A stretch of 64,000 nt of DNA from Myxococcota bacterium (GCA_965223415.1 OZ245002.1:5568001-5632000), one strand, 5' to 3'. Counted from the stretch's first letter, positions 1-64,000 are shown. The notes: a model not told the origin generated them from the sequence alone. Numbers and translations are program-made.

Positions 1-1
1 T

Positions 2-1165
2 CTGCTCGTATCCGGCTCGGACGGCAAGCCCCGGCTGCGCGCCGCGGCAGGCCTCGCCTCGCCGGAGCAGGCCCGAGAGCTCTCGGCCCAGCTCGGGCCC
101 CTGGTCGCCGACGTGGTCGCCACCGGCGCCCGCCAGCGACGGCCCGGCGACCCTGCCGCGGCACCCCAGCAGGCCGGTGGCGTGCTCGGCCTGCCGCTCC
201 AGGCGGAAGAGGGTCCCTGCCACGGTGCCCTCCTCGTGCTGTGCCCCCAGGAGCCGAGCCTGTCCCTGGCCGAGGGCGCCGCCCATCTCGCCGGTTCCGT
301 CGGCCTGCGTCTCGACCACGAAGCGCTCCAGCGGCGCTTCCGGGAGCTCGAGTCCGATCTCTCCGAGCGGGGTCAGGCGGAGGACAAGAGCGGCGACGAG
401 ATCCTCAAGCTCTCCGAGGCGCTGTTCGCCCAGGACATCGAGCTGCTCCAGAGCCAGGAGCAGCTCGGTAGCGTCCAGAAGCTGAAGAACGACTTCATCG
501 AGAAGATGTCCCGCGAGCTGCGCACGCCGCTGAACAGCATCATCGAGGCGATCATCTCGGTGCTGGCGGGCGAGAACGAGCAGCTCTCGGAGTCCGCCAA
601 GGCCAGCCTGCGCGGCGCCCTGGACGAGGGCACCGTCTTCCTGCGCACCCTGCAGAACATCCTCGACCTGTGGCGTCTCAAGCAGGGCGAGCTGTCGCTC
701 TCGGAGCAGGACGTGAACTTCCGCGAGGTGGTCGAGGAGGCCATCTTCAGCGTCCAGGACACCCTGGGCGACAAGCCGGTCCTGATCGAGAAGGCGATCG
801 TCGAGCCGCTGCCGAAGATCCGGACGGACCTGGCGAAGGTGAACCAGATCCTCTTCCTCCTGCTCGACAACGCGGCCAAGTTCACCCTGCAGGGCCGCAT
901 CGAGATCGGGGCCGAGGTCCGCGACGATCGCCTGCACTGCACGATCGAGGACTCCGGGATCGGCATCTGTGCCGACGACCAGGAGTTCATCTTCGAGGAG
1001 TTCTTCCAGGTCGACGACGCCTCGTCCGCCGCCTACCGGGGCGCGGGCCTGGGCCTCACCCTGGTCCGGGAGCTCCTGGCGCTCCTCGGCGGCAGCATCG
1101 AGCTGTCGAGCGAGGTGGGCCGCGGGACGCGCGTCGGCTTCGACGTGCCGGTCACGCTGGCGTAG
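2..1165 (+). CDS. Sensor histidine kinase-like protein, 5'-truncated by window edge; H-box His replaced by Arg
   Basis: Frame open from base 2; HisKA-like KNDFIEKMSRELRTPLNSI, N box LLDNAAKFT, G1 DSGIGI, F box IFEEFFQ, G2 GAGLGL. Confidence 0.88.
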   Translation: MLVSGSDGKPRLRAAAGLASPEQARELSAQLGPLVADVVATGARQRRPGDPAAAPQQAGGVLGLPLQAEEGPCHGALLVLCPQEPSLSLAEGAAHLAGSVGLRLDHEALQRRFRELESDLSERGQAEDKSGDEILKLSEALFAQDIELLQSQEQLGSVQKLKNDFIEKMSRELRTPLNSIIEAIISVLAGENEQLSESAKASLRGALDEGTVFLRTLQNILDLWRLKQGELSLSEQDVNFREVVEEAIFSVQDTLGDKPVLIEKAIVEPLPKIRTDLAKVNQILFLLLDNAAKFTLQGRIEIGAEVRDDRLHCTIEDSGIGICADDQEFIFEEFFQVDDASSAAYRGAGLGLTLVRELLALLGGSIELSSEVGRGTRVGFDVPVTLA

Positions 1166-1204
1166 GAACCGCGCTGGCCGGATCCGAAAGCGGCCCCGGG
1201 CGGG

Positions 1205-1420
1205 CTACTCCTCGGCCTCTTCCTCCGCGACCTCGTAGTCCGGCGTGATGTGGCCGGCGGCCACCTCGCGCAGGGCGGTCACGATCTCCTTGTTCTCGTC
1301 CGTCTGGACGAGCGCGCGGGCGCCCTTCTTGAGCTGCTTCGCGCGGATCGCCGCCATCTGCACCAGGTGGAAGCGGTTGGGGATCCGGGCGGTGCAGTCC
1401 TCGATCGTGATCCGTGCCAT
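1205..1420 (-). CDS. rpoZ: RNA polymerase omega subunit
   Basis: [39 protein letters not shown] upstream. Confidence 0.95.
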
Positions 1421-1486
1421 GGGGCTCCTCCGCCCCCTGGGGGGCTGCCGCAGCTGAGAGAAGGCGGCCGAGTCTACCAGCCGCCC

Positions 1487-1525
1487 TGAAGAAGGAAACC
1501 CCGGCCGGCAGGTGCCGGCCGGGGT
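1487..1525 (-). terminator. Intrinsic terminator after histone-like gene
   Basis: 13-bp stem accccggccggca/tgccggccggggt (1498-1525) followed on minus strand by tttccttcttc. Confidence 0.65.
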
Positions 1526-1555
1526 CCCAAGACCTTCCGTGAAGGTCGGCGCTGG

Positions 1556-2023
1556 CTAGCGCCGCCGCCGCGTGGCCTTCTTCCGGCGCGTGGCCTTCTT
1601 GCGAGTCGCCTTCTTCCGGCGGGTCGCCTTCTTGCGCGTGGCCTTCTTCCGGCGGGTCGCCTTCTTGCGCGTCGCCTTCTTCCGGCGCGTGGCCTTCTTG
1701 CGAGTCGCCTTCTTCCGGCGCGTGGCCTTCTTGCGCGTGGCCTTCTTCCGGCGGGTCGCCTTCTTGCGAGTCGCCTTCTTCCGGCGCGTGGCCTTCTTGC
1801 GCGTGGCCTTCTTCCGGCGGGTCGCCTTCTTGCGCGTCGCCTTCTTGCGCGTGGCCTTCTTGCGCGTGGCCTTCTTGCGAGTCGCTTTCTTGCGCGTCGC
1901 CTTCTTCCGGGTGGCCTTCTTGCGCGTCGCCTTCTTGCGAGTGGCCTTCTTGCGCGTGGCCTTCCGGCGCGTCGCCTTCTTGCGCGTCGCCTTCTTGCGG
2001 GTTGCCTTCTTTCGAGCTGCCAT
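1556..2023 (-). CDS. Histone H1-like, highly basic KKATR-repeat protein (155 aa)
   Basis: ATG at 2023; MAAR followed by 28 (K/R)KATR units; synonymous variation among repeats; candidate promoter TTGACG-18-TAGCTT at 2216-2187 and terminator downstream. Confidence 0.8.
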   Translation of the reverse strand: MAARKKATRKKATRKKATRRKATRKKATRKKATRKKATRKKATRKKATRKKATRKKATRKKATRKKATRRKKATRKKATRRKKATRKKATRRKKATRKKATRRKKATRKKATRRKKATRKKATRRKKATRKKATRRKKATRKKATRRKKATRRRR

Positions 2024-2347
2024 TTCTTGGGTCACCCCCCGTTGGGCGCTCCGGACCCCCCTGTGGAGCCGGAACACCGCGGTGTTGGTGGTTCCAGCCC
2101 CTATCGGAGGCAGGAACCTGCGACTTGAAGGGGAAGACCCCTCTTTCCGTCGCAATTTGCGGCGACTAGCGCCGAAGTTGCGATCGAAGCTAACCGCGCG
2201 AAATCGAGGCCGTCAAGAGAGAAACGCAAAAAAATCAAGACGATGGAGGCCCAAGCTGCGGGCGATCGGACGAAATCGCCGTGAACTCGACCGAGCGGAT
2301 CCGCGGACCGGCGGCGGAGAGCCGGAAATGCGCGGCGGCGCGCGGAG

Positions 2348-2376
2348 TTGACGCGTCGCCGCGGAGCCCCTATTCA
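2348..2376 (+). promoter_or_regulatory. Putative sigma70 promoter of bS22 gene
   Basis: TTGACG-17 nt-TATTCA; GAGGA SD at 2396-2400. Confidence 0.5.
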
Positions 2377-2406
2377 TCCCGGCTCTTCCGAGCCCGAGGA
2401 GCCCGC

Positions 2407-2499
2407 GTGGGTAGCGTCATCAAGAAGCGCCGCAAGAAGATGCGCAAGCACAAGAAGAAGAAGCTGCTCAAGCGCGCCCGCCACAAGCGGAAGCGCTAG
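2407..2499 (+). CDS. 30S ribosomal protein bS22 (AURKAIP1/COX24/mS38 family)
   Basis: GTG start; MGSVIKKRRKKMRKHKKKKLLKRARHKRKR matches the family signature. Confidence 0.9.
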   Translation: MGSVIKKRRKKMRKHKKKKLLKRARHKRKR

Positions 2500-2568
2500 A
2501 GCCCCAGTCCGGGATTCCGGCGATCCGAGACCGGCGGGAGCCCGACTTCGGCGCCGGAGCGCGAGCCC

Positions 2569-3048
2569 TCAGGCGGTCTGTTGAACGGGCAGGGATGGCG
2601 CCCCACTGCCGGGCCAGGCCCGGCGAACGCGCCCGAGCAGCCGGTTCACCGGGTGTCGCCGCGGCAGGAAGGAGAGCACCGGCGCCCGGCGCATGCCCAG
2701 GCCCTGGAGCTCCCCCAGCATCTCGCCGTTGCCCGGGTCGATCATCAGACCCCGGCGCAGGTAGCGGATCGCCTCGGCCTTGAAGCCGAAGGCCAGGTGG
2801 ACCCGCGAGAGGTTGTGGTAGAGCTCGGGGTTGAAGAACTCCTCCTTGGCGGCGGAGCGGCAGAGCTCGAGGGCGCGGTCGAAGCGGCGCTCCACGAGGG
2901 CCAGGCCCAGACCGTAGTAGGACCGGTAGCGGGGATTGGCCTGGTCGAGGTTGTGGGCGTTGCGGAAGTGCTCGAGCGCCTCGGCGAACTGCCCCGCAGC
3001 GAGCAGGTCGCGGCCCCGTCGGTACTGCTCCTCAGCGGTCACGGACAC
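2569..3048 (-). CDS. Tetratricopeptide repeat protein
   Basis: TPR-like helices (ALEHFRNAHNLD, AIRYLRRGLMIDPGN); GGAG SD. Confidence 0.8.
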   Translation of the reverse strand: MSVTAEEQYRRGRDLLAAGQFAEALEHFRNAHNLDQANPRYRSYYGLGLALVERRFDRALELCRSAAKEEFFNPELYHNLSRVHLAFGFKAEAIRYLRRGLMIDPGNGEMLGELQGLGMRRAPVLSFLPRRHPVNRLLGRVRRAWPGSGAPSLPVQQTA

Positions 3049-3303
3049 GTTCTCTCCTCCGTCCTCATCGTCCGGTGCGGCCCGGGGCTGGAGTGACCCG
3101 GCTCACCTTCTGACGTGCAACCGCACACAAGGCAAGACGCGTGCCGAGGGTTCTCCCAGGGGCAGCGGGGAGTGCCACGGACACACCCGGTCAGGGGAAT
3201 CCCGCCTCCGGGACCGATCGTGGCCGGTTCCCTACGAGAACGATCTCGTAACCGGCAAGCACGAGATCGTTCCCGGTGGATGGGAGAAGCAGGGCGGCGG
3301 CGC

Positions 3304-3537
3304 TCAGTACTCGATGATCTCGAGGATGTAGCGCTTCTTCTCCTTGCCACTGGCGGCGGCCATCAGGGTCCGGATGGCCGAAGCGTGGGCGCCCCCCTTG
3401 CCGATGACCTTGCCGAGATCGTCCTTCGCGACGCGCAGCTCCAGCACGTGGGCGTGCTCGCCCACCACCTCCTTGATCTGGACCTCGTCCGGCTTGTCGA
3501 CCAGAGCATGGACGATCGCTTCAATGAGCTGCTTCAT
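3304..3537 (-). CDS. khpA: KH-domain RNA-binding protein KhpA
   Basis: MKQLIEAIVHALVDKPDEV..DDLGKVIGKGG (GxxG loop). Confidence 0.92.
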   Translation of the reverse strand: MKQLIEAIVHALVDKPDEVQIKEVVGEHAHVLELRVAKDDLGKVIGKGGAHASAIRTLMAAASGKEKKRYILEIIEY

Positions 3538-3708
3538 GAGCTCCCTCCAGCGTCGGACCTGCGCACGGAGCTACGGCGTCAGCCACCCACTGCTGGGGCG
3601 ATGCGGGCTGATCGCCCGAGTGTACGCCCTCCGGTGGATCCGCTGCCATCGGAAACCCCCGACCTGGGCGTCTCCGATGACCCCCTAGGGGTTTTTTTCG
3701 TCCTCGGG

Positions 3709-4581
3709 CTACGAGGGGGACGCAGGGGCCGGGCGACCGGGAGGGATCGCCCTCCCCTCCCCGAGCACCCGCCGGCCTCCGGCACGCCAGGCCGCGGGGA
3801 CCGGTGTGGCGAGGACACTTCGCGCCAGGCGCAGAGAGCTGTCGAGGGCGCGGCCCCGCCCGGCCAGGCGAGCCCGCCGTGCCAGCTCCGACGGCTCCAC
3901 GTCGTTGCGGACGATCAGGCGATGGATGTCGAGGAGTCCCACCCAGCGCCCGAAGCGATCCCGGCCGAGGCCGGCCGCCGCGTCCAGGAGGTGATCCGTC
4001 GCGTCCGCCGCCGGTCGCCCCGGGTGGAGCTGGAGAGCCAGATCCCAGCGGCCGATGGGCCGCCACAGCACGCGGCTCTCCTGCCGAAGCCCGAAGCCCA
4101 GGCCCCGGGCGACGTCCCGGAGCTCGACCTCGGCCTCGGCGGGGAAGCTGAGCTCCAGGCGATCGACGGGACGCTCGCCCGGATCCGGGTGGACCGGCGC
4201 CGAGCCGCGCAGGAGCGACCAGGGCCCGCGGGGCGCCGTGGCGAGCCCACGCTCCGCGGCCAGGCCGAGCAGCGCCTCACCGACCTCGAGGGTGACGAGG
4301 TTGCGGCGGAGGGTCGTGAAGTAGGCCTGCCGGCAGAGGCCGACGAAGTCGATCGGCAGGGCCGTGCCCAGGAACCCCTGCTCGAGAGCTGGATGCAGGA
4401 AGGCCGCCACCCGATGGCGCATCACCGCCTGGACGAGGAGCTCCTCGTGGGTGCCGTCCCGCAGGCGGGGCGCGGTGCCCGCCGATGCGGTTCCCAGGGC
4501 GCGGCGCAGGGCCTGCACCAGCACCTCGCGGGCGCCCCGGGCCTCAGACCGGCCGTGAACATCGGGTGTGATCGCTTCCAT
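3709..4581 (-). CDS. Nucleotidyltransferase-family-like protein, degenerate motifs
   Basis: HRVAAFL, YFTTLRRNL, HPDPGERPVDRLEL and LLDIHRL resemble the NTP_transf_5 layout. Confidence 0.55.
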   Translation of the reverse strand: MEAITPDVHGRSEARGAREVLVQALRRALGTASAGTAPRLRDGTHEELLVQAVMRHRVAAFLHPALEQGFLGTALPIDFVGLCRQAYFTTLRRNLVTLEVGEALLGLAAERGLATAPRGPWSLLRGSAPVHPDPGERPVDRLELSFPAEAEVELRDVARGLGFGLRQESRVLWRPIGRWDLALQLHPGRPAADATDHLLDAAAGLGRDRFGRWVGLLDIHRLIVRNDVEPSELARRARLAGRGRALDSSLRLARSVLATPVPAAWRAGGRRVLGEGRAIPPGRPAPASPS

Positions 4582-4885
4582 GGGAGCTCCCCCCTGTCCG
4601 GACCCGGGCCTTCGCCCGGGGCCTGCTGGGGTTTCGGCCGGGCACGCTGCCGGCTTGAGCGAGGGAAATCACCGCATTGGCGGGGACTTGCCGGTGCGTG
4701 CTGCGCGCCCACGGGAGCGCAGGGCGTGGGTGCGGCGAAGGCGGCCCAGATTCGGTACATCCCCGCGGAATGGAACCCATCGTGGGCGACGAGCCGCAAC
4801 CTACCTTCCACCGCCCAGGACGCCGGGAAGGACGACTGCCCGTCTAGGGTGCCCGCCGGGCCCCTGCGGACAGGGGGCCTCGGTC

Positions 4886-6244
4886 ATGGCGACCTCCCAT
4901 CAGGAGACGACGCGCATCCTCCGTCGGCTGCTCGCAAGCGGCATGACGGCGCGTGCGGAGCGTCTGCTCGGGCGGATGCGACCGGCCGATCGGGGGCCGG
5001 TCATCTCGGCTCTCACGCCGCCCGAGATCCGCACCGTGATCGATCTGCTCTTCGAGCAGCATCGCGCCGCCAGCACGCTCATCGAGCTGCCGCCGGAGCT
5101 GCTGCCCCAGGTGTTCGACGCCCTCGGCGACGAGCGCCTGGCCCAGATCCTCGGACGCCTCGAGCTCGACGACATGCTCGAGTTCGTCGAGTGGCTCGAC
5201 CCGGAGCGTCGCGAGCCGATCATCTCGCTGCTGCCGGACGGCGCGCGGGCGGAGCTCCACAAGGCGGAGCTCTACCCGCCCTCCAGCGCCGGCCGGGTGA
5301 TGACCACCCAGTACGTCGCCCTGCACATGGACATGACGGCGCAGGAGGCCATCGATCGCATCCGGGCCGCCGGCGTCGAGGACGACGAGGCCATCCTCTA
5401 CCTCTACGTGGTCGACGAGAAGTCGCGGCTCCTGGGGGTGGTGCCGCTGCGGCGGCTGGTGGCGGCCAGCCCGGAGCGCCGCTGTGCCGACCTGATGGTG
5501 ACGGAGCCGGTCTCGGTCCCCGCCCACGCCGATCAGGAGGAGGTGGCCCAGCTCGTGGGTCGGTACAACCTCCTGGCCGTTCCGGTGGTGGACGACGAGG
5601 AGCGCATCCTCGGCGTCATCACCGTGGACGACGTGATCGAGGTGATCAACGAGGAGGCCACCGAGGACATGTACCTGCTGGCGGGCCTGTCCGAGGAGGA
5701 TCGGGTCTTCAGCCCGGCCCACCACGCGGTCCGCAAGCGCCTGCCATGGATGCTGATCAACCTGGGCGCGACCTTCCTCGCGGCCTACGTGGTCGGCCTC
5801 TTCGAGCGGACCCTCGAACAGATCGTCGCCCTGGCCTTCTTCATGCCGGTCGTCGCCGGGATGGGCGGCAACGGCGGCATCCAGTCACTCACCGTCATCA
5901 CCCGGGCCATCGCCCTCGGCGAGCTGGAGTTCTCGAGTGGCCTGCGGGCGATCGGGAAGGAGGTGAGCGTCGCCATCGTCATCGGTCTCGTCACCGGCGC
6001 CGTGAGCGGCGGCCTCGCTTACCTCTGGCAGGGCAACGCGTATCTGGGCCTGGTCCTGTTCGCGACGATGATGGCCACCATGGCGGTGGCCGGCGTCCTC
6101 GGTGCCGCCGTGCCGCTGATCCTCAAGGCCGCCGGCCAGGACCCGGCCGTCGGCTCCGGCGTGTTCGTCACCACCCTCACCGACATCTTCGGCTTTGCCG
6201 CCTTCCTCGGCATCGGCACCACCCTGCTCGACCGTCTGGTCTGA
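4886..6244 (+). CDS. mgtE: Magnesium transporter MgtE
   Basis: YPPSSAGRVMTT, CBS pair, KRLPWMLIN, GMGGNGGIQS, DPA..SGVFVTTLTD. Confidence 0.95.
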   Translation: MATSHQETTRILRRLLASGMTARAERLLGRMRPADRGPVISALTPPEIRTVIDLLFEQHRAASTLIELPPELLPQVFDALGDERLAQILGRLELDDMLEFVEWLDPERREPIISLLPDGARAELHKAELYPPSSAGRVMTTQYVALHMDMTAQEAIDRIRAAGVEDDEAILYLYVVDEKSRLLGVVPLRRLVAASPERRCADLMVTEPVSVPAHADQEEVAQLVGRYNLLAVPVVDDEERILGVITVDDVIEVINEEATEDMYLLAGLSEEDRVFSPAHHAVRKRLPWMLINLGATFLAAYVVGLFERTLEQIVALAFFMPVVAGMGGNGGIQSLTVITRAIALGELEFSSGLRAIGKEVSVAIVIGLVTGAVSGGLAYLWQGNAYLGLVLFATMMATMAVAGVLGAAVPLILKAAGQDPAVGSGVFVTTLTDIFGFAAFLGIGTTLLDRLV

Positions 6245-6253
6245 CCGCAGCCC

Positions 6254-6949
6254 CTAGGTGGCGTAGACGCGGTCGAGGTAGGCCAGGATGTCGGCGGACT
6301 CGAAGAGCTCGGTCCCGGTGTTCGGGTCGCGCAGCCAAGGCACCTGCATGCGGCCGGATTGCTTCACGAAGGCCTCCCGGCGTGGGCTGCCCTTGGCCAC
6401 GTTGTGCAGGAGGTAGGGGATCTCGAGGCTGCAGAGCTTCTCGCGGACGATGCGGCAGAACGGGGACGCCTCGAAGCTCCACAGCTCGAGGGGCGCCTCA
6501 GGCGGCCGGGACGGCTCGACCCGCACGCCCTTGGTTCCGCGGGTCGCGCTCGCGAGCTGGGCGCCCAGCAGGGTGAGCGGGCCCAACCGGAGCCCGAGCG
6601 GCGGCGCTCCCTTGCCGTAGTGCTCGTAGAGGTAGGCGACGATGTCGTCGGACTCGTACATCTCCACGTCGGTGTTGGGATCGACGAGATAGGGGAACAT
6701 CGCCTTGCCGCCGCGCTTGACCAGCTCGGGCCGGAAGCGGGTCCCCTTCTTCGGGCACGGCAGGACGTGGGCCTCGAGGTCGAGGTCCGAGAGCGCCTCC
6801 CGGACCTTCCGGCAGAACGGGCAGTTCTCGAACTCGTAGAGCACGAGGGGCTCCGCCGGCCTCGCTCCCGGCGAGCCCACGCTCATGCCAGAAGCGCCCC
6901 GCGCGAGGGTCGCCGCCACGGACAGGCCGACGTCGACGGATCGGTTCAA
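6254..6949 (-). CDS. Tandem GST-N/glutaredoxin-domain protein
   Basis: LYEFENCPFCRKVRE and WSFEASPFCRIVRE thioredoxin-fold repeats; probable TTG start overlapping upstream TGA (alternative ATG 6886). Confidence 0.85.
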   Translation of the reverse strand: MNRSVDVGLSVAATLARGASGMSVGSPGARPAEPLVLYEFENCPFCRKVREALSDLDLEAHVLPCPKKGTRFRPELVKRGGKAMFPYLVDPNTDVEMYESDDIVAYLYEHYGKGAPPLGLRLGPLTLLGAQLASATRGTKGVRVEPSRPPEAPLELWSFEASPFCRIVREKLCSLEIPYLLHNVAKGSPRREAFVKQSGRMQVPWLRDPNTGTELFESADILAYLDRVYAT

Positions 6950-8316
6950 AAGAAGACCTCCACCAGAACGTAGACCAGCGCCTGGGCATCTCCGAATTGC
7001 GAGCGCCGCCCCCCACCGAAGAGCTGGGCGCCGACGGTGATCTCCGCGTCGTTCAGCCCGGTGAAGGCCACGGAGGGAAAGACCGCCGTGCTGTGACCGT
7101 TCCAGTCGTGAATGACGAGGAGGTTGGCGTTCACGGCCGTGACGATGTCGGTCCCGACCTGGAGGCCCGTCTGATGCCGCGCGTTCGAGACAACGCCGCT
7201 GCCGCCGAAGCGGGCCGCCGATACCGGACGCACCACCGGGCCCGTGGGACCGAGCGGACCCACCGGCCCGGGCATCGCCTCGAAGAGCGGGAGGAGCGTC
7301 CCGGCCCTGCCTTCTCCGAAGCCCAGGGCGTTGCCGTCGTAGAGGTGCTCGACGAGCGTGTAGATCCCGTTGCCGACGTCGAAGTTGTAGTCGAGGGAGA
7401 CGACGGCCTGCCAGAAACGGTCCAGCTCCCGCGGCGCCTCCCAGCCGATCTCCCGGACGTCGCGCTCGGGATCGGTGTAGACGGCCTCCACCCGCCAGGC
7501 GGCGTCGCCCAGGTTGCCCGCCAGATCGAAGCCCAGCGTTCGCGCTTCCTCGAACACCCCCGCCATCAGACCGACGTCGGTGTCCCGCAGGACGCCGTCG
7601 AAGCGCAGGGCGTACCGCGCGTCGTCGCTGCGGGTCCCGGGGGCGTAGACGAGCTGGAGGTAGTCGAAGTCCGAGAGCAGCCAGCGGGCCTCGACGGCGT
7701 CGATACCCGCGGACTGGTCGCCCTCCAGCGCCAGCGGACCGATCGGATTGAAGCGGTCGATGGGATTCCAGAGGCGGCCGACGCCCCAGGGAATTCGCTG
7801 CCGGCCCACCGTGATCTGCGCCTTCCGGCCCTCGTAGCGGACGTAGGCGCGGTACAACAGGTGGCGCCAGCGGCGGTGGGAGGCGTCGTCCCCGAGGCCG
7901 AAGGCGTGGATCTCGTCTTCCAGGCCGAGGAAGGTGTCGGCATCCCCGCCGCCGAGACCCAGGCGGTCGAGGGTGCCCACCCGCAGCTCGTGGTCGTACA
8001 TCAGGACCGCCGACCATCCACCCCCGGCCTCGAAGTCGAGGCGCTGGCGCAGCCGGGTGAGGCTCTCCCAGACGTCGCGGTCGCCAACCAGGTCGAAGGC
8101 GGGGCAGTCCGGGAAGAGCGCGGCCAGGGCGCAGGTCGGGCCCGCGGCGGCGACCGCCGCACGGAACTTGGCGCCGTCGGTGCCGTTGCTCGTGGTCACG
8201 AGCTCCCGCACCGAGCCGCTCCACTCGAGCGAGCGCTCGCCGGAGCTCCACAGCTCGACGGCCGCGCAAGGCGCGGCCAGCGCGAAGGCGAGGATCGCCG
8301 AGGCGGATCGCCTCAT
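6946..8316 (-). CDS. Putative outer-membrane beta-barrel protein
   Basis: Signal peptide, ITVGRQRIPWGVG..WNPIDRFNP motif, C-terminal alternating pattern ending in Phe. Confidence 0.75.
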   Translation of the reverse strand: MRRSASAILAFALAAPCAAVELWSSGERSLEWSGSVRELVTTSNGTDGAKFRAAVAAAGPTCALAALFPDCPAFDLVGDRDVWESLTRLRQRLDFEAGGGWSAVLMYDHELRVGTLDRLGLGGGDADTFLGLEDEIHAFGLGDDASHRRWRHLLYRAYVRYEGRKAQITVGRQRIPWGVGRLWNPIDRFNPIGPLALEGDQSAGIDAVEARWLLSDFDYLQLVYAPGTRSDDARYALRFDGVLRDTDVGLMAGVFEEARTLGFDLAGNLGDAAWRVEAVYTDPERDVREIGWEAPRELDRFWQAVVSLDYNFDVGNGIYTLVEHLYDGNALGFGEGRAGTLLPLFEAMPGPVGPLGPTGPVVRPVSAARFGGSGVVSNARHQTGLQVGTDIVTAVNANLLVIHDWNGHSTAVFPSVAFTGLNDAEITVGAQLFGGGRRSQFGDAQALVYVLVEVFF

Positions 8317-8996
8317 GCGGCCTTCTGCTCGTCCGCCACCACCTGCCCGTCGCGGAGCCGCACCGTCCGCCGCGAGCTCTCGATCACCATCGGGTCGTGG
8401 GTCGAGAAGAGGAAGGTGACCGCGTGGCGCTGGTTCATCTCCTGCATCAAGTCGAGGAGGGTCTGGGCGGTCTTCGAATCGAGGTTCGCGGTGGGCTCGT
8501 CCGCCAGCACGACCCGCGGGTCGCTCACGATCGCGCGGGCCACCGCCACCCGCTGCTGCTGGCCGCCGCTCATCTCGAGGGGCCGCTTCTCGGCCATGTC
8601 CGCGAGGCCCACCTCGTCGAGCATCTCCATCGCGCGCTCCCTGCGCTCGGCGGCGGCGACGCCCTGGAGCTCCATCACGAACTCGACGTTCTCCCGGGCC
8701 GAGAGCACCGGGATCAGGTTGTAGGCCTGGAAGATGAAGCCCAGCTTCGTGAGCCGGAGGCGCGCGAGCTCCGCCGGCGAGAGGCCGGCCAGATCCTCGC
8801 CCTCCAGCCGGATCGATCCGCGCGTGGGCACGTCCAAGGCGCCGAACAGGTTCAGGAGCGTCGTCTTGCCGGAGCCGCTGGGCCCGGCGAGGGCGGTGAA
8901 CTCACCCTCGCTCACCGTCAAGCTGACGTCCTGCAGCGCGACGGTCTCCACCCCTCGCGTCTCGTAGACCTTCCAGACCTGGGCCGCTTCGAGCAT
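8313..8996 (-). CDS. ABC transporter ATP-binding protein (LolD/MacB-like)
   Basis: GPSGSGKTT, MSGGQQQRVAVARA, VLADEPTANLD, STHD. Confidence 0.95.
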   Translation of the reverse strand: MLEAAQVWKVYETRGVETVALQDVSLTVSEGEFTALAGPSGSGKTTLLNLFGALDVPTRGSIRLEGEDLAGLSPAELARLRLTKLGFIFQAYNLIPVLSARENVEFVMELQGVAAAERRERAMEMLDEVGLADMAEKRPLEMSGGQQQRVAVARAIVSDPRVVLADEPTANLDSKTAQTLLDLMQEMNQRHAVTFLFSTHDPMVIESSRRTVRLRDGQVVADEQKAA

Positions 8997-9004
8997 GAGC
9001 TCTC

Positions 9005-10267
9005 CTAGACGTGACGAACCGCTTCGGCGGGTCGGATGCGGATGGCGCGCACCGCGGGCCAGAGGCTGGCCAGGAGCGCCGTCAAGACGGCGATGCCGAG
9101 GGGCTGGGTGACGTCGGCGGTGCGTACGAGGGGTACGATCACCGGGGACATGCCGTAGGCCTCGAGCCCGTCCGCCCAGGCGGAGAGGTCGATGCCGCCG
9201 GACAGCGCCCACACGCCGAGGAAGCCCAGGGCCACGCCGCAGGCGACGCCCACCAGGGTGAGGATCAGCGATTCGGCCAGCAGCGAAGCGACGAGCCGGG
9301 CCGGCGGCATGCCCAGGGAGAGCACGATGCCGATCTCGCGAATGCGTTCGTAGAGCGACATCAGGAGCACGTTGGCGATACCGAAGGCCATGGCGATGAA
9401 GATCGCCGCGTACATGATCCAGCCCATCTGGTCCATGATCTCGATCATCGAGACCAGCACCGGGCGCAGCTCGCCCCAGGTGCGCACCTCCAGGTCGGCA
9501 CCGAGTCGCTCCTCCAGGCGCGCGGCCAGACCGTCCAGGGCGCGGTCGTCGCCGGAGACGATCACGAACTCGGAGATGTCCCCGCCGATGCCGAGCAGGC
9601 GTTGGGCCTCCTCGATGTGCAGGAAGAGCGCGCCCTCGTCCAGCTCCCGGGACGGGGTGCGGAAGAGCCCCGCCACCCGGTAGGCCTCGCCGGTCAGGTC
9701 GCCGCTCACGTCCTGCACCGAGAGGACGACCTTGTCGTCGACGGCGACCTGGAGGCGCTCGGCCAGGCGCTCGCCCAGCAGGACGCGACGGCGCTCGCCG
9801 TCCAGGTAGCGGCCGGCGGTGAGCGACTCGTCGATGACCGACACGCCGGCTTCGCGCTCGGGGTCGATCGCCACGAGACGCACGCCGACGCTCGCCCGAG
9901 GCGAGGACACCAGCCCCTCGTGGCGCACCCGAGGCGCCCAGGCGATCACCTCCGGCAGCCCGCCCACCAGCTCCGGGCCGACGCCCTGCCCCGGCGGAAT
10001 GCGCAGCTCGATGCCGGGCTTCGCGTCGAAGCCCGCCGCGTGGATCTGCACATGGCCGAGCTCGGTGCGGATCGCCGTGGCCACCATCTCGAACATCAGC
10101 CCGTAGTTGACGGCCATGGCGAGGATCGTGGCCCCGAGGCCGACGGAGATCGCCGAGCCCACGATCAGCGTGCGGCGGGGATTGCGCCCGACGTTGCGCC
10201 AGGCGATGCGCCAGGTGGCCGGTCGCACCAGCGCGGTCAGGAACCCGAGGACGCCGCCGGTCGCCAT
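9005..10267 (-). CDS. ABC permease (FtsX/MacB/LolE family)
   Basis: IAWRNVGRNPRRT, MSLYERIREIGIVLSLG, SLWPAVRA. Confidence 0.92.
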   Translation of the reverse strand: MATGGVLGFLTALVRPATWRIAWRNVGRNPRRTLIVGSAISVGLGATILAMAVNYGLMFEMVATAIRTELGHVQIHAAGFDAKPGIELRIPPGQGVGPELVGGLPEVIAWAPRVRHEGLVSSPRASVGVRLVAIDPEREAGVSVIDESLTAGRYLDGERRRVLLGERLAERLQVAVDDKVVLSVQDVSGDLTGEAYRVAGLFRTPSRELDEGALFLHIEEAQRLLGIGGDISEFVIVSGDDRALDGLAARLEERLGADLEVRTWGELRPVLVSMIEIMDQMGWIMYAAIFIAMAFGIANVLLMSLYERIREIGIVLSLGMPPARLVASLLAESLILTLVGVACGVALGFLGVWALSGGIDLSAWADGLEAYGMSPVIVPLVRTADVTQPLGIAVLTALLASLWPAVRAIRIRPAEAVRHV

Positions 10268-10269
10268 CG

Positions 10270-11505
10270 TCACAGGCTCCGCAGGGCGTCGACGGGGCGG
10301 GCGCGGCTCGCCTTGATCGCGGGATAGAGGGCCGCCAGGGCCGCTACGCCGAAGATCGTGATCGCCGAGCCGATCGGGTTCAGGGGCTTCAGCTTGAACG
10401 TCATCACCGGCTCCATGGCGATGATCTCCGCCATGCCCTCCATGTCCCCGCTCAGGGGGATCGGATGTCCCTGGAGGTAGAGGACCACCGGAAGGGCCAG
10501 CACGAGGCCGATCGCGAGGCCGATCCCCGCGAGCATCATCGATTCGAGGTAGACGACGCGGAAGATCGAGGCGGGCTTCAGGCCGAGAGCGAGCATCACA
10601 CCGAGCTCGCGCGCCCGCTCCAGCACCGACATCAGGATCGTGTTGAGGATCCCGAAGGCCACGACGACGACGAGGATGGCGAGCATGATGTACATCCCCG
10701 CATCGTCGATGAAGATGAACTGCTCGAGCTCCGGCATCACCTCGTTCCACGCGTGGAGCTCGAGGGTGCCGCCGGCCCGCTCGGCGAGGAGGCCCTCGAG
10801 GTCGCCCTCCAGGGCCTCCACGTGGTCGGCGCTCTCGGCCAGGAGCGCGATCTCCGACACCCGGTCGCCGTAGGCGAAGAAGGCCTGGGCGTCAGCCAGG
10901 GAGACCACGGCCAGGACGCGCTCCAGCGCCGGCTCGGGCAGGCGCAGGGTGCCGACCACGGTGAAGAGGTCGTAGGCGGTCTCCATCGAGTAGGCGACGG
11001 AGTAGAGCAAGAGCTCGTCGCCCAGCTCGGCACCCAGGTTCTGGGCGAGGCGCTCGCCGAGCACGATGCCGCGCGGCATGCCGTCGACGAAGACGCCGGT
11101 CTTCACCCGGGTCGGCAGGCTCGACACGCTGCCCTCGCGCTCGGGATCGACCCCGAAGAGCGCCACGCCGTAGGTCGAGCTGCCCTTCGACGCCAGCCCG
11201 AAGCCCACCACCCGGGGTGCCACACCCTCGACGCCCGGCGCGGTCTCGAGGCTCTCGAGCAGCTCCGGATCGAGCTCGACGAACTGCTCGAGGGTGCGCT
11301 TCTCCAGGTAGTCCTCGCCGGAGACCTGGAGGTGCCCGGAATGGATGCGCACCCCGTCCTCGATCATCTTCTCGTGCACGCCGGCCGCCATCGCGACGAA
11401 GACCACCACGAGGAAGACGGCAAACACCGTGGCCGCGACGGTCAGCCCCGTTCGCCGGACGTTGCGGCCGATGTTCCGCTTGGCAAGGCGGAGCTCGAGG
11501 CTCAC
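10270..11505 (-). CDS. ABC permease (FtsX/MacB/LolE family)
   Basis: LAKRNIGRNVRRT, MSVLERARELGVMLALG, LYPAIKASR. Confidence 0.92.
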   Translation of the reverse strand: MSLELRLAKRNIGRNVRRTGLTVAATVFAVFLVVVFVAMAAGVHEKMIEDGVRIHSGHLQVSGEDYLEKRTLEQFVELDPELLESLETAPGVEGVAPRVVGFGLASKGSSTYGVALFGVDPEREGSVSSLPTRVKTGVFVDGMPRGIVLGERLAQNLGAELGDELLLYSVAYSMETAYDLFTVVGTLRLPEPALERVLAVVSLADAQAFFAYGDRVSEIALLAESADHVEALEGDLEGLLAERAGGTLELHAWNEVMPELEQFIFIDDAGMYIMLAILVVVVAFGILNTILMSVLERARELGVMLALGLKPASIFRVVYLESMMLAGIGLAIGLVLALPVVLYLQGHPIPLSGDMEGMAEIIAMEPVMTFKLKPLNPIGSAITIFGVAALAALYPAIKASRARPVDALRSL

Positions 11506-11539
11506 GGGCCGCGTCCCAGCGCGAGCTGGGTTCTCGGGT

Positions 11540-12340
11540 TCAACGATCCCCTCCCTGCGTCAGGTGGCGCTTGGTGAAGATCGTGTCCTCGAACTCCTCG
11601 TCGAAGCGGATCTCGTGGATCTCGATGGCGGTCTCGTGCCCCTCCTTGTCGAGGGGCACCATCGACCACTTGTGCGGGTAGGGCCGGCCGCTCACGTCGC
11701 GGATCTCGGAGAAGCGCATCTCGCGGAGCCGCTCACCGCCTTCGTCGTAGAAGTCCTGGCGAAGAGGCGCCGAGCGCTCCACGTCGACCCAGGTGAGGAT
11801 CTTCCCCCAGACGACCGGTGCGTCCTCGTGGGGCTCGTACTGGAGCACGTAGGCCCGCGGGCCCGCGCCATCCGGATCGATCCCCAGCAGCGTGTGATCG
11901 TAGTCGTCGAGCTGGCTCGACTCGCGCACCAGATCGTCGTTGGTGAAATCGCTGCCCATCCAGCTCTGGAGCATCATCGACGGCGGGATGCGCAGGGTGC
12001 GCTCCACCCGCGGAATGTAGTTCCACATGTTGGGGTGCAGCTTCAGGAAGCCCATGCCCTTGTCCTTGGGCGGCCCGAGGATGCGGATGAAGGAGCGCTT
12101 CTTCGGGCGGTCGTCCCAGCCCTTGAAGGTCACCCGACGCGGCTCCGGCAGACGCGGCGAGACGATCGTCATCGTCGCCTCCATGTAGGAGGTCTGCCCG
12201 CGAAAGATGTCCTCCACCCGCTCGGCGATCTCGCGCCCCGTGAGGCCTTCCGGCGCCGGGTCGAGCGCATCGTCCTGGGCGAACGCGCCGCCCGCGACGA
12301 AGGCGGCTGCGAGCAGCGCGATCCTCCACTTCCACGTCAT
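11540..12340 (-). CDS. LolA-like outer membrane lipoprotein-sorting protein
   Basis: Signal peptide; MWNYIPRVERTLRIPPSMMLQSWMGSDFTNDD. Confidence 0.88.
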   Translation of the reverse strand: MTWKWRIALLAAAFVAGGAFAQDDALDPAPEGLTGREIAERVEDIFRGQTSYMEATMTIVSPRLPEPRRVTFKGWDDRPKKRSFIRILGPPKDKGMGFLKLHPNMWNYIPRVERTLRIPPSMMLQSWMGSDFTNDDLVRESSQLDDYDHTLLGIDPDGAGPRAYVLQYEPHEDAPVVWGKILTWVDVERSAPLRQDFYDEGGERLREMRFSEIRDVSGRPYPHKWSMVPLDKEGHETAIEIHEIRFDEEFEDTIFTKRHLTQGGDR

Positions 12341-12936
12341 GCGACGAGACCTCCCTTCAAGACCGACACCACCCCCGGCCAGTGGGCGAGCGGATCGTAG
12401 TCCGTGTCGACCGAGGCCTGCAGCAGGATGCCCTCGGTGACGCCGATCAACAGCGATGAGACGCTCGCGACCGGCGCCCGCTTCAGCTCACCCTGCTCCA
12501 TGGCGCGCTCGAGCAGGGCCTCGAGCTGTCCGCGGCTGCGACGGTAGGCCTCGGCAAAGCGCGCGCGCGAGGCGGGGTGCGCCAGGAATTCGATCCACGC
12601 CCGCATCAGATCGCGCCGCTCCATGACCGTGCGCAGCGCCAGCTCGCCGCCGGCCATGATGACGTCGAGGACCGGTCGCGTGCCGTCGTCGAGGGCCTCC
12701 CAATCCGCGAAGTAGCCCTCCATGAACCGGTCGAAGAGCGCGAGGAGCACCTCCTCCTTGCTCTCGAAGTGCCAGTAGAGGCTCCCCTTCGAGAGCCCCG
12801 AGGCCCGCACCAGATCGTCCATGCTCGCCGCGTGGTAGCCCCGCTCGGAGAAGCAGCGGAGCGCCGCGTCGAGGATCTGGGCACGTCGGACCTCGCGGGG
12901 CGCGCGGGTTCGCGGTCGGGAGGCGGGAGTCGCCAT
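12337..12936 (-). CDS. TetR/AcrR family regulator
   Basis: ILDAALRCFSERGY..SGLSKGSLYWHFESKEE; ATG at 12936. Confidence 0.92.
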   Translation of the reverse strand: MATPASRPRTRAPREVRRAQILDAALRCFSERGYHAASMDDLVRASGLSKGSLYWHFESKEEVLLALFDRFMEGYFADWEALDDGTRPVLDVIMAGGELALRTVMERRDLMRAWIEFLAHPASRARFAEAYRRSRGQLEALLERAMEQGELKRAPVASVSSLLIGVTEGILLQASVDTDYDPLAHWPGVVSVLKGGLVA

Positions 12937-12941
12937 GAACT

Positions 12942-12958
12942 GACTAGTCAGTCTAGTC
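12942..12958. promoter_or_regulatory. Putative TetR operator
   Basis: GACTAG-tcagt-CTAGTC palindrome immediately upstream of the TetR ATG. Confidence 0.6.
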
Positions 12959-13053
12959 GTCTTTCGCGGATCGTCAAGGGGCGGGAAACCTGGCACCGGA
13001 GCGGACGACGCACCGTATGGCGGGCAAGGCGTGGGCAGGTGAAGCGGCAGTCG

Positions 13054-13081
13054 GGCTGCCATAACCACTTTTATGAATGAC
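13054..13081. other. Degenerate Xer/dif-like site (left island boundary)
   Basis: GGCTGCCATAA-ccactt-TTATGAATGAC: 11-6-11 layout with CATAA-N6-TTATG core. Confidence 0.45.
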
Positions 13082-13127
13082 CAACAAGGGGCCAAGTTAG
13101 CCCCGAGGGGACCAGTCGAGACGACCA

Positions 13128-13229
13128 TATGTCCCGCGTTTTAGGTCAGGATTCGGGGAGCTCGTGAGGCTCGAGCGAGCTGCTGGCGGTCGAAACCCGG
13201 GACGTAAGGTCCACTATGTCCCGGGTTTT
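13128..13229. repeat. Three TAYGTCCCGSGTTT motifs (two direct, one inverted, forming a hairpin)
   Basis: 13128-13142, 13215-13229 and inverted copy 13193-13206. Confidence 0.6.
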
Positions 13230-13297
13230 CGCTTCGCGAGAGCCCTTTCGCACAAGGCAAGAGGCCGAGGCGAGGAGCTGCCGTCTCCCGTTTCGAG

Positions 13298-13807
13298 CTA
13301 GCCCAAAGAGGAGTCGGTGTGGGACGTGAGCTGCTGCCGGTAAACCTCTGCCCGCTCGTATGCGAAGTGGTCCACGAAAAGAGCCGTGAGCCCCAGCATC
13401 ACCATCGTCAAGCCAGCCGCCTTGGCGTTCGGCCCGGCAGCAATGAAGAAGAGCACGAGTCCCGCTACCACCAGGAAGGCTCCCGATGGGAACGTGACGC
13501 GGAAGATGGCGTCGAAACTCTCAACTCGTTCAACTTCGGCGCGAACGAAAGCTTCAGCGTCCACCGCGATTGCCTCCTGGAACCGGGTGATGCGCTGGTT
13601 GTTGTTCCAGATTCCGTATGCGGAGGCTGAGGTTGTGAGCACGGAAAACAAGAGGAACGGGAGCACCAAGGACCTGGCGTTCGGCGTTTCACCGAATGTC
13701 GCGAACGCAGCCGCCGCGGTGCCGACGATGACGCCAGCGGTTCCTATTGCGAACGCCTCCGTGATTTCGCCTCGGCACCAGTCCAGGGAGTACTGGACGA
13801 TGCTCAC
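13298..13807 (-). CDS. Hypothetical membrane protein (about 4 TM helices)
   Basis: GTG start inside the 17-bp duplication; hydrophobic segments; lower-GC codon usage. Confidence 0.7.
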   Translation of the reverse strand: MSIVQYSLDWCRGEITEAFAIGTAGVIVGTAAAAFATFGETPNARSLVLPFLLFSVLTTSASAYGIWNNNQRITRFQEAIAVDAEAFVRAEVERVESFDAIFRVTFPSGAFLVVAGLVLFFIAAGPNAKAAGLTMVMLGLTALFVDHFAYERAEVYRQQLTSHTDSSLG

Positions 13808-13875
13808 GTTACCGCGTCCCCCTTTGCTGGGTTGACACATTCGGGTTAGGAAATCCCCTTCGCAGAGAGGGGAAG

Positions 13876-14286
13876 ATGAGCAGGAAGCAGAGCAGGAGTC
13901 GAAGGGGTTCGGGGTCGCCGAGGGGCGGAGCCGAGCGGAGCGAGGCGGAGGCCCTCGGCGACCCCGTGCGCGGCCGGCCGGGTCGTCGTAGCACCGAGGA
14001 GCGGACAGAGGCGGTGCTGGAGCTCTTGAGCGGCAAGGCCAGCGTGGACCAGATTGCCCGGCGTTTCGGCGTTCGCGCGAGCACGGTGGAGGGCTGGCGG
14101 GAGCAGGCGATGGAGGGCATCGGCCAGGCGCTGCGCCAGGGCTCGGGCAAGTCGGCCCGGGAGCTGCAGCTGGAGAAGGAGCTCGGGAGCCTGGAGAAGG
14201 CCTTCACGCACCTGGCGATCAAGCACGAGCTGGTGGATCGGGCGCTCAAGGACCGCCCTTCACGGCCCGGGAGGTCTCGACGATGA
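13876..14286 (+). CDS. IS3-family OrfA (HTH)
   Basis: ERTEAVLELLSGKASVDQIARRFGV HTH; ATGA overlap with OrfB. Confidence 0.85.
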   Translation: MSRKQSRSRRGSGSPRGGAERSEAEALGDPVRGRPGRRSTEERTEAVLELLSGKASVDQIARRFGVRASTVEGWREQAMEGIGQALRQGSGKSARELQLEKELGSLEKAFTHLAIKHELVDRALKDRPSRPGRSRR

Positions 14287-15170
14287 GCCTCACCACGTCC
14301 CGGGGTGAGGCCAGGGTGGGGCAGCTGTGCGAGGCCTTCGGGATCTCGCGCCAGGCGTACTACACGGCGCGCAAGGCGCCGTCCTCGGCGCAGGAGCCGG
14401 AAGCCCTCCGGCGTCCGGAGCGCCGGGGGCCGTGGGTCTCGGATGCGACGCTGATCGAGAAGATCAAGGACGTGGTGGCCGAGTTTCCGGCCTGGGGCGT
14501 TCGCAAGGTCTGGGCGTACCTGCGGCGGCTGGGGACGGTCGTGTCGCGCAAGCGGGTCTGGAAGCGGATGAAGGCCTTGGGGCTTTGCCTGCCGCCGATC
14601 TCGGAGCGGGCCCAGCCGCTCCAGGGAGGGCATGTGGCGGTGCCGGAATCGAACCGGCGCTGGGCCACGGACCTGACGACGACCTGGACGGCCCAGGAGG
14701 GCACCGTAGCCTTGGTCCCGGTCATCGACTGCGGCGACCGGGTGGTGTTCGACGTCGAGGTGACGAAGTCCCAGGAGTCGCCCGCCGTCCTGGCGCCGGT
14801 CGAACGGAGCCTCGAAGAGGCCTTCGGGTCGCGCGCGTCGGTGCCCGAGGGGCTGGAGCTTCGCAGCGACCACGGGCCGCAGTACACGGGCTCGGACTGC
14901 GAGGCCCTCTGCAAGGCCTGGCGCCTCGACCACACGTTCGCGCCCGTGGGCCGACCCACGGGCAACGCCGTCGCCGAGCGCTTCATCCAGACGCTGAAGG
15001 TGGAGCTGATCTGGACGCAAGACTGGCAGACCGTCGCCGAGCTTCGCGAGGCCGTGAAGCAGTGGCTGCACGTCTACAACCACGTCCGGCCTCACCAAGC
15101 TCTCGGCTGGATGACGCCTGCCGAGAAACGAGCCGAGAACCTCGGTATCGAGTTCAACCAGGCCGCTTGA
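14283..15170 (+). CDS. IS3-family OrfB DDE transposase
   Basis: WATDLT, RSDHGPQY, AERFIQTLKVE, YNHVRPHQALG. Confidence 0.92.
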   Translation: MSLTTSRGEARVGQLCEAFGISRQAYYTARKAPSSAQEPEALRRPERRGPWVSDATLIEKIKDVVAEFPAWGVRKVWAYLRRLGTVVSRKRVWKRMKALGLCLPPISERAQPLQGGHVAVPESNRRWATDLTTTWTAQEGTVALVPVIDCGDRVVFDVEVTKSQESPAVLAPVERSLEEAFGSRASVPEGLELRSDHGPQYTGSDCEALCKAWRLDHTFAPVGRPTGNAVAERFIQTLKVELIWTQDWQTVAELREAVKQWLHVYNHVRPHQALGWMTPAEKRAENLGIEFNQAA

Positions 15171-15900
15171 GGCCGCAACCAGGAGGGGATTCCCAGCTCA
15201 GATCGTGTCAACCGCCAGGGGGGACAGGGCACTGGACGATGCTCACGTGGCAAGACCTACGGCGCTCTCACTGATGCGCATGAGCCTCGAAACGGTTTCG
15301 GAATCGCGCGTCTCTGGGTTCGGGGGCCGCACAGTATCCTCGTAGACATACTTGCCCGAAACGCCCTCGAATGAAGAGGAGACCGCGAGTCTGGCGATTC
15401 GGTCTGCGCCCACCTCCGCTGGAGACGCGAGGAACCGCATCATCCTCGGTGGACACCCAAAACCGGCCATAGAAGGACGTCTGAAAAGCGGCCATAGGGG
15501 CTGACGCCCAGGACGTTGACGACGGCGAGGGACCTGCGATCCCCCGCCGCCATGGCGAACCTTCTGGGCAACGAGAAACGCGAGCAGATTCTGGCACTTG
15601 GCCGCCTCGGCTGGTCGCTTCGGCGGATCGAGGAGGCGACGGGCGTGCGCCGGGAGACGGCGAGCCGTTACCTCCGGGCCGCGGGGATCGCGGTGCGATC
15701 TCCTGGTCGCTGGGGGCACGGGGCCCCAAACCCGGCCATAGAGGCGTCCACCGACTCGAAGGCCCCGGCAAATGTCGCAGGACGTGATATTCGAGGGCTA
15801 AGAGGACACGTAGATTTGCGCACCTCCTGTTGAGCCGCTGCGCGGCACGTTCCCCGTGAGGGAGGGGGGCGTGGGGCAGCGGCGACTGAGGCAGGAGGAA

Positions 15901-17142
15901 GTGATGACGATCGAAGTGCTGCACGAGCGGGGGTGCTCGAACCGGGAGATCGCCCGCCAGCTGGGGATCCGGGAGAGCGCGGTGCGCTACCGGCTGAAGC
16001 GGCTGGCGGAGGGGGCGCGAGACGGCCGGAGCGGGAAGCCCTTCCTGGCCGAGGCGGTCCACGAGGTGATCGCGGAGTGGCTGGAGGCGAGCTCGGGAGG
16101 CCGTGGCGTGAACCTGCAGGAGCTTCACGAGTTCCTGGTGGAGGAGCACGGGTACACGGGGAGCTCCAAGAGCGTGCAGCGGTACGTGCGGGCCCGGTTC
16201 CCGAGACCGAAGGTGCGGAGCCGGCGTCGGGTGGAGACACCGCCCGGGGCGCAGGGTCAGGTGGACTGGGGCGAGTTTCCGGGCGTGCGGATCGGGGGCC
16301 AGGAGGTGGACCTGCATGCCTTCCACCTGGTGCTCTCGCACTCGCGGCGAGAAGCGGTGGTGTGGTCGGAGCGGGCGGACACGCTGGCGTGGCTGGACGT
16401 GCACAACCGGGCCTTCGAGCGGCTGGGCGGGGTGCCGGCGGTGCTGCGGGTCGACAACGTGAAGACAGCGGTGGCGAAGGGGGCGGGGCCATGGGGGACG
16501 GTGAACCCGGCTTACGCGAGCTATGCCGGGGCCCTTCGCTTCCACGTGGACGCCACCCGTCCCCGCCAGCCGCAGGAGAAGGGGAAGGTGGAGCGTCGGA
16601 TCCTGGGGCACCGGCGGGGCTTCGATCCGCGTCGGCGGGAGCACGAGAGCCTGGAGTCGCTGCAAGCGTGGACGGACGGCCAGGTGGCGCGCTCGAGCCA
16701 CCGGCGGCAGTGCCCGGCGACGGGCACGACGGTCTTCCAGGCGTGGGAGGCGGAGAAGCCCCATCTCGGGGCCCTGCCCGAGCGGCTTCCCGAGCCCTTC
16801 GACCTGGCCGTGATGCGACGTGTCGGGCGCGACGCCACGGTGCGCTTCGAGGGGCGTACCTACAGCGTCCCCTTCCGCTTCGTCGAGCAGAGCGTCGAGG
16901 TGCGCGGCTGCGCCCGGCAGGTGCAGGTCTGGGCCGAGGGCTCGGTGGTGGCCGCGCACCCGCGCCACACGCGAAGCCGCCTGCTGCTGGACCCGAGCCA
17001 CTACGAGGGGCCGAGCACGGAGGGGGTGGAGGCGCCCGTACCGCTCGGGCGCATGGGTCGACGCCTCCAGGAGCTGTGGGCGATGGAGCCGGAGCAGCGG
17101 CCGATCGACCTCTATGCCGATCTGGCGGAGGTGGCGCGATGA
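15901..17142 (+). CDS. istA: IS21 transposase IstA (inner)
   Basis: HTH, ETPPGAQGQVDWGE, RVDNVKTAV, QEKGKVER; start uncertain (15856-15904). Confidence 0.92.
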   Translation: MMTIEVLHERGCSNREIARQLGIRESAVRYRLKRLAEGARDGRSGKPFLAEAVHEVIAEWLEASSGGRGVNLQELHEFLVEEHGYTGSSKSVQRYVRARFPRPKVRSRRRVETPPGAQGQVDWGEFPGVRIGGQEVDLHAFHLVLSHSRREAVVWSERADTLAWLDVHNRAFERLGGVPAVLRVDNVKTAVAKGAGPWGTVNPAYASYAGALRFHVDATRPRQPQEKGKVERRILGHRRGFDPRRREHESLESLQAWTDGQVARSSHRRQCPATGTTVFQAWEAEKPHLGALPERLPEPFDLAVMRRVGRDATVRFEGRTYSVPFRFVEQSVEVRGCARQVQVWAEGSVVAAHPRHTRSRLLLDPSHYEGPSTEGVEAPVPLGRMGRRLQELWAMEPEQRPIDLYADLAEVAR

Positions 17143-17939
17143 CGGCGGGAAACCCGGTGCCCAAGAAGGGCGGCAAGGTGGATCTCGACCCGACCCGCGA
17201 GCGGCTCGTGCGCCTCGGCCTCCATCACGCGGCCGAGCACATCGGCGAGGAGCTGGCCCGAGCGACCAAGGACGACCTCGTGCCCCACCGCTTCCTCGAC
17301 CTGCTGCTCGAGGCCGAGCTGCAGCACCGCGAGGAGCGGAGGATGAAGACCTCGCTCCGTCTCTCGGGCCTTCCCACGGGGCAGACCCTCGGCAACTTCG
17401 ACTTCGCCTTCCAGCCGAGTGTGGAGCGGAGCCGGATCGAGACGCTGGGCACCTGCGCGTGGATCCGGGCCAAGGAGAGTCTGCTGATCCAGGGTCCGCC
17501 GGGAGTGGGCAAGACCCACCTGGCGGTGGCCCTGGGGGTGCGGGCCGTGGAGAACGGCTTCTCCGTGGCCTTCCATCGCCTCGAGGACCTGCTGGCGGCC
17601 CTCAAGCGCGACGCCGAGATCAGCCCGCAACGGCTGCGGCGGCGCAAGCACATGAACGTGGCGCTCCTCGTCATCGACGAGGTCGGCTTCGAGCCCATGA
17701 CGCGCCAGGAGGCGAGCCTCTTCTTCCGGCTCGTCTCCTACCGCTATGGGAGGGGCTCGATCCTGATCACCACGAACAAGGGCATCGCCGACTGGCCCGA
17801 GGTGCTGGCGGGCGACGAGGTGCTGGCCACCGCCATCCTCGATCGCCTCCTCCACCACAGCCAGGTGCTCAACATCTCGGGGCGGAGCTACCGGCTCCGC
17901 GAGCTCGAGCAGGCCGCGGGGCAAAGCGCCCAGCGTTGA
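17139..17939 (+). CDS. istB: IS21 helper ATPase IstB (inner)
   Basis: GPPGVGKTHLA, LLVIDEVG, AILDRLLHH, GRSYR. Confidence 0.93.
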   Translation: MTAGNPVPKKGGKVDLDPTRERLVRLGLHHAAEHIGEELARATKDDLVPHRFLDLLLEAELQHREERRMKTSLRLSGLPTGQTLGNFDFAFQPSVERSRIETLGTCAWIRAKESLLIQGPPGVGKTHLAVALGVRAVENGFSVAFHRLEDLLAALKRDAEISPQRLRRRKHMNVALLVIDEVGFEPMTRQEASLFFRLVSYRYGRGSILITTNKGIADWPEVLAGDEVLATAILDRLLHHSQVLNISGRSYRLRELEQAAGQSAQR

Positions 17940-19435
17940 GGCCCCAGAGGGCGGCCTGACGGCCGTGCTCTCCTTCGGAGAGCGGAAGAGAAGAAGGAAG
18001 AACCGAACATCAACCCAGGGGGGTGCGCAAAACTAGCCGTCCTCTTAGCGCGCAAGAGATGACGTCCCTCGACAAGCAAAAGCGGCCAAAGAGGCGTCCA
18101 CCGATCCGGCCTGGCCGCCGATGCCGGGCCGGAGCCCCCAGGCCAGCGCCTGCGAGCCCTACCGCGAGTGGATCGAGGCGGGCGTGCGCCAGGGCCGGAC
18201 GGCGATGGCGATCTGGCAGGACCTGGTCGATGACCACGGCTTCGCCTTCAGCTATGCGAGTGTGAAGCGCTTCGTGGCGAAGCAGCGAGCCGCGGCGCCG
18301 CGCGAGGCGCACCCGGTGATCGAGACGGCACCGGGAGAAGAGGGCCAGGTCGACTACGGCGACGGGCCGATGGTGCGGCATCCCGGGTCGGGGAAGTACC
18401 GGCGCACGAGGCTGTTCGTCTTCACCCTGGGCTACAGCCGCAAGTGCGTTCGGCTGCTCGTGTGGAAGTCGAGCAGCCAGGTCTGGTCGGAGCTGCACGA
18501 GAAGGCCTTCCGCCGGCTGGGCGGTGCACCGCGCACCGTCGTCCTCGACAACCTCAAGGAGGGCGTTCTCAAGCCCGACGTCTACGACCCCGCGCTCAAC
18601 CCCCTCTACCGCGATGTGCTCGCCCACTACGGCGTGACGGCGCTTCCGTGCCGGGTGCGCCACCCCGATCGCAAGGGGAAGGTCGAGTCCGGGGTGCGCC
18701 ACGCGCAGCAGAAGGTCCGCGGGATGCGCTTCGAGTCGCTCGAGCAGGCCCAGGCCTACCTCGACCGCTGGGAGCGCCGGTGGGCCGACACCCGCATCCA
18801 CGGCACGACCAAGCGCCAGGTGGCGGCGATGTACGAAGAGGAGAAGCCGCACCTGCTCGGGCTTCCCATCGAGCCCTTCCGCTACTACCAGCACGGCGAG
18901 CGCACGGTGCACCTCGACGGGGCCATCGAGGTGGAGGGGGCCTACTACCACGCGCCGCCGGGCTGGCTGGGGCGGCGGGTGGCCGTCCAATGGGACGGGC
19001 TGCGGGTGCGGATGCTCGATCTGCAGACGGGGGAGCTGCTGCGCGAGCACGTCCGCCAGAGGCGGGGGCGCCGCAGGATGCGGGAGGAGGACCGCCCGAA
19101 GCGGACGCCGGCCACGACCCTCCAGCTGCTCGCGCGGGCCCGGCGGGCCGGCGCCCACGTGGGCGAGGTGTGTGAGGCGATCCATCGCCTGGACGGCGAG
19201 CCCGGGGTGCGCCGCATCCTGGGCGTGCTCTCCCTGTGCAAGCGCCACGGCATCCCTCGCGTCGACGATGCCTGCGCCACCGCCCTGGCCCTCGAGCTGC
19301 CCACCTACGCGTTCGTCAAGCGCTACCTGGAGCGTCAGCCCGAGCTGCCGCTCTCGCTCAAGCAGGTGGACCCGCTCATCCGCCAGCTCACCCACTACCG
19401 CGATCTCATCGATCGCCGCACCGAGGAGACCTCTC

Positions 19436-20197
19436 GTGAATCTGACTGAACTCGATCCCGCACTGCGCAAGCTCCGGCTCTCGGGCATGGCCGAGCATCT
19501 GGAGATGCGGCTCCTCGAAGCCCAGAAGGGCGAGTGGGCGGCCATCGACCTGCTCTCGGCGCTCGTCCAGGACGAGCTCGAGCGCCGGCAGGACCGACTG
19601 CTGGCCCGGCGCATCAAGCAGGCCCGCTTCCGCGACGCCAACCGGACCCTCAACGGCTTCGACTTCCGCTTCAATACGAAGATCGATCGCGCCCTGGTCT
19701 TCGAGCTCGCCACGGGCCGCTTCCTCGAGCAAGCCGAGGACGCTGTCTTCCTCGGCCCGCCGGGCACGGGCAAGAGCCATCTCGCCCAGGCGATCGGACT
19801 CGCCGTCATCCACCAGGGCCATCGCGTCGCCTACCGCGAGGTCCACGTCCTCCTCGAGGAACTCGCTGATGCGACCCTCGACGGCACCCGCAAGGAGTAC
19901 CTGGCCGAGATCGCGAGAGTGCCGCTGCTCATCCTCGACGACCTCGGCATGCGCAAGCTCCCCACCACGGCCGCCGAGGACCTCCTCGAGCTGATCATGC
20001 GCCGCTACGAGCGCACCAGCACCCTCGTCACCTCGAACCGACCCGTCGACGACTGGGGCCGGCTCCTCGGCGACACGGCAGCCGTCACCGCCATGCTCGA
20101 CCGCCTCCTCCACCACGGCCACCTGCTCAAGTGCGGACCCCGCAGCTGGCGCACCAAGAAGACCACCGCCTTGCCGAAGGAGGCCCCGGCGCGGTAG
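19436..20197 (+). CDS. istB: IS21 helper ATPase IstB (outer)
   Basis: GPPGTGKSHLA, LILDDLG, MLDRLLHH. Confidence 0.92.
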   Translation: MNLTELDPALRKLRLSGMAEHLEMRLLEAQKGEWAAIDLLSALVQDELERRQDRLLARRIKQARFRDANRTLNGFDFRFNTKIDRALVFELATGRFLEQAEDAVFLGPPGTGKSHLAQAIGLAVIHQGHRVAYREVHVLLEELADATLDGTRKEYLAEIARVPLLILDDLGMRKLPTTAAEDLLELIMRRYERTSTLVTSNRPVDDWGRLLGDTAAVTAMLDRLLHHGHLLKCGPRSWRTKKTTALPKEAPAR

Positions 20198-20923
20198 AAC
20201 CCCTCTGTCCTGGGCGCGGCCCTTTGGCCGCCTTTGAGACGTCCACCTTTGGCCGGTTTTCAGACGTCCACCGAGGATCATTGGGCGCCCAATGGCTTCG
20301 AAGCCTCGAAGGTCCCGAAGAATGTTCGACTTGATGAACCCCGGGTTCAGAGAGTTTGCCGATACGCCAGTCCCTTCGAGCTGTCGCGCGAGGTCGATGG
20401 TGAACATGTTCAGTGCGAGTTTTGCGCGCGCATAGGCTCTCGCGGGGCTGTATCCGTGCTCGAGCTGGAGGTCCTGAAAGTTGATGTGGCCGACGGCTTC
20501 CGTTGCGGACGACACGTTGACGATGCGCGCGGGCGCCGAGGACACGAGGCGGTCGAGGAGAAGATTCGTCAAGAGAAACGGTCCGAGGTAGTTGACAGCC
20601 CAATTGCGCTCGAAGCCATCGTCAGTCACGGCTCTTTCCCGAAAGTTCGCTCCGGCGCAGTTGACGAGGACGTCGATTCGCTTGGCGTAGCTCAAGACTC
20701 GTTCAGCGCACCGCCTAACGCTCTCCATCGAGAGCAAGTCGCATTGCTCGAAGGAGATGGCCCCGTCGCCAGCCGACGCGGCAGCTTCTGAAATCACTGC
20801 CTTCCCTTTGGTTTCGTCGCGGCCCAACAGGATGACGCTTGCGCCCATTCGGTAGAGAGTTCCGACGGCGACGCGGCCCATCCCGTCGGTGCCTCCGACG
20901 AAGACCACAGTCTTCCCGCCTAG

Positions 20924-22214
20924 CAGGCTGCGGAAAAACCCCGTGCGACGGGTCGAATCGGTTGGTACAGGCATACCGGGGGGATGGAGATGCGCGGAAC
21001 CGATCGAACGCAGTCCACGATGTTCAGCTACGTGTCGCCGGAGGCGCGTGTCCCCGCCGATCATCCACTGCGCGTGACGCGGGAGATGACGAATCGCGCC
21101 CTGGTCCGGCTGGACGGGAGGTTGCGGAAGCTGTACTCGCGGACGGGTCGGCCGTCGATTCCGCCCGAGCACCTGTTGCGGGCCCTGCTGCTGCAGGTGC
21201 TCTACTCGGTGCGAAGCGAGCGGATGCTGATGGAGCAGCTCGAGTACAACCTGCTGTTCCGCTGGTTCGTGGGGCTCGAGATGGACGACCGGGTCTGGGA
21301 CGTGACGGTGTTCACGAAGAATCGGGATCGGTTGCTTCGGGGAGAGATCGCGGAGGGGTTCTTTCAGGCCGTGTTGGCGGAGGCCCGCGAGGAGGGGCTT
21401 CTGTCGGACGAGCACTTCACGGTGGACGGCACGCTGATCGAGGCATGGGCGGGGCAGAAGAGCTTTCGGCCGAAGGACGAGGACCGGGGCGGCCGCGGGG
21501 GTGGACGGAAGGCGACGGAGCGGGACTTCCACGGTGAGCGTAGGAAGAACGACACGCACGCCTCGACGACGGACCCGGAGTCCCGGCTCTACCGCAAGGG
21601 GAAGGGGAAGGAAGCGAAGCTGTGCTTCATGGGCCACGTGGTGACGGAGAACCGGCATGGCCTGGTGGTGGCGGCCAAGACGACGCTGGCCACGGGCACG
21701 GCGGAGCGCGAGGCCTCGGTGGCGATGGTGAAGCGGGTGCCACGCGGACGGCGATCGACGTTGGGCGGAGACAAGGGCTACGACACGGTGTCGCATGTCG
21801 AAGAGCTTCGAGAGCTGGGCGTGACCCCGCACGTTGCGCAGAACGACAAGGGCCGCCGCAGCGCGATCGATGATCGAACGACGACGCACGTGGGCTACGA
21901 GATCAGCCAGCGCAAACGCAAGGCGATCGAGCAGGTCTTCGGCTGGGGGAAGACGGTAGGCCCGATTCGCAAGGTGAAGCATCGCGGCAAGGAGCGGGTG
22001 GGCTGGATGTTCACGTTCACCCAGGCGGCCTACAACCTTGTGAGGATGAGGAACCTGCTATGCCCCACGTAGCTTGTCGGGTCGAGTGGAGGGCCCCGTT
22101 GGCAGCGAGCCGGGCGTCAACCGGCGGCAAGGCCTCGATTCCGCGCTCCTTTCCTAGCCAAAGCGCCTCCAAGGCACCGTTCTCTGCGTACCATCGGCGT
22201 TCTTCCGCAGCCTG
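20924..22214 (+). mobile_element. IS5-family insertion sequence
   Basis: IRs CAGGCTGCGGAA / TTCCGCAGCCTG; CTAG TSD at 20920-20923 and 22215-22218. Confidence 0.92.
20990..22072 (+). CDS. IS5-family transposase
   Basis: GRPSIPPE, YSVRSER, VDGTLIEAWA, GGDKGYD, RKAIEQVFGW. Confidence 0.93.
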   Translation: MRGTDRTQSTMFSYVSPEARVPADHPLRVTREMTNRALVRLDGRLRKLYSRTGRPSIPPEHLLRALLLQVLYSVRSERMLMEQLEYNLLFRWFVGLEMDDRVWDVTVFTKNRDRLLRGEIAEGFFQAVLAEAREEGLLSDEHFTVDGTLIEAWAGQKSFRPKDEDRGGRGGGRKATERDFHGERRKNDTHASTTDPESRLYRKGKGKEAKLCFMGHVVTENRHGLVVAAKTTLATGTAEREASVAMVKRVPRGRRSTLGGDKGYDTVSHVEELRELGVTPHVAQNDKGRRSAIDDRTTTHVGYEISQRKRKAIEQVFGWGKTVGPIRKVKHRGKERVGWMFTFTQAAYNLVRMRNLLCPT

Positions 22215-22340
22215 CTAGGTCCTTGTCCGCCTCGGGAATGGCGTGTCGAGGGTCGGGCGTCCTCCTTTGTGGAAGAAGTGACGTGAGTAGGAGACGGAGG
22301 GTTCCAGGTAGGTTCAATGCAGTCCTCACAAGATGGCCGC

Positions 22341-22386
22341 GCGGAGGAAATCCTCCGCATTGTTAGCAGCGGAGAATTTCTTCCGC
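22341..22386. promoter_or_regulatory. Two putative TetR operators between divergent SDR and TetR
   Basis: GCGGAGGAAATCCTCCGC (22341-22358) and GCGGAGAATTTCTTCCGC (22369-22386). Confidence 0.65.
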
Positions 22387-22867
22387 CAGTGGCCTCTCGC
22401 CGCTAGTCTCCGGCTTCATGACCAAGCCCGAAGCCGACTCCATCGACGACAGAATCCGGTTCGCCGCTCTCCGACTGTTCAATGAAAGGGGATATGGAGC
22501 GGCAACCGTCGAAGACATCGCGCGCGTGGCGGGCGTCGGTGTCGGCACGATTTACAGGCGATGGCCGGACAAGCCTGCGCTCGCCAACGAGCTCTACACC
22601 CTCGTGCTTGAGCGAGCCGCCTCCTACGATGCCCGCCAAGGCAAAGGGCGGGGAAAGAAGGGGCGCTTCCTCGGCCTCCTGCAGTCGTTCGCCGCTTTCG
22701 CGAAGGACGAGCCAGAAATGATGCTCTTCCTCGTCGCGCAGCCGCACAACGCGTATCTGGACCCGAAGAACCGACGAAGGCAGGCGGCGAAAGACGCGGA
22801 AACCTTGCAACTGGTGAGCGAGACCGGAGTCACTGCTTCTCCCGAGTTCGCCGCTGCAATGGTCCTA

Positions 22868-24079
22868 GTGTCCTGTTTCGGAAAAAAGTACGCAAAATAG
22901 TGCGAACTCCCAACGTGCAGGGGGCATCTTACCGGCATCACGTTGGGGGGACGTATGGCGAATCGTGGCCGGCCCAAGACGCCGATTGTGCTGACGGATG
23001 CGGAGCGAGAAGAGCTCCAGACGCACGCCAGAAGGCGGAAGAGCGCGCATCAGTTGGCCTACCGCTCGCGCATTGTATTGCTCGCAGAGCAGGGGCTGAC
23101 GAATGGGGAAATCGCGGAACGCGTAGGCAAGCGACGAGAGACCGTCGGGATCTGGCGCAAGCGCTTCGTCGAAAAGCGGATCGCTGGGCTCTACGACGAG
23201 CCCAAGCCGGGAGCGCCCCGGACGGTGACCGACGAGCAGGTCGATGAGGTCGTGCGCTTGACGCTAGAGGAAACGCCCACGGGAGCGACGCACTGGTCCG
23301 TTCGCCTGATGGCGAAGCGGGTAGGCCTCCCGACGACGACGGTTCATCGCATCTGGCGAGCATTCAGCCTCCAGCCGCACCGAGTCGAGCGCTTCCGGCT
23401 CTCCAACGATCCCCATTTTGTGGACAAGGTGGTGGATATCGTCGGCCTGTACATGTCTCCGCCGGCGAACGCGGTCGTCCTCTGCGTCGACGAGAAATCG
23501 CAGATCCAAGCGCTGGAACGGAACCAGCCTGTCTTGCCGATGCAACCGGGCCGGGCGGAGCAGCGCACACACGGATACCTACGCCATGGCACGACGACAC
23601 TCTTTGCCGCACTCAACATCGCAACGGGCGAAGTGATCGGATCCCTCCATCGCCGGCACCGCACGGAGGAGTTCCTGAAGTTCCTCAGGACGATCGACGA
23701 CAACGTACCCGCCGAACTCGACATCCATCTCGTGCTCGACAACTACACCACGCACAAGACGAAGCGAACTCGGAGCTGGCTCGCGCGCCACCCTCGTTTC
23801 CACGTGCACTTCACCCCGACGTACAGCTCATGGCTGAATCAGGTCGAGCGGTTCTTTGCACTCATCACCGAGCGTTGCATCCGTCGCGGCGTGCATCGCA
23901 GCACGAGGGCGCTCGAGAACGACATCCGGAGCTTCCTGAAGACGACGAACGACGATCCGAGACCCTTCGTCTGGACCAAGACCGCGGATCAGATCCTCGC
24001 GAGTGTGCGGCGCTACTGTGGTCGCGTCCTCGACGTCCACTCCGATTCTAATCGAGTGGTTTCTTCTGGAACAGGACAC
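22868..24079 (+). mobile_element. IS630-family insertion sequence
   Basis: IRs GTGTCCTGTT / AACAGGACAC; TA duplication within a CTAG target. Confidence 0.92.
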
Positions 24080-24082
24080 TAG
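22955..24082 (+). CDS. IS630-family transposase
   Basis: [30 protein letters not shown]; stop codon supplied by the target site. Confidence 0.93.
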
Positions 24083-24226
24083 GAACGATTGCTCAGTGTG
24101 TTCGGACTGGCGCCGATTTCGAAGCCGAGGACTTAGCGGAGCGGCTGTGGAGAGCGCTCTCTACGTAAAGAGCAGCCGCAGAAGGGTCAGCCCTGAGCTG
24201 CGGTTCTCACTTGACATTATGCGGCT

Positions 24227-25244
24227 CCTGCCTATCGGCTTCGCTCAGCTACCAGTCGGCGATACGGGAACGGCTCGCCCTGGACAGCGCGGTTGAGGAC
24301 GAAGCCGAAGAGCTCGCCTTCACGCCAACGCCGGTCGAAGCGATAGACGAACTCCGCGAGGTAGTGAGGGAGGTGCTTGCCGCTGACTCCGTGGAAGGTG
24401 CCCCGCAGCCAGGTCTTGAGGTTGCCGAAGACCCGGTGCACCCAGGGCAGGATCTCGGCCGACCGGTCGGGGTCCAATCCTTGGACCAGCCGTTCGTGCT
24501 GGACGCCGACCTTGGAGAGGCGGCGGTAGCCTTGGAAGCCATCGGTTCGCACCGTGGCATCGGTGGCGTCGATGACGCCGCGCACGAAGGGGCCGAGGTC
24601 GTGTTCGAAGGTGAGCCCCTCGATGACGGCAAGTCGAGCGCGACCTGCGCTGTGCTTCCGCTGCTCGACGGCTCCCGCCACGAGCGTCTTGCCCACGAGC
24701 ATGCGTCCACCCAGCAGGCCGCGTTCCGTTCCCCCCACGTAGCTCTCATCCGCCTCGACGAGGCCCGTGAGCCGATCCTCGGGGCGCGGCCCGAGGGCGG
24801 AGCGCAGCTTGTGGAGCATCGTCCAGGCTGTCTCATAGCTCCCGATCCCCGTGTCCCGTTGCAGCTGGAGCGCCGAGATTCCCTTCTTGTGGCGAGCGAG
24901 AAAGAAGATGGCCCAGAACCAGGTGAGCAACGGAACCCGGGTCGCATGGAAGATCGTCCCGGCGGTCACCGAGCACTGGTACCGGCAGCCTCGACACTGC
25001 TCGAGGCGCCGGGTCGAGATCCAACAGCTCTCTCGAGAGTCGCACCGAGGGCAAACGAAGCCCCGTGGCCACCGTACGTTTCGCAGCGCCTCCCAGCACG
25101 TTTCCTCGTCCGGGAATGTGGCCTGGAACTCCTGAAGCGTCTTCGGAAACCTCATCGCTCGGCCCTCCTCGGCTCAATCCAAGAGGAAGGTCCGATCTCT
25201 CCGTGACAGGGCCGGTCACGAGCTGAGCGAAGCCGATAGGCAGG
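24227..25244 (-). mobile_element. IS1595-family insertion sequence
   Basis: Perfect 24-bp IR CCTGCCTATCGGCTTCGCTCAGCT; 8-bp TSD ATGCGGCT (24219-24226, 25245-25252). Confidence 0.93.
24232..25155 (-). CDS. IS1595-family transposase
   Basis: Zn ribbon CPRC..CRGC, TAGTIFH, VEADESYVGG, RTDGFQGY, YLAEFVYRF. Confidence 0.93.
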   Translation of the reverse strand: MRFPKTLQEFQATFPDEETCWEALRNVRWPRGFVCPRCDSRESCWISTRRLEQCRGCRYQCSVTAGTIFHATRVPLLTWFWAIFFLARHKKGISALQLQRDTGIGSYETAWTMLHKLRSALGPRPEDRLTGLVEADESYVGGTERGLLGGRMLVGKTLVAGAVEQRKHSAGRARLAVIEGLTFEHDLGPFVRGVIDATDATVRTDGFQGYRRLSKVGVQHERLVQGLDPDRSAEILPWVHRVFGNLKTWLRGTFHGVSGKHLPHYLAEFVYRFDRRWREGELFGFVLNRAVQGEPFPYRRLVAERSR

Positions 25245-25311
25245 ATGCGGCTTATCGGACACAAACCGTTGAAATCAATGGCTTTATCAATGTCCGAGTG
25301 CGGCTCGAGCT

Positions 25312-28131
25312 TCAGGGTGACCGGGGTGCACTCCCCGGCGCCCGCCTACGCCAACCGCCCTCCTCCCACCGCAGCTCTTCCAACGGCCAGTGCCCGGGAT
25401 CCAGCTCCAGGGTCCGCACGCTCACCTTGCCCTGCAGGTCCACCGTGCGCAGGCGGACCGAGTCGCCGTCGCCCTTCCCCGCCACGGCCGCCAGGAAGGC
25501 GTCCAGGCCCTCGACGGGGCGGCCGTCGACGGCCACGATGCGGCGGGTGGCGTGGATGCGGTAGCGGTCGGCGGGGGATCCGCGCCAGCGGCCGGCCACG
25601 TAGACGCCGGTGCGCGGAAGGCCCCGCTGCCAGGCGAGCTCCTCCGGCGGGTCCTGCAGCAGGGCGCCGGCCCAGAGCAGCGCGCGACGGGTGCCCTGGG
25701 TCGATCGCGCGGTGGTGGGCACCTGGAGCTCCAGCCGTCGTCCCAGGCGCAGGATCTCGAGATCGACGGCCTCGGCGCGCGCGGCGCGCTCGAGCTCCCG
25801 GAAGCGGGTCACCGGCTCGCCGCCGGCGGCCAGGATGAGATCGCCGGCGCGCAGCAGCTTCGCAGCCGGCGTGCCGTGGGCGACGCGCGCGACTCCGAGC
25901 ACCCGCCGCGAAGCCGGATCGTGCTCGCCGAGCCGGCGGGCGTCCTCTTCGGAGAGACCGAGGGCGCGGGCCCGCGCGAGCGGTGCCTGCAGCAGCTCGA
26001 CGCCGAGGCTCCGCCAGGTGAAGGGCTCGCCTTCACGAAGCGGCACGGTGAGATCGAGCAGGTGGTGGCTGGGGAGCCCGGCGAAGAAGGAGCTGGTCTC
26101 CCCCCGCCGCTCCGTGGAGAACGAAGCCCAGAGCGCGAGCACGCGGCCGAAGCGATCGACGAGCACGCCGCCGACGCTGCCCAGGGGCTCGGCCACCGCA
26201 ACCAGCTCCGAGTTCGTCTCCCGGAAGCGCGGGGCCCGCGGCAGCGGAACGGTCGGCGGGTCGACCCGCGAGACCTGGGTGCGAACCGAGAGCACCTGCT
26301 GGCGGTTCGTCACGGCGACGAGCGTCACGTCGTCGCCGGCCTGGAGGGCTGTGTCCCGCAGGCGCGCGCTGCGCACCGGCGTCTCGCCGAGCAGGGCCGG
26401 GTCGTAACGGACCACGGCCAGGTTGTGGGCCGGGTGGAAGCCGACGACGCGGCCGGGCACCTCGACGGAGCCGCCGAAGGTGATGCGCACGTCGCCCAGG
26501 GTCACCGGGACCGTATCTCGATCGACGACGACGAAGCCGCGCTCGGCGTCCACCACGAGGCCGGCACCGGTGAAGGCGCGGCCCTGGACGCCGTCCACCG
26601 CGTAGGGGACGTCGAAGCTCACGACCGCGAGGGAGCGCGCCGCCACCCGGGAGGCGTAGCTGCCGTTCGCCTCCAGGCTGGCCGTCGCCGGTCTCAGCGA
26701 CTCGGGCTCCGGCGGCAGCGCCGAGGCCTTGCATGGGTAGCGCCCCGCCCTGTCGTCCCGCTGGCAGTGCCGCATCGAAAACCACTTCCGGTCCATCGTG
26801 ACGACGCCCAGGTGGGGCGCACCCGCAGCGGCCGGGGAGAAGTAGCGGACCTGGAAGCGCTCCCCGTCCGCCACGGCCGCCAGCTGCTGCTCCAGGCTCT
26901 CGAGGTCGCGGACGGGAACGCCGTCGACGTCGGTCAGCACCGAGCGGGCGGGGATGCCACCCCGCGCGAAGACGTAGCCCGTCGAGGCCAGGTACACGCC
27001 CCGTCCCGGCAGCCCGTAGCCCCGCGCGAGCTGGTACGAGAGCGGATGCAGCACCGCGCCGCCCACTTCGAGGAAGGCGTCCGGCGTGACGGCGTGCAGG
27101 TCCCGCACCGTCAGCGCGAGCTCGAGGGATGCCCCACCCCGCTCCACCTGGAGTCGCACGGACCGCCCTACCGCGGCGTCGAGCACCGCCTCCAGGGACA
27201 CGAAGTCGGCGAGGGGACGGCCCTCGAGGCCGACGAGCACGTCACCGGGCTCGAGCACGCCGTCGGCGGGGCCGCCAGGAACGATCTCCCGGACCACCAG
27301 GAGGCCGGTGCCGCCGGGGAACTCCCGGCGCAGGCGCGCCTCGGTCTCCGGTGCCAGGCCCAGCCGGTGCAGCTCGTCGTAGGGCTCGTGGACGAAGACC
27401 GCCTGCAGCGTTCCGCGGGCGACCGGCTCACCCCGCCGGAGCGCGGCCAGGGCCCGCACGACCCGATCCAGCGGGAGGAAGAAGCTCGACGCCGCGCCGC
27501 GGCTGCCACCGGCGTTCAGGGCGACGACCCGGCCATCCCGGTCGACCACCGGAGAGCCGGAGGAGCCGCCGGAGCTGCTGGACGCCGCCTGGTAGTAGAA
27601 GGTGTTGAAGTCGTTGTAGCGGCCGCGGCCGTAGTCCGGCGCCCGGCGGTCGAGGCGCGCCAGGGTGCCGTCGAGGATCGAGAGCTTCTCGCCGGCATCG
27701 TTGCCGATCACCCGGATCTCGGTGCCGACCCGCGCGGCCTCCGGCGCCAGGCGGAGCTCGGCCAGCTCCATGAAACGGACGTCCGCAGGATCGAAGCGGA
27801 AGAAGCCGAAATCGTGGACCGGGTCCCGGTAAACCGGCCACACCCGCACCTCTTCGTGGTTCAGGAAGATCGCGTCCGCGGTGACCGGGCCGGAATGCAC
27901 CACGTGCCGGTTCGTCAGGATGATCCCGCGCTCGGCGTCGACCACGAAGCCCGTCGCCACCGAGAAGGAGGCCGTCTCCGTGTCGAAGGAGCGGCTCGCC
28001 GCCACCCGGAGGGCGACGACGCTGCGCGCCGCGCGCTCGACGGTCGCCTCCCAACGGGCGTCCTCGGCGGCCGTCGTCGCGGCAGCGACGAGCAGGAACG
28101 AGGCGCCCAGGATCGCAGCGCGTCGGCTCAG
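25312..28131 (-). CDS. Nma111/Deg7-like HtrA serine protease with multiple PDZ domains
   Basis: ILTNRHVV, YRDPVHDFG, YNDFNTFYYQAA, GGSSGSPV plus a second degenerate protease domain; probable CTG start at 28131. Confidence 0.88.
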   Translation of the reverse strand: MSRRAAILGASFLLVAAATTAAEDARWEATVERAARSVVALRVAASRSFDTETASFSVATGFVVDAERGIILTNRHVVHSGPVTADAIFLNHEEVRVWPVYRDPVHDFGFFRFDPADVRFMELAELRLAPEAARVGTEIRVIGNDAGEKLSILDGTLARLDRRAPDYGRGRYNDFNTFYYQAASSSSGGSSGSPVVDRDGRVVALNAGGSRGAASSFFLPLDRVVRALAALRRGEPVARGTLQAVFVHEPYDELHRLGLAPETEARLRREFPGGTGLLVVREIVPGGPADGVLEPGDVLVGLEGRPLADFVSLEAVLDAAVGRSVRLQVERGGASLELALTVRDLHAVTPDAFLEVGGAVLHPLSYQLARGYGLPGRGVYLASTGYVFARGGIPARSVLTDVDGVPVRDLESLEQQLAAVADGERFQVRYFSPAAAGAPHLGVVTMDRKWFSMRHCQRDDRAGRYPCKASALPPEPESLRPATASLEANGSYASRVAARSLAVVSFDVPYAVDGVQGRAFTGAGLVVDAERGFVVVDRDTVPVTLGDVRITFGGSVEVPGRVVGFHPAHNLAVVRYDPALLGETPVRSARLRDTALQAGDDVTLVAVTNRQQVLSVRTQVSRVDPPTVPLPRAPRFRETNSELVAVAEPLGSVGGVLVDRFGRVLALWASFSTERRGETSSFFAGLPSHHLLDLTVPLREGEPFTWRSLGVELLQAPLARARALGLSEEDARRLGEHDPASRRVLGVARVAHGTPAAKLLRAGDLILAAGGEPVTRFRELERAARAEAVDLEILRLGRRLELQVPTTARSTQGTRRALLWAGALLQDPPEELAWQRGLPRTGVYVAGRWRGSPADRYRIHATRRIVAVDGRPVEGLDAFLAAVAGKGDGDSVRLRTVDLQGKVSVRTLELDPGHWPLEELRWEEGGWRRRAPGSAPRSP

Positions 28132-28742
28132 GCGCTCGCTCCCTGCCCGGCTCCGCCCCGGGCCAGGTACTGCTTCACGTACTTCCCGAGCACGTCCGCC
28201 TCGAGGTTCACCCGCTCGCCGCCCGCCAGGCGGCCGAGGGTCGTGACCTCCAGGGTGTGGGGGATCAGGGCGACGTCGAAGCCGTCGTCCACCAGGCCTA
28301 CCACCGTGAGCGACACGCCGTCGATGGTGACGGAGCCCTTCTCGACCAGCAGGTCCGCGAACTCGCGGCTCGTGGCGATGTAGAGGCGCACGTCGTCGCC
28401 CTGCCGCTCCACGCCCCGGACGCGCCCCGCCTCGTCCACGTGACCCTGGACGATGTGCCCGTCGAAGCGACCGTCGGCGCGCATCGCGCGCTCGAGGTTC
28501 ACCGCGTCTCCCACGGCCAGATCCCCGAGGCTGGTCTTCTGTATCGTCTCGGCGATCGCATCGAAGGTGATGCGACCGTCGCCGAAGGAGGTGACCGTGA
28601 GGCAGGCGCCGTTCACGGCGATGCTGTCGCCGAGGCCGACCTCGGCGGCCAGCCGCGGCTCGGCGATCGCGAGCCGGACGAGCTCGCCCTCCGGCGTGAC
28701 CGCCTCGACCCGGCCCAGCGCTTCCACGATTCCGGTGAACAT
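28128..28742 (-). CDS. ribE: Riboflavin synthase (alpha)
   Basis: MFTGIVE, GDSIAVNGACLTV, GHIVQGHVD, KGSVTIDGVSLTV. Confidence 0.96.
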   Translation of the reverse strand: MFTGIVEALGRVEAVTPEGELVRLAIAEPRLAAEVGLGDSIAVNGACLTVTSFGDGRITFDAIAETIQKTSLGDLAVGDAVNLERAMRADGRFDGHIVQGHVDEAGRVRGVERQGDDVRLYIATSREFADLLVEKGSVTIDGVSLTVVGLVDDGFDVALIPHTLEVTTLGRLAGGERVNLEADVLGKYVKQYLARGGAGQGASA

Positions 28743-28833
28743 CAGGTGCCCCGCCCGCTGCCGGTTCCGGTGAACATCAGGTGCCCCCGCCGCTGCCGGT
28801 TCCGGTGAACATCAGGTGCTCCGCCCGCTGCCG
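28730..28833 (-). repeat. Three 35-bp tandem copies of the thrC/ribE junction
   Basis: Units begin 28730, 28765 and 28800; each contains TGATG. Confidence 0.95.
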
Positions 28834-30173
28834 AAGCGCAGGTCGATCTCGCGCAGCATGCGGTCGCGGACCTGCTCGTAATCGGCGGGCAGCTCGATGG
28901 CCGGGTTCGGCCGGTCCGAGACGATGCCGTCGAGGGTCATCTCGTGATAGGCGACCTTGAAGTCGGTGAACTTGAGGCCGTGGGCGGTGGAGACGACGAC
29001 CACGCGATCGGAGCTGCGGATCGTCCCCCGCTCGACCAGCTTGCGCGTGGCCGCGAGGGCGACACCGGTGTGGGGGCAGTTGAAGAGCCCGGTCCGGTCG
29101 GCCCGGGCGCACTCCTCGGCCAGCTCCACCTCGCTCGCCTGCTCCACGATCCCGTCGTAGCGCTCGATGGCGTCCCGGGCCTTCGCGTAGGACACCGGAT
29201 TGCCGATCTGGATGGCCGACGCGAGGGTGGGCTGGGCGCGAATGGGCTCGAAGCTGTCGAAGCCGCGCTGGTAGGCCCGGTAGAGCGGGTTCGCCTGCTC
29301 CGCCTGGGCGCACACGATGCGGGGCCTGCGATCGACCAGCCCGAGCTCGAGCATCATGTCGAGCCCCTTGGCGAGGGCCGACACGTTGCCCAGGTTCCCA
29401 CCGGGGATCACGATCCAATCGGGCACCTCCCAGTCGAACTGCTGGACGATCTCGATCCCGACGGTCTTCTGGCCCTCGATGCGGAGGCTGTTCATCGAGT
29501 TGGCCAGGTAGATGCCGTCCTTCTCGGCCACCTGCTTCACGATCTCCATGCAGCCGTCGAAGTCCGTATCGAGGGCGAAGACGATGGCGCCGTTGGCGAT
29601 GGGCTGGATGAGCTGGGCGGTCGAGATCTTGCCCCGGGGCAGGAACACGATGGCGGGGATCTCGGCGGCGGCCGCGTAGGCCGCGAGGGCGGCGCTCGTG
29701 TCGCCGGTGGAGGCGCAGGCGACGGCCTGGATCTCCCGGCCCCGCGCCCGCATCTCCTTCACCATGGAGACGAGGACGGTCATCCCCAGGTCCTTGAACG
29801 AGCCGGTGTGGGTGTTCCCGCAGAGCTTGAGCCAGAGCTCGTCGAGCCCGAGCTCGCGGCCGTAGCGGTCGGCCCAGAAGAGGTTCGTGTGGCCCTCGTA
29901 CATGGAGACCACGTTGTCCGCCTGCACCTCCGGGAGCACCCACTCCTTCTTGCCCCACACCCCGGAGCCGTAGGGCCACTCGGTCTTGTGGCCGCGATCC
30001 TCGAAGAGCTTCTTCCAGTCGTCGGCCGACACCTTGCGCAGCTCGTCCATGTCGTGGGCGACCTGGAGGAGGCCCCCCTCCCGATCCGTGTAGACGACGT
30101 CGTCGAGGGGGTAGCGTTCGGCAGGGTTCGCCAGGCTCTGGAACCAGGCCTTGGGCTGGCTCTTGTCGGACAT
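28812..30173 (-). CDS. thrC: Threonine synthase
   Basis: HTGSFKDLG (PLP Lys), [23 protein letters not shown]. Confidence 0.95.
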
Positions 30174-31504
30174 CACAGGTCCTCCTCGATCCGCACCAGG
30201 CGCGTCGGGGCGCGCACCTCGTCGAGCCGGTCGACCTCGGCCATGGCCGCCTGGACGGCCTGTTCGTGAGCGGGGTGCGTCAGCACGACCACCGGCACGG
30301 CGCGGGCGCCCGGCGCCGGCGATTTCTGGATCACGGATTGGATCGAGATGCCGTGCTCGCCGAGGATCGAAGCGATGTGGCCGAGGACTCCGGGCCGGTC
30401 CTCGGCGCTGAACACCAGGTAGCAGCGGGCGTGCAGCTCGCTGGAGGGCACCAGGGGCTTGCGCTCCAGGTGGTCCGGCACGTAGGAGAGCGGTGCGACC
30501 CGCCCGGCGCTGCCGCGCCGGATCTCCCGGGCCACCTCCATCAGGTCGGCGACGACGGCGCTCGCCGTCGGCAGCTCTCCCGCGCCGGCCCCGTAGAAGA
30601 GGGTCGGGCCCACCGCGTCGCCGTGGACGGCGATGGCGTTCATGGCGCCGTCGACTTTCGCGAGCAGGCTTTCGCGGGGAATCATGGTCGGGTGCACCCG
30701 GGCCTCGATGCGCTCGTTGCCGTCCGGGCCCTCGTGGCGCTTGGCGATGCCGAGGAGCTTGATGCGGTAGCCGAACTCCTCCGCGGCCTCGAAGTCGAGC
30801 GGCGCCAGCCCCCGAATGCCCTCGGTGGGGATGTCCTCGTCGGTCAGCTCGGCGCCGTAGGCCATGGCGACGAGCAGGGTGAGCTTGTGAGCGGCGTCGA
30901 TGCCGTCCACGTCGAAGGTCGGGTCGGCCTCGGCGTAGCCCAGCTCCTGGGCCCGCTTGAGCACGACCTCGAAGTCCTCGCCGGTCTTCTCCATCTCCGT
31001 CAGCACGTAGTTGGTGGTGCCGTTCATGATCCCGTGGAGGCTCTGGATGCGGTTGGCGCTGAGCCCTTCCCGCATCGAGCGCAGGATCGGAATGCCGCCG
31101 CCGACGCTGGCCTCGAAGGCCACGTCCACGCCCTGTTTGGCAGCGGCTTCGAAGATCTCCTTGCCGTGCTTGGCGAGCAACGCCTTGTTGGCGGTGACGA
31201 CGTGCTTGGCGGCGCCGATGGCCTCCAGGGTGAAGCGGCGGGCCACCTCGTAGCCGCCGATCAGCTCGACCACGATCTCGACTTCGGGATCGGCGATCAG
31301 GCCGGAGGCGTCGGCGTCGAAGCGGACGCCACTGAGGTCGACACCGCGGTCCGTCTCGAGATCCAGATCCGCCACCCGCGCGAGGCGGAGGGGAAACCCC
31401 AGCCGCTGGCTGATGACGGAGGCGTTCTGGGCCAGCACCTTCGCCACGCCCGTGCCGATGGTTCCCAGCCCGATCAGGCCGACGCCGACGGCGTCCCTGC
31501 TCAT
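30173..31504 (-). CDS. hom: Homoserine dehydrogenase
   Basis: [42 protein letters not shown]-terminal ACT domain. Confidence 0.96.
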
Positions 31505-31577
31505 GGTCCCTCCCGCCGCCCCGAGCCGGAGCGGAGCGTTCAGATGGTCTTCGTCCGGACGGCCACCGCCCGCGCGG

Positions 31578-32777
31578 TCAGACCGTGGTGGTCCGCAGGA
31601 AGCGGCGGATCCCGCGCACGGCCTGACGGATGCGATGGGTGTTCTCGACCAGGGCGAAGCGCACGTAGCCCTCCCCTCCCTCGCCGAAGCCGACGCCCGG
31701 GGCCACGGCCACCTGGGCCTCGCGCAGCAGCTTCTTCGAGAACTCGAGCGAGCCCAGGCTACGCAGGGGCTCCGGAATCGGTGCCCATACGAACATGGTC
31801 GCCAGGGGCTTCTCGATCTTCCACTGGCCCGGGCCCGGCTGTCCCAGCCCCTCGATCAGCGCGTCGCGACGGGCCTGGTACTCGTCGCACACCTCGGTGA
31901 CGCAGTCCTGGGGCCCGCGCAGGGCGACGATGGCGCCGACCTGGATCGGCGTCGGGATGCCGTAATCGAGGTAGCTCTTGATGCGCGTGAGCGCGTGGAT
32001 CATCTCCCGGTTGCCGGCCGCGAAGCCGACCCGCCAGCCCGCCATCGAGTGGCTCTTCGAGAGCGAGAGGAACTCGATGGCCACGTCCCGAGCACCGGGC
32101 ACCTCGAGAATGCTAGGCGGCCGGTAGCCCTCGAAGCAGATCTCCGCATACGCGAAATCGTGGATCACCATCAAGTGGTGCTCCTTCGCGAAGGCGACGA
32201 TCCCCTCGAAGAACTCCCGGGTGACGGTCTGGGTCGTCGGGTTGTGCGGGAAGGAGAGGATCAGGAGCTTCGGCTTCGGCCAGGTGCGCTGGACCGCGAG
32301 CTCGAGGTTGTGCAAGAAGTCCGTCTCGGCGTTGAGGGGTACGTGACGCAGGTCGCCGCCGGCGAAGATCACCGAGTATTGGTGGATCGGGTAGGCCGGA
32401 TCCGGCGCCAGCACGACGTCGCCGGGGCCGATCGTCACCAGGACGAAGTGGGAGAGCCCCTCCTTGGCACCGATTACCGCGATGGCCTCGCCGTCGGGAT
32501 CGATCTCGACCCCGTGGCTGCGCGCGTACCACTCGCTGCAGGCGGCCCGCAGGTTGGGAACGCCCCGGGAGGCCGAGTAGCGGTGGTTGCGGTCGACCCG
32601 GGCCGACTCGCAGATCTTCTCGACCACGTGGGGCGGGGTCGGCAGGTCCGGGTTGCCCATGCCGAGATCGATCACGTCCTCGCCGGCCTGCCGGGCGGCG
32701 TGGCGGAGCTGCGTCACCTCGGCCAGCACGTAGGGCGGCAGCCGGCGCAGCTTGTCGAAGTCGTGCCTGAAGTCCAC
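31578..32777 (-). CDS. Class I/II PLP aminotransferase (AlaC-like)
   Basis: LPPYVL, DLGMGNPD, FPHNPT, HDFAY, SLSKSHSMAGWRVG. Confidence 0.9.
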   Translation of the reverse strand: MDFRHDFDKLRRLPPYVLAEVTQLRHAARQAGEDVIDLGMGNPDLPTPPHVVEKICESARVDRNHRYSASRGVPNLRAACSEWYARSHGVEIDPDGEAIAVIGAKEGLSHFVLVTIGPGDVVLAPDPAYPIHQYSVIFAGGDLRHVPLNAETDFLHNLELAVQRTWPKPKLLILSFPHNPTTQTVTREFFEGIVAFAKEHHLMVIHDFAYAEICFEGYRPPSILEVPGARDVAIEFLSLSKSHSMAGWRVGFAAGNREMIHALTRIKSYLDYGIPTPIQVGAIVALRGPQDCVTEVCDEYQARRDALIEGLGQPGPGQWKIEKPLATMFVWAPIPEPLRSLGSLEFSKKLLREAQVAVAPGVGFGEGGEGYVRFALVENTHRIRQAVRGIRRFLRTTTV

Positions 32778-32856
32778 GGGGCCTCGCGCGCGCCGAGGGC
32801 GCTCTAGCCCATTGAGATTATTGGAGAAATCCGGCCCCGGCAAGGAGCCGGGCCGC

Positions 32857-34191
32857 TCAGCCCAGGCGCCGGAACAGCGCGTAGACCGGCAGGCCCGCCG
32901 CCAGGAAGAGGGCACCGAGGAAGGCCTCGGTGGGGCGGCCGATGGCCAGGCCGGCAGCGATGGCGACGTTGGCCACCAGGTAGATCCCCGGCACCCACGG
33001 GTAGCCCCAGGCTCGGTAGGGCCGCGGCCGGTCGGGCTGGGCCCACCGCAGGGCGTAGAGCGCCGCCGTGTCGGCGATGGTCGCCAGCAGGATGGCGAAG
33101 GTGGTGTAGTCCAGAGCACTCGGGAAGCTCTGGAGCAACACCACGAGAGCGATGGAGACGCCCGCCTGCACCGCGAGGGCCCCGCTCGGCGTGCGGTAGC
33201 CCTCGTGCACCCGGTCGGCACCCCGGGTGAAGAGCCCGTCGAGGGCCATGGCGTAGGCGATCCGCGGGCCCACCAGCACCGTCGCGTTCAGCGTGCCCAG
33301 GATCGAGACCAGAACGAAGCCGGCCACGAGCCGGCCGCCCAGCTCTCCGAACAGCACCCGCGCCGCGCCCTCGCCGGCGTTCGGCGTCCCGCGCAGCTCC
33401 CCGATCGGAAGCGCGTAGAGGTAGACGGCGTTCATGACCAGGTAGACGATGGTGCACAGGCCGAGGCCGATGAACAGCGAGCGCGGCACGTTGCGGCCCG
33501 GATCGCGAATCTCGCTGGCGACGTAGACCGACGCGTTCCAGCCGAGGTAGCTGAACAGCACGGGCGAGAGGGCCAGCACGAAGGCGAGGGGCGGCGCCGC
33601 GTCGAGGGCGCCGGCCACGAGGGGACGCAGGTGGCCGAGATCGCCTGCGCCGGTGAGCGGCGCGACCAGTCCGAAGGCGAGCAGCGCCACCACCTTGAAC
33701 CACGCCGTCACGTTGTTGGCAACGGCTCCGTGGCGAACGCCGCGGAAGTTCAGCAGCGACGACCCGGCGATCGACACCACGCCGATGGGCACGGCCCAGC
33801 TGCCGGACCATCCCATCATCGCGCAGAGCGCCTCGCCGAAGCCGACCCCCAGGGCGGCGACGGTCCCGGCGAAGATCGACACGAACGAGAGCCAGCCGGC
33901 GAGGAAGCCCGCCAGGGGGTGGAAGGCCTCGCGCAGGTAGACGTAGTCGCCGCCGGCGCGCGGGAACATCGCGCCGAGCTCCGCGTTCGCCAGGGCGCCG
34001 GCCAGGGAGAGCAGCCCGCCGAAGGCCCAGACCCCGAAGATCAGCCCGGCGTGGGGCAGCCGATCGGCGATGGCGCCGGGCGTGAGAAAGATCCCCGAGC
34101 CCACGACCGAGGCCACCACCAGGAAGACCGCGTCGCGGAGCGAGAGCTCCCGCCGCAGGCGGTCCCGGGGATGGGCCGTGGGCTCGCTCAC
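32857..34191 (-). CDS. APC family amino acid permease
   Basis: VGSGIFLTPG, ELGAMFPRAGGDYVY, FSYLGWN, SEIRDPGRNVPR. Confidence 0.92.
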   Translation of the reverse strand: MSEPTAHPRDRLRRELSLRDAVFLVVASVVGSGIFLTPGAIADRLPHAGLIFGVWAFGGLLSLAGALANAELGAMFPRAGGDYVYLREAFHPLAGFLAGWLSFVSIFAGTVAALGVGFGEALCAMMGWSGSWAVPIGVVSIAGSSLLNFRGVRHGAVANNVTAWFKVVALLAFGLVAPLTGAGDLGHLRPLVAGALDAAPPLAFVLALSPVLFSYLGWNASVYVASEIRDPGRNVPRSLFIGLGLCTIVYLVMNAVYLYALPIGELRGTPNAGEGAARVLFGELGGRLVAGFVLVSILGTLNATVLVGPRIAYAMALDGLFTRGADRVHEGYRTPSGALAVQAGVSIALVVLLQSFPSALDYTTFAILLATIADTAALYALRWAQPDRPRPYRAWGYPWVPGIYLVANVAIAAGLAIGRPTEAFLGALFLAAGLPVYALFRRLG

Positions 34192-34213
34192 TGGCTCGCC
34201 CTCTCGCGCGCTC

Positions 34214-36250
34214 CTACAGGAACGGGATGATCAGCAGCGCGACGATGTTCACCAGCTTGAGCATGGGGTTGATCGCCGGGCCGGCCGTGTCCTTGTAGGG
34301 ATCGCCGACCGTGTCGCCGGTGACCGAGGCCTTGTGAGCCTCGGAGCCCTTGCCGCCGTACTGGCCGGCCTCGATGAACTTCTTGGCGTTGTCCCAGGCC
34401 GCCCCGCCGGTGGTCATCGAGATCGCGACGCACACGCCGGCCACGATCGAACCGATCAGCAGGCCGCCCAGGGCTTGCTCGCCGAGAACCAGGCCGACCA
34501 CGATCGGGATCACCGCGGGGATGAGCGCCGGGGCGATCATCAGCTTGAGGGCGGAGGCCGTGACCAGGTCCACGCAGGTGCGGTAGTCCGGCTGGGCCGT
34601 GCCCTCCATGATGCCCGGGATCTCCCGGAACTGGCGCCGCACCTCGTCGACGACCTTGCCCCCGGCGTCACCCACCGCGCTCATGGCGAGCGAGGCGAAG
34701 ATGAAGGGGATCATGGCGCCGATGAACAGGCCGGCCAGGACGAGGGTGTTCGAGAGGTCGAAGCTCGTCGAGACGTCGCTGCCTCCGAGGCGCTTCAGGT
34801 CCTCGATGAAGGTGGCGAAGAGCACCACTGCGGCGAGGCCGGCCGACGCGATGGCGTAGCCCTTGGTGACGGCCTTCGTGGTGTTGCCGAAGGCATCCAG
34901 GGGATCCGTCACGTTGCGGACCTCGTCGGGCAGCTCCGCCATCTCGGCGATGCCGCCGGCGTTGTCCGTGATCGGGCCGTAGGCGTCGATCGAAACCACG
35001 ATGCCCGCCAGGGAGAGCATGCTCATGGCGGCCACGCCCACGCCGTACAGGCCGGCGAGCTCGAAGCAGAAGACGATGGCCAGGACGATCACCACCACCG
35101 GGACCACCGTGGCCTGCATGCCGACGGCCAGGCCCGCGATGATGTTCGTGGCGTGGCCCCCCTCGCTCGACCGGGCGATGTGGTCCACGTGGCGAGAGCC
35201 GTCGCCGGTGTAGTAGTCGGTGACCCACATCATCACGGCGGTGACGACGGCGCCGAGGGCCGCGCAGAGCCACAAGGCGAAGGCGCCGACGCTGTTGCCG
35301 GAGAGGTCCTTGCTCGGGAAGTCGACGAAGAAGCCGCCGATCAGGAGGAGCGCCAGCATCACGCCGGAGGCGACCGCCAGGCCCTTGTACATCGCGCCCA
35401 TCACGGCGGGGAGCTGGCCCTCGGCGGGCTCGTCGATGGTCACGAGGGGCACGGCCACGAGCGAGCCGACGATGCCGGCGGCGCCGATGAGCAGCGGGTA
35501 GAGGAACATGCCCTCGTCGCCGGGGAAGATGATGTGAGCGAGCAGCATCGCCGCCGCCGCGGTGACGCCGTAGGTCTCGAAGAGGTCGGCGGCCATGCCA
35601 GCGCAATCGCCCACGTTGTCACCCACGTTGTCCGCGATCACGGCGGGGTTGCGGGGATCGTCCTCGGGGATGTTCGCCTCGACCTTGCCGACCAGGTCGG
35701 CGCCCACGTCGGCGCCCTTCGTGAAGATGCCGCCGCCGAGCCGCGCAAAGACCGAGATGAGGGAGCCGCCGAAGGCGAGGCCGACCAGGGCGTCCGGCTC
35801 CGTGTGCCCGACGTTGTGCATGGCGAAGACGATCACGGCAAGCGAGAGCAGACCCGCGCCGACCACCATCAAGCCGGTGACCGCGCCGCCCTTGAAGGCC
35901 AGGCCGAAGGCCTCGCCGTAGCCGTTGTGGGCGGCCTGGGCGACGCGCAGGTTCGCGCGCACGGAGACGTTCATGCCGATGAAGCCGGCGGCGGCGCTGG
36001 CGACCGCGCCCAGCAGGAAGCCGGCGGCGTACCACCAGTTCAGCAGCAGACCGACCAGGACCAGGATCGGGAGCCCGACCATCCCTACGGTGCGGTATTG
36101 ACGGGCCAGGAACGCCTCGGCGCCGGCGCGGATGGCGGCGGCGATCTCGTTGGCGCGATCGGTGGAGGTCGGGGCGGCGAGCACCGAGCGGTAGAGCACG
36201 AAGCCCATGACGAGGGCCGCCGCGCCGGCGATGAAGGCGATCAGGGTCAT
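34214..36250 (-). CDS. hppA: Membrane-bound H+-translocating pyrophosphatase, probably K+-independent
   Basis: [37 protein letters not shown] (Lys form), [10 protein letters not shown]. Confidence 0.96.
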
Positions 36251-36485
36251 CTCTCTGGGTCTCCCAGCCCGGCCCGGGGGCAGCTGATGGATGGGCCCGC
36301 CGGGGGCGGCCGCACGCGAAATGCGGGCGAAAGAGGACCCGCGGCGCCTCCCCCGGAGCGGCCCGCACTGTAGGCGGCGAGGGCGCAGGTTTCCACCCCG
36401 GCCCTTGGGATTTCCCCTTGGATCCCGGGTATCTTGGCCGCTCCCGCGCCCCGCGGGACACCCCCGGTGCCCTGGAGGAAGAGCC

Positions 36486-38021
36486 ATGAACGGCGCCGAA
36501 GCCATGATCCGCACCGCCCGCGAGGCCGGCGTCGAGATCTGCTTCGCCAACCCCGGGACGACCGAGATGCCGCTGGTCGCCGCCCTCGACGCGGTGCCGG
36601 AGATGCGCGCCGTGCTGGGCCTGTTCGAGGGCGTGTGCACGGGCGCGGCCGACGGATACGGCCGGATGACGGGGCGCCCTGCCCTCACCCTGCTGCACCT
36701 GGGGCCGGGCTTCGCCAACGGCATCGCCAACCTCCACAACGCGCGGCGCGCGCGGACGCCCGTCGTCAACCTGATCGGAGACCAGGCGAGCTGGCACCTG
36801 GCGGCGGACGCGCCGCTCACCTCGGACATCGCATCGCTCGCGCGGCCAGTGGGCTGGGTGCGCGGCGTGGCCGACGCGGCGGACGCGGCCCCGGCGATGG
36901 CCGAGGCGATCGCCGCCGCCCAGGGACCGCCGGGGCAGGTCGCCAGCCTGGTGGTGCCGGTGGACGCCACCTGGGACCCGGCGGACGCGACACTTCCTCG
37001 TGTCACGACCGGCGGCCCCCGGGTGGTCGAGGACGCCCGGCTGGAGGACGCGGCGGACGCGATCCGCGGCGCGGCCCGGGCCGTCGTCCTCCTCGGCGGC
37101 GACGGGCTCGGCGAGGCGGGCCTGCGCGCGGCCCATCGGCTGGCCTCGGCCGGGGTCGAGGTGCGGGTGGAGACCTTCAGTGCGCGCATCGAGCGCGGGG
37201 CCACGCTGCCGGACTTCCCGCGCCTTCCCTACTTCCCGGAGCAGGCGATGGAGGTCCTCGCCGGGACGTCCCATCTGCTCCTGGCCGGCGCCCTGTCACC
37301 GGTCGCGTTCTTTGGCTACCGGGACGGGAAGAGCGAGCTGGCGCCGCCCGACACTCGGGAGATTTCCCTGGCCGAGCCCGGTGAAGACGTGGCGGGTGCG
37401 CTGGCGGCCGTGGCCGATCGCCTGGGTGCGGAGGCGAAGCCGAAGTGGGCAGAGCCGCCGTGCCCGGAGCCGGCCGAGGGCGCCCTCGACCCGGGCACCC
37501 TCGGCCGCACCCTCGCGGCGTTGCAGCCCGAAGGTGCGATCGTCGTGGACGAGGGCGCCACCACCGGCTTCGGCTACACGCCTTTCGCAACTGCCGCCCC
37601 GGCCCACACCACCCTCGGCCTGACCGGCGGCGCCATCGGCCAGGGCCTTCCCTGCGCCACCGGCGCCGCCCTGGCCTGTCCGGACCGGCCGGTCATCGCC
37701 TTCCAGGCCGACGGCTCGGGCCTGTACACCCTCCAGGCCCTGTGGACCCAGGCCCGCGAGGCCCTCGACGTCACCACGATCCTCTGCGCCAACCGCAGCT
37801 ACCGCATCCTCCAGGTCGAGCTGGCCCGCGCCGGGATCGCGGAGCCCGGCCCGAAGGCCCAGAGCCTCACGGACCTGCGCCGCCCCGAGATCGACTGGAC
37901 CGCCGCGGCCCGGGCTTTCGGCGTCCCCGCCACCCGCGTCGACACCGCCGAAGCTTTCGCCGACGCGTTCCGCCGCGCCCAGTCCACCCCCGGCCCCCAC
38001 CTCATCGAAGCTCTCCTCTAG
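36486..38021 (+). CDS. Acetolactate synthase large subunit-like ThDP enzyme
   Basis: [39 protein letters not shown]. Confidence 0.88.
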
Positions 38022-39216
38022 ACGCAGCATCGCCGGTGTCGGGTCGGCAGATGGTGTGGAGATCGGTGTCGTCGACTTCGGGTTTGTGGGCGGCGATAGA
38101 CTGGAAGCGGCGGAAGGCCTGCTCCAGGTCGGACTCCCCGAGGCGGTAGCCCAGGGCGGCGACCCGCTCGGAGAAGCCGGTGCGCCCGGAGAGCTTGCCC
38201 AGGACGATCTGGGTGCCGACCCGATGGCCCACCGCAGCCGGGTCGAGGACCTCGTAGGTCTCGCGCTCCTTGAGCACGCCGTCCTGGTGGATGCCGGAGG
38301 CGTGACGAAAGGCGTTCGCACCGACCACGGCCTTGTTGGGCGGGACCCGGATGCCTGAGCGGGCCTCCACCAGCTCGGAGACGCGGCCCATGCCGGTCAT
38401 GTCGACACCGGTCGCGACGCCCAGGCGCTCGCCGTGCACGGACAACCCGGCGACCACCTCTTCGAAGGCGGTGTTTCCCGCCCGCTCGCCGATCCCGTTG
38501 ACGGCCACCTCCACCTGACGCGCCCCCGCCGCCACCGCCGCCAGGGCGTTGGCACTGGCCAGGCCCAGGTCGTCCTGGCCGTGGAACGAGACGACGGCCT
38601 CGGGCACCGCCCGCCGCACCAGGGAGACGAGCCAGGTCACCTGGTCCGGGGCCGCGCAGCCGACCGTGTCCGGCAGGTTGATCGTGCCGGCGCCCGCATC
38701 GACGGCGGCCCGGGCCAGCTCCGCCACGAAGGCGCGATCCGCGCGGGTGGCGTCCATGGGGCTGAACTCCACGTCGTCGGTGAACTCCCGCGCGCTCCGC
38801 ACCATCGCCGCCGCCATCGCGACCACCTGCTCGCGGCTCTTGCGCAGCTGGTGGGCGAGCTGCATGTCCGAAGAGTTGACGAAGACGTGGATGCGGGGCG
38901 CCTCGGCGTGCCGCAGGGCCTCCCCCGCCGCCGCCACGTCCTTCGGGACCGCCCGCGCCAGGGCGCAGACCGTGGCACTGCGCACGTTCGCCGCCACCTC
39001 GGCCACCGCCCGGCACTCCTCGGACGAGCTCACCGGGAAGCCGGCCTCGATCACGTCCACGCCCATGCCGGCGAGAGCGAGCGCGATCTCGACCTTGTCG
39101 TCGGCGGAGAAGCAGACCCCGGCGGTCTGCTCACCGTCGCGCAGGGTGGTGTCGAAGACCACCACGCGCTCGGGATCAGGATCGGAATCGGGCTCGGTTC
39201 GGCTTCGCTCGGACAT
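38002..39216 (-). CDS. leuA: 2-isopropylmalate synthase, short form without C-terminal regulatory domain
   Basis: FDTTLRDGEQ, NLPDTVG, GIGERAGN, HASGIHQDG, LGKLSG; Leu-rich leader upstream. Confidence 0.9.
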   Translation of the reverse strand: MSERSRTEPDSDPDPERVVVFDTTLRDGEQTAGVCFSADDKVEIALALAGMGVDVIEAGFPVSSSEECRAVAEVAANVRSATVCALARAVPKDVAAAGEALRHAEAPRIHVFVNSSDMQLAHQLRKSREQVVAMAAAMVRSAREFTDDVEFSPMDATRADRAFVAELARAAVDAGAGTINLPDTVGCAAPDQVTWLVSLVRRAVPEAVVSFHGQDDLGLASANALAAVAAGARQVEVAVNGIGERAGNTAFEEVVAGLSVHGERLGVATGVDMTGMGRVSELVEARSGIRVPPNKAVVGANAFRHASGIHQDGVLKERETYEVLDPAAVGHRVGTQIVLGKLSGRTGFSERVAALGYRLGESDLEQAFRRFQSIAAHKPEVDDTDLHTICRPDTGDAASRGELR

Positions 39217-39273
39217 GGGTTCGCTCCGTCGGTGCCGTCCGGCCGGAATGCGGGCAACCCTTGCCCAGAGGGA

Positions 39274-39311
39274 CGAAACCCTCTCCGGCCGTTCGGCGGG
39301 AGAGGGTTTCG
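39274..39311 (-). terminator. Attenuator hairpin of leuA leader
   Basis: 13-bp stem CGAAACCCTCTCC/GGAGAGGGTTTCG; 5' arm can pair alternatively with leader GGGGGAGGTTCGC. Confidence 0.7.
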
Positions 39312-39332
39312 CTGAGCCGCGCGGTGTGTGCG

Positions 39333-39404
39333 CTAGCGAACCTCCCCCGCCCTGCGAAGGAGCAGGCCGAGGGAGAGCAGCTGGCGAGTCACGCGACCGT
39401 TCAT
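39333..39404 (-). CDS. leuL: Leucine leader peptide MNGRVTRQLLSLGLLLRRAGEVR
   Basis: Six Leu codons in eight positions; between a promoter and the attenuator hairpin. Confidence 0.75.
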   Translation of the reverse strand: MNGRVTRQLLSLGLLLRRAGEVR

Positions 39405-39413
39405 GGTCCGGCG

Positions 39414-39442
39414 AGTATCGGCAGGCCGACGGCGCGAGTCAA
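39414..39442 (-). promoter_or_regulatory. Putative sigma70 promoter of leu leader
   Basis: TTGACT-17 nt-GATACT, 9 nt before the leader ATG. Confidence 0.6.
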
Positions 39443-39456
39443 GCCCGACCGCGCCC

Positions 39457-40029
39457 CTAGACGCCCAGCAGCTCTCCCAGGCGGTTCGGATCGAAGCCGA
39501 TCACCAGCTGGCCGTCGATGTCGATGGTCGGCGTCGCCCAGCGCCCCACGCGGCCGCGCAGGGCCTCCTGGGCCCGCTCGGAGCGGATGTCGAGCTCGGT
39601 GTAGGGAATGTCGTGGCGCTCGAACCAGCGGGCGGCGGACTCGCAGGCGTGGCAGCCGGGCGAGCTGAACATCACCACCTCGTGGGAGGCGGTGGCGAAG
39701 GGCCGCGACACAGCGCGACCCACCGGCCGGGCGGGAGACGGTGACGGCGCCGCGATCTCGATCCGCCCGACGTCGCCCCGCTCGTGCGGGGGCACCTGCT
39801 CCAGGGAATCGACGAACTGGACCGTCCCGCTGTCGTCGACGTACTGGTAGAGAACGCGCTGGGCGCCGCCGGAGGGCTCGGCAGACCCGGTCGCGAGGTC
39901 CAAGGGCGGGTCGAAGCTCCCCGCCTCCGCCCACTCCGCCAGCAGGCCCGAGGCGTGGTGGGAGAGCACCCAACCGCCGGCCGCCGAGACGACCACCATG
40001 CCGAGCAGTGCCAGGAGGAACGTCCGCAT
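39457..40029 (-). CDS. Membrane-anchored glutaredoxin-like protein
   Basis: N-terminal TM, LYQYVDDSGTVQFVD segment, CHAC motif, TPTIDIDG..IGFD. Confidence 0.78.
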   Translation of the reverse strand: MRTFLLALLGMVVVSAAGGWVLSHHASGLLAEWAEAGSFDPPLDLATGSAEPSGGAQRVLYQYVDDSGTVQFVDSLEQVPPHERGDVGRIEIAAPSPSPARPVGRAVSRPFATASHEVVMFSSPGCHACESAARWFERHDIPYTELDIRSERAQEALRGRVGRWATPTIDIDGQLVIGFDPNRLGELLGV

Positions 40030-40061
40030 GACGGGCCTATCGGCCGGACGGCCGCCGTTCT

Positions 40062-42425
40062 CTACCCCACGCCGACCAGGGTCAGGCGCTCTCCCCAGCG
40101 GGTGCGGACCGAGCGGGCCAGACCCGGAGCCCGGCGCAAGCCCGGGTCCGCCCGCAGGGTCGCGGTGGCGGCCTCCCGGGCCACGGCCACGAGCCGGGCG
40201 TCCCGCACGAGATCGGCGAAACGCAGGTCCGGGAGCTTGCCGTGCTGGCGGGTGCCGAGGAACTCCCCGGGCCCCCGGATGCGCAGGTCGGCGTCGGCGA
40301 TCCGGAAGCCGTCGGTCGTCTCGAGCATCGCCCGCAGGCGGGCCTCGCTGTCCTCTCCGCCACCCCGGGCCACGAGGACGCAGGTGCCCGGGCGCTCGCC
40401 GCGACCCACCCGCCCCCGCAGCTGGTGGAGCTGCGCCAGGCCGAAGCGTTCCGCGTGCTCCACCACCATGAGCGTGGCCGCCGGCACGTCCACGCCCACT
40501 TCGATCACGGTCGTCGAGACCAGGATCCGGGTCTCGCCCGTGGTGAAGCGCGCCATCGCCGCCGTCCGCGCGGCGGCGTCGAGGCGGCCGTGCACCAGGT
40601 CGACCTGCGCGTCGGGAAAGGCGGCGCGAATCCGCTCCGTGCTCTCGGTGGCGGCGCGCAGGTCGATCTTCTCGGATTCCTCGACCAGCGGGTACACCAC
40701 GTACACCTGCTCCCCCCGGTCCAGCGCCTCGCGCACGAGCCGCGTCACCTGCTCGCCCTCGCCCTCGCGGAGCAGCAGGGTCTCGGTGGGGCGGCGGCCG
40801 GGCGGCAGCTCGTCGATCACCGAGAGGTCGAGGTCTCCGTAGAGGGTGAGGGCCAGGCTGCGGGGGATCGGCGTGGCGGTCATGACCAGCGCGTGGGGAC
40901 TGACACCGCCCGGTGTCTTCGCGGCCAGGGCGGCGCGTTGCAGCACGCCGAAACGGTGCTGCTCGTCGATCACGACCAGGGCGAGGCGGGCGAAGGCCAC
41001 GTCGCCCTGCACCAGGGCGTGGGTGCCGACGACGAGGTCGACATCGCCCGCGGCCAGGGCCGCGCGCACCGCCGCAGCCCCGGGGGCCGAGGAGGTGAGC
41101 AGGCCGACCCGCAGGCCCGTGCCCCCGAGCAGCGACCGGAGGGTGCGCTCGTGCTGCTCGGCGAGCAGCTCGGTCGGCGCCATCAGCGCGGCCTGGTGAC
41201 CGGCCCGGGCCGCCACGACCGCCGCCAGGGCCGCGACGGCGGTCTTCCCGCTGCCGACGTCGCCCTGGAGGAGCCGGTTCATCGGGTGCGGCGCCGTCAG
41301 GTCGCGCCGGATCTCGCTCCAGGCCCGGCGTTGGGCACCGGTCAGGGCGAAGGGCAGCGCTGCCTCGGCCTCGCGCAGCGTCGCGTCGTCGGCGGGCAGG
41401 GCGATGCCTGGCTCCGCGGCGCGTTCCGCCCGGCGCTGGGCGAGCCCCACCTCGAGCAGGTAGAGCTCCTCGAGCACCAGCCGCTCGTGGGCCGGGGTGG
41501 TGCGCTCGCGCAGGGCCTCGAGATCCGGCTCGGGCCCCGGCTGGTGGATCTCGCGCAGCGCGTCGGGCGTCGGCGGCAGCCCGCGCGCCCGGGCGAGGGC
41601 CGCGGGCAGGGTGCTGGGCACGAGATCGGCGAAGTGCTCCACCGCCACGGCGACGAGCCGCCGGAAGGTCCGCGGCGGGACGCCTTCGGGCACCGGGTAG
41701 TCGGGCACGACCGCCTCGCCGTGCTCGGCACCGCCCTCCTCCTCCGCGAGCCGGTCGATCTCCGGGTGGGTGATCTCCTTCGAGAAGCGGTAGCGGCGCA
41801 CGTCGCCAGTCACCCGCAGGCGGACGCCCTTCGCGACGGTCTTCTGCAGGGATTCGCCGCCGCGGAACCACTTCAGGGTCACGGTGCCGGTTCCATCGCC
41901 GACGACCGCCTGGAAGAGCCGCCCGCGGCGGCCTCGCCCGCGCATCGGGACGAAGTCCGCGAGCAGCACCTCCCCTTCGAAGGTCGCGCGGGTGCCGACC
42001 TCGAGGGCGCCGACCGCGACCCGCTCGCGCCGGTCGTCATAGCGGCTCGGGAGGTGGAAGAGCAGGTCGACCACCGTGCGCAGGCCGCGCTTCGCGAGGG
42101 CCTCGGCCCGCTTGCCGCCGATCCCCGGCAGGGTGGCGATGGGCCGCCCGATGGTGCGATCGGCGAAGTCCGGGGCCTCGAGAGGCGCCAGCAGCTCCAG
42201 GGCCCGGGCGACGGCCTGGCGGCGCGCCTCTCCTTCGAGGGGCTCGCCGAAGGGCTCCGCCAGCCGCGCCAGGGTCTTCCGGACGTCCGGCGGAATCGCC
42301 ATGCGCACGGCCCGCTCGACGGCGCCCAGCACCGTCGCCTCGAGGCCCTGCAGGCGCTCCGCCCGCTCGCCCGCAGCGAACTCGAGAGGCCTGCGAATCG
42401 CCTCGAGGGCCGCCGGAAAGTCCAC
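40062..42425 (-). CDS. recG: ATP-dependent DNA helicase RecG
   Basis: MNRLLQGDVGSGKT, IDEQHRFG, MTATPIPR, QLHQLRGRVGRG. Confidence 0.96.
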   Translation of the reverse strand: MDFPAALEAIRRPLEFAAGERAERLQGLEATVLGAVERAVRMAIPPDVRKTLARLAEPFGEPLEGEARRQAVARALELLAPLEAPDFADRTIGRPIATLPGIGGKRAEALAKRGLRTVVDLLFHLPSRYDDRRERVAVGALEVGTRATFEGEVLLADFVPMRGRGRRGRLFQAVVGDGTGTVTLKWFRGGESLQKTVAKGVRLRVTGDVRRYRFSKEITHPEIDRLAEEEGGAEHGEAVVPDYPVPEGVPPRTFRRLVAVAVEHFADLVPSTLPAALARARGLPPTPDALREIHQPGPEPDLEALRERTTPAHERLVLEELYLLEVGLAQRRAERAAEPGIALPADDATLREAEAALPFALTGAQRRAWSEIRRDLTAPHPMNRLLQGDVGSGKTAVAALAAVVAARAGHQAALMAPTELLAEQHERTLRSLLGGTGLRVGLLTSSAPGAAAVRAALAAGDVDLVVGTHALVQGDVAFARLALVVIDEQHRFGVLQRAALAAKTPGGVSPHALVMTATPIPRSLALTLYGDLDLSVIDELPPGRRPTETLLLREGEGEQVTRLVREALDRGEQVYVVYPLVEESEKIDLRAATESTERIRAAFPDAQVDLVHGRLDAAARTAAMARFTTGETRILVSTTVIEVGVDVPAATLMVVEHAERFGLAQLHQLRGRVGRGERPGTCVLVARGGGEDSEARLRAMLETTDGFRIADADLRIRGPGEFLGTRQHGKLPDLRFADLVRDARLVAVAREAATATLRADPGLRRAPGLARSVRTRWGERLTLVGVG

Positions 42426-42517
42426 CCGCCGAGGGTAGCGGCCCCACGTGTTGCGTTAGGGGCCGGTTCCGTTCGTTGCGTTGCCGGGCGTTGCGTCGGG
42501 GGCCGGTTCCATACGGC

Positions 42518-45730
<3,213 letters not shown>

Positions 45731-45767
45731 CAGATCCTCTCGGCTTCGATCGTGCTGCGCTTGAGCA

Positions 45768-46973
45768 TCAGAGTCCCTTGGCGATCTGGGCGCCGCTCAC
45801 CTGCTCGCCGGCTTTGTGTCGGAGGGTCATGGTGCGGAAGCGCTCGAAGAAGTAGCGAACGTCGTGGGGGCCGGGAGAGGCTTCCGGGTGGTACTGGACG
45901 GAGAAGAGCGGTCGCTCCCGGTGGGCGAGGCCCTCGACGGTCTGGTCGTTCAGGTTCACGTGGGTGATCTCGACGGGCTCGCCGGCCTGCTCGAGGGAGT
46001 CGGCCTCCACCGCGTAGCCGTGGTTCTCGGAGCAGATGGCGACCTTGCCCGTGGCCAGGTCCTTGCCCGGCTGGTTGCCCCCGTGATGGCCGAACTTGAG
46101 CTTGCGGGTCCGGCCGCCCAGGGCGAGCCCGAGGATCTGGTGACCGAGGCAGATGCCGAAGAGGGGCAGATCCTGGGAGAGGGAGCGCACGTGGTCGCGC
46201 ACGCCCTGCACCGCCGCCGGGTCGCCCGGTCCGTTCGAGAGGAACACCGCGTCGGGACGCTCGGCGCGCACCTCGTCGGCGGAGGTGGTGGCCGGCACGA
46301 CGGTCACGTCGAAGCCGTGGTCGACGAGCAGGCGCAGGATGTTCCGCTTGACCCCGAAGTCGTAGGCCACCACCCGCAGGCGCGGCTCGGGTACGGGCGA
46401 GGGCGGAAGCTGGCCGGCGATGCCCTCCCAGCCGCCTTCGCTCCACTCGTAGGGGGCGGAGCAGGTGACGTCGGCGACCAGGTCCTGCGCTTCGAGGGGC
46501 GGCGCGCTCCGGGCCCGCTCGAGGAGCGCCGCCTCGTCCTGCTGGGCAGGATCGGTGCTGAGCACGCCGTTCTGGAAGCCGTGGTCGCGGATCCGCCGGA
46601 CCAGGGCGCGCGTATCCAGGCCAGAGATGGCCGGGATCCCGTTGCGCTCCAAGTAGCCCGGCAGGCTCTCGCGTGCCCGGAAGTTCGAGGGCTCCTCGAA
46701 CAGCTCCTTCACGATGAAGCCGCGCAGGAAGGGCCGCTCCGCCTCGTCGTCGACCGGGTTGGCGCCGACGTTCCCGATCTGGGGATAGGTCAGGGTCACG
46801 AGCTGGCCCGCGTAGGAGGGATCCGAGAGGATCTCCTGGTAGCCGGTCATGCTCGTGTTGAAGCAGACCTCGCCGGCCGCGACGGCGGCGGCGCCGTGGG
46901 CCCGCCCGCGGAAGACCGTGCCGTCGGCCAGCACGAGCCGCGCCGGCCGGGGAAGGGAGGGAGGCGTACTCAC
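45768..46973 (-). CDS. carA: Carbamoyl-phosphate synthase small subunit
   Basis: [35 protein letters not shown]. Confidence 0.96.
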
Positions 46974-48265
46974 GGAACGATCACCCCCCGGTCCACGTGG
47001 TAGACGAGGCCGCCGTCGACGAAGGTGGCCACCGGCCGCCCGATCATCTCCTGCCCGGCCCACGGAGAGTTCCGGCTCTTCGAGTAGCCCTTGGCCGGGT
47101 CGTAGACCCACCTGCGTTCCGGGTCGAGCACGGCGACGTCCCCTGGCGCGCCCCGCGCGAGCCGCCCGCCGGGAAGGCCGAACACCTGGGCCGGGTTCGA
47201 GGTGAGCGACGCGATCAGGGTGGTCACCGGGATGCGGTCCTCGCGGACGAGCCCCATCACCACCGGGTAGGCCGTCTCGAACCCCAGGACGCCGGGGGGC
47301 GCCTCGGTGAACTCCACCTCCTTCTCGTGGACCGCGTGGGGCGCGTGGTCGGTGGCGATGGCGTCGAGGGTGCCGTCGGCCAGGCCCTGGACGCAGGCCT
47401 CCACGTCGGCGCGGCTGCGCAGCGGCGGCGCCATCTTCGTGTTCGTGTCGTAGCCCAGGGAGGCCTCGTCGGTGAGTGCCAGGTGGTGGGGCGTCACCTC
47501 CGCGGTCACGTGGACGCCGCGCTCCCGGGCCTCCCGGATCTGCGCGACGGCGCCGGCGGTCGAGACGTGGCCGACGTGGAGATGGGCTCCGGTGAGCTCG
47601 GCCAGCTGGATGTCCCGGGCGACGTGGACGGTCTCGGCCACGGCAGGATTGCCCGGAAGCCCGAGCCGGGTCGAGATGGGGCCTTCGTTTACGACCCCCT
47701 CCCGCACCAGGGTGCGATCCTCCGCGTGCACCATCACCGGCTTCTCGACCAGCCGCGAGTACTCGAGCACGCGGCGCTGCATGTCGCTGTCCATGATCGT
47801 GCGCCCGTCGTCGCTGAAGGCGACGGCGCCGGCCTCGACCAGGGCGGACATCTCGGTCATCACCTCGCCCTGGAGCCCCTTCGTGGCAGCCGCGACCGGG
47901 TAGATGCGCACCGGGCAATCCTGCCGCGCTCGATCGAGGATGTAGTCGGTCACCGCCGGGTCGTCGTTCGCGGGCTGCGTGTTGGCCATGCAGGCCAGGC
48001 CGGTGAAGCCTCCGGCCGCTCCCGCCCGGCCGCCGGAGGAAATGTCCTCCTTGTACTCCTGGCCGGGCTCGCGCAGGTGGGTGTGGAGGTCGATGAACCC
48101 CGGGGTCACCCAGCAGCCTTCGGCGTCCAGGGTCTCGGCGTCGGGGGCGGAGATGTCGTGACCGACGGCCTCCACCCGGCCGTCCTCGAGCAGCACGTCG
48201 GCAACCTCGTCCCGCCCACTGGCCGGGTCGATCACCCGTCCTCCTCGGATCCAGACTCGTCCCAT
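46970..48265 (-). CDS. pyrC: Dihydroorotase
   Basis: [24 protein letters not shown]. Confidence 0.95.
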
Positions 48266-48267
48266 GG

Positions 48268-49202
<935 letters not shown>

Positions 49203-49206
<4 letters not shown>

Positions 49207-49829
49207 GCCGGCGCCCCCCCGGACCCGGACCCGGCGCGCAGGAGCACCACCTCGAGGGGATCGCCCTGGGCCCCGTCCTCGGTCCGCATCTTCACCAGGT
49301 CGTCGCGCTGCGTGGGGATGTTCTTGCCCACGTAGTCGATCTTGATCGGCAGCTCCCGGTGGCCGCGGTCGACCAGGGCCACCACCTGCACCGCCCGGGG
49401 GCGCCCGAAGTCCATCAGCGCGTCCATGGCGGCGCGGATCGTGCGGCCGGTGCTGCACACGTCGTCCACCAGGATCACCACCCGGTCGTCGACGGCGGAG
49501 GGCATCTCGGTAAGGCGCAGCTGGGGACGCCGGCCGCTCGAGATCAGGTCGTCCCGATAGAGGGTCGTGTCGAGGACCCCCACCAGCGGCTCCTGGTCGG
49601 CCACATCGGCGAGGTTCTCGGCCAGCCGCCGGGCCAGGGGCACCCCGCCGTTGGGGATGCCGACGAGGTAGAGGATCTCCGTGTCCTCGTTGCGCTCGAC
49701 GATCTCGTGGGCGATGCGCATGAGGGCGCGCCGGATCGCGACGCCGTCCATCAGGACCTGGGACACGAGGGGCGGGCCTTCCGACGATGCGCCGGCGTTC
49801 GTCTGGCCTTGAGGGGAGTGGTTCGCCAC
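49203..49829 (-). CDS. pyrR: Pyrimidine regulatory protein PyrR/UPRTase
   Basis: [37 protein letters not shown]. Confidence 0.95.
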
Positions 49830-49835
49830 CTCGGT

Positions 49836-49868
49836 CCTTTCCCCGCCTCACCGGACGGGATTAAAAGG
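49836..49868 (-). promoter_or_regulatory. PyrR-binding RNA element overlapping the pyrR RBS
   Basis: CCUUUUAA-UCCC-GUCCGGUGAGGC-GGGG-AAAGG matches the PyrR binding-loop consensus. Confidence 0.8.
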
Positions 49869-49939
49869 TCTCGAGCCGGCGCGGAGGATACCCACTCGGG
49901 GGCCCCCTGCCACGAACGGCGTTCGGGGCCCGCAGGCGG

Positions 49940-50785
49940 CTAGCCCGCGGCGTTCTCCGGGACCGGCGGCAGCGCCTCCCCCTCCTCGAAGCACTCGGAG
50001 AGACCGCCCATCCGACCCCAGCGGGTCTCCCCGGTGAGGTTCCGGATCCAGGTCAGGGGGTTCAGCAGCTCGAGCCAGCCGCCGTTCCAGTTCCAGGACC
50101 AGTAGAGCAGGCCGGCCGGCCCGGCGAGCTCATTGCGACGGACGGTTCCGAAGCGGCGCCCGTCGTGGGAGTTGTCCCGGTTGTCGCCCATGAAGAAGAA
50201 GCGGCCTTCCTTCACGGTGAGCTCGGGAACGTCCGGATGCAGGAACCGCGGGTCGTCGAGCACGAAGTGCCGGCAGGAGCCCAGGGTCTCGACGTGGACG
50301 TCGAAGCGCCGGCCGCTCGCGTCGGTGAAGGTGCGCCCGGTGTCCTCGAGGGGAAGGGTCGTCCCGTTCAGGATCAGACGCTGGTCCCGATAGGCGATGC
50401 GGTCGCCGGGGAGGCCCACGAGGCGCTTCACGAAGGCGTCCGTGCGCAGGCCCTCCCGCTGATCGGCGGGGTAGATGCCCCCTCGGCCGTCCCGGGCCAG
50501 ATCGAAGACGATGATCTCGCCGCGCTCGGGATCGCGCAGGGAGGGCAGCTGGATCTCGGTGAAGGGCACCCGGGCGCCGAAGACGAACTTGTTGACGAAC
50601 ACGTGGTCGCCCACGAGGAGCGTCGGGAACATCGAGTCCGATGGCACGTAGAAGGTCTGGAAGAGGAAGGTCCGGATCAGGAGCGCGACGGCGACGGCGG
50701 CGGCCAGGGTCGGCAGCTCTTCCAGGAAGGTCGGCTTGGCCGGGGGCTCCTCCTCTTCGGCCCGGGCCTCCGCGCGGTCGTTCAC
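49940..50785 (-). CDS. lepB: Signal peptidase I
   Basis: [32 protein letters not shown]. Confidence 0.95.
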
Positions 50786-52584
50786 GACTCGTCCCCGAGC
50801 TTGAGCGCGGCCAGGAAGGCCTCCTGGGGGATCTCCACGGAGCCCACCCTCTTCATGCGCCGCTTTCCTTCCTTCTGCTTCTCGAGGAGCTTGCGCTTGC
50901 GGGTGATATCGCCGCCGTAGCACTTGGCGGTGACGTTCTTGCGCAGCGCCCGTACCGTGGTCCGGGCCACGACCTTGGAGCCGATCGCCGCTTGGATCGC
51001 CACCTCGAACATCTGCCGCGGGATGAACTCCTTCAGCTTCCTCGCCAGCTCGCCGCCCCGGGCCTGGGCCTTGTCCCGGTGGACGATGAGCGAGAGCGCG
51101 TCCACGGGATCGCCGTTCACCAGGATGTCGAGCTTCACCAGCGGGGCCGCGACGTAGCCGATCAGGTCGTAGTCGTAGGAGCCGAAGCCGCGGGTGGCGC
51201 TCTTGATGCGATCGTGGAAGTCGGCCACGACCTCGGCCAGCGGCAGCTCGTAGCGGATCTGCACCCGGCTTCCGTGGACGCTCATGTCCCGTTGCCGACC
51301 GCGCCGATCCTGGCAGAGGGCGATCACCGCGCCGACGAACTCCTGAGGAACGTGGATTGTCGCCAGGATGGCGGGCTCCTCGATCGCCTCGATCAGCGTC
51401 GCATCCGGGAGCGCCGCCGGCGTCTCGATCTCGATGGTCTCGCCGTCCTTCTGGACGACGCGGTAGCGCACGGTGGGCGCCGTTGTGACGAGGGCCAGAT
51501 CGTACTCGCGCTCGAGCCGCTCCTGGATGATCTCGCAGTGGAGGAAGCCCAGGAACCCGCAGCGGAAGCCGAAGCCGAGGGCGGCGCTTGTCTCGGGTTC
51601 GTATTGGAAGGAGGCGTCGTTGAGCCGCAGCTTCTCGAGAGCGGCCTTCAGGGACGGGTAGTCCTCCGCGTCCACCGGATACAGGCCGCTGAAGACCATG
51701 GGCTTCACCTCGCGGAAGCCCGGCAGGGGCTCCGGCGCCGGCGCGCCGGCGGCGGTGAGGGTGTCTCCGATCTTCACGTCCTGCAGCGTTTTGATCCCGC
51801 AGATCACCACGCCCACCTCGCCGGCGCCCAGCTCCTTCACCTGGCGGGGGTGCGGATCGACGACGTGGAGCTCCTGCACGTCGTGCTCGCTCCCCTCGGC
51901 CATCAGCTTCACGCGGCTTCCCTTGGCGAGGGAACCGTCGACTACGCGTACCAGGGCGGCGACGCCCACGAAGGAGTCGAACCACGCGTCGAAGATCAGG
52001 GCACGCAGGGGAGCCTTCGCGCTTCCGCGGGGCGGCGGGACCTCCGCCACGATCCGCTCGAGGAGCTCGTCGACGCCGGTCCCGTCCTTGGCCGAGACCG
52101 GAAGCACGAGAGAGGCGTCGAGGCCGATCACGTCCTCCACCTCCTGGGCCGCGCCCTCCGGATCGGCGGCGGGGAGATCGATCTTGTTGGCGATAGGGAG
52201 GATCTCGAGGTCCGCATCGATGGCCAGGTAGGCATTGGCGAGGGTCTGGGCCTCGATGCCCTGGGAGGCGTCGACCACCAGCACCGCGCCCTCGCAGGCC
52301 TCGAGCGCCCGGGAGACCTCGTAGGAGAAGTCCACGTGGCCGGGCGTGTCGATCAGGTTCAGGACGTAGTCCTGGCCATCCTTCGCCCGGTAGGCCATCC
52401 GCGCCGTCTGGGCCTTGATCGTGATGCCCCGCTCCTGCTCCAGCTCCATCTTGTCGAGGAACTGGTCCCGCCGCTCGCGTTCGCCGAGCGTGCCGGTCGC
52501 ATCGAGCAGGCGATCGGCAAGGGTGCTCTTGCCGTGATCGATATGCGCGATGATGCAGAAGTTGCGGATGCGCGAAGCTTCCAT
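50782..52584 (-). CDS. lepA: Elongation factor 4
   Basis: [41 protein letters not shown]. Confidence 0.98.
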
Positions 52585-53534
52585 CAGCCGCTCTTGAGAG
52601 CCTCCACGAAGTAGTCCCGGGTGCGGGCCAGGCCCTCCTCGGGGCCGATTTCCGGCTCCCAGCCGAGGACGCTACGAGCCACCGTGATGTCCGGGCGGCG
52701 GACCTTGGGATCGTCGGGCGGCAGCTCGTGGTAGACGATCCGTGACGAGCTCTGGACCAGCTCGATGATGGTCTTGGCGAGGTCGAGCATCGAGATCTCG
52801 GCCTCGCTCCCGATGTTCACCGGCATGACGTGGTCCGAGGCCAGCAGGCGCCAGATCCCCTCCACGAGATTGCTGACGTAGTTGATCGAGCGGGTCTGGG
52901 AACCTTCCCCGTAGACGGTCACGTCCTCGCCGCGGATCGCCTGGGTGAAGAAGTTCGGGATCGCCCGGCCGTCGTCGATCTGCATGCGCGGCCCGAAGGT
53001 GTTGAAGATCCGCACGATCCGCGTCGCCACCCCGTGATGTCGATGATAGGCCATGGTCATGGCCTCGGCGAAGCGCTTGGCCTCGTCGTAGACGCCGCGA
53101 ATGCCGACCGGGTTCACGTTGCCCCAGTAGGTCTCGGGCTGAGGGCTCACGTCGGGATCGCCGTAGCACTCGGAGGTGCTCGCCAGGAGGAAGCGCGCCC
53201 CCTTCGCCTTGGCGAGGCCCAGGGCCTTGTGGGTGCCGAGGGAGCCGACCTTGAGGATCTGGATCGGCAGCCGCTCGAAGTCCTTCGGACTGGCCGGCGA
53301 CGCGAAGTGCAGGATCGCGTCCAGGGGCCCGTCCACGTGCAGGTAGTTCGTGACGTCGTAGTGCTCGAAGGAGAAGCGCGGGTGACCGAGCAGCTCGGAG
53401 ATGTTCGACATGCTGCCCGTCAGCAGGTTGTCGAAGACGATCACCTCGCAGCCCTCGTCGAGAAGGCGTCGGCAGAGGTGCGAGCCGATGAAGCCCGCCC
53501 CTCCGGTGACCAGCACACGAGCGAATTCCGTCAT
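52584..53534 (-). CDS. UDP-glucuronate decarboxylase-like NAD-dependent epimerase/dehydratase
   Basis: [39 protein letters not shown]. Confidence 0.9.
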
Positions 53535-54430
53535 CAAGCAGCTCCTTTCGCGCAGGCCCGGGGGGCTTCCGGGGTCTCGAGGTAGGCCGCCAGGGCCTCT
53601 CGCCAGGGACGCATCGGCACGCCGGCGCTCCGGGCTTTGGTGCAATCCAGCACCGAGTAGCGGGGCCGTGGCGCGGGCAGCCCCAGGGCGCCAGTGGCGA
53701 TCCGCTCGATGGGTACGGCGTCGAAGCCGCGCAGGTCGAGGGCCTCGCGGGCCAGGTCCCACCAGGTGGCCTCGCCGTCGTTTGCGAAGTGGACGAGCCC
53801 CGTAGCGCCCCATTCCAGCAGGAAGAGGATCGCCGTCGCCAGATCCTCCGCCCAGGTCGGGCGCCCGCGCTGGTCGTCGACCACACGGAGGCCCGAGCCC
53901 TCGGCCAGGGCCCGCTGGGCCTGCTCGAGCACCGCCCCGACGAAGTTGCGACCCCTCCCGAACACCCAGCTGGTGCGCACGACGAGGGCGTTCGGGTCCG
54001 CTCCGAGCACCGCCCGCTCCCCCTCCCACTTGGTCCGCCCGTAGACGCTCCGGGGCGAAGGCGGCGCCTCCTCGGGAATCGGACGACTGGCCTCGCCGTC
54101 GAAGACGTAGTCCGTCGAGACGTGCACGAAGCGGATCCCGTGGCGGACGCACAGCCGCGCCAGGCCCGCCGGCGCCTCCGCGTTCACCCGGCCGGCCAGC
54201 TCGGGCTCCTCCTCGCAGCGGTCGACGTGGGTGAAGGCCGCCGCGTTGACGAGCAGATCGGGAGGCCCGCCCTCGAGGCCGAGAAGCTCCGCCTCGACCG
54301 CCGCGGCATCCGCCACGTCGAGCTCCAGGTCCCGTCCGTGGAACACGTCGCCCCGGGCCTGGATCTGCCGCCGCAGCGCCGAGCCCAGCTGTCCCTCGGA
54401 GCCGGTCACGAACCAGCGACGGGGCGTCAC
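53534..54430 (-). CDS. rfbD: dTDP-4-dehydrorhamnose reductase
   Basis: [43 protein letters not shown]. Confidence 0.93.
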
Positions 54431-54978
54431 CGGGGATCCCGGGAGAGCAGCCACGTCGGGAGGCGGTGCTCCCGCTTGAGACGCGCGGCGAGCTGCTCCG
54501 CCTCCTCCCGTTCGGCGAGCGGCCCCACGCGCACCTTGAAGCGCGCCGAGCCGCCGGTGTCCTCGGCCACGTAGACCGGGAAGCCGGCCTGGCGCAGCTC
54601 CCGGGCCAGGCCCTCGGCCGCCTCGCGCTCGCCGAAGGCACCGACCTGCACGGCGTGCCCCCCACCGCGGGTCGGCGGCGCCGGAGCGGCGACCTGGGGC
54701 CGCTCGGGCGTCCGGGCGGGCACTTCCGCTTCGGCGGGCGGCGCCCCGAGCGGGGTCGGTTCGGCCGGCGGATCGAAGGACGGCGCCCCCTCCCCTTCCA
54801 CGGGCACGGCGGTCGTGCGTCCGCTGAAGTGGTCCATCACCAGGTCCGGCTCCTCCCAGGCCGCGCCGGCGACCAGCCCCACGCCGAAGCCCAGGACGAT
54901 CAGCACGGCGGCGCCGCCCAGGGTGGCGAACCAGCCCGGCCCCTCGCCCTGCCTGCGGCGGCGCTCCCCCTCGCTCAC
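54427..54978 (-). CDS. SPOR-domain cell division protein
   Basis: N-terminal TM, Pro/Ala linker, VQVGAF..RVGP SPOR domain; follows argS. Confidence 0.85.
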
Positions 54979-56708
54979 ATCCGCTCCGGCGCGGCCATGC
55001 CCAAGAGCTCGAGGCCGCGAGCCAGCACGATGCGCACGCCCTGGGTGAGCCCGAGCCGCGCCGCCGTCAGGCCGGCATCGTCCGTGAGCACCGCGTGGCG
55101 CTGCTTGTCCTGCACGTAGGGATTCCAGAGGCCGGCGACCTCGCGCAGGTAGTAGGCCAGATGGTGGGGCGCGCGGGTCTCGGCGGCTCGCAGCGCCACC
55201 TCGGGCAGCTCGCCGAGCTTCTTGATGAGCTCGATCTCCTCCGGGAGCTCGAGCCGGGAGGTGTCGACCTCTTCCGGGGCCGGCATCGGGACGCCGCGTT
55301 TTCGCGCCTCGCGCTCGATGCCGTGGGTGCGGGCGTGGGCGTACTGCAGGTAGAAGGCCGGGTTCTTGGTCCAGTCCTGCTCCTTGGCCAGGTCGAGATC
55401 GAAATCGAGATGGCTCTCCGGCCGCCGCTGCACCATGAAGAGGCGGAACACATCGGGGCCCACCTCCGCCAGCAGCTCGTCGACGGTGATGAAGGTGGCC
55501 TTGCGCGTCGACTGCTTGACGGTGCGGCCGCCGCTCGAGAGCGTCACGAACTCGTGGAAGACGAACTCGATGCGGTCCGGATCGTGGCCGAGGGCCTGCA
55601 TCGCGGCCCTGACGAACGGCCCCTGGTCCTTGTGGTCGGCCCCCTGCACATCGATCACCGCGTCGAAGCCGCGAGCAAACTTGTCCCGGTGATAGGCGAC
55701 GTCCGGCAGCAGGTAGGTCGGCTCGCCGCTGCTCTTCACGATGACGCGCTCGCGATCGAGACCGAGCTCCGAAAAGCGCAGCCAGACCGCGCCGTCCTCG
55801 TCGTAGACCAGGCCGGTCTCCCGGAGCGCCTCGAGGGTTTCCTCGATCTTGCCGTCGTCGTAGAGGGACTGCTCGCTGAAGTACACGTCGAAGTCGATGT
55901 CGAGGGCGTCCAGGGTCTGGCGGATGTCGTGGAAGATGGTCCGCTCGGCCACCTCGCGGAAGCGCCCGTCGCCGGGCTCGTCGACGAGCGTCTCGGCCTC
56001 CTCGTCGATCAGCTGCCGGGCGATCTCGACGATGTAGTCGCCCTGGTAGCCGTCCTGGGGAAAGACGATCGGCAGTCCGTCCCGCTCCTCCGGCCACGGC
56101 GCCTTCTCGTCGTTCAGCGCTGCGGGATCCGGCGGTGCGGCCCGGCCCAGGCCCTCGAGGTAGCGGGCGCGGACCGAGTCGCCGAGCACCCGCATCTGTC
56201 GCCCGCCGTTGTTGAAGTAGTACTCGCGGGTGATGCGATAGCCCGCGTTCTGCAGGAGCCGCGCGATGCAGTCACCCAGGATCGCTTGGCGGCCGTGCCC
56301 GATGGAGAGGGGACCCGTCGGGTTCGCGGAGACGAACTCCACCTGGACGGGCGCTTCCTTGCCCGCGTCGCTGCGCCCGTAGGCGGTGCCGGCCCGCAGC
56401 AGGTTCCCGAGCAGAGCCTGCCAGCGATCGCCGGAGAGCCAGAGGTTGACGAAGCCCGGCCCCGCGATCTCGGCCCGGGCCACCAGGCCGCCGGCGTCCC
56501 CCAGGGCGGTGATCAGCTCCTGGGCGATCTCCCGGGGCGGCCGCTTCAGGCGCTTCGCCAGCACCATCGCGCCGTTGCAGGCGAAGTCCCCGTGCTCCTT
56601 CTGGCGGGGCGGCTCCACGGAGACCGGCGGCACGGCGCCCTCGTCGCCTGCCGCCACCAGCAGCCGGCCGAGGGCCAGCTGGATCTGCTCCGCCAATCGC
56701 TCCCGCAT
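54975..56708 (-). CDS. argS: Arginine--tRNA ligase
   Basis: HGDFACN, VEFVSANPTGPLSIGHGR, YLQYAHAR. Confidence 0.96.
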   Translation of the reverse strand: MRERLAEQIQLALGRLLVAAGDEGAVPPVSVEPPRQKEHGDFACNGAMVLAKRLKRPPREIAQELITALGDAGGLVARAEIAGPGFVNLWLSGDRWQALLGNLLRAGTAYGRSDAGKEAPVQVEFVSANPTGPLSIGHGRQAILGDCIARLLQNAGYRITREYYFNNGGRQMRVLGDSVRARYLEGLGRAAPPDPAALNDEKAPWPEERDGLPIVFPQDGYQGDYIVEIARQLIDEEAETLVDEPGDGRFREVAERTIFHDIRQTLDALDIDFDVYFSEQSLYDDGKIEETLEALRETGLVYDEDGAVWLRFSELGLDRERVIVKSSGEPTYLLPDVAYHRDKFARGFDAVIDVQGADHKDQGPFVRAAMQALGHDPDRIEFVFHEFVTLSSGGRTVKQSTRKATFITVDELLAEVGPDVFRLFMVQRRPESHLDFDLDLAKEQDWTKNPAFYLQYAHARTHGIEREARKRGVPMPAPEEVDTSRLELPEEIELIKKLGELPEVALRAAETRAPHHLAYYLREVAGLWNPYVQDKQRHAVLTDDAGLTAARLGLTQGVRIVLARGLELLGMAAPERM

Positions 56709-56745
56709 CGTCTCCTCGACCGGCCGGGCCGGTCTACGGGCGGAC

Positions 56746-57081
56746 CTAGCCCTCGGGGTCACCGGAATCGCGCAGGCGGACCCGGCCATCGGAGTCGGCG
56801 GAATCCCGCAGGATCACGACGGTTTCTCCGGCCCGCGCGAGCCCCAGATCCTCGCGAATGGCGGCTTCGATGGCGAGGGGGTCCCCCTCCAGGCGGCCGG
56901 CCCGGGCCTCATCGGAGGTGATCTCGCGCTCCAGGGCCGCGATCCGGCCGTGGGCGGCGGCCAGATCCTCCCGGAGGCTGAGCCAGCGGCGAATCCCGGT
57001 CTCCGGGTCCACCCAGGCGAACACCCAGGCCGCGGCCAGGATCGCCGGGGCGAGCCACACCTGCCGTGTTCCGAGACGCAC
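56746..57081 (-). CDS. Septum formation initiator (FtsB/DivIC family)
   Basis: TM helix, coiled coil, IEAAIREDLGLARAGE. Confidence 0.75.
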   Translation of the reverse strand: MRLGTRQVWLAPAILAAAWVFAWVDPETGIRRWLSLREDLAAAHGRIAALEREITSDEARAGRLEGDPLAIEAAIREDLGLARAGETVVILRDSADSDGRVRLRDSGDPEG

Positions 57082-57134
57082 CGAACTCCCCCCGGCCCGG
57101 GAGCATACCGATCCGCCGCCCGGGGGGAAGGCCA

Positions 57135-57647
57135 CTACTCGAGCAGGCGCTCGATGCGGGCGACGTAGGCCGGGGCGTCCCACTCCCGGGGGCCGATGTA
57201 ACGCTCCACGATCATGCCGTCCCGGCCGATCAGGTAGCTCTCGGGGAAGCGCTGGCTCTGGTAGACGCCGGCGACGGTCCGGTCCGGGTCCATCAGGATG
57301 GGGAAGGTCAGCTCGAGACGGTCGCGGAACGGGCGGACCGGCTCGTCGCTGTCGTCGACCGAGACGGCCAGCAGCTCGAAGCCGCGGTCTCGCAGCGCCT
57401 GATAGAGGCGCTCCATGGCGGGCATCTCGTCCTCGCAGGGCTTGCACCAGGTGGCCCAGAAGTTCACCAGCACCACCTGCCCCCGCCGGCTCTCGAGGGC
57501 GACCGATGCGCCGTCGAGATCAGGCAGGGTGAACGCGGGTGCCGGCAGGCCCGCGGAGATCGGGGGCGGCGTGCGCCCTTCGGACAGCAGCCAGCCGATC
57601 CCGACGGCGATGCCGAGACCGAGCAGCATCGCCCCGGCGCGGTGCAT
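57135..57647 (-). CDS. TlpA/ResA-like thiol-disulfide oxidoreductase
   Basis: APAFTLPDL, VNFWATWCKPC, FPESYLIGRDG. Confidence 0.92.
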   Translation of the reverse strand: MHRAGAMLLGLGIAVGIGWLLSEGRTPPPISAGLPAPAFTLPDLDGASVALESRRGQVVLVNFWATWCKPCEDEMPAMERLYQALRDRGFELLAVSVDDSDEPVRPFRDRLELTFPILMDPDRTVAGVYQSQRFPESYLIGRDGMIVERYIGPREWDAPAYVARIERLLE

Positions 57648-57662
57648 GCTGGCACGCCCTCG

Positions 57663-58034
57663 CTACGACTCCGCCGACTCGCGGTCGACCAGCTCTACCA
57701 GGGACATCGGAGCCGCATCGCCGACTCGCTGCCGGACCTTCAGCACCCGGGTGTAGCCGCCGGGCCGCTCCTTGTAGCGATCCGCGAGCTGGTCGAAGAG
57801 CTTGGCCGTCACCTTCCTGTCCCGGATCACCGAGAGCGCCTGGCGCCGCGCGTGCAGGTCGCCGCGCTTGCCGAGGGTGATCATCCGGTCGGCGATGCGG
57901 CGCAGCTCCTTCGCCTTCGCGTCGGTGGTCTCCACGGCCTCGTGATCGAGGAGCGACGTCACGAGATTGCGCAGCATCGCCTTCCGGTGGGCACTCGTGC
58001 GCCCGAGCTTTCCGTGTCGGTATCGATGGCGCAT
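57663..58034 (-). CDS. rplQ: 50S ribosomal protein L17
   Basis: [20 protein letters not shown]. Confidence 0.97.
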
Positions 58035-58037
58035 CGG

Positions 58038-59063
58038 TCAGGCCTCTCGGTCTCGCGACCGCTGGTCGAGCTCCTTGCGGGAGGGGAAGCTGTCGAGGGC
58101 CATGCCCAGCTCGAGGTCCATCGAGCTCAGCACGTCCTTGATCTCGTTCAGCGACTTCCGGCCGAAGTTCTTCGTCTTCAGCATTTCGCCTTCGGTCCTC
58201 TGCACCAGCTCTCCGATGTAGCGGATGTTGGCGTTCTGCAGACAGTTGGCCGAGCGAACCGAGAGCTCCAGCTCGTCCACCGAGCGGAAGAGGTTCGGGT
58301 TGAGGGGCTCCGGCTCCTCCAGCGCGGAGACCGCCGCCTCTTCCGGCTCCTCGAAGTTGATGAAGATGGCCAGCTGGTCCTTCAGGATCTTGGCGCCATA
58401 GGCCACGGCGTCCGCCGGCTCGACGGAGCCGTCGGTCCAGACCTCGAGGTTCAGCCGGTCGAAGTCCGTATCGCGACCGACCCGCGCCGGCGTGACCGAG
58501 TAGTTCACCTTGCGGACGGGCGAGAAGATCGAGTCGATCGGAATCGTCCCGATCGGCATGTCCTCCTGCTTGTTCCGCTCGGCGAGGCGGTAGCCCTTGC
58601 CCAGCTCGACCGTGCACTCCAACTCCACGTCGGCTTCGCCGGTGAGCGTGCAGATCTTGTGGTCCGGATTCATGATCTCGAGGGTCTGGTCGTCCGACGA
58701 GAGCTCGCCGGCCAGCAGCGAGCCCGCCCCGCTCTTGCGCACCCGCAGGGTCTTCGGACCCTCCGCGTGCATCCGCAGGCGAACCTCCTTCAGGTTCAAG
58801 ATGATGTCCGCCACGTCCTCGGTGACGCCCGGGATCGTCGAGAACTCGTGGAGGACGCCGTTGATCCGCACCGAGGTGATCGCCGCGCCCTGGAGCGAAG
58901 AGAGCAGCACCCGCCGCAGCGAGTTGCCCAGGGTCTGGCCGAAGCCGCGCTCCAGGGGTTCGCAAGAGAAGCGGTTGTAGGTCTGCTGGTCGCCGTCTTC
59001 CGCGTCGAGCCGCCGGGGGCGGATGAGCTGGCGCCAGTTCCGGGTGATGAGTTCCTGCTGCAT
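58038..59063 (-). CDS. rpoA: RNA polymerase alpha subunit
   Basis: [41 protein letters not shown]. Confidence 0.98.
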
Positions 59064-59076
59064 GTTGGGTTCCCCC

Positions 59077-59706
59077 CTAGTACCGGGAATAGAGCTCGAC
59101 GATCAGCTGCTCTTCGATGGGCAGCGTGATGTCCTCACGCTGAGGCAGCGCCGTCACCGTGCCCTCGAACTGTTCTTTCTCGATCTCGAGCCAGCCGGGC
59201 ACCGCGCGGCTCTCGAGGGTCTCGAGCGCGCCCACGATGCGAGCCACCTCCCGCGACCTCTCGCGGAGGACGATCTTCATGCCGGGTCGGGTGAGGAAGG
59301 ACGGCGTGCTCGTCTTGCGGCCGTTCACCAGGAAGTGGCCGTGTTTCACGAGCTGGCGAGCCTCGGCGCGGGACGTGGCGAACCCGAGGCGGAAGACCAC
59401 GTTGTCGAGCCGCCGCTCGAGGAGCCCGAGCAGGTTGTCGCCCGCCCGGCCCTTCATGCGGCTCGCCCTGTGGACCGTCGCGGCGAACTGCTTCTCCAGC
59501 AGGCCGTACATCCGCTTCACCTTCTGCTTCTCACGCAGCTGGACGCCGTAGTCCGAGAAGCGCGGCCGGCCCTGGCCGTGTTGGCCGGGCGGGTAGGCGC
59601 GTCGGTCGACGGAGCAACGCTCGCTGTAGCAGCGGTCGCCCTTCAGGAAGAGCTTCGTCCCTTCCCGGCGGCACAGCCTGCACACGGAACCTCGATACCT
59701 TGCCAT
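59077..59706 (-). CDS. rpsD: 30S ribosomal protein S4
   Basis: [32 protein letters not shown]. Confidence 0.98.
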
Positions 59707-59714
59707 GAGGTCTC

Positions 59715-60095
59715 CTAGACCCGGCGCCGCTTCGGCGGGCGGCAGCCGTTGTGGGGAACCGGGGTGACGTCGCGGATCATCGTGACACGCATCCCCGCGG
59801 CCTGGAGAGCCCGAAGGGCCGACTCACGTCCGGCGCCCGGGCCCTTCACGTAGACCGAGATCGTGCGAACCCCGTGCTCCATGGCCCGCTTGGCACAATC
59901 CTCCGCCGCCACCTGGGCGGCGAAGGGCGTCGACTTGCGCGAGCCCTTGAAGTGCTGGCCGGCGCTTCCCCACGCGAGGGTGCCACCGCCCGGATCGGTG
60001 ATCGTGATGATCGTGTTGTTGAACGTCGACTGGATGTGAGCCACACCCGTCGCGATGTTCTTCTTGACCTTCTTCTTCGAGCCCTTCTTGACCAT
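59715..60095 (-). CDS. rpsK: 30S ribosomal protein S11
   Basis: [27 protein letters not shown]. Confidence 0.98.
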
Positions 60096-60101
60096 CCCTA
60101 C

Positions 60102-60485
60102 CTACTTCTTCGTCGGGGCCTTCTTCTTGCCGGCCACCGTCTTGCGCGGGCCCTTGCGGGTCCGCGCGTTGGTATGAGTCCGCTGACCGCGCACCGGGAG
60201 TCCCCGGCGATGCCGCAGCCCGCGATAGCAGCCGATGTCCATCAGCAGCTTGATGTTCTGGGAGACCTCCCGGCGGAGGTCGCCCTCCACCTGGTAGTCC
60301 CGCTCGATGATCTCGCGGAGCTTGATCACCTCGCCCTCTCCGAGGAGGTCCGTCTTCGTCCCGGCGTCCACCTCGGCCTTGCCGCAGATCTCCACGGCTC
60401 GGCTTCGGCCGATGCCGAAGATGTAGGTGAGTGCGATTCCGATCTGCTTGTTGCGCGGAAGGTCCACGCCAGCGATTCGTGCCAT
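60102..60485 (-). CDS. rpsM: 30S ribosomal protein S13
   Basis: [27 protein letters not shown]. Confidence 0.98.
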
Positions 60486-60489
60486 GTCG

Positions 60490-60603
60490 CTACCCCTGTC
60501 GCTGCTTGTGCTTCGGGTTGTCGCAGATGACGCGCACCACGCCGCGTCTCCGGATGATCCGGCACTTCTCACACATCTTCTTCACCGATGCCCTGACCTT
60601 CAT
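60490..60603 (-). CDS. rpmJ: 50S ribosomal protein L36
   Basis: [37 protein letters not shown] (read manually, below the ORF-track cutoff). Confidence 0.96.
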
Positions 60604-60682
60604 GTCAGCTCCCTCGCCCTTCGGATGCCCTGACCTTCATGTCAGCTCCCTCGCCCTTCGGATGCCCTGACCTTCATGTCAG
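60587..60682 (-). repeat. 37-bp tandem repeat of the adk/rpmJ junction (2.6 copies)
   Basis: GATGCCCTGACCTTCATGTCAG at 60587, 60624 and 60661. Confidence 0.95.
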
Positions 60683-61251
60683 TTCCTGCTCGAGCGCCGC
60701 GGCAATGCGCGCCGCCACCTCGTCGATCTCGCCCAGGCCGTCGACCAGGACGAGGATTCCCATCGCGCCGTAGTACTCGATGAGCGGCGCCGTCTTCTCC
60801 CGGTACTCGCCCATGCGCGTCCGGATCGACTCCTCGTTGTCGTCGGTGCGGCCCTCGATCTTCGCCCGCTTCAGCAGCCGCCCGACCAGTTCGTCCTCGT
60901 CGACCGTGAGCGCCACGCAGCGCTCCAGGGTGACGCCCAGCTTCGGCAACAGCTCGTCCAGCGCCTCGGCCTGGGCGCGGGTGCGCGGGAAGCCGTCCAG
61001 AACGAAGCCCTTGGCCGCGTCCGGCTCCGAGAGACGCTCCCGGGCCACGCCGATCACGACTTCGTCCGGCACGAGCTCCCCGGCGTCCATGTGCGCCTGG
61101 GCCCGCCGCCCGACCTCGGTGCCGGCCGCCACGGCGGCACGCAGCATGTCCCCGGTGGAGACCTGGGGAATGCCCAGCTCGTCGACCAGGCGCTGGGCCT
61201 GGGTGCCCTTGCCCGCGCCGGGCGGGCCGAGCAGCAGCAGACGACGCGCCG

Positions 61252-61255
<4 letters not shown>
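60674..61255 (-). CDS. adk: Adenylate kinase (short LID)
   Basis: GPPGAGKGTQA, STGDMLR, LDGFPRT, GRTDD. Confidence 0.97.
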
Positions 61256-62564
<1,309 letters not shown>

Positions 62565-62568
<4 letters not shown>

Positions 62569-63005
62569 GCCACGATCTCCACGCTTCCGCCGGCGGCCTC
62601 GACCTTCTCCTTCGCCGAGGCACTGGCGCGCTGGACCTTGATCGTGAGCTTGGCCGGGGCCTCGCCCTCGCCGAGCAGCTTCACCGGGGCCTTGCCGCCG
62701 ACGAGACCCTTGCGGGCGAGCAGCTCCACGTCGACCGTGGCGCCCTCTCCGAAGCCAGCGAGATCCCGCAGGTTCACGATGTCCACGGGCTTGCGGTGGA
62801 TGTTCGTGAAGCCGCGCTTGGGGATGCGGCGGACCAGCGGCATCTGGCCGCCCTCGAACCAGAGCGGCGTCTCCCTGCCAGCGGAGCGATGTCCCTGGCC
62901 CTTGGTGCCGCGTCCTGCCGTCTTGCCGGTTCCGGAGCCGGGACCCCGACCCACCCGCTTCTTCCGACGACGAGCGCCGTGCTTCGGCTCGAGCCGATCG
63001 AGCAT
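62565..63005 (-). CDS. rplO: 50S ribosomal protein L15
   Basis: RVGRGPGSGTGKTAGRG, FEGGQMPL..PKRGF. Confidence 0.97.
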
Positions 63006-63007
63006 CG

Positions 63008-63187
63008 CTACTCCTCCACTCGAACGAGATGAGGAACCTTCAGGATCATCCCGCGCACCGACGGCGTGTCGTCAACTACGACCGTGTGGCGGATACGGCG
63101 CAGCCCGAGGCCGCGCAGGGTCGCCCGCTGCTTGCGGTCGTATCCGATGGAGCTCTTCACCTGGGTCACCCGGATCTTGCCGCTCAT
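63008..63187 (-). CDS. rpmD: 50S ribosomal protein L30
   Basis: [40 protein letters not shown] (read manually). Confidence 0.95.
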
Positions 63188-63678
63188 CGCGCCAGCTCCG
63201 CCCGACGCTCCTCGGGATCTCGCAGCTCGGTGAGTGCGCTGATCGTGGCATTCACGGCGTTGTGCGGGTTGTTCGTGCCCAGGTTCTTCGAGAGCACGTC
63301 GCGAACGCCAGCCGATTCGAGCACGGCGCGCACGCCGCCGCCCGCGATCACGCCGGTTCCCGCGGAGGCCGGCTTCAGCAGCACCCGCCCGGCCCCGAAG
63401 CGGCCGGTGATGGCGTGGGGCAGCGTCCCCTCGACGAGCGGCACGCGGACCAGGTTCTTGCGCGCCCGGTCCACCCCCTTACGGATGGCCTCCGGCACCT
63501 CGCCCGCCTTGCCGAGGCCGACGCCCACGACGCCGGCTCCGTCGCCCACGACGACGAGGGCACTGAAGCTGAACCGTCGCCCGCCCTTGACGACCTTCGC
63601 GACCCGGTTGATGTGGATCACCCGATCGTTCAGCTCGTAGTCGTTGGCGTTCAGCCGTTCCGAATGCTGGATCTTCAT
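63184..63678 (-). CDS. rpsE: 30S ribosomal protein S5
   Basis: [32 protein letters not shown]. Confidence 0.98.
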
Positions 63679-63733
63679 GCGTTCCCTCGGAACCGGATCG
63701 TTCTCTCGTTTTTCATGCGTTCCCTCAGAACCG
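63674..63733 (-). repeat. 22-bp direct repeat (period 38) of the rplR/rpsE junction
   Basis: TTCATGCGTTCCCTC(G/A)GAACCG at 63674 and 63712. Confidence 0.9.
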
Positions 63734-64000
63734 CAGGCCGGCCTCGCGGGCCGCCTCTGCGAGCGCCTTCACGCGTCCGTGGTAGAGGAAGCCGTTGCGA
63801 TGGAACACGACCTCCTCGATCTGCTTCTCCCGGGCCTTGGCGGCGATCGCCGCACCCACCTTCTTCGCGGCCTCGACGTTCCCCGTCCCGGCGTCACCGG
63901 AGATCTGCTTCGAACGGGTCGACACCGTGGCGAGGGTCGCGCCGGAGGCCGGATCGATGAGCTGCGCGTAGATGTGCTTTGCGCTCCGGAACACGGTGAG
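63725..64000 (-). CDS. rplR: 50S ribosomal protein L18, 5'-truncated by window edge
   Basis: [30 protein letters not shown]. Confidence 0.97.

Follow-up and report, generated by a model that had tools for sequence, protein, structure and literature searches.

Insertion sequences (IS) that settle repeatedly at Xer recombination sites are described for the ISAjo2/ISAba32 group of the IS1202 family, and its members, from Acinetobacter and others, are reported at plasmid pdif/xrs sites and at chromosomal dif (PMC10132070; bioRxiv 10.1101/2022.12.17.520857). The same reports give an IS length of 1.5 kb and a TnsB-like transposase of 441–457 aa, and present the Xer-targeted sites of the IS1202 family as often associated with mobile modules (PMC10132070; bioRxiv 10.1101/2022.12.17.520857). 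Insertion takes place in a single orientation and 5 bp away from the side of XerC, with a 5-bp duplication, and the site is left intact, which agrees with the statement in a first-pass annotation of the DNA studied here that a subset of IS1202-family elements target Xer sites and insert beside them (PMC10132070; bioRxiv 10.1101/2022.12.17.520857).

In the present work, we examine a different kind of element, a member of the IS1595 family found in a dif-like site of a Myxococcota bacterium, within a 64,000-bp stretch of DNA (GCA_965223415.1, OZ245002.1:5568001–5632000) that is called the window in the following and in whose coordinates positions are given unless stated otherwise. We consider it very likely that this DDE transposon chose the centre of a secondary dif-like site, and that its sub-lineage selects such sites, the insertion being no accident. 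Elements of the IS1595 family are generally about 1 kb long, with one ORF and 8-bp duplications. To our knowledge, IS1202 is the only family on record as an IS family that hunts for Xer sites, and it spares the site; we know of no described IS1595-family specificity for Xer sites or LexA boxes. In the literature searched, which did not include the family's original description, no report links IS1595 elements to Xer/dif sites or LexA boxes. In the accessible text of an Acinetobacter review IS1595 is mentioned once and Xer terms occur, with no link between them visible, and in that of a Ralstonia IS survey the IS1595 family appears only in a table.

The IS in the window, as delimited by sequence and repeat searches, occupies positions 24227–25244 (1018 bp, minus strand) and is present in one copy in the 5,833,097-bp single-contig genome (71% G+C). 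Its only ORF is the intact transposase gene at 24232–25155 on the minus strand, which encodes 307 aa with a zinc ribbon and a DDE domain. The Pfam models Zn_ribbon_IS1595 (PF12760) and DDE_Tnp_IS1595 (PF12762) match with E-values of 4.6e-13 (49.3 bits) and 2.8e-29 (102.5 bits), respectively, and the NCBIfam model transpos_IS1595 (NF033547) with 194.7 bits at a cut-off of 75. The terminal inverted repeats were detected as 24226–24250 and 25221–25245, 25 nt long and 100% complementary; their certain length is 24 nt, the outermost T/A being ambiguous with the duplication. They are then located at 24227–24250 at the transposase-distal end, with the stop codon of the transposase inside the repeat, and at 25221–25244 at the transposase-proximal end. 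A direct repeat search gives a perfect 8-bp target site duplication, ATGCGGCT, at 24219–24226 and 25245–25252. The domains, the perfect 24-bp repeats, the single ORF in 1018 bp and the 8/8 duplication are all as in the IS1595 family in general.

Directly outside the duplication are the two arms of a split dif-like site. A XerD-type arm, ACTTGACATTA, is found at 24209–24219 (TAATGTCAAGT on the minus strand, to which the site is assigned), and a XerC-type arm, TTATCGGACAC, at 25252–25262 (GTGTCCGATAA on the minus strand). Each copy of the duplication takes in the 6-bp central region together with the terminal base of one arm before it and the initial base of the other arm after it. The first-pass annotation had read the empty site as an 11-6-11 arrangement with a duplication that covers the 6-bp spacer and extends by one base to either side, and both readings are exact. 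The left arm is unique DNA and does not belong to another IS, since the neighbouring multicopy IS630-type element (22865–24082, plus strand) stops at 24082, 144 bp from the split site, and the possibility that this arm is a piece of the adjoining IS630 was ruled out. With the IS between them, the two arms are separated by 1026 bp, and it is a sound inference from this arrangement that the insertion should inactivate the site.

Set beside the ISAjo2/ISAba32 group, the element is alike in being an IS with a DDE transposase that recurs at XerC/XerD sites. In contrast to that group, its transposase is an unrelated, 307-aa zinc-ribbon protein of the IS1595 type, with no TnsB-like domain found in it, encoded by a 1.0-kb IS. 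The insertion also differs from those of the group, in that it is central, has an 8-bp duplication, splits the site, and belongs to a set of insertions with no strict orientation.

For a comparison with the host's own dif, a pattern scan was made of 33 genomes of the bacterial family. The pattern is matched in 30 of them, nearly always as a single site with an AT-rich spacer, and 29 sites were extracted for arm matrices, with the consensus A[TC]GTCCGATAA-GATAGA-TTATGTCAAAT; dif consensus data have in this way been gained for an uncultured Myxococcota family. In the genome that contains the window, the chromosomal dif is at 4,823,244, the cumulative GC skew has its maximum at ~4.81 Mb, and this dif is conserved across the bacterial family. 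Scored by the family matrices over 11.67 million genome positions, the arms of the split site reach 19.1 (XerC-type) and 16.1 (XerD-type), each with p 4.3e-7. The XerC-type flank is one of only four genome positions scoring at least 19, and the XerD-type flank one of only four at 16 or above. With its two 11-bp arms and 6-bp central region, the reconstructed split site has the architecture of a XerC/XerD-type site and scores 35.1, second-best in the genome, the true dif having 45.5. Six intact sites score above 12, namely the true dif and five others, and there are none in reversed-sequence controls. A fuzzy search with the reconstructed 28-mer finds three similar places in the genome, one of them at 4,823,244, and a template scan returns the same three, with none in the reversed-sequence controls. 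The likeness to the host dif that the first-pass annotation had proposed to check is thus borne out. XerD-like and XerC-like genes are present in this genome, and the best matches to the XerD and XerC models have 328.0 bits (cut-off 329.6) and 300.4 bits (cut-off 335.15), respectively, both slightly under the curated cut-offs.

The possibility that the split site is the chromosomal dif itself was also considered. It can be ruled out, as the site is 769 kb away from the dif at the skew maximum, has a spacer rich in GC, and has no counterpart at the orthologous position of 11 relatives. Judged by its sequence, it is a dif-like site of the secondary kind and a putative XerC/XerD substrate. As a side observation, dnaA is located at 2.83 Mb, which gives a distance to dif of 1.99 Mb one way and 3.84 Mb the other, and the GC skew is irregular over 0–2.7 Mb; the uneven spacing and the irregular skew suggest large rearrangements in this IS-rich genome.

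We now turn our attention to the relatives of the element. Transposase relatives were gathered from one genome per species, from metagenome contigs, from the bacterial family and from the phylum, and the scored set consists of 39 loci on genome and metagenome contigs (54–94% transposase identity) and the window IS, with the ends anchored on the conserved end motif. Of their 67 IS ends, 3 were duplicates and 7 too short, leaving 57 scored flanks. The arms were scored by the matrices from the window's bacterial family also on the metagenome contigs, which are short. At a fixed register, in which the arm stops at the duplication's first base (±1 base), a dif arm is found in 17/57 flanks at a corrected p<1e-3 and in 22/57 at p<1e-2 with the window genome as background. 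When the loci's own non-IS DNA is used as background instead, the numbers are 16/57 and 20/57, respectively. By chance, ~0.06 and ~0.6 such flanks would be expected among the 57. The register is off by one base in three flanks, and three of the seven short flanks end in CGATAA at the fixed register.

Five elements from different genomes, the window IS, L116, L125, L050 and L249, share one identical register and a perfect 8/8 duplication, and each is bordered by a XerC-type arm at one end and by a XerD-type arm at the opposite end; L249, with 51% transposase identity, comes from a different Myxococcota family. The duplications of L124 and L120 are 6/8. The elements have no fixed orientation with respect to the site: in four of the five clean cases the transposase-proximal end adjoins the XerC-type arm, and L249 lies the other way round. 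The window IS falls, in the transposase tree, into a clade supported at 99%, and the five members of this clade (the window IS, L114, L049, L116 and L115) are all in dif-like sites, as are the L125–L128 clade, L050 and L120. It should be mentioned that about a dozen long-branch rows are misplaced in this tree, probably because of frameshifted ORFs, and that only well-supported clades were used.

The remaining 40/57 flanks are not dif-like at p<1e-3. They include sub-clades with other flanks (L117, L129, L130 and L133; L246, L247 and L250), and the perfect duplication of L012 is an 8-mer that is rich in AT and does not resemble dif. Because whole sub-clades and L012 are not dif-like, targeting is a property of some sub-lineages, the window's included. 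The first-pass annotation had suggested that the lineage targets Xer-type sites. The dif likeness of the homologues' sites favours such targeting, and for the sub-lineages that include the window IS the suggestion stands, with the five clean elements and the 17 flanks in register behind it; as a general rule for these relatives it does not. It is important to note that the enrichment overstates the raw preference, since the insertions that survive have been filtered by selection.

Some dif-associated copies (L114, L049, L127 and L131) have no clean duplication, with 1–3 of 8 positions matching. Later recombination between copies is proposed as the explanation for such missing duplications and for the shifted flanks, and could account for both. 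Among the relatives without dif-like flanks, no clean duplication was found in L117, L119, L129, L130, L133, L144 and the L118/L123/L142 group.

Three other observations were made on these relatives. In L118, L123, L142, L128 (one end) and L135, the two sides of the IS carry one common sequence, 30 nt or longer and in inverted orientation, which ends in a 14-bp perfect palindrome of the GCCGTAGCTACGGC type, and these flanks are explained neither by a simple 8-bp duplication nor by a longer inverted repeat. L246, L247 and L250 (Myxococcota genomes G257, G322 and G088; 54–58% identity) adjoin sequences that resemble their own end (..GGATAGGAATTTC beside TCTGCCTATCC..), with nested ends in L247, which looks like a targeting of end-like sequences. 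In Actinomycetes MAGs (L093, L097–L100 and L106), loci with a homologue of the transposase can be aligned over the full 3–4 kb, flanks included, at 82–91% identity between MAGs; the gene has a conserved position in the chromosome and could be immobile or domesticated.

What kind of site is hit can be seen from the spacers, which are mostly GC-rich (GCCGCA, CGGGTG, CGGGTT and TCCCTC), with GTAGCT in L050 as the exception; an AT-rich spacer of the dif type occurs in none of the hit sites. The dif-like sites are not made by the IS, because they are present in genomes that lack it: the genome G025 has at least seven secondary dif-like sites and no match to the IS, and similar multicopy sites occur in several IS-free relatives. 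In the window genome, two identical dif-like sites (genome positions 4182928 and 4185054; L040, 4928–7081) within ~90-bp direct repeats are on either side of a 2.1-kb segment with lower G+C, in which genes for a DinB-family protein and for a membrane protein are found. This module has a gene for a tyrosine recombinase ~2.4 kb outside it. Direct repeats with a dif-like core are likewise present in G025 (L237, C78), where they are 113 bp long and 2.0 kb apart, and in G003 (L238/L239, C1), where they are 107 bp long and 23.8 kb apart. All these module-bounding cores have a GC-rich spacer. Further intact dif-like sites are found 130–200 bp from the IS in L116 (963–990), L124 (~1913) and L139 (~639), with the same orientation in L116, which suggests that short arrays of dif-like sites may exist. 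From the secondary sites, the module-bounding repeats and the nearby extra sites, it follows that the IS hits accessory Xer-type sites linked to integrative modules.

The IS itself is not such a module. The known IMEX/dif modules use the same kind of site, and the family modules just described (2.0, 2.1 and 23.8 kb) are bounded by ~90–113-bp repeats with a dif-like core. However, such modules move by recombination and their site is regenerated, whereas the IS moves by transposition and the site is destroyed. In place of the two complete Xer sites that bound an IMEX/dif module, the window IS has half-sites and an 8-bp direct duplication at its ends.

A sister clade of the IS1595 family from Beta- and Gammaproteobacteria, with ~40% transposase identity and ends of the form ..GGGGTATCC..TTAGCTCCA, was analysed in the same way. 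It comprises the loci L055–L113 and L148–L193 from genomes and metagenomes, and L236 from a Ralstonia plasmid (AP024163.1). In 117 distinct flanks, drawn from 128 ends, the four bases directly beyond the 8-bp duplication read CTGT without a mismatch 88 times and with one mismatch a further 23 times. The flank consensus per position is ta-CTGT-ATATATAT, which we take to be the E. coli-type LexA box. By this consensus, the sister-clade IS are at the exact centre of CTGT-N8-ACAG sites that resemble LexA boxes, with the same geometry as in the dif case. The Ralstonia plasmid copy has the same LexA-box-like target, and the LexA-box clade and the dif-site clade are separate in the transposase tree.

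A Pfam scan of 135 flanking ORFs, taken from 58 loci with both IS ends and with 10 near-duplicate ORFs left out, places genes of the SOS regulon directly beside several copies of the sister-clade IS. In L071, umuD-umuC-like genes start 32 nt after the IS, Y-family polymerases are found in L092 and L187, the latter also with a SOS-response-associated peptidase (SRAP), and a dnaE2-like gene is beside the IS in L066. Integrase genes with Phage_int_SAM_4 and Phage_integrase domains, here taken to be of the integron type, adjoin the IS in L064, L177 and L082, and YafO in L060.

How the sites could be recognized is considered next. The perfect duplications show ordinary DDE transposition and rule out a Xer-mediated capture of the IS. 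We propose that the transposase, most likely as a dimer, would read the target DNA directly and make the 8-bp staggered cut that is usual for the IS1595 family at the exact centre of a secondary XerC/XerD-type site. The points of strand transfer are one base inside each 11-bp arm, and for this reason the duplication consists of the 6-bp central region plus one base per side. What is read would probably be the inner, partly palindromic [C/G][A/G]TAA-N6-TTA[C/T][C/G], together with further bases of the arms or the shape of the site. The motif [C/G][A/G]TAA is found in both arm types, equally far from the IS end, which suggests a symmetric reading by a transposase dimer. The inner motif has 4 exact and 38 one-mismatch matches in the window genome; 21 of these 42 fall outside coding-like DNA, and none but the true dif resembles a dif site. 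The motif is insufficient by itself: the transposase would have to read a larger part of the arms, or else respond to the site being bound or bent. Selection against hits in the essential chromosomal dif would be the reason why only secondary sites are seen.

It is established from Xer biochemistry that the phosphates attacked here are adjacent to the Xer cleavage points. Because of this proximity, and because one clean insertion is inverted, we favour direct reading of the DNA, combined with selection against hits in the true dif, over guidance by XerC/XerD, and regard it as probable, with some reservation.

Guidance by host proteins, in which the transposase would dock on site-bound XerC/XerD or on their bend and integrate centrally, is the strongest of the alternatives, and we judge it to be unlikely. 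The attacked phosphates, being beside the cleavage points, should be covered in the bound complex, and the clean insertion L249 has the opposite orientation, although the one orientation shared by four of the five clean insertions is what guidance would suggest. The conservation of the flanks spans the whole 11-bp arms with their XerC/XerD asymmetry, which exceeds the usual short consensus of a transposase and is more readily understood if bound proteins are involved. A contact between transposase and XerC has also been proposed for the IS1202 family (PMC10132070). The sister clade bears on this alternative in two ways, in that it strikes the centre of the LexA box, the operator of a different protein, with the same geometry, but LexA and XerC/XerD are unrelated and two separate protein contacts would have to evolve.

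It is quite improbable that there is no true specificity at all. In that case, a preference for a short AT-containing palindrome, rare at 66–71% GC, would act together with selection, and the survivors would pile up in dispensable dif-like sites. The equal placement of [C/G][A/G]TAA in the inner part of both arms would fit, as would the rarity of the exact motif in the window genome and the IS-rich, apparently dispensable stretch in which the window IS is found. However, with 42 sites at one mismatch or less, half of them outside coding-like DNA and none but the true dif being dif-like, the single copy nevertheless occupies the one additional dif-like site, and the four clean cases elsewhere are alike. 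In addition, much of the matrix score comes from the outer positions of the arms, beyond the short palindrome.

It is hardly credible that the half-sites are part of the mobile unit, either with the IS inside a Xer-mobilised module or as an IS circle integrated by XerCD: L114 does have XerC-type arms on both sides in inverted orientation, and the core CCGATA/TATCGG is common to the IS end and the XerC-type arm, but the five copies have perfect 8-bp direct duplications of differing sequence together with differing arms, which is the signature of DDE transposition and not of tyrosine recombination, the IS ends are below the half-site score thresholds, and dif-like sites exist in IS-free genomes. 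A related candidate, that the IS ends mimic Xer arms, was also rejected. The junction of XerC arm, spacer and IS end fits a loose template with 4/17 mismatches, and with ends below the half-site thresholds this is taken to be a coincidence or a minor rival.

Few insertion sequences are site-specific, and those that are can be of use as natural targeting systems. Here, a minimal 307-aa transposase unrelated to that of IS1202 strikes the centre of a Xer-type site to the base, and its sister clade appears to do likewise at LexA operators. The system is compact, and target choice can be compared between close relatives in order to find what reads the target. Such insertions would also provide a transposon route to switching off, or decoupling from control, Xer-dependent modules and SOS-regulated genes such as umuDC and integron integrases.

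More speculatively, this branch of the IS1595 family might consist of "operator-centre hunters", a possibility that we raise tentatively and do not yet believe. Every lineage would have as its target the midpoint of a two-armed site bound by a universal pair of DNA-binding host proteins, namely the XerC/XerD site in Myxococcota and the LexA box in Beta- and Gammaproteobacteria, with the 8-bp stagger spanning the spacer. Retargeting would have taken place within one transposase family, possibly by sensing of the protein-bound or protein-bent state and not of the sequence as such. If this were true, the target sites, which no genome lacks and which are frequent on plasmids, integrons and integrative modules, would offer a portable landing pad and a route of horizontal spread.

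Finally, we consider the surroundings of the insertion in the window. Between ~13700 and 25300 there are six back-to-back IS (IS3, two IS21 types, IS5/IS1182-type, IS630 and IS1595), of which the IS630-type element is the last of the five others that fill ~13.7–24.1 kb. This pile-up is flanked by a TetR/LolA-like/MacB cluster and by a gene for a htrA-like protease. The first-pass annotation had further proposed that the insertion locks an island in place. This idea is unsupported because no partner site was found: apart from weak matches in coding sequence, there is no partner dif-like site in the window at the half-site thresholds, and none nearby in the genome, where the nearest intact site scoring above 12 is ~174 kb off. 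Moreover, the DNA to the left consists of the five other IS, and in 11/11 relatives the DNA that follows the orthologous htrA-like gene downstream has no dif-like site, a comparison that says little about the empty site because the genomes are only ~65–76% identical there. At the left edge of the IS pile-up, at 13061–13088, we observe a member of a third family of two-armed sites (..CATAA-CCACT[TC]-TTATGA..), of which two other copies, at 1236783 and 1238693 in the window genome, bracket a tyrosine recombinase gene at 1.237 Mb.
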